From a virus (taxonomy: Duplodnaviria > Caudoviricetes), in IMG/VR virus record IMGVR_UViG_3300046318_000548, positions 1 to 41,923 of that record: 41,923 nucleotides of DNA, one strand, 5' to 3'. Position numbers and translations under genes: made by a program. This document shows, piece after piece, positions 1-41,923 of this stretch. The notes below the pieces were generated by a model. That model did not search any database. It was not told the DNA's origin and saw nothing but the letters and a program-made list of their open reading frames with translations. Position 1 is the stretch's first letter. Each line of letters opens with the position of its first letter.

Positions 1-279
1 GCGTTAGTATTGGGTGGGTTTATGTTAATTGTTGGCGGTATCTTTGTTGCCATAGTTAAAGGAACTAACGTAGAAGGTGAGTGGAAAGAACTATTACTTC
101 TTTTATTAGGAGCATTTATTGGTTCTTATGGTAAGATTATAGATTACTGGTTTAGTGATACCGATAAGGATAAGATGTTGGTACAAAAAATGGATGAAGA
201 AGATGGAGTATCTCTTTCAAATACAGGCGGAGCAGCAGCACCAACTGATGATTTAGATGCAACTCATAATATCGATTAA
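1..279 (+). CDS. Small integral membrane protein, 5'-partial (holin-like)
   Basis: Frame is open from base 1 (GCG TTA GTA TTG...), so the true start lies upstream. Two hydrophobic segments (GGFMLIVGGIFVAIV; ELLLLLLGAFIGSYGKII) are followed by an acidic tail. Confidence 0.6.
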   Translation, partial: ALVLGGFMLIVGGIFVAIVKGTNVEGEWKELLLLLLGAFIGSYGKIIDYWFSDTDKDKMLVQKMDEEDGVSLSNTGGAAAPTDDLDATHNID

Positions 280-341
280 GAAGTTACACCCAAATACGTT
301 TTAATAATTGGTTATATAAAATAACAATTAAATAAAAGATT

Positions 342-629
342 ATGGGATTTTTTAAGGAATTATTCAGCGATGAAAATCAAATCAATGAGAAATCAGTAGT
401 TGGATTCGCATCATTTATGGTAATGGTGATTTGTATCGCTGTTGATTTAGTAACCGGATATATGGGAAAAGAATTAGTGATTAACGAATATGTGTTTAAC
501 GCATTTCTAACACTAACATTAGGTTCATTTGGTATCGGTTCGGTTGATAAATTTATCAACAAAAAAGCTGAAAATGATAAAGCTAAAATTGAAGCAGATA
601 GTTCAACCGATGAGGAAGAATTAGGATAG
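342..629 (+). CDS. Two-TM membrane protein, holin-like
   Basis: 95 aa with two hydrophobic helices (SVVGFASFMVMVICIAVDLVTG; VFNAFLTLTLGSFGIGSV) and a charged C-terminus; followed by a terminator. Confidence 0.6.
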   Translation: MGFFKELFSDENQINEKSVVGFASFMVMVICIAVDLVTGYMGKELVINEYVFNAFLTLTLGSFGIGSVDKFINKKAENDKAKIEADSSTDEEELG

Positions 630-630
630 T

Positions 631-665
631 AAAAAAGGGGGAAAGTTTTTTTCTCCCTTTTTTTT
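631..665 (+). terminator. Rho-independent terminator (possibly bidirectional)
   Basis: AAAAAAGGGGGAAA pairs with TTTCTCCCTTTTTT (one G-U) and ends in a T-run, directly after the stop at 629. Confidence 0.75.
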
Positions 666-674
666 ATATTTATA
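666..674 (+). promoter_or_regulatory. Candidate phage late promoter ATATTTATA
   Basis: Recurrent intergenic motif; here just after a terminator and 23 nt before ATG 698. Confidence 0.6.
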
Positions 675-697
675 CATAAACAAAAACAGATTTATGT

Positions 698-1417
698 ATG
701 AAAAAATTATTAGTATTATTAAGTTTATGTTTGTTAAGCAATGTTGCAATAGGACAAACGGTAGGTAAAACTCAAACGGAAAACTATAAAGCATCGTTTG
801 AAACCAAAGTAGACATTAGTGAGTTAATGGATTATGATGGACCTACTATTCCAGTACAAATACTTAAATGTGGAATCAGCGATGAAATTTTGGAACAGTA
901 CCCAGAACTTAAAGAGAAGAAGGTGGGCTTGGGTGTTGCTAATATATCTATGGAATACCTTGAAAATCTCAATCGTTTTACTTTTACTGAAGATAAGACG
1001 GAGTTGAAAAACAGAATGGTGAAGCAATTCCAAGCTTCTCAATCGGGTATCACTCAAGACAAATTAGATGGTAGAGGTAAAATACGTTTAGCGCATTACT
1101 TTGTTACAATCGAAGTATATGATTTCTCCGTTTCTGAAGATGAGACAGTTAATCTAAAGGATGGGGTAAATAATAAGATGGTTACTCGTTTGGGTTTGCA
1201 AGTTCGTTTTACTGATGCCGAAACTGGTGAAGTATTTGGCGCAAGTGGTTTAGGTGAAGCAACTACAACCAGAGAGTTATCTTTAATATCAGATGCAACA
1301 ATCGATGATGTTAAATTTAACCAATCAACAATCGGAACATCTACAAAGAAAGCATTAGATATTGCTTGTAGTAGAATTCTTCTTCGTATGATTAAGAAGG
1401 GGAAGTTCCCAAAATAA
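698..1417 (+). CDS. CsgG/HfaB-like (curli transport/TolB-N-like fold) secreted protein
   Basis: Signal peptide ending AIG-Q. The pattern G+GVANI..EYLENLNRF, A.YFVTIEVYDFSV, LGLQVRFTDAETGEV.GASG.G resembles the CsgG family. No lipobox. Confidence 0.6.
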   Translation: MKKLLVLLSLCLLSNVAIGQTVGKTQTENYKASFETKVDISELMDYDGPTIPVQILKCGISDEILEQYPELKEKKVGLGVANISMEYLENLNRFTFTEDKTELKNRMVKQFQASQSGITQDKLDGRGKIRLAHYFVTIEVYDFSVSEDETVNLKDGVNNKMVTRLGLQVRFTDAETGEVFGASGLGEATTTRELSLISDATIDDVKFNQSTIGTSTKKALDIACSRILLRMIKKGKFPK

Positions 1418-1423
1418 TTTATT

Positions 1424-2164
1424 ATGACAAAAAGAGAAGTAGTATATAATGCCAGTTTGGCAGTATTAGCCTATTCCCAAAAAGAACAAATTAAGTGGAA
1501 TGATTATGGGTTAGAATTAGTAAAGTGGATTGAGAATAAAAAATCAGATACACAGGGTTTTGTAGCAACAAGAGATAAATCTATCTATGTTGTATGGAGA
1601 GGTAGTGAATCAAAGAAGGATTTCCAAAACGATGCATCAATTGATAAAGTACCATTCTTAAACGAAGGTGAGAAAGTTCACATTGGATTTAAGAGTTGTT
1701 GGGAATCGGTAGTAGGTGATACCTATGATGCAATAGATACGGCATTAGAAAACCTACAAGGGGAAACTACGGATATTGTAGTTTGTGGACATAGTTTGGG
1801 TGGAGCAGTGGCAACATTATACGCACACTCAATTAAAAAACATTATCCACATTACAACATTAAATCCGTAACAATTGGAAGTCCAAGAGTTGGAAACAAA
1901 GTATTCAAAGATAATTACGATTCATATGAGATTGATACTTTGAGAGTGGTACACAATAACGATTTGGTAACACATACACCATATATAGGATTTCAGCATG
2001 TAAACTATCAATTAAGATTAGATAGTGATGGTAATGTATTAAAGAGGGATACGTCCTTAAACGCATTTTGGTTATACCTTAAAGCATTATTTTCAGGTAA
2101 AAACATCAAAGACCATATGTGTGATGGGTATATGACTGCATTACAAAACTGGGTAACTAAATAA
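1424..2164 (+). CDS. Class 3 lipase (alpha/beta hydrolase)
   Basis: VVWRGS, VHIGF, nucleophile elbow GHSLGG, T.GSPRVGN, VVHNNDLV (catalytic Asp) and C-terminal DH (catalytic His). Confidence 0.9.
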   Translation: MTKREVVYNASLAVLAYSQKEQIKWNDYGLELVKWIENKKSDTQGFVATRDKSIYVVWRGSESKKDFQNDASIDKVPFLNEGEKVHIGFKSCWESVVGDTYDAIDTALENLQGETTDIVVCGHSLGGAVATLYAHSIKKHYPHYNIKSVTIGSPRVGNKVFKDNYDSYEIDTLRVVHNNDLVTHTPYIGFQHVNYQLRLDSDGNVLKRDTSLNAFWLYLKALFSGKNIKDHMCDGYMTALQNWVTK

Positions 2165-2166
2165 GT

Positions 2167-2224
2167 TTAACAATTTCATAATATTAAAAGTATAATTTTA
2201 TTAAGGTAGTTTCCTATATATTGG
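2167..2224 (+). promoter_or_regulatory. Candidate host-type promoter with PhoB/OmpR-like direct repeat
   Basis: TTAACA (2167-2172) and ATAATA (2178-2183) at 11-bp period, then TATATTGG (2217-2224), one mismatch from the Bacteroidota -7 box TAnnTTTG. The ATATTTATA motif is absent here. Confidence 0.3.
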
Positions 2225-2243
2225 TGAAAATTAAAACATCAAT

Positions 2244-4727
2244 ATGAGGAAACTACTTTTATTATTAACGTTACTAATTCCCACAATATCCTTTTCACAA
2301 ACCTTATCAGGTAAAACAAAATCAAATAAAGAAGAACTCATTGGAGTTACCATTTGGCTAACTAACAAAGATACAAATAAAAAAGTTGGAAGTACATCTG
2401 ATATTGAATCCAAATATCAATTCCAAAATGTAGTAGCTGGAAAATATTCAATCAAAGCATCATTTGTTGGGTATAAAGAATACACAAACGATATTACAAT
2501 TAATGGAGATACCAATTTAGATATCCTAATTGAAGAAGATACAAAAGTATTGCAAGAAGTTGTAGTAAAGCAAGTAGCAAAGAAAGAAACTGCAACCGCA
2601 CTTATCAATACACTTAAAGCATCTTATATTGTAGCAGATGGTTTATCAATCGAATCAATAAAGAAAACGCCAGATAGAACTGTTGGAGATGCACTTAAAA
2701 GAGTAAGTGGTGTAACAATCCAAAACGATAAATTTGTTTTAGTTAGAGGTTTAGCTGATAGATACAACTCGGCTCTACTAAACAAATCAATTTTACCATC
2801 AACCGAACCTGATAGAAGAGCATTCTCATTTGATATTATTCCAACATCACTAATAGATAATATCATCATCAATAAAGGAGCATCGGCAAACCTACCGGGT
2901 GATTTCGCAGGCGGTTTGGTACAAATAACAACAAAAGAAGTTAGTGGTGATTTCTTAAATGTATCATTGGGAGGAAGTTGGGGTTCACTATCAACGGGAC
3001 GGGATTTTAGGTTGGTAGACCCAATACAATTCCCATCAACATTCCCATCAACAAACGGATATAGAATTGCGGGATTAGGTGATAGAAGAGCATATACTAA
3101 ACTAATAAGTTCTCCACAATCCGAAGAGTTTTCATCTATTCCAAACTTAAATGGTAACTTATCATTTGGTGTTGTAAAAAACAAATGGAACATCTTATTC
3201 AGTTCAACTGCAAGAAATACATATTCAGCTAATACAACCGAACGAATCGATTATCAATCATCAACTGAATTAGCATACAATTACAAAGACTTACATTATT
3301 CAAATGTACAATCTGTAAATGGATTATTGAACATAGTTTATTTGGGAGAGAATCGTTATAGTTTGAAAACACTTGCTAACTACCAAAACGAAAAATTATT
3401 TTTAAGTAGAGTTGGTGAGAACTACGATAATGTCCAGTATGTAGACAGTAAATCATCTAACTCAATTCAAAAGTTAGTATTCAATACACAATTTGAAGGT
3501 AAGATTAAAACATTGGATTTTAATGTAGGATACAATCTTATGTTGAGAGACCAACCCGATTATAGAGTAACACCTTACATATCATCTTTATACACAACAA
3601 CTCCTTACTCAATAGCATGGAGAGATACCTATCGTTTTTGGAGTGTAATGGATGAAAACTCATTCAATGGAGGATTGAACAGGTCCATAGGAGATATTCG
3701 CTTAGGAGTGGGTTACTTGAAGAAATTGAGAAACTTCAAAGCAAGAATATTCAGATACGAATCAACTGATTTATTAAATGAGATTACAAACAACACCGAT
3801 AGATATACTGCCGATTTTGATTTGGCAAATGGATATGTGATGTATGAAAAAGAAATCAATAACTTAAAAGTAAATACAGGTTTCAGAACAGAATACAATT
3901 TATTCAAAGTTCAAACATCTGATTTTAGTGGACAAAAGATTTCGGTAAATAGAGAGTATTTGGATTTACTCCCATCATTAAATGCAACATATTCAACATC
4001 GGAAAAAACAAAGGTTAGATTATCGGTAAGTAAAACATTAGCAAGACCGGAATTTAGAGAGGTAGCTAATTTTGCATATTATGATTTTGTTAGAAACGCA
4101 CAACTATTGGGAAATCCAAACTTACAAAAAACGGATATATTCAATTCAGATATAAAGTTTGAGTTATATCCAAAATCAGGTGAGAACATATCAATTGGTT
4201 TCTTTGGTAAGAAATTCTTTAATCCAATTGAGCAAGTTGTAGCAGATGGTTCAGTTCCATCAAATCTATTACTAACATATAAAAATCCAAATGAAGCATT
4301 GGTATATGGAGTTGAGATTGAACTTCGTAAAAAATTAAATGATTGGTTGGATTTATATTCAAACACATCATTCATCAATTCGGAAGTTGATATAAACGGA
4401 GTTAAAAGACAATTGCAAGGACAATCAAACTATGTAGTAAATGGTGGATTGAACTTACATAAAAACAACAATACATTCAACATATCATACAATAGAGTTG
4501 GAGATAGAATATCGGCAGTAGGATTTCAAGGATACCCTGATATATTTGAGAACTCTCGTGATGTAGTTGATATTGTTATTCTTCGTAAAATTAAAAACGG
4601 AGAAATTAAATTAGCAGTATCGGATATATTCAAACAACCATTTGAATATTACCAAAAACCAAATCGTACTTTAATTAAAACAAACAACGAAACAACAGTT
4701 TCACTAACACTAAATTACAACCTATGA
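2244..4727 (+). CDS. TonB-dependent receptor with N-terminal CarboxypepD_reg-like domain
   Basis: Signal peptide SFS-Q; N-terminal extension (Y.I.ASFVGYK); TonB-box-like LQEVVV; plug motifs DALKRVSGV, VRGL.DRYN, FDIIP..LIDNI.I.KG; barrel motifs TLARPEFREVA, GNPNL; terminal aromatic strand LTLNYNL. Confidence 0.92.
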   Translation: MRKLLLLLTLLIPTISFSQTLSGKTKSNKEELIGVTIWLTNKDTNKKVGSTSDIESKYQFQNVVAGKYSIKASFVGYKEYTNDITINGDTNLDILIEEDTKVLQEVVVKQVAKKETATALINTLKASYIVADGLSIESIKKTPDRTVGDALKRVSGVTIQNDKFVLVRGLADRYNSALLNKSILPSTEPDRRAFSFDIIPTSLIDNIIINKGASANLPGDFAGGLVQITTKEVSGDFLNVSLGGSWGSLSTGRDFRLVDPIQFPSTFPSTNGYRIAGLGDRRAYTKLISSPQSEEFSSIPNLNGNLSFGVVKNKWNILFSSTARNTYSANTTERIDYQSSTELAYNYKDLHYSNVQSVNGLLNIVYLGENRYSLKTLANYQNEKLFLSRVGENYDNVQYVDSKSSNSIQKLVFNTQFEGKIKTLDFNVGYNLMLRDQPDYRVTPYISSLYTTTPYSIAWRDTYRFWSVMDENSFNGGLNRSIGDIRLGVGYLKKLRNFKARIFRYESTDLLNEITNNTDRYTADFDLANGYVMYEKEINNLKVNTGFRTEYNLFKVQTSDFSGQKISVNREYLDLLPSLNATYSTSEKTKVRLSVSKTLARPEFREVANFAYYDFVRNAQLLGNPNLQKTDIFNSDIKFELYPKSGENISIGFFGKKFFNPIEQVVADGSVPSNLLLTYKNPNEALVYGVEIELRKKLNDWLDLYSNTSFINSEVDINGVKRQLQGQSNYVVNGGLNLHKNNNTFNISYNRVGDRISAVGFQGYPDIFENSRDVVDIVILRKIKNGEIKLAVSDIFKQPFEYYQKPNRTLIKTNNETTVSLTLNYNL

Positions 4728-5926
4728 AAAAATTATTAGTATTGTTCGCAAGTTTAACAATCTTTGGATGTTCTAAAGATTTAGGTGGTGAAGTAGCACC
4801 AATTAACGTACCATCATCAACAACTTTGACTGGTAATATTACTGCAACTACAACTCTTACATCAGATAAAGAGTGGGTATTAAAAGGATATGTTTATGTA
4901 ACCGATGGTGCTAAACTTATCATTCAACCTGGTACAATTATTAAATCGGATATAAGTGAGAAGGGTGCATTGTGTATCGAAAGAGGAGCACAAATTGTAG
5001 CAGAAGGAACTGTATCAAAACCAATTGTATTCACATCTGGTAGACCTGCCGGAGAAAGAACACCCGGTGATTGGGGTGGTATTGTAATATTAGGTAGAGC
5101 AAAAACCAATAGAACATCCGAACCAACTATCGAAGGTGGTATTGGTAGACCTTATGGTGGAACTAACGATTTAGATAATAGTGGTATCTTAAAATATGTT
5201 CGTATTGAATATGCAGGAATTGCAGCAATGCCAAACTCTGAAATCAACGCATTAACATTGGGTGGAGTTGGTAGTGGAACAATTATTGAGAATGTTCAAA
5301 CTATCTACGCTAACGATGATGCATTTGAATTCTTTGGTGGAACTGTAAATGCTAAAAATTTATATGCATACGGAACTGCGGATGATGACTATGATTTTGA
5401 TTTTGGATATAGAGGAAAAGTATCGTTTTCAGTATCAAAGAGAGACCCACAATTCGTAGATAACGGAGATGCTGGAAATGGTGTAGAATGTGATAACGAT
5501 GGAACGGGTTCATCCGCAGAACCATTTACACATCCTATTTTAGATAATATAATTTTGGTTGGACCTAACGATGCAACATCTTTATCAAACCACAATTTGG
5601 CAATGAGATGGAGAAGAGCAACTCAATTTGAGGTTTACAATTCTACAATCATTGGATATATGAAAGGTGGGTTATCAATGGAAAGTAATGAAACTGCACA
5701 ATTCTACAAAGATGGTGTGAGTAAGTTTCAGAATAACAAAATTGGTTCATTCAATTTATTAAACTTTATCAGTAAAGCAACTACTATTATTACATCGGAT
5801 GGGGTTAAAACAAAAGCATTGAGTGAAGGTAATACTGAAATAACTTTAACTGCTACTGAAATAGAAACTTTATCTAAACCAAATTGGATAGCCGGTTGGA
5901 CACGTTTTCCAACGAAAGGAAATTAA
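4724..5926 (+). CDS. Surface lipoprotein, beta-helix-like, partner of the TonB-dependent receptor
   Basis: Lipobox IFG-C16 then SKD; motifs LIIQPGTIIK, GTVSKPIVFTS, GDWGGIVILG, NSGILKYVRIEYAG, LGGVGSGT, DDAFEFFGGTV, DDDYDFDFGY; its ATG overlaps the receptor stop (ATGA). Confidence 0.8.
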   Translation: MKKLLVLFASLTIFGCSKDLGGEVAPINVPSSTTLTGNITATTTLTSDKEWVLKGYVYVTDGAKLIIQPGTIIKSDISEKGALCIERGAQIVAEGTVSKPIVFTSGRPAGERTPGDWGGIVILGRAKTNRTSEPTIEGGIGRPYGGTNDLDNSGILKYVRIEYAGIAAMPNSEINALTLGGVGSGTIIENVQTIYANDDAFEFFGGTVNAKNLYAYGTADDDYDFDFGYRGKVSFSVSKRDPQFVDNGDAGNGVECDNDGTGSSAEPFTHPILDNIILVGPNDATSLSNHNLAMRWRRATQFEVYNSTIIGYMKGGLSMESNETAQFYKDGVSKFQNNKIGSFNLLNFISKATTIITSDGVKTKALSEGNTEITLTATEIETLSKPNWIAGWTRFPTKGN

Positions 5927-5930
5927 AGTA

Positions 5931-5939
5931 ATATTTATA
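5931..5939 (+). promoter_or_regulatory. Candidate phage late promoter ATATTTATA overlapping a hairpin arm
   Basis: Recurrent motif; overlaps the 5' arm of stem 5937-5946/5963-5972 upstream of TTG 5975. Confidence 0.55.
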
Positions 5940-5974
5940 TCCGGTTACACTTCTAAATATTAAATCGGATATGG

Positions 5975-7588
5975 TTGAAAAAGTTAAGAGTTTTATTAAG
6001 TGTATTATTCATATTGTGTCTAGCTTCCAAAGCTAACGGACAAACATTTACACAAACATTTATAGATAAGTGTACTGGCGAAGTAAAAATCGCCACTACT
6101 ACTTATGTCAATGGAAATGCGTATGTATCTTTCTATGACCAAATGAAAATATTCACACCTCAAGAAGTTCAGAGTGGGGCAATGAACATTTGGTTACAAT
6201 CGGTATATTTAGCATATGCAAATAAAAATTGTACTACAAATGTAGTAGTACAACAAACTGTACAACAAACAGTCAATCAGGCAGTTCAACAGGCGGCAGC
6301 TCAGGCAGCAGCTCAGGCGGCAGCCGCCGCAGCAAAAGCAGCAGAAGCGGCAGCAGCCTCCGCAGCATCGGCGGCAGCAGCAAAAGCAGCAGAAGCGGCA
6401 GCAGCAAAAGCAGCGGAAGAAGCGGCGGCAAAAGCGGCAGCAGATGCAGCAGCAAAAGCCGCTAGTTCAGCTGCATCATCGGCGGCTAGTGGAGCAGCCA
6501 GTGGAGCTGCATCATCGGCAGCCAGTGGAGCGGCTAGTTCAGCTGCATCGGCGGCAGTAGCAACACCACCTCCACCAACTCCATCTACACCTGCTCCTGC
6601 TACTCCTGCGCCGGCGGCTAGTAGTTCACCTGCCCCATCATCAAATAGTTCGGCTAGTGGAGGAAATGGAAGTAGTAGTAGTAGTAGTTCATCATCTTCT
6701 TCATCAAGCAGTAGTTCATCTTCGGAAACTAAAACCGAAACCAAAACGGAAGCAAAAGCTGAAACTAAATCGGAAAATAAGAGTGAATCCAAATCAGAAT
6801 CAAAATCCGAATCCAAAGAGGAAAGTAAATCGGAAAGTAAGAGTGAGGAAAAGAAAGAAGAATCTAAATCCGAATCTAAAAAAGAAGAAAAGAAGGAAGA
6901 GAAAAAAGAGGAAAAGAAACAAAAAGCGGCACCAATAAATCCATTACTATTGGCATCTGATTTAAGTATTGTAGAATCAGAACCATCAAAGTGGGATGCA
7001 ATTTTAACAACTGGTATATCTCGTTCCTCAATGGCCGGAGATGAAAGTTATTCGGCTAGTTCTATGGTATGGAGTAGCTTAAAACAATTTGCTATAAGTG
7101 CCGGATATACTAAAATGAATTTCAAAGATGGTGCATTACACTCTATGAACTCTTACTCATTAACAGGTGCATATCTTAATAGAACTTATATGAGTTTAGT
7201 TGGATTAACCATAATTGTACCACATCCAAAAATTGGAGTATATGGTTACAATGTTGGTTTGGTTAATCTATTCTCTCCAAAGCAAGCTGGTGGATACGGG
7301 TATAGTGTAAGTAATTCAGGTGTATTGTTTTGGACTAAGCCATATCAAACTACAAAGAAACTAACTCTTTCACCGCAAGTGTTTACAATGTTACCTGGTG
7401 GAAGTTGGGATACCACTACTGGTTCATTTACTTATGGTACTGATGTTGGATTTTTATTGGGTACTTCAATCGATTACAAAATCAGTAAACGTTTTGGATT
7501 TAGTTTTAATTACAAAATCAATACGTCTACTGCGGCTGGAGCACCGATATTAAGTAACTTTTTAATTGGTTCGAGATTAATGCTTTAA
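5975..7588 (+). CDS. Secreted/outer-membrane protein with long low-complexity linker and C-terminal beta-barrel-like domain
   Basis: TTG start, signal peptide ANG-Q; Ala-, Pro-, Ser- and Lys/Glu-rich blocks; the C-terminal ~215 aa are alternating aromatic/Gly strands ending NFLIGSRLML. Confidence 0.7.
   Translation: MKKLRVLLSVLFILCLASKANGQTFTQTFIDKCTGEVKIATTTYVNGNAYVSFYDQMKIFTPQEVQSGAMNIWLQSVYLAYANKNCTTNVVVQQTVQQTVNQAVQQAAAQAAAQAAAAAAKAAEAAAASAASAAAAKAAEAAAAKAAEEAAAKAAADAAAKAASSAASSAASGAASGAASSAASGAASSAASAAVATPPPPTPSTPAPATPAPAASSSPAPSSNSSASGGNGSSSSSSSSSSSSSSSSSSETKTETKTEAKAETKSENKSESKSESKSESKEESKSESKSEEKKEESKSESKKEEKKEEKKEEKKQKAAPINPLLLASDLSIVESEPSKWDAILTTGISRSSMAGDESYSASSMVWSSLKQFAISAGYTKMNFKDGALHSMNSYSLTGAYLNRTYMSLVGLTIIVPHPKIGVYGYNVGLVNLFSPKQAGGYGYSVSNSGVLFWTKPYQTTKKLTLSPQVFTMLPGGSWDTTTGSFTYGTDVGFLLGTSIDYKISKRFGFSFNYKINTSTAAGAPILSNFLIGSRLML
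6290..6925 (+). repeat. Coding low-complexity/tandem repeats (GCA/GCG poly-Ala, poly-Ser, KSES, KKEE)
   Basis: Repeated gcagcagca/gcggcagca, agtagtagt/tcatca, aaatcXgaa and aaagaagaa; the poly-Ala part is GC-rich against the AT-rich background. Confidence 0.85.
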
Positions 7589-7725
7589 GACATTATTTCT
7601 TTATCCAAATTCAAAGGTTCAGTATGTTGTCTTTGTTTTCTAACACCATAATGATTTGTTGTTTTTGAAATTACAGCTCCTAAAGAACTACACATTAAAA
7701 CTACGGCTACTAATAAATTTATCAT
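7585..7725 (-). CDS. Small antisense membrane/secreted peptide, 46 aa (not in ORF track)
   Basis: Translated by hand: MINLLVAVVLMCSSLGAVISKTTNHYGVRKQRQHTEPLNLDKEIMS*. It fills the intergenic gap, its stop overlaps the stop of the convergent gene, and a host-type promoter lies upstream. Confidence 0.55.
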   Translation of the reverse strand: MINLLVAVVLMCSSLGAVISKTTNHYGVRKQRQHTEPLNLDKEIMS

Positions 7726-7760
7726 TTTTTTTATATTGTTTATATTGTTATTGTACTATT

Positions 7761-7797
7761 CAAATGTAAATATACGAAAAATATATTAAAAAACAAA
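7761..7797 (-). promoter_or_regulatory. Bacteroidota sigma-A-type promoter
   Basis: On the minus strand TTTG (7794-7797)-N19-TATATTTA (7767-7774), plus an overlapping perfect -7 box TACATTTG (7761-7768). Confidence 0.55.
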
Positions 7798-7883
7798 GAA
7801 AAATAGGATTTTCCCAATAAGTTGAAAAAGGTTCTTTATATAGTACAAAAAAAAGTGTAATTTTATTTAATATTTAGATTTTG

Positions 7884-7892
7884 ATATTTATT
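7884..7892 (+). promoter_or_regulatory. Candidate phage late promoter ATATTTATT
   Basis: Recurrent motif 20 nt before ATG 7913. Confidence 0.5.
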
Positions 7893-7912
7893 GGTGTAAA
7901 AAAATATACATT

Positions 7913-8539
7913 ATGAACACGTTTCTTAAATTAGGTGTAATCGTTATAGCAATCGCAGTTGGGATATTTATATTTCGTGAATGTTCTTCATCGGATACAC
8001 CGGGTGAAACTGTGAATGTGGATGGTAAAAAGTATGAGTTGATAAAACACAAAATTGATACTTTTGTTGTTGAACATACTCAAATAAAATATAGAAAGGG
8101 TGATGATATCTACCACGAGACAATTGTGGAAAAAGAGAAAAGAGTAGAAGTACCTATTTATATTAAAGCTGATAGTGAAAGAATTATCAGAGAGTATCAT
8201 TCAAAGGTGTTATACAAAGATAAGTTAGTATTAGAAAATGATTTGGGAACAATTGAATTAACTGATACTATATCTATGAATAAGATTATTGGTAGAAAGT
8301 GGAACGCTCAAATAAAAGAAAGAACCATAACTGATACCAAAATAGTAAAAGAGTTACCAAAGAATCAGGTCTATATTGGTGGGCAGGCAATTGTTGGGAA
8401 TTCAAATGTATTAGTTGGGCCACAACTTACATTGAAAACCAAAAAAGATAATATGTATGGTGCCGGAATGTTGATTGATGGAAATGGTAATAAATATTTA
8501 GGTGTTTCAGTTGGTTGGAAAATTAGAATTAAAAAATAA
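7913..8539 (+). CDS. Membrane-anchored protein with C-terminal beta-strands (possible spanin-like lysis accessory)
   Basis: N-terminal TM segment then Cys; extended DT/V/K-rich middle; C-terminal Gly/aromatic beta-hairpins ending YLGVSVGWKIRIKK. Confidence 0.5.
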   Translation: MNTFLKLGVIVIAIAVGIFIFRECSSSDTPGETVNVDGKKYELIKHKIDTFVVEHTQIKYRKGDDIYHETIVEKEKRVEVPIYIKADSERIIREYHSKVLYKDKLVLENDLGTIELTDTISMNKIIGRKWNAQIKERTITDTKIVKELPKNQVYIGGQAIVGNSNVLVGPQLTLKTKKDNMYGAGMLIDGNGNKYLGVSVGWKIRIKK

Positions 8540-8540
8540 A

Positions 8541-9347
8541 ATGCTCAACGAGTGTATCATTGTATCGAAAGAAGTTGGTGATAAGTTCATCCTAGCAAAG
8601 AATAGAGATAGAGCTTACAAACCAAAATTGGAAATAGTTCACACTATCATAAATGGTGTGGAGGTTGCATATATCCACGATATGATTACCGATTGGAGTG
8701 AGGGAATGAATGAGTTTGGAATCGGTATTGTTAATTCGGCTCTAATGGTAGGGCACGATGAGGCAGAGGCAAAGTTGGTAAAGAAGAGTGGTAAACCATC
8801 CAAAGATGGAAAGAAGATTAGAACTGCTCTTTCACAAAAAACTTTAAGAGAAGCAATCAAAGCGGCAGTATTAACTGATGGTGGTGTTAATGGACATACA
8901 TTTGTATCATCTCCAAAGTATATGGTTAGTATTGAAAAAACTTCCAAACACAAACCGGAGATTACTTTACACAATATGGAAAATCCAGTTGTTCGTACAA
9001 ATCACGGACATATGTTTACTGATGCTGGATATACACACGGAGAAAAATACCTATCATCTAAAATGAGAAAGATATCAGCTGAAAAATCGGTTGATAAAGT
9101 TGAAGATTGGAAAGAGATTGCAACGGCAATGAGAAAAGAATTCTTCCCAAAAGAATCTCAACTTAATATGGCAAGAAAAGCCAAAGAGATGTTCACATCA
9201 TCTCAAACTGTACTTAACCTTACGGATAGAATATTACAAGTAGAATATTTTACTGATAACGTTGAGGAATTTGTTGGTATAACTAATAAGTTACCAAAAG
9301 ACTACAAAGCTAAAATCAGTATCGTAGTAAAACCAATTCAATCCTAA
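8541..9347 (+). CDS. Ntn-hydrolase (Cys nucleophile; C45/C69/NRDE-like)
   Basis: Likely start is ATG 8541, just after the upstream stop (not 8502). MLNE-CIIVS...ILAKNRD, WSEGMNEFGIGIVNS, VVRTNHG and FTSSQTVLNL match the Ntn-hydrolase pattern. Confidence 0.7.
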   Translation: MLNECIIVSKEVGDKFILAKNRDRAYKPKLEIVHTIINGVEVAYIHDMITDWSEGMNEFGIGIVNSALMVGHDEAEAKLVKKSGKPSKDGKKIRTALSQKTLREAIKAAVLTDGGVNGHTFVSSPKYMVSIEKTSKHKPEITLHNMENPVVRTNHGHMFTDAGYTHGEKYLSSKMRKISAEKSVDKVEDWKEIATAMRKEFFPKESQLNMARKAKEMFTSSQTVLNLTDRILQVEYFTDNVEEFVGITNKLPKDYKAKISIVVKPIQS

Positions 9348-9362
9348 CTTTTTATAGTTTAG

Positions 9363-9371
9363 ATATTTATA
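9363..9371 (+). promoter_or_regulatory. Candidate phage late promoter ATATTTATA
   Basis: Recurrent motif 25 nt before ATG 9397. Confidence 0.6.
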
Positions 9372-9396
9372 CAAACAATATATAAATAGTATTACT

Positions 9397-9789
9397 ATGT
9401 CAACCGAATTCGAGTTATTCAAAGGTAAAACATTAGGTTCACTTTTTGAGGACATTTACAATAACCAAACACAAAAGAAAGCCAAAATATCGGAACTAAT
9501 CATTGAACTAAAAAAGATGGTTAGACACGCGGGTGATATGGCTGTCATTGGCCCACTTATCAAAGACCTAATAGATACATCTGTAAAGAATGATGACCAA
9601 TTAGTTAAGTTGGCAAACCTAGCACAAAAGTTAGTTTTATCGGAAAAGAAATCCGAAGGACAAGACGGATTCTTATCTGATTTTGAAAAACAACAATTGT
9701 TAAAAGATATTGAAACAACTCAAATGGAGTTGGAAAGAGTTGATGATTTGGAAAACGAAATAGAGGAACTTAAACAAAAAGTAAAATAA
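9397..9789 (+). CDS. Hypothetical helical/coiled-coil phage protein
   Basis: 130-aa ORF with C-terminal heptads, heading the baseplate operon. Confidence 0.6.
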   Translation: MSTEFELFKGKTLGSLFEDIYNNQTQKKAKISELIIELKKMVRHAGDMAVIGPLIKDLIDTSVKNDDQLVKLANLAQKLVLSEKKSEGQDGFLSDFEKQQLLKDIETTQMELERVDDLENEIEELKQKVK

Positions 9790-9790
9790 G

Positions 9791-11026
9791 ATGTCAATTC
9801 AAAATGCCAGTGTAGTTAGTACCCAAGTAGCGCAGAACCTTAATCAAAAATCGGCTGCTGGATATGGTATCGTATATAGTGTTGTATTAGATGAAACACA
9901 TCCAATAATAAAAAAGGGTGATTTAGATACATCAAATGTTGGTGCTGTTGAATTTCGTTTTACAGGTAGACCTGAAGCAGATGATGAAAATTTACCATTA
10001 GCAATTCCGTTTGATAAAAACTTTAAAACATTGCCGGTACGAAACGAATCCGTAGAAATTTATTCGGGTACTAGTGGTGAGTTTTACTATAAAAGAATTG
10101 GTAGTGAACCAACTCCAATTACAACGGCAGACCCAAAACAAATAAGTAAATTATTTAAACCAAAACCGCTACCGGCCGATAGACGTCTTGATTACAAAAA
10201 AGTACAAGCAACTGGTATTGTTAGGAGTAGTGGTAATTCATCACAAGAATATGATGGGTATGGTGATTATTTTAATCAAGAAAAAGGAATTCATAAACTG
10301 AAATTATATGAAGGAGATAGTTTAATTGAAAGTAGATTTGGTCAATCCATACGCTTTTCGGGATACAATAATGTAGATAAAAAATATTCTCCTACCATAA
10401 TCATTAGAAATAATGAAAATGTTGAATCAAAAAAGAAAACTATAAAAACCACAACTGAAGAGGATATTAATAGAGATAGTGGTATTATAGTTTTATCATC
10501 AGACCAGCATCAATTAAATTTTCAGCCAGGTAGTGTAGATGATAAGGGTAAAAGTGATTTCACAACAAAACCAGAATCATTTGAAAATTATCCAACAAAA
10601 TTAATTGGTGACCAAATTTTAATTAGTTCGGGTAGATTAATATTTTCTGCAAGAAATGCTGAAATGATTTTTTATTCAAAAAAGAATTATGGGTTTATAT
10701 CCGATGGTAATTTATCAATTGATAATAAATTAGGAATTGATATTAGTGTAAATGATACAATTAATATTGTTACAAATGGTAGAGATATTAATATGTTAAG
10801 TGGTAATGGTTCTATATTTTTGGGTAGTAAAGAAAACGGATTAGAACCATTAGTAAAGGGAACATCATTGGTTAAATTATTAGGTGAATTAATAGATACC
10901 ATAGTTGCACAACAATATCTAACACCATCAGGTCCATCTAAAATAGGACCTGAAAATGTGGCAGATTTTGGTGCTATAAAAGGAAAACTAAATAGTATTT
11001 TAAGTAAGTTAAATCAAACAACATAA
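9791..11026 (+). CDS. Baseplate central spike/hub protein (gp5/GpV-like)
   Basis: OB-fold-like N-terminus (LP..NE.V.I); EGDSLIESRFGQSIRF; beta-helix-like C-terminus (DQILISSGRLIFSA, GSIFLGS, EPLVKG..L..LL..LI, TPSGPS); lies upstream of the gp25-like gene. Confidence 0.6.
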   Translation: MSIQNASVVSTQVAQNLNQKSAAGYGIVYSVVLDETHPIIKKGDLDTSNVGAVEFRFTGRPEADDENLPLAIPFDKNFKTLPVRNESVEIYSGTSGEFYYKRIGSEPTPITTADPKQISKLFKPKPLPADRRLDYKKVQATGIVRSSGNSSQEYDGYGDYFNQEKGIHKLKLYEGDSLIESRFGQSIRFSGYNNVDKKYSPTIIIRNNENVESKKKTIKTTTEEDINRDSGIIVLSSDQHQLNFQPGSVDDKGKSDFTTKPESFENYPTKLIGDQILISSGRLIFSARNAEMIFYSKKNYGFISDGNLSIDNKLGIDISVNDTINIVTNGRDINMLSGNGSIFLGSKENGLEPLVKGTSLVKLLGELIDTIVAQQYLTPSGPSKIGPENVADFGAIKGKLNSILSKLNQTT

Positions 11027-11922
11027 TGGCCAAACCTAAAAATAAAGTAAAAATAGTAACAAACAATTTAACTGATTTCAAAAAAAGCGCAGTTATTAAA
11101 ACGGATGCTCAATTAAAAGCAGAAAGAGTTAAATTGGAAGAATTAAGAATGGCGCAAGGTGAATATGAAAATACAAAAATTAAAAAAATTGAACCAATCG
11201 CTGGGCCAGGATTTGTAACATCATTTAGTAATACTGATTTATTATCAAAAATTCCACCACCAACTGTATCATTACCACCGCAAGAAAATCAACAATCCAT
11301 TACAAAAGAATTATTAGCTAACACAAAAACTCAAATAAATGCCGGTATAGTAAATGCTGGTGCTAATTTACAAGCAGTTGGAAGTGCAGCACTAACAAAT
11401 GCAAAATCACAAGTAACGGATGCATATGCTGGAATAAAAGATAAAGCAGGTGCAGCGTATGGTGATGCTAAAAAACAAGTTGATGGTGCGATTGGAGATG
11501 CAAAGGCGTTGGCAAATGTTGTAAAAAACTTTAAGATTCCACAACTACCACCAATACCAGAATTCAAAATAAAAGAACAACCAATACCGCGTAAGTTTAA
11601 GAAGTTATTAGAAAAACAACAGGCATTGGCATTATTAGAAGCAGCTAAACAATCGGCAGCACAAGCACAACAATTTGCAGCAGATGCACAAGCACAATTA
11701 GATGATGCTAAAAAACGTGCAACCGATGTAATAAATCAAGGAAAAGATTTAGCAGATAAAGCAACTTCTACTGCAACTGATATTGCCGATAGTGCAAAAT
11801 CACAAGTAGAGGGAGCAATAAGTGATACAACTTCTTTAAAAGATAATCTTGTGGGTGATGCTACAGGAAAAGCAAACGAAATATATGGTAATCCATTAGA
11901 TTTAATTAACAAAAAACCATAA
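11026..11922 (+). CDS. Ala/Lys/Asp-rich helical-repeat protein
   Basis: Roughly 11-aa amphipathic repeats (AKSQVTDAYAG / AKKQVDGAIGD / AKSQVEGAISD); start overlaps the upstream stop. Confidence 0.6.
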   Translation: MAKPKNKVKIVTNNLTDFKKSAVIKTDAQLKAERVKLEELRMAQGEYENTKIKKIEPIAGPGFVTSFSNTDLLSKIPPPTVSLPPQENQQSITKELLANTKTQINAGIVNAGANLQAVGSAALTNAKSQVTDAYAGIKDKAGAAYGDAKKQVDGAIGDAKALANVVKNFKIPQLPPIPEFKIKEQPIPRKFKKLLEKQQALALLEAAKQSAAQAQQFAADAQAQLDDAKKRATDVINQGKDLADKATSTATDIADSAKSQVEGAISDTTSLKDNLVGDATGKANEIYGNPLDLINKKP

Positions 11923-11923
11923 T

Positions 11924-13177
11924 ATGTCTTGGGAGATTTTTAAACAAAATATATTAAGAGTATCGGATAGTCCAGAATCGATAAGTAGTACGGATATGAT
12001 TGCCGATTTATATGCTAAAGAATATGATGCTGCTATAAAAAGAGGATTTGATTCTACACATAAAGTAACCTTAAAAAAGGGTAATGTTGAATTGATGAAA
12101 AAATTATTCAAACTTGCACTTGATAAAGGTTTAACTCAAACTGGTGAATATGATTTAGTTGGTGCAATGGGTGATGGTGTTTTGGCTTATTGGGCTGGGG
12201 CAGTTATGAATGAAATCCCAATACCAACAATACCTGCTACTGGTGCAACATCAAATATAGCAGTAACATCAAATTTAGTAGTAAGTAATGGTGTGTGGAA
12301 AAAATCAATTGGTGGAATAGACCCCGATGCTATGGATGACCCAGGCGATGATAATGCTAAAATTGAATTTGCTGCCGTAGAAGAATATGAAATTGATAAT
12401 GGTGAAATTGCAGTTCCAGAACCAATACAAGAAACCGAAGAAGTAGTAGATGATACAATTGGTGCAGACATTGATTATGATACAATTGCAGAAAGTATAG
12501 AAACACCTACTTTTACTGATGAAGAAATTAGTAATGTAATTGAAAGTGAGATAGAAGATGTAGAAGAAGAATTTCAAATTGTAGAGCAAACCGAAGAGGA
12601 AAAGAAAGCAATAGCTGAAGCTGTTAGTAATTTACCACCACCAAAAATATATGGAAAAATAGGAGCTACTACTGCACAACTTTCTCCTCCACCTGGCTTA
12701 CCTAAAAGTTTAGTAAATGGAACTATTCCTGCAAATGTACTTGCTCCAATCGGTAATGGTATGATACTACACAAAGAAGCGGCTGTACAATTTTTGAAAC
12801 TAAAGGCACAAGCACAAAAAGATAAAATTAGATTTACAATATCATCTGCATATAGACCATTAGCAGACCAGGTACGATTGTATAAAAAATACCCAAAAGG
12901 ACAAGCAGCAAAACCCGGTAGTTCAATTCACGGATGGGGATGTGCTATTGATTTTGGTGAAATAGCAAATGATTGTAAAGTAAAAGGTGGGGGAATTGGT
13001 GGAAGAACTGCACCTGCGGTCAATCAAAAAGTAAGACAAACCAATCCTTTATATAGATGGCTATCAGTATATGGTCCAAAATATGGTTGGTATAATCCAT
13101 ATAGATTATGTGATAACGCAGGTAATGATGAGGCATGGCATTGGGAATATTGGGGATTTTTTACTCAACACGAATAA
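11924..13177 (+). CDS. Probable virion protein with C-terminal M15B/VanY-like Zn peptidase
   Basis: ISSAYR, SIHGWGCAID (SxHxxGxAxD) and EAWHWEY (ExxH); acidic linker; separate N-terminal domain of ~125 aa. Confidence 0.8.
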   Translation: MSWEIFKQNILRVSDSPESISSTDMIADLYAKEYDAAIKRGFDSTHKVTLKKGNVELMKKLFKLALDKGLTQTGEYDLVGAMGDGVLAYWAGAVMNEIPIPTIPATGATSNIAVTSNLVVSNGVWKKSIGGIDPDAMDDPGDDNAKIEFAAVEEYEIDNGEIAVPEPIQETEEVVDDTIGADIDYDTIAESIETPTFTDEEISNVIESEIEDVEEEFQIVEQTEEEKKAIAEAVSNLPPPKIYGKIGATTAQLSPPPGLPKSLVNGTIPANVLAPIGNGMILHKEAAVQFLKLKAQAQKDKIRFTISSAYRPLADQVRLYKKYPKGQAAKPGSSIHGWGCAIDFGEIANDCKVKGGGIGGRTAPAVNQKVRQTNPLYRWLSVYGPKYGWYNPYRLCDNAGNDEAWHWEYWGFFTQHE

Positions 13178-13180
13178 TAT

Positions 13181-14329
13181 ATGGCAGCAATACGTCCAAC
13201 AAAAAATACGGGTTTAATTGTAGATGAGTTTCTTCGTTATGCGAATGAACATTTATCTACTATTACTGGTGTCATTTATACTACATCAAATTATCCACCA
13301 TTAGGACAGCCTGGTCCTGGTATTATACAATGGCAGGGATATAGTGTGCAAGGTTTCAAAGAATCTACTGTAATTGAAGAAGAAATATTCCAAGATGTAG
13401 AAATTGAAAACGCAATAATTGATGAAGAATTTATAGAAAAAGGAATACCATTAGATTCTTCAGCAAATGGTTTAGCATTAGATGATTCAATTGATGTAAG
13501 TGATGCAGCCGATGCATCTTTTCTAGGTTCGGATGGAGAATTACCGGAATTACCAGAACTTACTGATGAAGAAATTACTAATTTTATTGAAGAAGCTGGT
13601 GTAACAATTGAGCCCGAATTAGCAACAACTGCAAATGAACCAGCATCCGATAATCCATCTGACCAATTAAATGGGCCAATAAACGCAGGTGGCCCTATGC
13701 CTGAAATTATAGTAGACCCAACTAAATTAAAACAAAAGTTTTATGTAGTTACAACTCGTGTAATTAGAGAATTAGAGGGTGGATACTATCACCCACAAAT
13801 GTTAAGAGATGGTAGAGTAAAGGATAGTAGATATAATACATCCGGTGAAACTATGTATGGTATAGATAGAAAAGCCGGTGCACCGGGAACAACTAATCCA
13901 CCACCTGCAAAACAATTTTGGGCAGCAATAGATGCGGCCGGTGCAGCTAGTAAATGGAAATGGTGTTACATTCCACCAAATCCATTAAGGGATAAGTTAG
14001 TATATTTGGCGGCAGGAATAATGGAGCCACAATTTAAAAGTAATTTATCAAATTATATAGGTGATAGAAATTTAATAAATTTAATAAATTCGCACGATGG
14101 TTTATTATATAACTTTGTGTATGCTTCATGGAATGGACCAGGATGGTTTAAAGGATTTGCTAGGATAATAAAAGCAGCATATGCAGGTGGAATGACAAAT
14201 CCAACTCAATTATCTAGATTATTTACTGCAAAACGTCTTAATAATGTTGGTGTTATTGGAAATAAATCAAACAATTCACTAATTGCTCAAAATGGTAAAA
14301 AGATTGCCAAAAATTTGGGATACGCATAG
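13181..14329 (+). CDS. Probable virion protein with C-terminal GH108-like lysozyme-fold domain
   Basis: VIRELEGGY...SGETMYGID resembles GH108 EGGY...GGETxYGI; acidic linker; short N-terminal domain. Confidence 0.6.
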   Translation: MAAIRPTKNTGLIVDEFLRYANEHLSTITGVIYTTSNYPPLGQPGPGIIQWQGYSVQGFKESTVIEEEIFQDVEIENAIIDEEFIEKGIPLDSSANGLALDDSIDVSDAADASFLGSDGELPELPELTDEEITNFIEEAGVTIEPELATTANEPASDNPSDQLNGPINAGGPMPEIIVDPTKLKQKFYVVTTRVIRELEGGYYHPQMLRDGRVKDSRYNTSGETMYGIDRKAGAPGTTNPPPAKQFWAAIDAAGAASKWKWCYIPPNPLRDKLVYLAAGIMEPQFKSNLSNYIGDRNLINLINSHDGLLYNFVYASWNGPGWFKGFARIIKAAYAGGMTNPTQLSRLFTAKRLNNVGVIGNKSNNSLIAQNGKKIAKNLGYA

Positions 14330-14364
14330 TAAGTATAAATAAATCCCAAAAATAAACAAATCAA

Positions 14365-14373
14365 ATATTTATA
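14365..14373 (+). promoter_or_regulatory. Candidate phage late promoter ATATTTATA
   Basis: Recurrent motif 24 nt before ATG 14398. Confidence 0.6.
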
Positions 14374-14397
14374 TTAACAACAACGAAAGATAATCAA

Positions 14398-14901
14398 ATG
14401 AATACGGATAAATTATTAAAAGCTATTCAAATTCTTATCAAAGAGGAGTTAAAACAACAACTTCCTGCTTTGATTAAAGAAGGAGTAACTAGAGAAATTA
14501 AAAGGGTTTTGGCCGAAGGAAATACTAAACCACAACCTAAAAAGGAAAGTACTGATATATCAATGGCTAAAGCTATATTAGGTGAGGATAGAACATCTCA
14601 ACCTAAACAAAAAGTTGAAAATGTATCATACACTAAAAATCCAGTGTTAAACGATATTCTAAATGAAACTCGTATGGCTACAATGAGTGGGGGTGATGGT
14701 GAGTTTAGAACAATGAATTTTGGACAAGGTGATATGGGTTCAATTGTAGGTAAAACTGCTTTGGCTGAAAAAATGGGATATGGTGATTTAGCTAGAGGTC
14801 CTCAACCAAGTGGATTGGGTGTTCAAACTGGAGTACCTGAATTAGATAAAGCATTAAATAGAGATTATTCAGAATTAGTAAAAAGATTTAATAAAAAATA
14901 A
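14398..14901 (+). CDS. Hypothetical phage protein with LxE/IxE motifs (possible protease-processed virion protein)
   Basis: LIKEE, LIKEG, VLAEG, ILGED and ILNET motifs; ends ALNRDYSELVKRF. Confidence 0.55.
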   Translation: MNTDKLLKAIQILIKEELKQQLPALIKEGVTREIKRVLAEGNTKPQPKKESTDISMAKAILGEDRTSQPKQKVENVSYTKNPVLNDILNETRMATMSGGDGEFRTMNFGQGDMGSIVGKTALAEKMGYGDLARGPQPSGLGVQTGVPELDKALNRDYSELVKRFNKK

Positions 14902-15329
14902 TGGCAGTAATATTAGGTCAAAAAGTTGTAAAAGATACGGTTGAGTTTAACGATTATGCTATTGGAATATCACTTCCAATACAAATTGGTAATGTTGCTT
15001 TCAATCAAACTTTTCAAACAATTGACCAAGTAAAGTCAAATATAAAAAATTTATTATTAACAAAAAAAGGTGAGCGTGTAATGCAGCCTGAATTTGGTAG
15101 TGGATTGCAAGAAGTTCTATTTGAGTTTAATGATGATGATTTATCTGAAAAAATAGAAACTACAATAACAACGGCAATAGAGCGTTGGATACCAAGTGTT
15201 TCAATAGAAAGTATATTAGTTGAATCAACCGATGCTTTAAAAGATTCTAATCAAGTTAATATAAGTTTAACTTTTAGAGTAACAGGTAATCAAAATGTAC
15301 AAAACGTAACTTTTAATGTAAATGGTTAA
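14901..15329 (+). CDS. Baseplate wedge subunit, gp25/GpW-like
   Basis: QVKSNIKNLLLTKKGERVMQPEFGSGL..LFE, characteristic of the gp25 family. Confidence 0.92.
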   Translation: MAVILGQKVVKDTVEFNDYAIGISLPIQIGNVAFNQTFQTIDQVKSNIKNLLLTKKGERVMQPEFGSGLQEVLFEFNDDDLSEKIETTITTAIERWIPSVSIESILVESTDALKDSNQVNISLTFRVTGNQNVQNVTFNVNG

Positions 15330-15334
15330 TACGA

Positions 15335-17368
15335 ATGGCAATTAATACTATAAATAAAAATTTTAAGAATAAAGGAAAGGATATAAAGTATCTTAATAAA
15401 GATTTTACAGCTTTTAAAGATAACTTAATAGAATTTGCCAAAACGTATTTTCCAAAATCCTATAACGATTTTAGTGATGCATCGCCGGGAACAATGTTCA
15501 TTGAAATGGCATCATATGTTGGTGATGCTCTTTCTTATTATGTGGATGATACATTAAAAGAATCATTAATTACATATGCCGAAGATAAACGAAGTTTAAT
15601 CGCATTAGCACAATATTTGGGATACAAACCAAAAGTATCATCACCTGCAATAACAACATTATCAGTTTATCAGTTAGTACCATCGGTGGGTTCAGGTGTT
15701 AATAATCAGCCAGATTCTAAATATTTTTTAAAAATAAAGGAAGGTATGAAAACCATATCAACAACTGATGTAACATTTAGAACTACTGATATTGTTGATT
15801 TTGGTGAAGATTACAATAGAGAAGTGACGGTTTATCAAAGAAGTGCTATTACAGGTGAACCTACATTTTATTTAGTTAAAAAATTAGTTCAAGCAATATC
15901 CGCAATTGAACAAACTGCTACATTTGATTTTGGTCCATATGAATCGTTTAGAACAATAACACTAAATGAAACAAATGTAGTTCAAATATATGATGTTAGA
16001 GATTCTAATGGAAACAAATATTATGAAGTTCCATATTTAGGACAAGAAATGGTATTTATTGATTATCCAAATACGGAAGCAAACGATTCCGAATTAACTC
16101 AATTCAAAACATCAGTACCATACATTCTTAAAACTATAAAAACACCACGTAGATTCACTACAAGAATAAATGAAAATAGTACAACAACTATTCAATTTGG
16201 AGCAGGTGACCCTAATGCATATGATGAACAATTAATTCCAAATTTAAAAAATGTTGGATTGGGATTACCAAACTCTATCAGTAGATTGGAAGAATCATTT
16301 GACCCAACAAACTTCTTAAAAACAAAATCGTATGGTTCATCACCATCAAATACTACAATTACTGTAAAATATTTTGTAGGTGGTGGTATTGATTCAAATG
16401 TTCCAAAAAATACTTTAATAAACATAAATGAAGTTGAATTTAATGATGATTTAAGTTTATTTACAACTGCCGAATTAGCAACATACATATCGGTTAAAAA
16501 TTCATTAGCAGTTGATAATGAAATCCCTGGTATTGGTGGTAGAGGTGCGGAGACTGTTGAAGAGATTAGACAAAATGCATTAGCAAACTTTGGTGCACAA
16601 AATAGAGCAGTAACTGCAAAAGATTATCAGGTTAGAGTTTTATCAATGCCTGCAAAATATGGTTCAATTGCAAAAGCATATGCAACTGCCGATGGTACGT
16701 TGGATAATAATTCCCCATCATCAATATTAGCATCACCTAATCATTTACAAGAGTTTACTGATTTAGTAATGAGATTTGTAAATTTGCCGGATATGCAAGA
16801 ACCATCTCGTCAGAGTATCCAACAAGATATAACTAATTTTTTAGTAGGTAAAGCATCTAATTCAAATGAAAAAAATAATCCATTTGCAATTAACCTTTAT
16901 TTGTTAGGATATGATTATGAGGGTAAACTAACAAATGTTAATAGAGCAGTAAAAGAAAATCTTAAAACATATTTGAATGAATATCGAATATTGACGGATG
17001 GTATTAATATAAACGATGGTTTCATAATAAATGTTGGAATTGATTTTGAAATATCTACATTTGACAATTACAATAAAAGTGAAGTATTGACATCGTGTAT
17101 TAACGAACTAAAGGCGTATTTTAGTATTGATAATTGGACATTTAACCAAACTATAAATTTAAGTGAGGTTGAATTATTATTAGCAAATGTAGAAGGTGTA
17201 TCATCCGTGCCAATGTTAAAGGTAACAAATAAATGTGGTGGAAGATATTCACCAAATTCATATAATATAGAAGCGGCTACTAAAGGTAAGATTGTGTATC
17301 CATCTTTAGACCCATCGGTTTTTGAAGTTAAGTACCCAGATTCGGATATTAAAGGAAGAGCAAAATAA
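15335..17368 (+). CDS. Baseplate wedge protein, gp6/Baseplate-J-like
   Basis: YLNKDF...YFP..YNDFSDASPGTMFIEMASYVGD.LSYY, LAQYLGYKP, IQFG.G, GGRGAETVEEIR and QNRAVTAKDY. Confidence 0.9.
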   Translation: MAINTINKNFKNKGKDIKYLNKDFTAFKDNLIEFAKTYFPKSYNDFSDASPGTMFIEMASYVGDALSYYVDDTLKESLITYAEDKRSLIALAQYLGYKPKVSSPAITTLSVYQLVPSVGSGVNNQPDSKYFLKIKEGMKTISTTDVTFRTTDIVDFGEDYNREVTVYQRSAITGEPTFYLVKKLVQAISAIEQTATFDFGPYESFRTITLNETNVVQIYDVRDSNGNKYYEVPYLGQEMVFIDYPNTEANDSELTQFKTSVPYILKTIKTPRRFTTRINENSTTTIQFGAGDPNAYDEQLIPNLKNVGLGLPNSISRLEESFDPTNFLKTKSYGSSPSNTTITVKYFVGGGIDSNVPKNTLININEVEFNDDLSLFTTAELATYISVKNSLAVDNEIPGIGGRGAETVEEIRQNALANFGAQNRAVTAKDYQVRVLSMPAKYGSIAKAYATADGTLDNNSPSSILASPNHLQEFTDLVMRFVNLPDMQEPSRQSIQQDITNFLVGKASNSNEKNNPFAINLYLLGYDYEGKLTNVNRAVKENLKTYLNEYRILTDGININDGFIINVGIDFEISTFDNYNKSEVLTSCINELKAYFSIDNWTFNQTINLSEVELLLANVEGVSSVPMLKVTNKCGGRYSPNSYNIEAATKGKIVYPSLDPSVFEVKYPDSDIKGRAK

Positions 17369-18435
17369 TGATATATTTTTTAACAGCATCCAAAGACGCA
17401 ACATTATATCTACAACAACCAAATCAAAATACTGGTTTGGATGAGATATTGGAGATAAGCAAAGTATTTTACGGAAATGTAAAGGATGTTACTCATGCTT
17501 TAATTAAATTTGAAGTTGGACAATTATCATCATCATTGGTAAATGGTGATATTGTATTAACGGATGCCAAACTCATTCTTAAAGAAACGGAAAGTGATGA
17601 GATACCATTAGAGTACACAATATATGCAAATGCATTATCTGGTAGTTGGGAAATGGGTAGAGGAAATCGTTTTGATGAAATAACAACTGCTGGTGTAACT
17701 TGGAATTATAGAGAGGGTGATAATAAAATTGATTGGTTAGAAAATAACTTTGCACCAAATACTACTGCAAGTGTAAATAATGGTGTTGGTGGTACTTGGT
17801 ACACAACACACGAGGCATCGCAAACATTTAGTTATCAAACTGCCGATATTGAAATGGATATTAAATCTATTTTACAAACTTGGTTAAGTGGTTCAATTCC
17901 AAATGATGGATTTATTTTAAGACACGATAGAGATAAGGAAACTGATACTGAAGATTATGGTCAAATAAAATTATTTAGTAAAGAAACTCATACTATTTAC
18001 CAACCAAAAATTAGAGTGGGTTGGGATGACCAAATATTTGTAACCGGTTCACTAACAGAATTAACTGCAGAAGAGATTAAAGTTAGTGTACCTAATTTGA
18101 AAAAAGAATACAAATTAAATAGTATTCCTAAATTAAAAGTGGTTGGTAGAGAATTATATCCATTAAAAACATTCTCTAATACTTTTGCCTATACTTCAGT
18201 TAAATATTTACCTGAAACTACATATTATCAAATAAAAGATTTACATTCAAATGATGTAATAATTCCTTTTTCAGAATATTCAAAAGTAAGTTGTGATTCA
18301 ACTGGTAACTATATAAAATTAAATCTTTCTAATTGGGAAGCTGATAGAAAATATAAAATAGAATTTAAGATTGACCAGGATGGTGCAATTCAGTATTTTG
18401 ATGATAATATTATTTTTAGTGTAATTAAAGATTAA
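17368..18435 (+). CDS. Baseplate/tail structural protein
   Basis: KDATLY...NTGLDEILEI, SW.MG.G, N.GFIL and FS.ETHTIY.P pattern; Ig-like C-terminus; directly follows the gp6-like gene. Confidence 0.6.
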   Translation: MIYFLTASKDATLYLQQPNQNTGLDEILEISKVFYGNVKDVTHALIKFEVGQLSSSLVNGDIVLTDAKLILKETESDEIPLEYTIYANALSGSWEMGRGNRFDEITTAGVTWNYREGDNKIDWLENNFAPNTTASVNNGVGGTWYTTHEASQTFSYQTADIEMDIKSILQTWLSGSIPNDGFILRHDRDKETDTEDYGQIKLFSKETHTIYQPKIRVGWDDQIFVTGSLTELTAEEIKVSVPNLKKEYKLNSIPKLKVVGRELYPLKTFSNTFAYTSVKYLPETTYYQIKDLHSNDVIIPFSEYSKVSCDSTGNYIKLNLSNWEADRKYKIEFKIDQDGAIQYFDDNIIFSVIKD

Positions 18436-18437
18436 CA

Positions 18438-19439
18438 ATGGCAATAAATACGGGTTTACGAAACCAACAAAAAATTAATGAGATACAAATTAGTGGTTCT
18501 TTGGCTATAAAGACAAAGAACGAATTTGGTGTCCATATATTTAGTGGTTCGGTTGCCGATGATGGTATTATTGCTGGTAAATTACAAAAACCAAAATACG
18601 ATATTTCCGAAATAAGAAAATCGGTAGATACTACAATTGTAGAGTTAATACCAATCAGACCGCCAGTTGGACCTGATACTGTATTACGAAGTATTTGGAA
18701 TGAGGCAACTAAATCAATCGAAGATTTAACAAAAGAAAACCAAAGATTAAATAGTGAAATTTTAGATTTAGAAGCAAAGGTTGGTGAGTTAGAAATTGCA
18801 TCTCAAAGTTTAAGAGTTGATTTAGATGCTAAAGATTTGTTATTGGCAGCAGCAGAAAATCAAGTTTATCAAGCAAACTCAAAAGTAGAATCTTCAATTG
18901 TTGAATTACAAAATGCAATTCAAAAAGCAACGGCGGAATCTATTCAGAGAGTTTCATTGTTTGCACGAAACCAATCATTGGAAGACCAGGTAAAACAATT
19001 AAACGAAACAATAAAAGGTTTAGAAGCTAAAAAAGCAGAAGGTGCAAAACAATTGGGTGATATTACATATAGAGTATTAAAAATAACAAACCCCGCATTT
19101 GCTCAATTAAGGGTTGAAGCAAATTACGATAATAATATTACCGGTTGGGTTAATGGTCCAGAAATTGAATTATATAATTCAACTGATACTGCAACAACTG
19201 TTACTTTTGATTTATTGGAAGGACCATCAAATAGAAATGATGAATTAATGCCACCATTAAACATAACAATACCTGCAAAAGAAACAAAAATATATACGGT
19301 TGGTTTTAATAAAGCTAAATTATCCGGTTTGCAACCAAATGCATTTTATCAGGGTTCAGTAGACCACAACAGAACATTTGTAATTAATTCGGCTGGAACA
19401 AAAACTAATTTAACATTTACTCTATTTAAGGACAGTTAA
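18438..19439 (+). CDS. Coiled-coil structural protein
   Basis: Central heptad region (about aa 85-200) followed by a beta-rich C-terminus. Confidence 0.55.
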   Translation: MAINTGLRNQQKINEIQISGSLAIKTKNEFGVHIFSGSVADDGIIAGKLQKPKYDISEIRKSVDTTIVELIPIRPPVGPDTVLRSIWNEATKSIEDLTKENQRLNSEILDLEAKVGELEIASQSLRVDLDAKDLLLAAAENQVYQANSKVESSIVELQNAIQKATAESIQRVSLFARNQSLEDQVKQLNETIKGLEAKKAEGAKQLGDITYRVLKITNPAFAQLRVEANYDNNITGWVNGPEIELYNSTDTATTVTFDLLEGPSNRNDELMPPLNITIPAKETKIYTVGFNKAKLSGLQPNAFYQGSVDHNRTFVINSAGTKTNLTFTLFKDS

Positions 19440-19442
19440 ACA

Positions 19443-20963
19443 ATGGCAATAAAAACATTTAAAGAGATAATTGATAACAATGGTTATCGTATAAACTCAA
19501 AAGATAGAGAAATTTTTGAGCAAGGAAACTTGCAATCATTTTTTGGTATATCTGATAATGATGCTATTGAGTTTGTTGTGTATGATGCAAATGATAATCA
19601 ATTACCACTTCGAAGTGGACTTGTTAGATATATAACACTAACAACCGAAAATATAAGAGATTATATTCTAATACCAGAGGGTACTGTATTTCAGCGTTAT
19701 CAATTTCCAAAAGAATATTTTGTTGATGTTGAGCGTATTCTTAAAGATGAGGGTTATAGAAGTGGTATATTTAGAACACAAGTAACTTTAGTAAACAAAA
19801 GAGTTGGTGGTGATGGTGCTGATAATAAATTGTGGATATCTGAAATATCACCATCTAGAACCGAAGTACGTTTATTTCCAATAAAAAAAGATGGTGTTGT
19901 ATTAGATGATTTACAAAAACGATATGATTTGTTTTATAGAGATGGTGTGTTTAGAGATGATACTATTACATTCGCTGTAAACTTTATAGATAAAATAAAA
20001 CCACAGGCTATAAGTACATTTATTAGAGGAAAATATTCGGAAAGATTTTTTAATAAGTTAAAAGCAGAATACAAAATACAGGACTTTGAAATATTTGCAA
20101 ATCAAATATATACTAAATTTGTTGAATCCTGTCTTTATGAATTTACAAATCGTCATTCACAAGTATTTGATATAAACTATGGTCAACCTCGTAAAACAAA
20201 ACCACCATTACAATTATCAAAAAATGATGTAGTTGAGATATGTAAAAGATTGTTAATGAATGCTATTAGTTTTCTTACAACTATACCAAACTCTAATTCC
20301 AAAACAACATTTGATACTGGTAACAACGATAGTTTTGATGAAGTTGGGTATGTGTTACAAAGATTAACATCTGATACTAGAGTTGATACATCTTCTCCAC
20401 AATTGGAAAGAAAGGAAATTATCAAACCAAAATCAACAAATGTAGATTTACAAATAGCAGCGAATATTAAAAAAGAAACCCCATCATCTCCTGCTGCATC
20501 TACACCAAATAATGATGCACCATATTCTGCACCAAAAGTATATGCGTATAGTTATGATATATCAAACTATGGTAGTGAAGCTAGAAGATTTACTTGGAGA
20601 AAAATTGGATTAAATGGTATTGATGAAATAACTCTAAATCCAAAAGAACAACGTACTATATGCGCAATTGAAGGTACTGTATCAGTTAGTGGTAACTATA
20701 CGTCAATTCTTAAAAAAGATGTATGTAATGAGCAAGAAGGTTCGGTAACAAACACAATAGCAACTATACCTAGCGTAACTGACCCTATTGTAGCAACTGG
20801 TAGTGACCCTATAAGAGGTTCTTTTGGAGGATATGTTCCTAATACTACACCACCACCAAATGACCCACCATCATCATATAGTGGAGGTGATAATATGAGA
20901 CGTGATTTGGGAGGAGTTACAAATGGTGAAGGGCTTGGATGGGATGGATATTTTGGAAGTTAA
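19443..20963 (+). CDS. Structural protein (baseplate-associated)
   Basis: D.IEFVVYDANDN and LWISEISPSRTEVRL motifs; Pro/Gly-rich tail; structural-operon context. Confidence 0.55.
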   Translation: MAIKTFKEIIDNNGYRINSKDREIFEQGNLQSFFGISDNDAIEFVVYDANDNQLPLRSGLVRYITLTTENIRDYILIPEGTVFQRYQFPKEYFVDVERILKDEGYRSGIFRTQVTLVNKRVGGDGADNKLWISEISPSRTEVRLFPIKKDGVVLDDLQKRYDLFYRDGVFRDDTITFAVNFIDKIKPQAISTFIRGKYSERFFNKLKAEYKIQDFEIFANQIYTKFVESCLYEFTNRHSQVFDINYGQPRKTKPPLQLSKNDVVEICKRLLMNAISFLTTIPNSNSKTTFDTGNNDSFDEVGYVLQRLTSDTRVDTSSPQLERKEIIKPKSTNVDLQIAANIKKETPSSPAASTPNNDAPYSAPKVYAYSYDISNYGSEARRFTWRKIGLNGIDEITLNPKEQRTICAIEGTVSVSGNYTSILKKDVCNEQEGSVTNTIATIPSVTDPIVATGSDPIRGSFGGYVPNTTPPPNDPPSSYSGGDNMRRDLGGVTNGEGLGWDGYFGS

Positions 20964-20970
20964 AAATAAT

Positions 20971-20979
20971 ATATTTATA
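20971..20979 (+). promoter_or_regulatory. Candidate phage late promoter ATATTTATA
   Basis: Recurrent motif 23 nt before ATG 21003. Confidence 0.6.
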
Positions 20980-21002
20980 GAATAATAACAAATAATAATT
21001 AA

Positions 21003-24000
21003 ATGCCAATAGCACCAGAAATAGACCCAAATTCAGACGCAATATTAAGACAACCCGGTGGTGGTAGTGGAGGCACTGGCGCTAATGGGGGTACTATTGT
21101 AGTAAATGAAGTAGCAGGTAGAGATGGAAGATTACCTGGTGATAACACATTCCTCACATTAAATAATGGTGGTCGTATAGATACAACTGCCCCTGCTGGT
21201 ACAACTGAATCTGATGTTAGTTATGAATTTAAGATTACATCAAATGTAGCTGGTGCGTCTATAATGATTGATGGTGAAAATTCATATAGAACAACCAACG
21301 ATACATTATATTTTAAGTTAAGTGAAATATTAAACACAAGTGGAAAAACCATTACATTAATAAAGAATGGTTACAAATCTCCACAAAAATATGATATTCA
21401 GGTCTTTGAAAATCCAAAATACACTGGTAGTGATATTGCTAGAAACGATAAACAAAGTGGATATGCTTATACATCAACTACACCATATGTTTTAATTGTA
21501 AGAAAGCTTGAAGATGGGAGTAGAAAACCATATACTAATTCAAATACTTTAACTAGAGAATTATCATTTGAATTAAAAAGAGATACTAGCGTACCAATTG
21601 AAGCAGATACTAGCGATACGTTTGTAATTAGTTTAGATGGACCAAATAATTCCGTAACCATTATTAAAGATGGTGCTGAGAAAATACCATTACAAAGGGG
21701 ATTAAACCAAATAATTGCTAATTTGGGAAGTAAATTTAGTATAGCATCAAGTGATACTAATTTATATCGTGTATCCGAAATTAATATTGCTTCAAATAAA
21801 GAAAATAAATCCGTAAAGGCAAAGGATATAAGTGAAAGTATAGGTACTACATTTACATTAGATAGTAGATATAGTGCAACAATAAAATCAGAAAATTTTG
21901 CACCACAATCATTAAACTTACCGGGAATTGGATTAACAACCGGTGAGGTATTAAGAACATATAATATAAATGCCGAAAGTGGTATTGCAGTTGGTATTAA
22001 AAAATATGGTGAAGTTAATACTATTAATGTTTATGTAAACAACGAAAGATTCCCATATAGTGATTTAGGACCAACATCCGAATATACATTATTAATACCA
22101 GATAGAGCATTTCCTAGAGTTGGGCAATATAGAGTTCGAATGATTCCTCGTAATGGGGATGGTGATGGAGAACCAATTGAAATCACTGTAAACGCAATTC
22201 AGGATGATTATGTGGGTGTGCCGGATTTACGAAATATTTCATATCCATCATTATTAAGAGGGCCAGATTATGTTGGTACTGATGTAGATTTTACAATTAG
22301 TTATACATCAGTTAATACGGATTATGTTAAAATCTATAAAAAAGGTTCACCATCATTTATTAGAGGAACAAAGGCAGGTGTAGTTAGGTTAAATGTTGCA
22401 ACTATCTTAAATTTAGATGGAACTCAATTAAAAGAAGATGATGATAAAATCTACATTGATTTAGAGTTAGAACCATATAATACTAGTGGTAGAGAAGTTG
22501 TAGTTGGTAAAAGAGAATCTATACAAATTCTTTTTGATAAGGGTGATTTAGAAATACCTAGACCAGTGGCAATGAATCGTATTGCCGAAGGTTTCCTTGC
22601 ACAATTTGATGATACTATTTTTGAACAAGAAACTTCAAAATATTTAACTCACTTATTACATTTTGGTGATGGTGATAATAAAGTAATTACAACTTGGGTT
22701 GGTAGTGAAGATTCGTTAATATTAAAATTATACGAACCATTATCTACTGCCGTTCAAACAAATCAACAAGTTTGGATTTCTAAATTACAATCAAATCCAA
22801 TAATTGAAACCATTACATTAAGTAGTGCAGTTGAAGAATATTGTCCACCATTAAAAGGACCAAATTTTTCATTGGTTGCTGATAATGGAACTGGGTATAA
22901 AGTGTTTGATGAATTAATAGCAAGTGGTTCTCAAACATCTACTGATATAGTAAACAAATATATCGAAGGTACAGGAATCGATACTTCTAAATTAAATATA
23001 CAATATGTAAGTGGTTCGGAGTATGTATTTACAAATTTTGTAAATTTTGGTTCTGCAGAAGAAAGAATTAAAAACTTCTTCTATAAAGTAGAATTACTAG
23101 AAACGTATAAAGATAAATATAATAAATTAACTGCTGCTAGTTTTGATGCAGGTGCATTATTAACTACTGAAGGTTTCCAAACACAAACTGAAGATTTATT
23201 TGATATAAATTATGAAGTACAAGTATTCAGAGGCCAAAGTGAGGCAATTGAAGCTAAAAAAATATTTGATACTATAAATGGTATAATTAGAGGATTTGAC
23301 GGATATGAAAAGTTCTTATATACATCATTGGATGATTTGGCATTTCCAAAAGAAGTATATTCAAATCCAATAACAGGTTTGGCAACCTATGTATTAAAAT
23401 CGGTAAATGAAAGTGAAGTTGTTGCTTGGTATGAATATTTACTTAACCAATCTGCATTATTTGATAAAGATAACTTAAATTATTTAGCAAATAATCTACC
23501 AGAACATATTATAGAAGATTACAATAATGCCGAATTCATAACATTTTTGGATATGATTGGTCAACACTTTGATATAATATGGGCATATATCAATGGTTTG
23601 ACTAAATTAAAAGTATTAGAAGAAAAACAAACAAATGGATTTGCAAACAATATGGTTTACAACCTATTGGAATCTATGGGTTGGGAAGGTAAACGTGCAT
23701 TTAACTCACAATTCCTTTGGGAGTACGCTTTTGGAACTTATCAAAATGGAGTTCAAAAGTATGGCATGCCATTAGAGGAAGCCAATAATCAAGTTTGGAG
23801 AAGAATCTTAAACAACTTACCATATCTATTAAAACATAAAGGTACTGGTAGAGCAATGAAGGCAGTTATGTCTTGCTATGGTGTTCCACAATCAATGTTA
23901 AGTATATTTGAATTTGGAGGACCGCAAGACCCAACAAAAGAAGGAAGTACTAAATTTACATTTGATGATAGAACAGCTGCTATACATTTGGAAGAAGATT

Positions 24001-26078
24001 CTACAATTATAGTTCCGTGGAGTAATGTACCATATACATCAACAAAACCACAATCAATTGAGGTTAGAATAAAGCCGGATGTTGTAAGAGATACTACTAT
24101 TATTTCAGGTAGTGATTTCAAATTGGATATACTCCATACAACGGGTTCTTTTGCTAAACTACAATTCAATTTAGGAAATAGTGTATCTTCACCATATTTC
24201 GCAACAAGTGGAGTTGGTACACCATATATTACATCATCAATAACATATGTATTAGGACCTGATACGATAACAAGTAGTGGAGATTTCCCATTATCAACTG
24301 AATATTATAGTAATTTATTAATTAACAAATATAGTTTAGGTGGTGATGGTGCTTTATATGAAGTATTGTTAAAGACATCGGATGGTAATAGAATTATTAC
24401 AAATGTAAGTATGTCACTACAATCATCGGTATCTCCGTGGTTGAGTGGTTCTGATTTGAAAATTGGTAATAACTTTACGGGTGATTTAGATGAGTTTAGA
24501 TTGTGGAGTGTTCCATTACAACCATCTAAATTTGAAAATCATACATTACACCCAGATGCAATAAATGGTAACTCATATACTGCATCAACTGCAGATTTAA
24601 TGTTCCGTTTGGATTTTGAATATCCAAAGAATAGAATATTAGACCCATACATTAAGAATGTTGCCTTAAACACAACTTATGATGGTGTAGGTTCATATGC
24701 TACTGCTAGTGGTATGTATTCTGCTTCTTCTTATCCATACCAATACACTCCATACGATAGAACAGTTACTGCAACTGTCCCATCATTAGGATTCAACTAC
24801 TCTAATAAGATTCGTTTTGAGGAGCAAGAAATGATTGGTGATTTATCTTACAAAGCTAGAGCAACCAAAAAATCATTTGATAGAGCACCAATTGATTCAA
24901 ATAGATTAGGTATATTCTTATCTCCAATTAAGGAGTTAAATATGGATATTGTAAAAGCGTTTGGTGATTTTAATATTGATAACTATATTGGAGACCCATC
25001 GGATGAATACAAAGAAAACTATACTGAATTAGCTAATTTAAGAACATACTACTTCGAAAGATTAAATAGAAACATTTACGAGTATATTCAGTTAGTGAGA
25101 TATATTGATAAATCATTATTTGATGTATTAGGAGATTTAGCGCCAGCTAGAGCAAATGTATCTAAAGGTTTATTAATTGAACCACACTATTTAGAAAGAA
25201 GTAAAACTCGTTGGAGTAAACCTGAATCGGAGAAAAATGATTACGATAGTTTAATAGATATAAACGATAATAATAAAGTAGAATCTACCTATGATGTAAA
25301 AGATGCATCATTATTGGCAATAGAGGATGTTTTGTTGGATGTTAATTTACCTAGCTATGAAACTATTGTTGATACTGCTGATACATATTTGTTGGAAGGT
25401 ACAAACCCAACATATGATTCTCAAATCGATACAATTGAAACATATGTATTAGAACCATCATATCCAACATATCCACAAACTGGCTCAATAAACATTGATT
25501 GTAATTTAGGTTCAAACATTAGTGCACAAGTTGATTCGTTCTCATCTGAATATATTGGATTAGACCCAAACTCAATTGCTAATGCCGGATTTGGATTGTA
25601 TGCACAACGTGGGGTTGGTATGGTAAGAAAGTTTGATGGGTTGTATGATAGAAACGAATTGACTGGTAGTAGAAAAAATATTTATTTAGTTAAAGAACAA
25701 TATAAGACAGTAGTTTCTACACAAGTTGCAGGATACCCAACAAATGGTGCTTTAGCGGGGGAGCAAGTATTGTACGCAGATATTGATAAGATAAATTATA
25801 GATATAAGGTTACTACATTACCATTTAGTGGTAGTGTTTCTATTGGAAACGATATTGTTGATGTAACTACACTTGATGGTTATTTCCCAACACACTATAA
25901 GTTTGTAAATAATTTATCAGAAGGATTGCAACGTTCATATTGGAAAGGTTCAACACAAACATCTGGCTCTACGCCCGATGGTTTAGATGCAGTTGAAATC
26001 TTTACTACTAATCCTAATATTCTACGTGTTGCTAAGACTGGTAGAGGCAGTGGTGAACCAATACTTATCGTGGAGTAA
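21003..26078 (+). CDS. Large baseplate wedge protein (gp7/P2-I-like core) with PEGA-like and LamG-like domains
   Basis: ITSNVAGASIMIDG (PEGA-like); FLDMIGQHFD.IW.YI and WRRILNNLPYLLKHKGT..A...VMSCYG (wedge core); FTGDLDEFRLW (LamG-like). Confidence 0.65.
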   Translation: MPIAPEIDPNSDAILRQPGGGSGGTGANGGTIVVNEVAGRDGRLPGDNTFLTLNNGGRIDTTAPAGTTESDVSYEFKITSNVAGASIMIDGENSYRTTNDTLYFKLSEILNTSGKTITLIKNGYKSPQKYDIQVFENPKYTGSDIARNDKQSGYAYTSTTPYVLIVRKLEDGSRKPYTNSNTLTRELSFELKRDTSVPIEADTSDTFVISLDGPNNSVTIIKDGAEKIPLQRGLNQIIANLGSKFSIASSDTNLYRVSEINIASNKENKSVKAKDISESIGTTFTLDSRYSATIKSENFAPQSLNLPGIGLTTGEVLRTYNINAESGIAVGIKKYGEVNTINVYVNNERFPYSDLGPTSEYTLLIPDRAFPRVGQYRVRMIPRNGDGDGEPIEITVNAIQDDYVGVPDLRNISYPSLLRGPDYVGTDVDFTISYTSVNTDYVKIYKKGSPSFIRGTKAGVVRLNVATILNLDGTQLKEDDDKIYIDLELEPYNTSGREVVVGKRESIQILFDKGDLEIPRPVAMNRIAEGFLAQFDDTIFEQETSKYLTHLLHFGDGDNKVITTWVGSEDSLILKLYEPLSTAVQTNQQVWISKLQSNPIIETITLSSAVEEYCPPLKGPNFSLVADNGTGYKVFDELIASGSQTSTDIVNKYIEGTGIDTSKLNIQYVSGSEYVFTNFVNFGSAEERIKNFFYKVELLETYKDKYNKLTAASFDAGALLTTEGFQTQTEDLFDINYEVQVFRGQSEAIEAKKIFDTINGIIRGFDGYEKFLYTSLDDLAFPKEVYSNPITGLATYVLKSVNESEVVAWYEYLLNQSALFDKDNLNYLANNLPEHIIEDYNNAEFITFLDMIGQHFDIIWAYINGLTKLKVLEEKQTNGFANNMVYNLLESMGWEGKRAFNSQFLWEYAFGTYQNGVQKYGMPLEEANNQVWRRILNNLPYLLKHKGTGRAMKAVMSCYGVPQSMLSIFEFGGPQDPTKEGSTKFTFDDRTAAIHLEEDSTIIVPWSNVPYTSTKPQSIEVRIKPDVVRDTTIISGSDFKLDILHTTGSFAKLQFNLGNSVSSPYFATSGVGTPYITSSITYVLGPDTITSSGDFPLSTEYYSNLLINKYSLGGDGALYEVLLKTSDGNRIITNVSMSLQSSVSPWLSGSDLKIGNNFTGDLDEFRLWSVPLQPSKFENHTLHPDAINGNSYTASTADLMFRLDFEYPKNRILDPYIKNVALNTTYDGVGSYATASGMYSASSYPYQYTPYDRTVTATVPSLGFNYSNKIRFEEQEMIGDLSYKARATKKSFDRAPIDSNRLGIFLSPIKELNMDIVKAFGDFNIDNYIGDPSDEYKENYTELANLRTYYFERLNRNIYEYIQLVRYIDKSLFDVLGDLAPARANVSKGLLIEPHYLERSKTRWSKPESEKNDYDSLIDINDNNKVESTYDVKDASLLAIEDVLLDVNLPSYETIVDTADTYLLEGTNPTYDSQIDTIETYVLEPSYPTYPQTGSINIDCNLGSNISAQVDSFSSEYIGLDPNSIANAGFGLYAQRGVGMVRKFDGLYDRNELTGSRKNIYLVKEQYKTVVSTQVAGYPTNGALAGEQVLYADIDKINYRYKVTTLPFSGSVSIGNDIVDVTTLDGYFPTHYKFVNNLSEGLQRSYWKGSTQTSGSTPDGLDAVEIFTTNPNILRVAKTGRGSGEPILIVE

Positions 26079-26098
26079 ATTGAAAATAAAAATAAGTT

Positions 26099-26107
26099 AT
26101 ATTTATA
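26099..26107 (+). promoter_or_regulatory. Candidate phage late promoter ATATTTATA
   Basis: Recurrent motif, unusually only 3 nt before ATG 26111. Confidence 0.5.
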
Positions 26108-26110
26108 TGT

Positions 26111-26686
26111 ATGATGTATATCTTTACATATCAAACCAAAAACCTAATAAATGATAAAACTTATATTGGGGTTCATTCTACTAATAATTTGAATGATGGT
26201 TATATGGGTAGTGGTATTAATATAGCAAGAGCAATTAAAAAATATGGTAAAGAAAATTTTATTATGATACCATTAAGTTTTTTTGATACCATTGATGAAG
26301 CATATGCGGAAGAAAAATATTTAGTTAATAGCGAATGGATATCCAAAACTAATAATTACAATATAACTGAAGGTGGGAATGGTGGTTGGTTTTATGTAAA
26401 TATGACTGGAAAAAACAATCATAACTTAGGAAAAACCTTTTCTTCCGAACACAAACAAAAAATGCGTTTAGCTAAATTAGGTAAAAGCCAAACAAAAGAA
26501 CATCGTAAAAATTTACAAAACTCTTTACAAAAAACAAATTGGGGTGGTGAAAAAACAAATAAATGGAAAGATGCACATAGAGAATTTATGTTAAATCAAC
26601 CAAAGATTAAATGTCCTTATTGTGAAAAAATTGGAACAAAAGGACCTATGATACAACACCATTTTGATAATTGTAAAAACAAATAA
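26111..26686 (+). mobile_element. Free-standing GIY-YIG homing endonuclease (Seg-like, NUMOD3-like repeats, C-terminal CPYC)
   Basis: FTYQTKNLINDKTYIGVH...GYMGSG..I..AIKKYG.ENF, YNITEGG.GG, GKTFSSEHKQKM, GKSQTKEHRK, CPYC...HHFDNCK; inserted in a structural operon. Confidence 0.85.
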
Positions 26687-26713
26687 TTATAGTATATAAA
26701 GAAAAACATTATT

Positions 26714-27346
26714 ATGGCATACTTGGATAACACCGAAATAACAGTAGATGCAATTTTAACCAAAAAAGGTAGACAAAAATTAGCATCGGGTCAATCTCTA
26801 AACATCTCAAAGTTCGCTTTAGCAGATGATGAAATTGATTACACATTATATGAGCCCGCACACCCAAAAGGTTCGGCATACTATGATTCTGCTATCAGAG
26901 CAATTCCGGTAACGGAAGCATCTCCTGATGAGACTCAAGTATTAAGATACAAATTAGTTACTCTTCCAAAAGGAACAACTCAAATCCCAACGGTTAAGTT
27001 TGGTATAACATCAATCACTGCAAATCAAACTGAAGGTGGTGTTGGTTTAACTCCAACAACTTCTCCTGCAGGTGGAAACTCAACTGGTGGATATACGGTT
27101 GTATTAGCAGACCAAAGAGCTGGTACGGTCGTAGTAACAATGGGTTCATCTGGAGCAGGAACTATTCCAGTGTTCTTAGGTGATGAAATCACAACTACTG
27201 CACAAGTAGTAAGTGGTATGGAATTTAGATTTACACCAAATCCTAACTTAACTATCGATATTGCAACAACATTGACAGTTTATGGTAATGAGACAGGGGG
27301 TTCTGAAACAATTCCAGTAAACATAACATACAAACAAACAGTATAA
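26714..27346 (+). CDS. Baseplate/tail-collar-type structural protein
   Basis: VDAILTKKGRQKLA...ISKFALADDEIDY resembles the N-terminus of tail-collar/gp8-like proteins. Confidence 0.6.
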   Translation: MAYLDNTEITVDAILTKKGRQKLASGQSLNISKFALADDEIDYTLYEPAHPKGSAYYDSAIRAIPVTEASPDETQVLRYKLVTLPKGTTQIPTVKFGITSITANQTEGGVGLTPTTSPAGGNSTGGYTVVLADQRAGTVVVTMGSSGAGTIPVFLGDEITTTAQVVSGMEFRFTPNPNLTIDIATTLTVYGNETGGSETIPVNITYKQTV

Positions 27347-27359
27347 TAGTAGATAAGAC

Positions 27360-28604
27360 ATGGCACTAATAAATGACCCTAATATAACCAGACAAATTAG
27401 AGATTTGGCGGGAACTGGTACACTGGATACTACTCAAATTGTAAACTTATTAAACTCCGTATTGCCAGCTGGACAACAAGTATCAGATGGTTTTGGAGTT
27501 ACAACCGGAGTATATAAAAGATTTGGTGAATTTGATAAAGTAAATGCAAAGATAGAAGTAGTAACAACTGGATTATGGAGCGGAGATTCTGGTTCATTAA
27601 ATTTAATTTATTCATCATCAACACAAACTGCACAAACTAGCGGACAATATTATTACAATGTATATGATAAAAATCCACAAGCAGATTCATCTGCAGAAGT
27701 TCAATTTGCAGTAGCATATGGACACGTTAATGGTAGTGGTTCAATCACATTAGCAAATGATGATAATTCATTGTTGGCATCAAAAGCAACTTATGCACAA
27801 TATCGTTCAATGTTGTTAGACCCAACTGATACTAAATTCTCATTTGTAAATAGTGCAGGTGTTGCAACTGATTCAAATGATGTATATATTATCAATTTAA
27901 GTAGAAGTAGATATAGAGAAAAAATGGATGCAGGTAACTGGTCATTATCTTTATCTGGTTCTAATGGAATGTTTACATTCATTGATAATAGTGGAAAGAA
28001 ATTTAGCGATGAAAATGGTTTAAGTGGTAGAGTATTCAAAGTAGTTTCAGGTTCATTAAATTTAGGAACTGAAAACGAAGCAACTGTAAATACTGTAACT
28101 GATGTAACATCTGGTGAAGGATTTGGTTTATTCTACCCAGATAGAGGTATCATTGTATTAAATCCAAAAGCATTAGGAAATACAATTGGAAACGTTTATG
28201 ATGACAATTGGAATTTGGTTGGAAATTTAAGTGGTAGTTTGAATACTGCGGCTGAACAATACAATCATAAAAGATTATATCACGCTATTAGAACAGGTGG
28301 AAAAGTTTCTACTGGTTTTGCTGGACAATATGGATTTGAAGCTAGAAGAACTGAAAATGTATCAACACAACATTTCTTTGTAAGAGCAACAAATAGAGAG
28401 TTTAACTATTCTAACAATCCAACGTATGTAAATGCAGATGGAACGTTTGTTGAAACTACATTCAAAACTGACCCATATACTTACATCACAACAGTAGGTT
28501 TATTAAGTGATGCAAATGAGGTATTAGCAATTGCTAAAACATCTCAACCAATTGCAAAATCATTTGATAAGGAAGTTTTAATTAAAGTTAAATTATCATT
28601 CTAA
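27360..28604 (+). CDS. Tail structural protein (collar-like C-terminus)
   Basis: G.FYP..GIIVL, EFNYSNNPT and YITTVGL....EVLAIAK.SQPI.K...LIKVKLSF; paralogous to 28689-29657. Confidence 0.6.
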   Translation: MALINDPNITRQIRDLAGTGTLDTTQIVNLLNSVLPAGQQVSDGFGVTTGVYKRFGEFDKVNAKIEVVTTGLWSGDSGSLNLIYSSSTQTAQTSGQYYYNVYDKNPQADSSAEVQFAVAYGHVNGSGSITLANDDNSLLASKATYAQYRSMLLDPTDTKFSFVNSAGVATDSNDVYIINLSRSRYREKMDAGNWSLSLSGSNGMFTFIDNSGKKFSDENGLSGRVFKVVSGSLNLGTENEATVNTVTDVTSGEGFGLFYPDRGIIVLNPKALGNTIGNVYDDNWNLVGNLSGSLNTAAEQYNHKRLYHAIRTGGKVSTGFAGQYGFEARRTENVSTQHFFVRATNREFNYSNNPTYVNADGTFVETTFKTDPYTYITTVGLLSDANEVLAIAKTSQPIAKSFDKEVLIKVKLSF

Positions 28605-28627
28605 TTAGAATGAACGTATAGAATGAG

Positions 28628-28658
28628 AACCCCCAATTCGTTGGGGGTTTTTCGTTTT
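28628..28658 (+). terminator. Rho-independent terminator
   Basis: Perfect stem AACCCCCAA-TTCG-TTGGGGGTT followed by TTTCGTTTT. Confidence 0.9.
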
Positions 28659-28662
28659 ATTC

Positions 28663-28671
28663 ATATTTATA
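28663..28671 (+). promoter_or_regulatory. Candidate phage late promoter ATATTTATA
   Basis: Immediately after the terminator, 17 nt before ATG 28689. Confidence 0.65.
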
Positions 28672-28688
28672 TAAAAGTAATCAATTAG

Positions 28689-29657
28689 ATGTATAAGGAA
28701 ATACCAAAATCGGATATTATAGTAAGACCAATACGCGTTTACAAAGAATGGAGTTTGGATGAAAATGATATTCAACCAATATTTGGAGAGAATGTAACCG
28801 ATTCTTTATTTGATGCCGATACTGCTGAAAAAAGTGGTGGGTTCTATAAAAGATTAGTCTATGATTCTACCAAAGCACAATTCTATAATAACCCAGCAAC
28901 TTCATCAATTATTACCGAAGTTGGTTTAAGAAAATCGTATGCTTCAACTGATGAAAGAATAATTGAAGATGAAATTGTAGTATTCCCAATTGCTCAATCA
29001 CAATATGGTGAAGGTATAAAGATTGGTAGTGTTGTATTATTGGATGATGATACTGGTAGAACATATACCGATGATAAACATTCAAACTTAATTGATTCTG
29101 GCAGTAATATTAAGGGTAATATATTTTATGATTTGGGTTTAGTTGTAGTAACTAAAGATATTGTTTCTGGTTCAAACTTTAATACATTTAGATTGGATTT
29201 TCGTTCTACAAAAACAATATACGAAAATGAAGTGTTTATATCGGTATTAGAAAACGAATACAATTATTCACAAAATCCATCTGCGTATTATGAAGATGGT
29301 GCACGTGTAAATACAATTTCAGTAACTAGCCCATATGATATATACGGAACTACTAAATTTAATAAAACAATATATTCGCCGGGTATAAAATATGTAAAAA
29401 ACAAATATACGGCAGTTGATGGTACTGAATTGGATTTTAGAATCCCATCTGCAATAAACCCAACAATAAAAGCTGGATTTGCCGATTATGATGAAATGTC
29501 TGCAACTGATTTGACAGGTTCGTATCTGGCACCATATATAACTACTATTGGTTTATATGACGAAGATTTGGATATGGTAGCAGTTGCAAAATTACCCCAA
29601 CCAATAAAGTCATTACCAGATTACCCGGTAAACTTTATTATTCGTTTTGATACTTAA
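28689..29657 (+). CDS. Tail structural protein (paralog of 27360-28604)
   Basis: GNIFYDLGLVVV, EYNYSQNPS and PYITTIGLYD...MVAVAKLPQPIK...NFIIRFDT. Confidence 0.6.
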   Translation: MYKEIPKSDIIVRPIRVYKEWSLDENDIQPIFGENVTDSLFDADTAEKSGGFYKRLVYDSTKAQFYNNPATSSIITEVGLRKSYASTDERIIEDEIVVFPIAQSQYGEGIKIGSVVLLDDDTGRTYTDDKHSNLIDSGSNIKGNIFYDLGLVVVTKDIVSGSNFNTFRLDFRSTKTIYENEVFISVLENEYNYSQNPSAYYEDGARVNTISVTSPYDIYGTTKFNKTIYSPGIKYVKNKYTAVDGTELDFRIPSAINPTIKAGFADYDEMSATDLTGSYLAPYITTIGLYDEDLDMVAVAKLPQPIKSLPDYPVNFIIRFDT

Positions 29658-29671
29658 AAGAGTTTTAATCT

Positions 29672-29680
29672 ATATTTATA
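29672..29680 (+). promoter_or_regulatory. Candidate phage late promoter ATATTTATA
   Basis: Recurrent motif 15 nt before ATG 29696. Confidence 0.55.
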
Positions 29681-29695
29681 TTAAACAAAAGTAAA

Positions 29696-29887
29696 ATGGC
29701 ATCAATTATAGAAATGTACGAAAAATCTGCTCCAAAGACTAGTACTGCTAATCTTAAAGGAAAAGATAAAACACAAATTGAACCAGATGGCGGTTTGAAT
29801 TTAGCAACTGATGAAACTAAATTGAAAAAAGCTAGAGGTGGTGTGTTAAATAGTAAAATGTATTCGGATACTTTCAAAAAGAAGTAA
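29696..29887 (+). CDS. Small basic hypothetical protein
   Basis: 63 aa, Lys-rich, preceded by the promoter motif and abutting the next ATG. Confidence 0.55.
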   Translation: MASIIEMYEKSAPKTSTANLKGKDKTQIEPDGGLNLATDETKLKKARGGVLNSKMYSDTFKKK

Positions 29888-29888
29888 A

Positions 29889-30296
29889 ATGAGTTGGTTA
29901 CATGAGGGAAATATTGTTACGGAAGAACACGTACCTATTGGTGCGGTGGGATTCGTATATAAAATAATTCACACTCCAACTGGCCGATATTATATAGGTA
30001 AGAAATCACTTACATCAACTAGAAAGTTAGCACCACTCAAAGGACAAAAAAGAAAAAGGACAGTAACCAAATCTTCAGATTGGGAAAAATACTATTCTTC
30101 AAACGATTGGATTAAAGAACAAGTAAAGGAAGGTAAAGCTGATGAATTCAGTAGAGAAATCATTCAATACTGCTTCTCTAAAAAATCATTAACATATTAC
30201 GAAATCTATTGGCAATTTCAATACAATGTTCTTGCGGATGATAATGCAATAAACGAAAACCTAATGGGTAAATTCTATCGTAGGGATTTACTATAA
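29889..30296 (+). CDS. GIY-YIG family nuclease (single domain)
   Basis: GFVYKIIHTPTGRYYIGKK, SDWEKYYSS, FSREII, LTYYE and N.N.MG.FY. Confidence 0.75.
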   Translation: MSWLHEGNIVTEEHVPIGAVGFVYKIIHTPTGRYYIGKKSLTSTRKLAPLKGQKRKRTVTKSSDWEKYYSSNDWIKEQVKEGKADEFSREIIQYCFSKKSLTYYEIYWQFQYNVLADDNAINENLMGKFYRRDLL

Positions 30297-30307
30297 ACAA
30301 AAAAGTT

Positions 30308-30508
30308 ATGACAATACCTGAAATCTCAAAAAAGTACGGAATCTCCGAAGCATATCTAAATTCAAAAGATGATGCATTATCAATTGCAGCTGCATCTTTA
30401 ATAGACCTAAAGGGTATGTTAGAACAAAATCAACCAAAACCCGCTATTGCAGATAAAATGCAATTTTTAGCAGATTTTTTAAGAGACGTAAAAAATTCTA
30501 CATACTAA
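30308..30508 (+). CDS. Small hypothetical protein, possible HTH
   Basis: MTIPEISKKYGISEAYL resembles an HTH start. Confidence 0.5.
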   Translation: MTIPEISKKYGISEAYLNSKDDALSIAAASLIDLKGMLEQNQPKPAIADKMQFLADFLRDVKNSTY

Positions 30509-30540
30509 TTTGGAATTGTAAAATAATCTTTGTATATTTG
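30509..30540 (+). promoter_or_regulatory. Bacteroidota sigma-A-type (early/middle) promoter
   Basis: TTTG (30509-30512)-N20-TATATTTG (30533-30540), an exact match to the -33/-7 consensus, upstream of the primase. Confidence 0.75.
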
Positions 30541-30559
30541 TGAGATTATATTCCAAAGT

Positions 30560-31498
30560 ATGCTATCTGGTAAAAATAAGATTGTAGTTATATCGATTTT
30601 AGACACAACGCTTGGTGTTGGTTCATCTCTCAAAGGAAATGAGCAACAACACCATTGCCCATTCTGCCATCATCATAAAAAGAAACTACAAGTGAATTTA
30701 GATACACAACAATGGCATTGTTGGGTGTGTAACTCTAAAGGCCGTTCTATTGCATCTCTTCTTCGTAAACTAAATGTTGATAAAAGAGATTTAGATAGAT
30801 TACATAAAATTTATGGAGATGAACCCGCATATTCACCAACCGATGAGTATGTAATAAAATTGCAATTACCAAAAGAATTCAAACAATTACATTTCAAACC
30901 ATCTGGTTCATTTAATCCAATCTACAACAAAGCAATTCATTATCTATCTCAAAGAGGTATAAAGGATTCGGAAATTGTAAAGTACAATATTGGATATTGT
31001 GAGGATGGATTATATGGTGGTAGAATTATTATACCATCTTATGATGAAAATGGTGAATTAAACTATTTTATTGCTCGTTCTTTTTATGAGGATTCCACAA
31101 TGAAATATAAAAACCCACCGGTAAATAGAGATGTGATTGTGTTTGAAAATCAAATCAATTGGAATGAACCTATCACATTAGTTGAGGGAGCATTTGATGC
31201 ATTCTCCGTAAAGAGAAATGTAATTCCTTTATTGGGTAAGTTTCTATTAAGTAAATTAAAAAATAAGATTTTTGAAAAAGGTGTAAAAGAAATCACCATA
31301 ATGTTAGATTCAGATGCTATTGAAGATTCCACAAAGCATACTGATTATTTTATGAAAAACGGAATCAAAGTTAAGAACATAATACCCAATGGTAAAGATG
31401 CCGGAGAATTGGGATATGATAAAGTAAATAACCTAATCAAATCAGCAGAGGAAACTGGTTGGGATACAAACATCCTAGCTAAATTAAACAATCTATGA
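30560..31498 (+). CDS. DnaG-type phage DNA primase
   Basis: Zn-binding CPFC..H...WHCWVC; YL..RGI, Y.IGYC, GRIIIP, KYKNP; TOPRIM LVEGAFDA and MLDSDA. The start is probably ATG 30560 because TTG 30530 lies inside the promoter. Confidence 0.88.
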   Translation: MLSGKNKIVVISILDTTLGVGSSLKGNEQQHHCPFCHHHKKKLQVNLDTQQWHCWVCNSKGRSIASLLRKLNVDKRDLDRLHKIYGDEPAYSPTDEYVIKLQLPKEFKQLHFKPSGSFNPIYNKAIHYLSQRGIKDSEIVKYNIGYCEDGLYGGRIIIPSYDENGELNYFIARSFYEDSTMKYKNPPVNRDVIVFENQINWNEPITLVEGAFDAFSVKRNVIPLLGKFLLSKLKNKIFEKGVKEITIMLDSDAIEDSTKHTDYFMKNGIKVKNIIPNGKDAGELGYDKVNNLIKSAEETGWDTNILAKLNNL

Positions 31499-34400
31499 GT
31501 GTAAAAAGAATTTACCACATTGCCGATGTACATATCCGTAATGTAAAAAGACATAATGAATATCGTCAAGTATTTGAAAAAATGTTTGAAGAGATTCGTA
31601 AAAGAGGAACTGAAGATTCCATCATTTATTTAGCCGGAGATATTGCTCACGCTAAATTAGAATTATCACCTGAATTAGTTAGAGAGATAAGTTGGTTATT
31701 CACCGAATGTGCAAAACATTGTGAAACTATTCTTATTGCAGGTAATCACGATTGTAATATGAACAATAGTGATAGATTGGATGTTTTGACTCCAATTGTA
31801 GAAGCATTGAACTTAGATAACTTTCACTACTTAAAAGATACGCAAGTATATTCAATAGGTGGGATTGATTTTTCAGTATTTTCTATTTTTGATAAGAGAG
31901 ATAATTGGATTACAGCAGATAAACTATTTGGTAATAAAAAGATTGCCCTATTTCACGGACCATTAGATACTTCCACAACCGATGTGGGATATGTGGTAAG
32001 TAGTAGACATTTTACACCCGATATTTTTGATGGGTTTGATTTAGCATTATTAGGTGATATCCATAAAAGACAGGAAATCATTTCTCCAATGGGATGTAAG
32101 ATTGTATATGCCGGTTCGTTGGTACAACAAAACTTTGGAGAGAGTTTAGATAAGCACGGATTTTTAGTTTGGAATATAGATACTCTAACTTACGAAGAAG
32201 TAGATATCCAAAACGAATATGGATACTATACTATGAATGTGGATAATGGTATTGTACCCGATGTAACGGATATGCCATTAAAACCTCGTTTGAGAGTTAA
32301 GCTATCCAACACCGATACTGCGGATACTAAAAGAGTTGTGACAGAAATCAAACAAAAATACAATGTAGAAGATTTCACCATTATCAGAACGGACTCATTC
32401 TCAAAGAGTAAGACAGGTAATAGAGCAACCAAATTAGATTTCGAAGATATATCCGATATAAACCATCAGAACTCCCTTATCGTGGATTATGTCAAACGAA
32501 TGATGCCATATACTACCGAAGAAGATTTGAAGGGCTTAGAAACGATAAATAGAGATGTTAATAGTAGAATTGTAACCGAAGATATTCATAGAAACATTCA
32601 TTGGAAACCCGTAAAGTTTGAGTTTAGTAATATGTTCTCTTATGGGGAAGATAACGTAATCAACTTCGATAAGGTGGGTGGATTAATGGGATTATTCGCA
32701 CCAAACGCAGCAGGTAAATCATCATTGTTTGATGCCATCTCATTCTGTCTATTTGATAAATGTAGTAGAGCATTCAAAGCAGCAAATATTCTAAACAATC
32801 GTAAGGATACATTTAGTTGTAAATTAGAAATTGAGATTGATGGGGTACGATACTTTATCCAAAGAGATGCAAAGACAGTTAGTAAGGGTAAGAGTGTTAA
32901 GGTGGATGTTCAATTTTGGAAAGAGGATGGTGGTAATACCGAAGTTCTAAACGGAACGGAACGTAGAGATACCAACAATATCATTGAACAATACGTTGGT
33001 AGATATGAGGATTTTGTATTAACTGCCTTATCATTGCAGGGAAATAATGCATTATTCATTGATAAATCTCAAACGGAGAGAAAAGAATTACTTTCTCAAT
33101 TTATGGGATTGACTGTATTTGATAAATTGTATGAAACGGCAAATGAGGATATTAAAGAAGTAACAACACTTATCAGAAATTTTAAGAGGACCGACTTTAC
33201 TTCCGAATTAGCAACAAAGCAAGATGAGTTAAAACAAAAAAAAGAAGAGTTTGATATATTAAGTGCTGGGTTAAAATTATTAGAAGGTGAAAAAGAAGAT
33301 TATGAAAATCAAATTGTAGAGTTATCCAAACAATTGACACCAATGGATGGTAACTTAAACATTGATGATTTGAATATCCGTAAATCTAGCCTAACAATAA
33401 ATGTTGATGGTAATAAAAAACTAATTGGTGAAAAGAAAATTAAATTAGAAGAGTATGATGCTTCATTAGTTACTATGAAACAAACTATTGAAGAAAATAG
33501 TTCATATGGTGATAAAACAATTGAAGAAGCATATACGGAGTTTACTAGTCTACAACAAACTTATACATCATCATTGCATAGTATTGAAAAACTTACTATC
33601 ACATTAAATGCTAATAAAGAAAAGTTATCTCATTTAGAAAAGCACGAATATGACCCAAATTGTAAGTTTTGTATGAACAATGTATTCGTAAAAGATGCAA
33701 ATGAAACAAAACAAATTGTAGATGAGCAATTAGTAGTATTAGAAGAATTAGAAAGAGGTAATCGTAAGATAGTATCTCGTTTAGATGGGTTGAGTGATGT
33801 TAAACAAAAGTACGATGATTGGAAATCTCTAAAAGATAGATACGAAAAAGGTAAAGGAGTAAGAGATAAATTGGAGTTAGAAATTGGACAAATGGAAACT
33901 CAACTATCATTATACGAAACTCAATTAGAATCGGTTGAAGGTGATATTCAACGATATAATGATAATGTTGAAACTATTTCTAACAACAAAAAAATAGAAA
34001 AAGATATTGTTTCTTATAGAGGATTAAAAACTGCCAAAGAAAGTGAAATTGAATCTACAAATAAAAAGTTAATGAAGATTTCATCGGAAACTGGTTCTAT
34101 CAATTCTTTTATTAAAGAAATGAAAGCCAAAATGGCAGAAGTTAAAGAACTAGAAACAAAGAATCAGTTATACACATTCTATTTAGATGCCGTTAAGAAA
34201 GATGGTATTCCTTATGAGTTGATTACAAAAGCATTACCAGTAATTGAGGAAGAGATTAACAACATATTAGGGCAGGTTGTTGATTTTGGAATTATGATGG
34301 ATACGGATGGTAAAAACATAAACGCTAAAATTGTTTATGAAGACCAGGCGTGGGCATTGGAAATGTGTAGTGGTATGGAAAAATTTGTTAGTGGGTTAGC

Positions 34401-34638
34401 AATTAGAGTTGCTCTTATTAACATATGTAACCTACCTCGTCCAAACTTTTTAGTAATTGATGAAGGATTTGGAACATTGGATAGTGATAACCTTTCATCT
34501 TTATTTATGATGATGCAATATCTTAAAACTCAATTTGATTTCATTTGGATGATTTCACATTTAGAGCAAATGCGAGATATTGTAGATGGGTTAATTGAAA
34601 TCAAAAAGGATAATGGTTTCAGTAAAATTAATTTTTAA
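31495..34638 (+). CDS. Fused Mre11/SbcD nuclease-Rad50/SbcC ATPase (gp47-gp46-like)
   Basis: Metallophosphoesterase motifs ADVH, AGDIAH, AGNHD, FHG, LGDIH; Walker A APNAAGKSS; Q-loop SLQG; coiled coil with Zn-hook CKFC; signature CSGMEK; Walker B VIDEGFGTLD; ISH. Confidence 0.92.
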   Translation: MSVKRIYHIADVHIRNVKRHNEYRQVFEKMFEEIRKRGTEDSIIYLAGDIAHAKLELSPELVREISWLFTECAKHCETILIAGNHDCNMNNSDRLDVLTPIVEALNLDNFHYLKDTQVYSIGGIDFSVFSIFDKRDNWITADKLFGNKKIALFHGPLDTSTTDVGYVVSSRHFTPDIFDGFDLALLGDIHKRQEIISPMGCKIVYAGSLVQQNFGESLDKHGFLVWNIDTLTYEEVDIQNEYGYYTMNVDNGIVPDVTDMPLKPRLRVKLSNTDTADTKRVVTEIKQKYNVEDFTIIRTDSFSKSKTGNRATKLDFEDISDINHQNSLIVDYVKRMMPYTTEEDLKGLETINRDVNSRIVTEDIHRNIHWKPVKFEFSNMFSYGEDNVINFDKVGGLMGLFAPNAAGKSSLFDAISFCLFDKCSRAFKAANILNNRKDTFSCKLEIEIDGVRYFIQRDAKTVSKGKSVKVDVQFWKEDGGNTEVLNGTERRDTNNIIEQYVGRYEDFVLTALSLQGNNALFIDKSQTERKELLSQFMGLTVFDKLYETANEDIKEVTTLIRNFKRTDFTSELATKQDELKQKKEEFDILSAGLKLLEGEKEDYENQIVELSKQLTPMDGNLNIDDLNIRKSSLTINVDGNKKLIGEKKIKLEEYDASLVTMKQTIEENSSYGDKTIEEAYTEFTSLQQTYTSSLHSIEKLTITLNANKEKLSHLEKHEYDPNCKFCMNNVFVKDANETKQIVDEQLVVLEELERGNRKIVSRLDGLSDVKQKYDDWKSLKDRYEKGKGVRDKLELEIGQMETQLSLYETQLESVEGDIQRYNDNVETISNNKKIEKDIVSYRGLKTAKESEIESTNKKLMKISSETGSINSFIKEMKAKMAEVKELETKNQLYTFYLDAVKKDGIPYELITKALPVIEEEINNILGQVVDFGIMMDTDGKNINAKIVYEDQAWALEMCSGMEKFVSGLAIRVALINICNLPRPNFLVIDEGFGTLDSDNLSSLFMMMQYLKTQFDFIWMISHLEQMRDIVDGLIEIKKDNGFSKINF

Positions 34639-34798
34639 TAGATGGTAATACATTTTTTGGTTGAGGTTTTGATGTTTGGATTTTTTCCTTTATCAGAGCT
34701 TCAACCAAACCATTTAATTTGTATCCTTTCTCTTTGCAAAATTCCTTTAACATAAGATGCACATCGGCATCAATTTGTATCATAGCGTATTTTTTCAT
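34628..34798 (-). CDS. Ribbon-helix-helix-like DNA-binding protein, 56 aa (not in ORF track)
   Basis: Translated by hand: MKKYAMIQIDADVHLMLKEFCKEKGYKLNGLVEALIKEKIQTSKPQPKNVLPSIKN*. Strand-helix-G-helix pattern; starts 2 nt after the stop of 34801-35475. Confidence 0.7.
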   Translation of the reverse strand: MKKYAMIQIDADVHLMLKEFCKEKGYKLNGLVEALIKEKIQTSKPQPKNVLPSIKN

Positions 34799-34800
34799 AA

Positions 34801-35475
34801 TTATTTTGTAGTATATTCTAATTCGTGCGTAAGCATTCCTCGTAGTGATGTTTTAATTGGTACTCTAAATATTGAAATGTTGGACGATTCCAAATGTTGT
34901 TTTAGTAAACTTTCAGGATGTACAACACCCAATATTTCAATATATGATAAAAGATAATCAAATGTGTTACAATAATAATCCATACTAATTGAATCACCAT
35001 ATGCAAACAAATCGTTGTATCCACCACGATGGTCCCAACCTATGGGAATATGTATAGAGTTTTCTCTTTGTTTTAATTCAAATGATTCTAATATCTTTAT
35101 ATCAAATCTAGTTCTAATAACAACATCATACTTAAAACCAAAACGATTTTCATAATCGGCTTTTAATTGATTTGCAAACTTTACACCACCCCACATTGAA
35201 AATAATGAATTGGTATTTACTTCTGGGTGTTTTGGATATTTGTTTGCTATATCTAAAATTGGATACAACTCGTTTGGTACTTTTTGAAAGTTAATTGCCT
35301 TTGGTTTATACAACTCAATCAATTCCTGCATTGTGGTATCTACTTCATATTCGTTATCATACCAATAGTTTATGAAAATATCTACATCGTATTTTTCCAA
35401 TAGATTTAATTGTAAATAATCAAAACATTCTCTACCATCTCTAAACTTACCAGATAGTATTAAGGCAACTTTCAT
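34801..35475 (-). CDS. Putative glycosyltransferase-like protein (YDxVIRxRxD family)
   Basis: MKVALILSG..R, VDIFI..W, KYDVVIRTRFD, GYNDLFAYG...MD.Y and HPE.LL..HL. Rossmann-like start; the function is inferred. Confidence 0.5.
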   Translation of the reverse strand: MKVALILSGKFRDGRECFDYLQLNLLEKYDVDIFINYWYDNEYEVDTTMQELIELYKPKAINFQKVPNELYPILDIANKYPKHPEVNTNSLFSMWGGVKFANQLKADYENRFGFKYDVVIRTRFDIKILESFELKQRENSIHIPIGWDHRGGYNDLFAYGDSISMDYYCNTFDYLLSYIEILGVVHPESLLKQHLESSNISIFRVPIKTSLRGMLTHELEYTTK

Positions 35476-35480
35476 AACAA

Positions 35481-35510
35481 TTCTTTATATTTCTTTAGAT
35501 TTCTTTATAT
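35481..35510. repeat. Three tandem 10-bp direct repeats TTCTTTA(T/G)AT, candidate operator
   Basis: ttctttatat ttctttagat ttctttatat, between the minus-strand promoter motif and ATG 35475. Confidence 0.7.
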
Positions 35511-35516
35511 AAATAT
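35508..35516 (-). promoter_or_regulatory. Candidate phage late promoter ATATTTATA (minus strand)
   Basis: Reads TATAAATAT on the + strand, oriented toward the minus-strand operon. Confidence 0.55.
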
Positions 35517-35536
35517 GAAAATAAATAATTATCCTA

Positions 35537-35545
35537 ATATTTATT
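35537..35545 (+). promoter_or_regulatory. Candidate phage late promoter ATATTTATT
   Basis: Recurrent motif 22 nt before ATG 35568. Confidence 0.55.
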
Positions 35546-35567
35546 GTGAGAACTAATACTATTTTTA

Positions 35568-38500
35568 ATGGCAAGAATTAAAAAATTCGCGGAAAACTTA
35601 ACGCAACATCTTACTGATTTTCAAACATATATAAACGATACCAATCCAAATTCGGATTATTTTAGAATTAGTGAATTCAAAGAAACACTAACTGGTGGAA
35701 AGAACGGATTTCAAATAGAAGGTTCGGAACATCTTTTAGAATCGGTTGAGATAAAAATTGAAATTACGGATGTTGAGGGTAATCCAATTTATTATGAGCC
35801 AGGTGATGGTGTGCCGGAATACTATGAAGGTATATCAAAAATTGTATCAGTTCACATTTATGAGGATACTCCAATTGGAGAAGCTAAAATTACAATATTA
35901 GGTGAATTAAAAACCTATGTAGATGAAAATGGTATTGTAAGAAGAGTTCCACCGGAATGGCAAGGAATCTATAATGTAAAGTGGGAAAAAACATTTAAGG
36001 TAAATCGTTTACTTCCAAATACCGATAAAGTAAGATTATACAAAAGACCAAAGGTTAGTATTACTGAAGTAGTAAAACCATTGTTCTCAAATGTTGTAAC
36101 TGCAATAACAAAAACTGGTAATGTACAAGGTATTCCATTAGCTCCCGGTGAAAATGCAAAATTATCGGAGTTTTCATTACCATCAACTTATTTGTTAAGA
36201 ATAAAAGATAATACTGCATGGACAGGTTCTATTGTAGGTAGTACATTGACAGTTGGTGAATTGGGATATTCAACTGTTGTAGATGAGGTACTAAATAAAA
36301 CTGATATAATTGTAACCACACCATATACCGAAGGTGGATTAGTTAAATCATTTGATACTGGTGTATATACATCATCATTTGATTATTTAGAAGGATTAGA
36401 TAACTTAAAAACTGCATTAACTGGTTCATTCGCAAAAATAACACTTACCGATTTAACGTCGTTTGTTGGTGATGTGGCAAGGGTAAAGGTATTTCGTAAA
36501 TCACAATCCGATGTTTCAGATTTTCAGTTTGTACAAGAAATACAATTAGAATCAAATGAATTATTAGTAGATTTAGAAGCATTTACAAAGAATCAAGAAA
36601 ACTATGGTTTATTCACAACTGATATTATTAAAGATTATTGGGTAACATCTTCAAATAATTTAACTGCTACATTTAATCAAAGTTATTTATTTGAATCTGC
36701 AAAGTTAGATAGTGCAACTGGTGTTAATTCGTTCTTTACAACAAAATCAATAAACATTACAAAAGATGTTGAATATACATTAGATTTTAATGTTAGATTG
36801 GATAGTGCACAAATATCTAATAATGGATACATAAGAGTATATGTTAGTGGTTCTAGAACATCTATTGTAAATGGAGTACCAACTACGATTCAAGTAGAGC
36901 AAGATATATTGACATTAGAAGCTCAAAATGCAATTCTTCAAAAAAGAAATATTGTTCAAAATATTCAAGCGGAAGAAATTAGTAATGCTAGATTATATTT
37001 TGATGTAAAGGGGACTGGATGGTATATCAATAGTGTAAGTTTCAAAGCATCGCAAGAAACTGCATTTTCGCCGGATGAGATTACATTCATTCAACCCGTC
37101 CCTCGTAGTTTACCGGTAGAAACTTTTATCTATCGTTTTGAGTTCTATGATTTGAACAATAACTACATACCAATTTTAGTTGAGAAATCTAAAACATTTA
37201 ATGGTGGTAACTTACAAACAATTAGAAAAGAATTACGTTTAGTTCCATCTTCATTATATTTTCAGTTTGATTCTGGTTCTCAACCAGTTCCTCCAACTGT
37301 TATCAATATTGATGTTCAAAAAACTTTATTGACTGGTTCGGTAAACTATACATCACAATCTATTGATTTTTTTGGAAACATATTAAGTAGTTCCGATTAT
37401 CCATTGGGTGGATATCCTGGTTTGTTAAGTGATATAAATACGGATTCTCCATTCTTAACGGTTGCTAGTTTTACTGGTTCTCGTAGTGATGTAATTACTC
37501 AATATTTAGAAATTACCGGTGAGGTAGAAGGATTTACCGATACAATCGTTATTAGTAGAGTATTAGATGGTTTTGGTGGTGTAAATCATATAATTAGACC
37601 ATTTAGAGGAACTACAATACGAAATAGTAGTACACAAAGTTTAGAGATACAAGCAATAAGAATTGATGGTATAAATGAAATAACATTAAGTAGTACATCG
37701 CAACCAGCAAAAGGTTGGAATAATATTCAACTACACGTTCTTTCAGGTTCTAAATTTGTAAATCTAGCTTATGCATCCTCATCTGGGTTTGTAAAAGGGT
37801 TGAGTACTGGTTCATTGGGTAGTGGAGAAATAAACTACAATGCAACATTCAATAGAGATTCAATTGATAGTAGAGTTACTGTATATTTGATGCCATCTGG
37901 TTCAAATCCATCATCGGCATCGGTATTAACATCTATTGTTTTGGAAGATTTGCAAGATGGTTTGGATTCTGGTTTCATACAATATAGTAATGATACATTT
38001 ACAATCAATCCACGTTTAGAAAGTACATTTACACCGGTATCGTCTAGTGTAACTGCATCGTTTTACAAAAGAGGAACAACAACTAATGCTGCATCTGCAT
38101 CTTTAACAATATACCCATCAATGTCCTTAAATGTGGATTATGTGCCGGAATATTGGATGTATTATGTAACACATAGTTTTGACCCAACGATTACAATACT
38201 TGCTACTGATGATAATAAAAAAGTAGTTCCATCAACATTATATAATACATTTGTTGGAGTACCTGCATCACAAAGTAAAACATTAACTTTAACATTTACA
38301 TATACTGAACCATATACTTCGGCGTCTATAAATGTAGATAAAACATTTACAATAGTACCAGAGGGTAAGCCGGGTGATGAATCAATTATATTTGAAGTAA
38401 CTCCAGCCGCAGTTGCACTTAACTCAAATGCAAAAGGTATTGTATTAAATTATGCACCATCTGCAACCGAAGTTAAATTAAAGCAGGGTTCTAAATATTT

Positions 38501-41500
38501 AATATTTACCGGTAGTAGAGAAGCAGGTACTTTCCATATTGCTACATCATCAATTGTTGCAACAAACATAACTGGTGGTTTGGTTGAATTTGGACAAACA
38601 TCATCTATGTTTGTTAGTGAATCTAGTGGATTAGTTCAATTAAGTGGTAGTATAGAATATCCATTTATTATTCACCCATACTACACTTCATCAATTTACA
38701 CACAAAGTTATACACAACAATATACTAAAGTAGTAGATGGACCTCCTGCAATTGATGTACAAATTGAACCATTGACCGTTACGTTTATTACTGATGAGAA
38801 TGGAACAATTACTGATTACACTCCTGCAAAAACAACGGTAAGAGTTAAAGAAGGAACTGATATTTTAACATATTCAAACTCAGCTTTACCGGGTACTTTT
38901 AATGTATCAGTATCTCCTCTAAATATTACACCTAGTGCAATTGGTGGATTAAATACACCATCCGCATCTATTACTTATAGTAATTTTAATTTCCCTAATG
39001 TTTCGGCATCAGTTGATTATAGTGTATTAGTGTATCCATACTCATTAGGAGCTGGACACAGATTTACTTCTTCATTATTTAGAAAAACACAAAATTTATA
39101 TAAGAATGTAACACCTGCGGCTGCTAGAACCGTTAAATTAACGGCAACATCACAAACATTAACTTATGATACGGATGGTGTTTTATTATCACCATTAGAC
39201 CCAATTATTTTAACTGCAAACGCATTGGGAACAACTGGTTCGGTGTACTTCCAATTCTTTAGAGATAACGATGATTATAGTGGTATAATACCTGAAGATT
39301 CACCAAACTCAAAGCAGGCGCAAGTTGAATTAGGAGCAGGTGATGTTCCAACAAGTGGTTTAACATCAACATTCAAAGTTGCTATTAGAGATGGTAGTAG
39401 TTCTACATCTGCACCAATTAAAGCAGAAGATTCATTAACTATTAGTGGTGTTAAAGATGGTTCAAATGCATACAATGTTTATTTAACAAATGAATCGGCA
39501 AATGCAATATATACAATTCAAGGAACATTAGATACATCCAATACAGCTACTCGAATTGTAGCAACAAAGGGTGGTGTTCCTCTAAATCATACGGCATCAT
39601 TTAGTCCTGCAACAAATGACCAATTAGGAAATCCAATTGGTTCGTTGGGAGAATATAGAGTTAGATTATTCTCATCATCATCAAATATAGTACCGGGTGA
39701 TGGTAAAAAGAAAAACGATGTATTGAATTCAACATTAGTAGATGGTAAATATCAGGCTTCAATTGGTAATTTGGCAGAATGGTATAATCCATCCGGTAGT
39801 TTAACTGCAAACATTGTTTATGAGATTGATATTGAGAATGGTAGACAAATACTTTACAAAACTCAATCATTGGGAATGTCTTTGGAAGGTAAGACTGGGC
39901 CAGGTATTGTATTTAGAGGAGTTTGGAGTGGTTCAATTGATTACAAATATGACCCAACAATTGCTAGAAGAGATGCAGTATTATATCCCGATACTAATGG
40001 TGCATACTACGCTGCTACATCAGGTAGTGGGCCAAACACTTACTTAAATTATACAACACACACTTATTACTCTGGTTCATATCCTCCACCGGCAGGTTAT
40101 TCTTTGACTCCAATTGGTGCTAAAGAACCGGGAGTTGATACTAACTATTGGCAGTATTTAGGTACGGAAGAATTCTTTGTGGCAGCTAAAATTGCTATCT
40201 TTGAAGAATCATTTATTAAGAATACACTTAACATTGGACTAAATGCAATAGGTGATGAAGCCAATATCATATTAACTGGTAAAACCAATAGACCTTATAT
40301 GGCTATGGGACAAAATAGTGGTTTGATAGGATATGGTAATCAGGGTATTTGGATGGGTATTTACACAACCGGACCAGGTACATATCAAACTAGATTATCA
40401 TTGGTAAATACCGGTGGTGATTATTTAAGATGGACTGGTACTAATTTGGAAATGAGTGGTTTACTCAATGCAGGTGGTATGAAGTTGGGTGCAAATGTAA
40501 ATGGGACTAGTGATGGTTTATATCTAAATGCAAACAACTATTGGTACGATACTGCAAATTTCAAAGTAGGAGATGGTACATCGTATGTTGAATGGAATGG
40601 TAGTACTCTAAATGTTAAAGGTAGTATTACTGTTACAGGCGGAGATGCCGCAACTCAAACATATGCACAAGGTGTTGCAAATACTGCACAATCAAATGCA
40701 GAAACTACTGCACAAACTGCTTTAACATTATTTAGTGGTTCGTTGGGTGCTATGGCTGCCATAAACTCAATTAACTCTGGTAACTCTACAACATATATTG
40801 GGGCTGGTACTATTGTCACAAATCAGGTTGCAACTAATTTAATTACATCTACAAATTATGCATACACCGCTGGTAATTTTGCCGATGCTGGTACATTTAT
40901 TGATTTATCAAATGGAAATATTCGCTCAACAGGATTTTCGGTTCAGGGTGGTAATTCATATTTTAGTGGTAATATATCTGCGACCTCTGGTACAATTGGT
41001 GGCTGGAATATTGGTGCTAATAGTATATCTAAAACAGTTGGTATTCGAACTACTACTTTAGATGCTACTACTGGATTTTTAACATTTGCCGGCGATGGTC
41101 AAGTAAAATTTACTGGAGATGGTCGAGTACAATTTGATGGAAGTGGTGGTATCCAAATGGATGCAACCAGTACGGGTATATTTATGTGTAGAGCACCCGG
41201 TCTATCAGGACCTACTCCGGGTAATCCTGCTATTGGTGGTGGGCACAGAATATATATATGTGGTAGTACTAGTGCCGTTATAGATTTGGATAATAATCAA
41301 ACGGGTGCTTGGGGACTTTATTCTCGCGGACCTATTGCATCAACTGGTAATATTTATGCATTTTATTCGGATGAAAGATTAAAAAACAAAATATCAAATA
41401 TACCAAATGCATTAGATAAAATACAAAAATTGAATGGATTTTACTATACTAACAATGATTTGGCAAAATCATTTGGATACGATGATGAAAAAATACAAAT

Positions 41501-41711
41501 AGGGGTTTCTGCACAAGAAGTTAAAGAAATTTTTCCTGAAATAGTTTCATTAGCACCATTTGATTCTAAATTTAACCCTGAAACTCGCGGTTTTATATCG
41601 AATAGTGGTGAAGACTATTTAACAATTGATTATTCTAAATTAGTACCTGTTTTAATTGAAGCAATAAAAGAATTGAAAGCTGAAATTGAAAAATTAAAAA
41701 AAAATAAATAA
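35568..41711 (+). CDS. Large tail fibre/host-recognition protein with C-terminal S74 intramolecular chaperone
   Basis: 2047 aa; repeated Ig-like beta domains with DG..G linkers; Gly-rich distal fibre (SGTIGGWNIG); autocleavage motif YSDERLK..I, IGVSAQEV, IDYSKLVPVLIEAIKEL and terminal coiled coil. Confidence 0.88.
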   Translation: MARIKKFAENLTQHLTDFQTYINDTNPNSDYFRISEFKETLTGGKNGFQIEGSEHLLESVEIKIEITDVEGNPIYYEPGDGVPEYYEGISKIVSVHIYEDTPIGEAKITILGELKTYVDENGIVRRVPPEWQGIYNVKWEKTFKVNRLLPNTDKVRLYKRPKVSITEVVKPLFSNVVTAITKTGNVQGIPLAPGENAKLSEFSLPSTYLLRIKDNTAWTGSIVGSTLTVGELGYSTVVDEVLNKTDIIVTTPYTEGGLVKSFDTGVYTSSFDYLEGLDNLKTALTGSFAKITLTDLTSFVGDVARVKVFRKSQSDVSDFQFVQEIQLESNELLVDLEAFTKNQENYGLFTTDIIKDYWVTSSNNLTATFNQSYLFESAKLDSATGVNSFFTTKSINITKDVEYTLDFNVRLDSAQISNNGYIRVYVSGSRTSIVNGVPTTIQVEQDILTLEAQNAILQKRNIVQNIQAEEISNARLYFDVKGTGWYINSVSFKASQETAFSPDEITFIQPVPRSLPVETFIYRFEFYDLNNNYIPILVEKSKTFNGGNLQTIRKELRLVPSSLYFQFDSGSQPVPPTVINIDVQKTLLTGSVNYTSQSIDFFGNILSSSDYPLGGYPGLLSDINTDSPFLTVASFTGSRSDVITQYLEITGEVEGFTDTIVISRVLDGFGGVNHIIRPFRGTTIRNSSTQSLEIQAIRIDGINEITLSSTSQPAKGWNNIQLHVLSGSKFVNLAYASSSGFVKGLSTGSLGSGEINYNATFNRDSIDSRVTVYLMPSGSNPSSASVLTSIVLEDLQDGLDSGFIQYSNDTFTINPRLESTFTPVSSSVTASFYKRGTTTNAASASLTIYPSMSLNVDYVPEYWMYYVTHSFDPTITILATDDNKKVVPSTLYNTFVGVPASQSKTLTLTFTYTEPYTSASINVDKTFTIVPEGKPGDESIIFEVTPAAVALNSNAKGIVLNYAPSATEVKLKQGSKYLIFTGSREAGTFHIATSSIVATNITGGLVEFGQTSSMFVSESSGLVQLSGSIEYPFIIHPYYTSSIYTQSYTQQYTKVVDGPPAIDVQIEPLTVTFITDENGTITDYTPAKTTVRVKEGTDILTYSNSALPGTFNVSVSPLNITPSAIGGLNTPSASITYSNFNFPNVSASVDYSVLVYPYSLGAGHRFTSSLFRKTQNLYKNVTPAAARTVKLTATSQTLTYDTDGVLLSPLDPIILTANALGTTGSVYFQFFRDNDDYSGIIPEDSPNSKQAQVELGAGDVPTSGLTSTFKVAIRDGSSSTSAPIKAEDSLTISGVKDGSNAYNVYLTNESANAIYTIQGTLDTSNTATRIVATKGGVPLNHTASFSPATNDQLGNPIGSLGEYRVRLFSSSSNIVPGDGKKKNDVLNSTLVDGKYQASIGNLAEWYNPSGSLTANIVYEIDIENGRQILYKTQSLGMSLEGKTGPGIVFRGVWSGSIDYKYDPTIARRDAVLYPDTNGAYYAATSGSGPNTYLNYTTHTYYSGSYPPPAGYSLTPIGAKEPGVDTNYWQYLGTEEFFVAAKIAIFEESFIKNTLNIGLNAIGDEANIILTGKTNRPYMAMGQNSGLIGYGNQGIWMGIYTTGPGTYQTRLSLVNTGGDYLRWTGTNLEMSGLLNAGGMKLGANVNGTSDGLYLNANNYWYDTANFKVGDGTSYVEWNGSTLNVKGSITVTGGDAATQTYAQGVANTAQSNAETTAQTALTLFSGSLGAMAAINSINSGNSTTYIGAGTIVTNQVATNLITSTNYAYTAGNFADAGTFIDLSNGNIRSTGFSVQGGNSYFSGNISATSGTIGGWNIGANSISKTVGIRTTTLDATTGFLTFAGDGQVKFTGDGRVQFDGSGGIQMDATSTGIFMCRAPGLSGPTPGNPAIGGGHRIYICGSTSAVIDLDNNQTGAWGLYSRGPIASTGNIYAFYSDERLKNKISNIPNALDKIQKLNGFYYTNNDLAKSFGYDDEKIQIGVSAQEVKEIFPEIVSLAPFDSKFNPETRGFISNSGEDYLTIDYSKLVPVLIEAIKELKAEIEKLKKNK

Positions 41712-41923
41712 TGGCGTTACCAGCATCAGGCGAATTAAATTTTAACTTATTCAATACCGATAGAGGAATCGCATCTGATACCGAAGTTAATATGGATACT
41801 GCTGCAATAGCATATGGAATTCCAACTAAACCACATGGAATGGATGAATTTTATGGAAAAAGTGCAGGTGGGTCACCTCCACCTCCACCAACCCCACCTC
41901 CACCGCCTCCGCCACCACCACCT
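41711..41923 (+). CDS. 3'-partial tail-fibre-associated protein with poly-Pro linker
   Basis: ATG overlaps the fibre stop. MALPASGELNFNLFNTDRGIASDTEVNMDTAAIAYGIPTKPHGMDEFYGKSAGGSPPPPPPTPPPPPPPPPP is open to the window end. The MALPASG...FYGKS start is of the type seen after S74 fibre genes. Confidence 0.7.
   Translation, partial: MALPASGELNFNLFNTDRGIASDTEVNMDTAAIAYGIPTKPHGMDEFYGKSAGGSPPPPPTPPPPPPPPPP

Follow-up and report, generated by a model that had tools for sequence, protein, structure and literature searches.

Introduction

Phosphorus limits the output of phages in nutrient-poor waters, and the textbook viral answer to this limitation is the carriage of pstS and phoA by cyanophages under the control of host PhoBR. 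Regulation of cyanophage pstS by host PhoBR is attributed to Zeng and Chisholm 2012, cited in PMC10976474, a source that also cautions against relying on Pho boxes predicted in phages. The Pho-box unit is defined as 11 bp (PMC4415409).

In F. johnsoniae, the TonB-dependent transporter (TBDT) Fjoh_0545, which carries Pfams 07715, 13715 and 14905, lies in a phoBR cluster with the lipoprotein FII alongside, and both are phosphate-induced (PMC8115612). PusCD1/2 of the same species are phosphate-regulon TBDT-lipoprotein complexes that import organophosphate (bioRxiv 10.64898/2026.09.03.749221), and the function of Pus3/Pus4 was called hard to predict in a 2026 preprint. The lipoprotein ElpS of Caulobacter crescentus raises secreted phosphatase activity, with no change in phosphate uptake detected, and cc0171 was reported to be constitutive, unlike elpS (PMC2996285).

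Among phages, the TBDTs ('SusC') of Mar_Mega_1 and LR745206 have been read as carbohydrate importers (PMC9723777), and a preprint, which treats such genes as general envelope genes, describes 22-stranded OMPs of huge phages, with phosphate-acquisition genes near the larger OMPs in aquatic phages (bioRxiv 10.64898/2026.10.24.761521). We analysed a TBDT-lipoprotein gene pair in a window of 41,923 nucleotides (the stretch given by positions 1 to 41,923 of IMG/VR record IMGVR_UViG_3300046318_000548). The initial annotation of this window, which proposed that the pair imports a limiting nutrient, possibly phosphorus, held that TBDTs are not standard phage cargo; the two reports on phage TBDTs call for a correction of that statement.

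Results

Gene pair and genomic setting

Both reading frames, their coordinates (Table 1) and the ATGA overlap that joins the intact TBDT gene to the lipoprotein gene were verified as first annotated. The contig is a myophage fragment with baseplate, tail fibre, primase and SbcCD genes (21% complete by CheckV), and the neighbours of the pair are a block of phage envelope genes that includes a CsgG-like protein.

Table 1. Features of the TBDT-lipoprotein locus, in positions of the window.
Feature	Positions	Strand	Basis or remark
Canonical phage promoter-like motif ATATTTAT	666..673	+	upstream of the 698-2164 genes
Putative Pho-box-like operator, two TAACA/TAATA half-sites with 11-bp spacing	2167..2184	+	PWM
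Putative promoter core TATATATTG, degenerate phage motif	2215..2223	+	stands, relative to the repeats, where bacteria have the TAnnTTTG box
TBDT, 827 aa: signal peptide, N-terminal extension, TonB-box-like strand, plug, 22-strand barrel	2244..4727	+	
TonB-box-like segment, residues 102-108	2547..2567	+	alignment; retained in phage forms without the N-terminal extension
Surface lipoprotein, 400 aa, lipobox Cys16, right-handed beta-helix (PF28492 Beta_helix_4), ElpS/FII type	4724..5926	+	
Acidic cluster D198-D259, unchanged across 52 phage and bacterial sequences	5315..5500	+	conservation
R295/R297/R298 patch, invariant	5606..5617	+	conservation
Canonical phage promoter-like motif ATATTTAT	5931..5938	+	immediately past the lipoprotein gene, before gene 5975

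The initial annotation had named a chimera at the junctions and near-identity to a bacterial chromosome as grounds against its proposal, and neither was seen. It was found that the right junction is spanned at the DNA level by 10 loci. The left junction is contiguously spanned by none of the relatives compared at the DNA level, because these hold about 1.1 kb extra there, and the same phage relatives align to both of its flanks at 83-97%; the difference is an indel internal to phages and not a bacterial chimera. The closest bacterial identity was 72% for the TBDT and 81% for the lipoprotein.

The lipoprotein is encoded on 133 viral stretches, with the TBDT directly upstream in 59/59 viral loci that had room for it, and the slot-occupancy count was 9/11 (this prevalence excludes the primase-anchored scan, made up mostly of short contigs). 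Among complete virus records, four that have baseplate genes also encode the TBDT, and the TBDT of LR745206 is a distant family member (27%) with a lipoprotein (37%) directly before it. The dN/dS values of 0.08-0.25 for the TBDT and 0.08-0.22 for the lipoprotein indicate purifying selection.

Long residence in the phage had been suggested because Asp codons before C read GAC; the contexts cited are present at 3015 and 3546, and all of the just three such codons in the pair are GAC (3/3), a weak sign alone. Avoidance of GATC is the stronger evidence for long residence, with 0 sites in the pair against 18.6 expected and 0 in the window against 155 expected. The codon use of the pair is also nearer to that of phage genes (0.090) than to that of Aquirufa genes (0.179). 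The pair qualifies as authentic viral cargo, being intact, surrounded by viral genes, conserved and under purifying selection.

A PlcP-like phosphoesterase lies at most 3 kb downstream in 8/74 viral loci, and PstS was absent from 5/5 complete relatives. TonB_C was encoded by 0/5 of the complete relatives, in line with the dependence on host TonB first proposed; because these five relatives are without TonB, that of the host would power the TBDT.

Predicted structures of the two proteins

The TBDT matched the Pfam families Plug, OMP_b-brl_3 and CarbopepD_reg_2 over cut-off, and its AF2 model (pLDDT 84) consists of an N-terminal extension, a plug and a barrel, in which 22 strands were counted from DSSP elements. 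An LxEVVV-type strand ahead of the plug is conserved, also where the N-terminal extension has been lost, and residues 102-108 are taken to be the TonB box on the model of SusC-type transporters. The phage TBDT is about 100 aligned columns shorter than its non-Aquirufa bacterial homologues, with deletions in several blocks, and holds 25 conserved basic residues. The modelled plug and 22-strand barrel and the TonB-box-like segment predict a transporter.

The lipoprotein model (pLDDT 89.9) is an all-beta, right-handed helix. Its best structural match was AlgG (Z 24.0, rmsd 3.0, 265 residues aligned), with many beta-helices tied, and the fold resembles glycan lyases, epimerases and tailspikes generically. 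A Foldseek search gave no match below E 0.001, and the sequence had none in the local Pfam, PHROGs, NCBIfam or PDB sequences. The partner had been called not SusD-like, which agrees with the beta-helix model and with the lack of a match to any SusD Pfam family. Cys16 is invariant, and a lipobox-like Cys is present in 97/98 viral ORFs.

The three acidic motifs pointed out earlier were located at residues 198-206, 220-229 and 255-260, in a cluster that is likely a metal or ligand site; the arginine patch is a possible anion contact. Conserved charged residues of the lipoprotein number 20 acidic and 11 basic. With its predicted lipobox, pectin-lyase-like beta-helix and adjacent PF07715 + PF13715 + PF14905 TBDT, the phage pair fits the ElpS/FII (PUSIV-type) systems as far as sequence and models can tell.

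Bacterial homologues

Of the 60 bacterial loci of at least 10 kb, 30 contained a phosphate gene named by Pfam (PHO4, DUF47, Porin_O_P, alkaline-phosphatase superfamily, ppk or ppx) and the other half did not, and adding PlcP-like genes, the unnamed porin or a two-component pair raised the number to 38/60; both are raw counts, not enrichments over background. The top NCBIfam matches of the neighbouring regulator were PhoB models, below cut-off. Phosphate transporters, phosphate porins, phosphatases and a PhoB-like regulator thus often adjoin the homologues, as the initial annotation had anticipated for a phosphorus system. The scan of neighbour families turned up no recurrent glycan-active enzyme family.

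An alphaproteobacterial homologue (35% identity, E 9e-50) has a lipoprotein-TBDT-gsp layout; a search via the family of the L154 genome gave no Caulobacter-like matches. In the sample of the Aquirufa family, 240/251 genomes have a homologue.

Promoter and 11-bp repeat

Bacterial promoters of the family contain TAACA repeats of 11 bp: pairs at 11/22/33/44 bp numbered 138/93/67/51, against at most 6 at any other spacing. Relative to the promoter core, the bacterial register is 3-14-25-36-47-58-69. A PWM trained solely on 65 bacterial TBDT upstream regions scored the site ahead of the phage TBDT gene at 11.6, rank 3 in the window, and both higher sites are intragenic. A distance of 47 bp separates its first half-site from the core; this is at once the modal phage spacing and a position of the bacterial register. 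The pair had been described as lying between genes with the phage promoter motif; the motifs on both sides bear this out (Table 1), but the TBDT's own degenerate core had been overlooked.

A TAn(T/A)TAT(T/A) core was found in 37/48 distinct phage TBDT upstream regions. The repeat was in register in 28/37 of these promoters, which are related by descent, versus 2/155 controls, within a test range of 41-52 bp that was set after the spacing was known. The spacing from repeat to core was 47 bp in 24/36 and 36 or 58 bp in 6 more. Most phage promoters retain two repeats, while bacterial ones carry several, and many phage copies have drifted to TAATA; 12/48 phage upstream regions scored below threshold, and the L031/L054 lineage is without the repeat. 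The repeat and its 47-bp spacing are kept across phage copies that diverge from the window at synonymous sites by as much as about 1 or more.

Outside the training set, the motif preceded phosphate genes (the unnamed porin in 12/14, PiT in 12/32, PlcP-like in 5/12) versus 11/477 other genes. It was scarce before OprP (2/7), AlkP (2/12) and ppk (0/4), many of which are operon-internal. No repeat was found upstream of the PstS-like genes in five Aquirufa-genus genomes, where the gene lies in an exbD-tonB-like operon and not in pstSCAB, nor before phage PlcP-like genes (0/5), and none was clear upstream of phage phoH in five genomes. In the literature accessible to us, an experimentally defined consensus of Bacteroidota PhoB sites was not found. 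The two 11-bp direct repeats, common to host phosphate genes, are a predicted operator.

The Aquirufa allele

The trimmed, phage-type allele occupies the native slot in 12/64 Aquirufa genomes, which are scattered on the rpoA tree. Because it is the only copy in these 12 genomes, it is probably a working transporter. The phage-only clade looked for at first was not recovered, as the Aquirufa allele belongs to the clade. In the lipoprotein tree the phages form one clade, sister to Aquirufa (98). The TBDT trees nest Aquirufa in the phages, with phage monophyly not rejected by the AU test (p 0.17); the concatenated mixture tree does likewise, the constrained tree being 7 log units higher (p 0.62). 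All trees were built from identity-thinned subsets (62, 59, 40 and 31 rows), and L102 was omitted from the TBDT trees. A further candidate sign of phage origin, the low fourfold-site GC of the phage-type pair in Aquirufa, was rejected, since native alleles are equally low.

Discussion

On balance, we think it probable that the phage pair is a Pho-controlled phosphorus-acquisition module; it is likely a phosphorus importer in starved cells because its kin often lie among phosphate-uptake genes and have the same upstream repeat. The phosphorus link proposed at the outset is one on which the bacterial neighbourhoods, the common promoter repeat and the PUSIV/ElpS-type layout all agree. Host PhoB, which may bind the repeats, would switch the module on under phosphate starvation, and host machinery would assemble the TBDT in the outer membrane. 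Host TonB-ExbBD would then energise the import of a phosphorus-bearing compound into the periplasm, and the lipoprotein may use its acidic cluster and arginine patch to work as a lid or capture protein. The cargo is presumably a phosphorus compound (our guesses are polyanionic organic P, polyphosphate or metal-bound phosphate), and the imported phosphorus would feed phage DNA synthesis. To our knowledge, the cargo is known for no member of the ElpS/FII-type pair family. The trimmed form, a natural minimal version present in cultured Aquirufa strains, offers a handle on the cargo of this widespread pair.

An unlikely but serious alternative is that the pair is phosphate-regulated with a cargo other than phosphorus, either a metal cofactor of a phosphatase or a glycan, or that it serves on the surface as an ElpS-like accessory, anchored by the TBDT, that enhances extracellular phosphatase. 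The acidic excess among the conserved residues of the lipoprotein would suit such a cargo, but the TBDT has its 25 conserved basic residues; the beta-helix is similar to glycan-active folds, but no such family recurs in the scanned neighbourhoods. Precedents also diverge, with higher secreted phosphatase activity and no detected uptake change reported for ElpS (PMC2996285) and carbohydrate import as the interpretation of the megaphage TBDT (PMC9723777), yet organophosphate import for PusCD1 of the same regulon (bioRxiv 10.64898/2026.09.03.749221).

We consider it improbable that either phage protein serves to displace or mask a host receptor on which competing phages rely, as a receptor swap or superinfection exclusion of the kind raised for huge-phage OMPs (bioRxiv 10.64898/2026.10.24.761521). 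A decoy would not need a phosphate-type operator, and purifying selection has preserved the TonB-box-like strand, the plug and the core of the lipoprotein, even though the block-wise shortening of the TBDT and the location among envelope genes, with the CsgG-like protein, would fit surface remodelling. The Aquirufa allele bears on both sides: its exchange in one slot suits receptor-driven selection, but it is the sole copy where it occurs.

Transcription by the phage programme regardless of phosphate, with the repeat as an inherited relic, seems very unlikely in view of the persistence of repeat and spacing at such synonymous divergence, although the promoter does contain a phage-like core, a good repeat is missing from a quarter of the upstream regions and many copies now read TAATA. 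An assembly chimera or bacterial contamination, for which one could cite the left junction that no relative spans contiguously, is largely refuted by the viral spread of the gene, the complete baseplate-bearing records, the GATC avoidance common to pair and phage and the divergence from bacteria, and we regard its probability as negligible.

For the Pho-controlled phosphorus-acquisition module, we offer tentatively a history that is possible but rather doubtful as a whole. The phage lineage would have taken up an ElpS/PUSIV importer whose donor was Chitinophagaceae/Sphingobacteriaceae-like, streamlined it (the TBDT by about 100 aa and sometimes by the whole N-terminal extension, the lipoprotein by 41) and placed it behind a hybrid promoter dependent on both host PhoB and the phage core; it would now be returning the importer to scattered Aquirufa species, where it replaces the native allele as the only copy. 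The allele common to phages and Aquirufa clearly shows an uptake system being exchanged between phage and bacterium.

Compared with F. johnsoniae PUSIV (Fjoh_0545/Fjoh_0546), the phage pair has the same three TBDT Pfams and the same order of a TBDT followed by a non-SusD, pectin-lyase-fold lipoprotein, and its bacterial homologues likewise adjoin phoBR-like genes, a phosphate porin and a glycosyltransferase (PMC8115612). The phage pair differs in being phage-encoded, trimmed and without an attached regulator or phosphatase, and the likeness is drawn from domains and layout. PusCD1/2 have SusD-type lids, whereas the beta-helix lipoprotein here is of the 'alternative SLP' class of pus3/pus4. ElpS (CC0170) and the TBDT CC0171 of C. 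crescentus are also a lipoprotein-TBDT pair, compared here by description, and the alphaproteobacterial homologue of the phage pair shares the lipoprotein-TBDT-gsp arrangement described for ElpS (PMC2996285). The phage pair is reversed in gene order, is without type II secretion genes, belongs to a Bacteroidota lineage and is viral.

The accessible text of the two reports on huge-phage TBDTs makes no mention of a lipoprotein partner, of a link to ElpS/PUSIV, of the operator or of Aquirufa; the pairing and operator were likewise not found in the phage literature available to us, and Supplementary Table 7 of 10.64898/2026.10.24.761521 may list the proteins. Like cyanophage pstS, the phage pair comprises phosphate-acquisition genes behind a host Pho-type operator, which is predicted here, but it would be a two-part, TonB-powered importer of the outer membrane. 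If our reading is true, the module is the Bacteroidota outer-membrane counterpart of the cyanophage answer: a host-energised, two-part importer with a host starvation switch, common in a lineage of large phages.

The gene pair and its promoter

The window, a whole virus record of 41.9 kb and about 21% completeness, contains baseplate, tail fibre, primase and SbcCD genes. The coordinates and motifs cited in the initial annotation for a transporter-lipoprotein pair were all correct when rechecked on the sequence. The AF2 model of the TonB-dependent transporter (TBDT) had a mean pLDDT of 84 and 22 barrel strands by our count, and the TonB-box-like strand is conserved. The lipoprotein was modelled as a right-handed β-helix (pLDDT 89.9; PF28492, Beta_helix_4) with generic fold matches (AlgG, lyases and tailspikes; Z 24 and below) and an invariant acidic cluster and arginine patch.

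Coordinates of the pair and its predicted promoter elements
Feature	Position	Strand	Basis
TonB-dependent transporter, 827 aa	2244-4727	+	PF13715, PF07715, PF14905 all over cut-off
Lipoprotein, 400 aa, Cys16	4724-5926	+	ATGA overlap with TBDT gene
Predicted Pho-type repeat, two half-sites	2167-2184	+	repeat matrix
Promoter core	2215-2223	+	position relative to repeat

Upstream of bacterial TBDT genes (65 regions), TAAYA half-sites were paired at 11, 22, 33 and 44 bp 138, 93, 67 and 51 times, versus at most 6 pairs at any other spacing. These half-sites lie 3, 14, 25, 36, 47, 58 and 69 bp from a TAnnTTTG-type box, which we take to be the Bacteroidota -7 element. A matrix trained solely on these regions also flagged phosphate genes (an unnamed porin, 12/14; the phosphate transporter PiT, 12/32; a PlcP-like phosphoesterase, 5/12) against 11/477 other genes; OprP, AlkP and ppk were seldom flagged. 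The Pho box unit is 11 bp long in the text available to us (PMC4415409), and no Bacteroidota Pho box consensus was found in the partly accessible literature searched.

Among 48 distinct phage TBDT upstream regions, 36 scored above the 95th percentile set by the upstream regions of other phage genes. In 24 of these 36 regions a distance of 47 bp separates the first half-site from the TAn(T/A)TAT core; in another 6 it is 36 or 58 bp. The repeat stood at the phage distance in 28/37 TBDT promoters versus 2/155 other phage promoters, a comparison of related sequences whose test range was set after the spacing was known. Phage promoters keep only two repeats, which some lineages have lost, and predicted phage Pho boxes often fail (PMC10976474, in the part available).

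Viral residence of the pair

Lipoprotein relatives were encoded in 133 of 151 pattern-matched IMG/VR stretches, the best 80 being 73-95% identical to the window protein, and a TBDT gene was directly upstream in all 59 viral loci with at least 2.6 kb of upstream sequence. With anchoring on gene 8502, a neighbouring phage gene (80 loci fetched), the lipoprotein was found in 9 of the 11 loci that showed 4 kb or more of the slot. All four complete virus records (171-326 kb) chosen for the lipoprotein also have the TBDT, whereas a fifth (289 kb), chosen through gene 8502, lacks it; therefore, the pair is common but accessory. PhoH was found in all five, and PstS and TonB_C, sought in the same five, in none.

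GATC was observed 0 times versus 155 expected in the window and 0 versus 18.6 in the pair, which across relatives mostly shares the GATC status of its own phage. The pair's codon use resembles that of phage genes more than that of Aquirufa genes. At the left junction, relatives hold about 1.1 kb extra, and both sides match the same phages. Pairwise dN/dS against 14 chosen phage copies was 0.08-0.25 for the TBDT (one saturated) and 0.08-0.22 for the lipoprotein; three phage genes nearby gave 0.05-0.13.

In the window (1-41923), CATG is likewise strongly depleted (10 versus 132 expected) and is likely a second host restriction site besides GATC. At L008, L048, L057 and L068, a GATC-free pair sits in GATC-containing flanks, which suggests that a phage that avoids GATC recently passed the pair to another phage.

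The exported protein encoded at 698-1417 is phage-specific, has CsgG/LpoB-like features (atlas score 0.94) and belongs to a conserved envelope-gene block around the pair; 1424-2164 encode a class 3 lipase, immediately upstream of the pair and linked in 16 viral loci, that could act on host lipids. Downstream, 5975-7588 encode a 537-aa exported protein found in 47 viral loci, in which a linker rich in Ala, Ser/Pro and Glu/Lys/Ser joins conserved N- and C-terminal parts, the latter barrel-like by eye. Genes of the closest relatives are absent at 2164-2167 and 5926-5975, on both sides of the pair, and these are therefore gene gain/loss hot spots.

A PlcP-like phosphoesterase just downstream of the lipoprotein in 8/74 viral loci fits the phosphorus theme. 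The insert comprises Glycosyltransferase-2 and PlcP/LpxH-like metallophosphoesterase genes (e.g., L004:4399-5986; also L005, L007, L014, L015, L026, L028 and L032) and is absent from the window; L376 has both genes with no adjoining lipoprotein. Phage TBDTs of ~750 aa (L017, L019, L023, L026, L038, L039, L062, L072, L073 and L079) have lost the N-terminal extension and kept the TonB-box-like strand.

Bacterial homologues and exchange with Aquirufa

Of 92 relatives in GTDB, 80 were kept. Eleven are 75-80% identical (9 of them in records titled Aquirufa), and the other 69, chiefly from Chitinophagaceae and Sphingobacteriales, are 47-64% identical. Two Chitinophagaceae-like loci (L147, L154) are in records titled Citrobacter and Brevundimonas, which look mislabelled. 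A Pfam-named phosphate gene was present in 30 of 60 bacterial loci of at least 10 kb; in Aquirufa avitistagni the TBDT and lipoprotein genes are followed by an alkaline-phosphatase-superfamily gene, PiT and a phosphate porin, and next by a glycosyltransferase and a PlcP-like phosphoesterase. A two-component pair is often nearby, its regulator best matching PhoB models, below cut-off.

A homologue was found in 240 of 251 Aquirufa family-sample genomes, only 6 above 52% identity. Within the genus 55 of 64 genomes matched: 12 phage-type (76-81% identity), 6 of ~450 aa, 32 of ~600 aa and 5 partial or weak; in the regions fetched, the three allele types occupy one chromosomal slot. The phage proteins and their phage-type Aquirufa counterparts, which have deletions in common, group in a single clade (support 100). 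This clade sits on the Chitinophagaceae/Sphingobacteriaceae side, whereas the other Aquirufa alleles cluster with their own family. On an rpoA tree built from the 37 genomes in which both markers occur, 6 changes are required to explain the phage-type allele, and monophyly of its carriers is rejected (p-AU 1e-71), with rpoA ~5 kb from the slot in one Aquirufa genome (G001) and bins possibly mixed. The phage-type allele therefore moves sideways, with phages as donors or takers. Aquirufa as phage host is a lead only, and kinship with it would place the phage in freshwater.

Two loci of the genus, L219 and L230, have different alleles with near-identical promoter repeat arrays and flanks upstream of the TBDT: the host promoter was kept while the coding cassette behind it was exchanged.

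Proposed mechanism

The initial annotation proposed TonB-dependent nutrient uptake, possibly of phosphorus compounds, and PhoB-switched, host-TonB-powered import of a phosphorus-bearing anion, as candidate cargo, is the likeliest mechanism and a reasonably probable one. In a phosphate-starved host, PhoB~P would bind the repeats and, together with the core, drive a two-gene transcript, and both proteins would reach the outer membrane through host machinery. There the lipoprotein's acidic cluster and arginine patch would capture the anion, perhaps through a metal bridge. Import would be driven by host TonB pulling on the TonB-box-like strand and completed by host phosphatases and PiT.

It is less probable that the module carries a non-phosphorus cargo or serves as a phosphatase accessory. 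Receptor swapping, also raised initially, is rather unlikely. That the repeat is a relic operator is very doubtful. An artefactual pair is extremely unlikely, given its recurrence across viral records.

Comparison with known systems

Published phage TBDTs include those of Mar_Mega_1 and LR745206, which were read as carbohydrate importers in the accessible text of PMC9723777. The 635-kb megaphage LR745206 carries a distant version of the pair with the gene order reversed, which was probably captured separately. There (L102:11755-15595) an ElpS-type lipoprotein is directly upstream of 'SusC', and therefore carbohydrate import may be the wrong assignment; by eye, an NAD salvage-like pair is nearby. 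A survey from 2026, covering 1,603 OMPs of huge phages, noted phosphate-acquisition neighbours (bioRxiv 10.64898/2026.10.24.761521, available part), and its supplementary tables may list these proteins; no paper in the literature searched connected phage TBDTs with an ElpS/FII partner, with a Pho-type operator or with Aquirufa.

The Fjoh_0545 TBDT and lipoprotein FII (Fjoh_0546) of Flavobacterium johnsoniae PUSIV are both strongly phosphate-induced; a Caulobacter lipoprotein that is also phosphate-induced shares 31-36% identity with FII (PMC8115612, available text). As far as the accessible descriptions go, PUSIV is like the bacterial homologue neighbourhoods, Fjoh_0545 has the window TBDT's three Pfams, and the lipoprotein-TBDT layout of Caulobacter ElpS with gsp genes recurs in an Indioceanicola homologue. 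By architecture, fold and synteny rather than direct alignment, the module would be of the ElpS/FII (PUSIV-type) class, to which the available text of bioRxiv 10.64898/2026.09.03.749221 assigns no cargo. The phage module is real and would belong with the known kind of Pho-controlled phage phosphorus gene.
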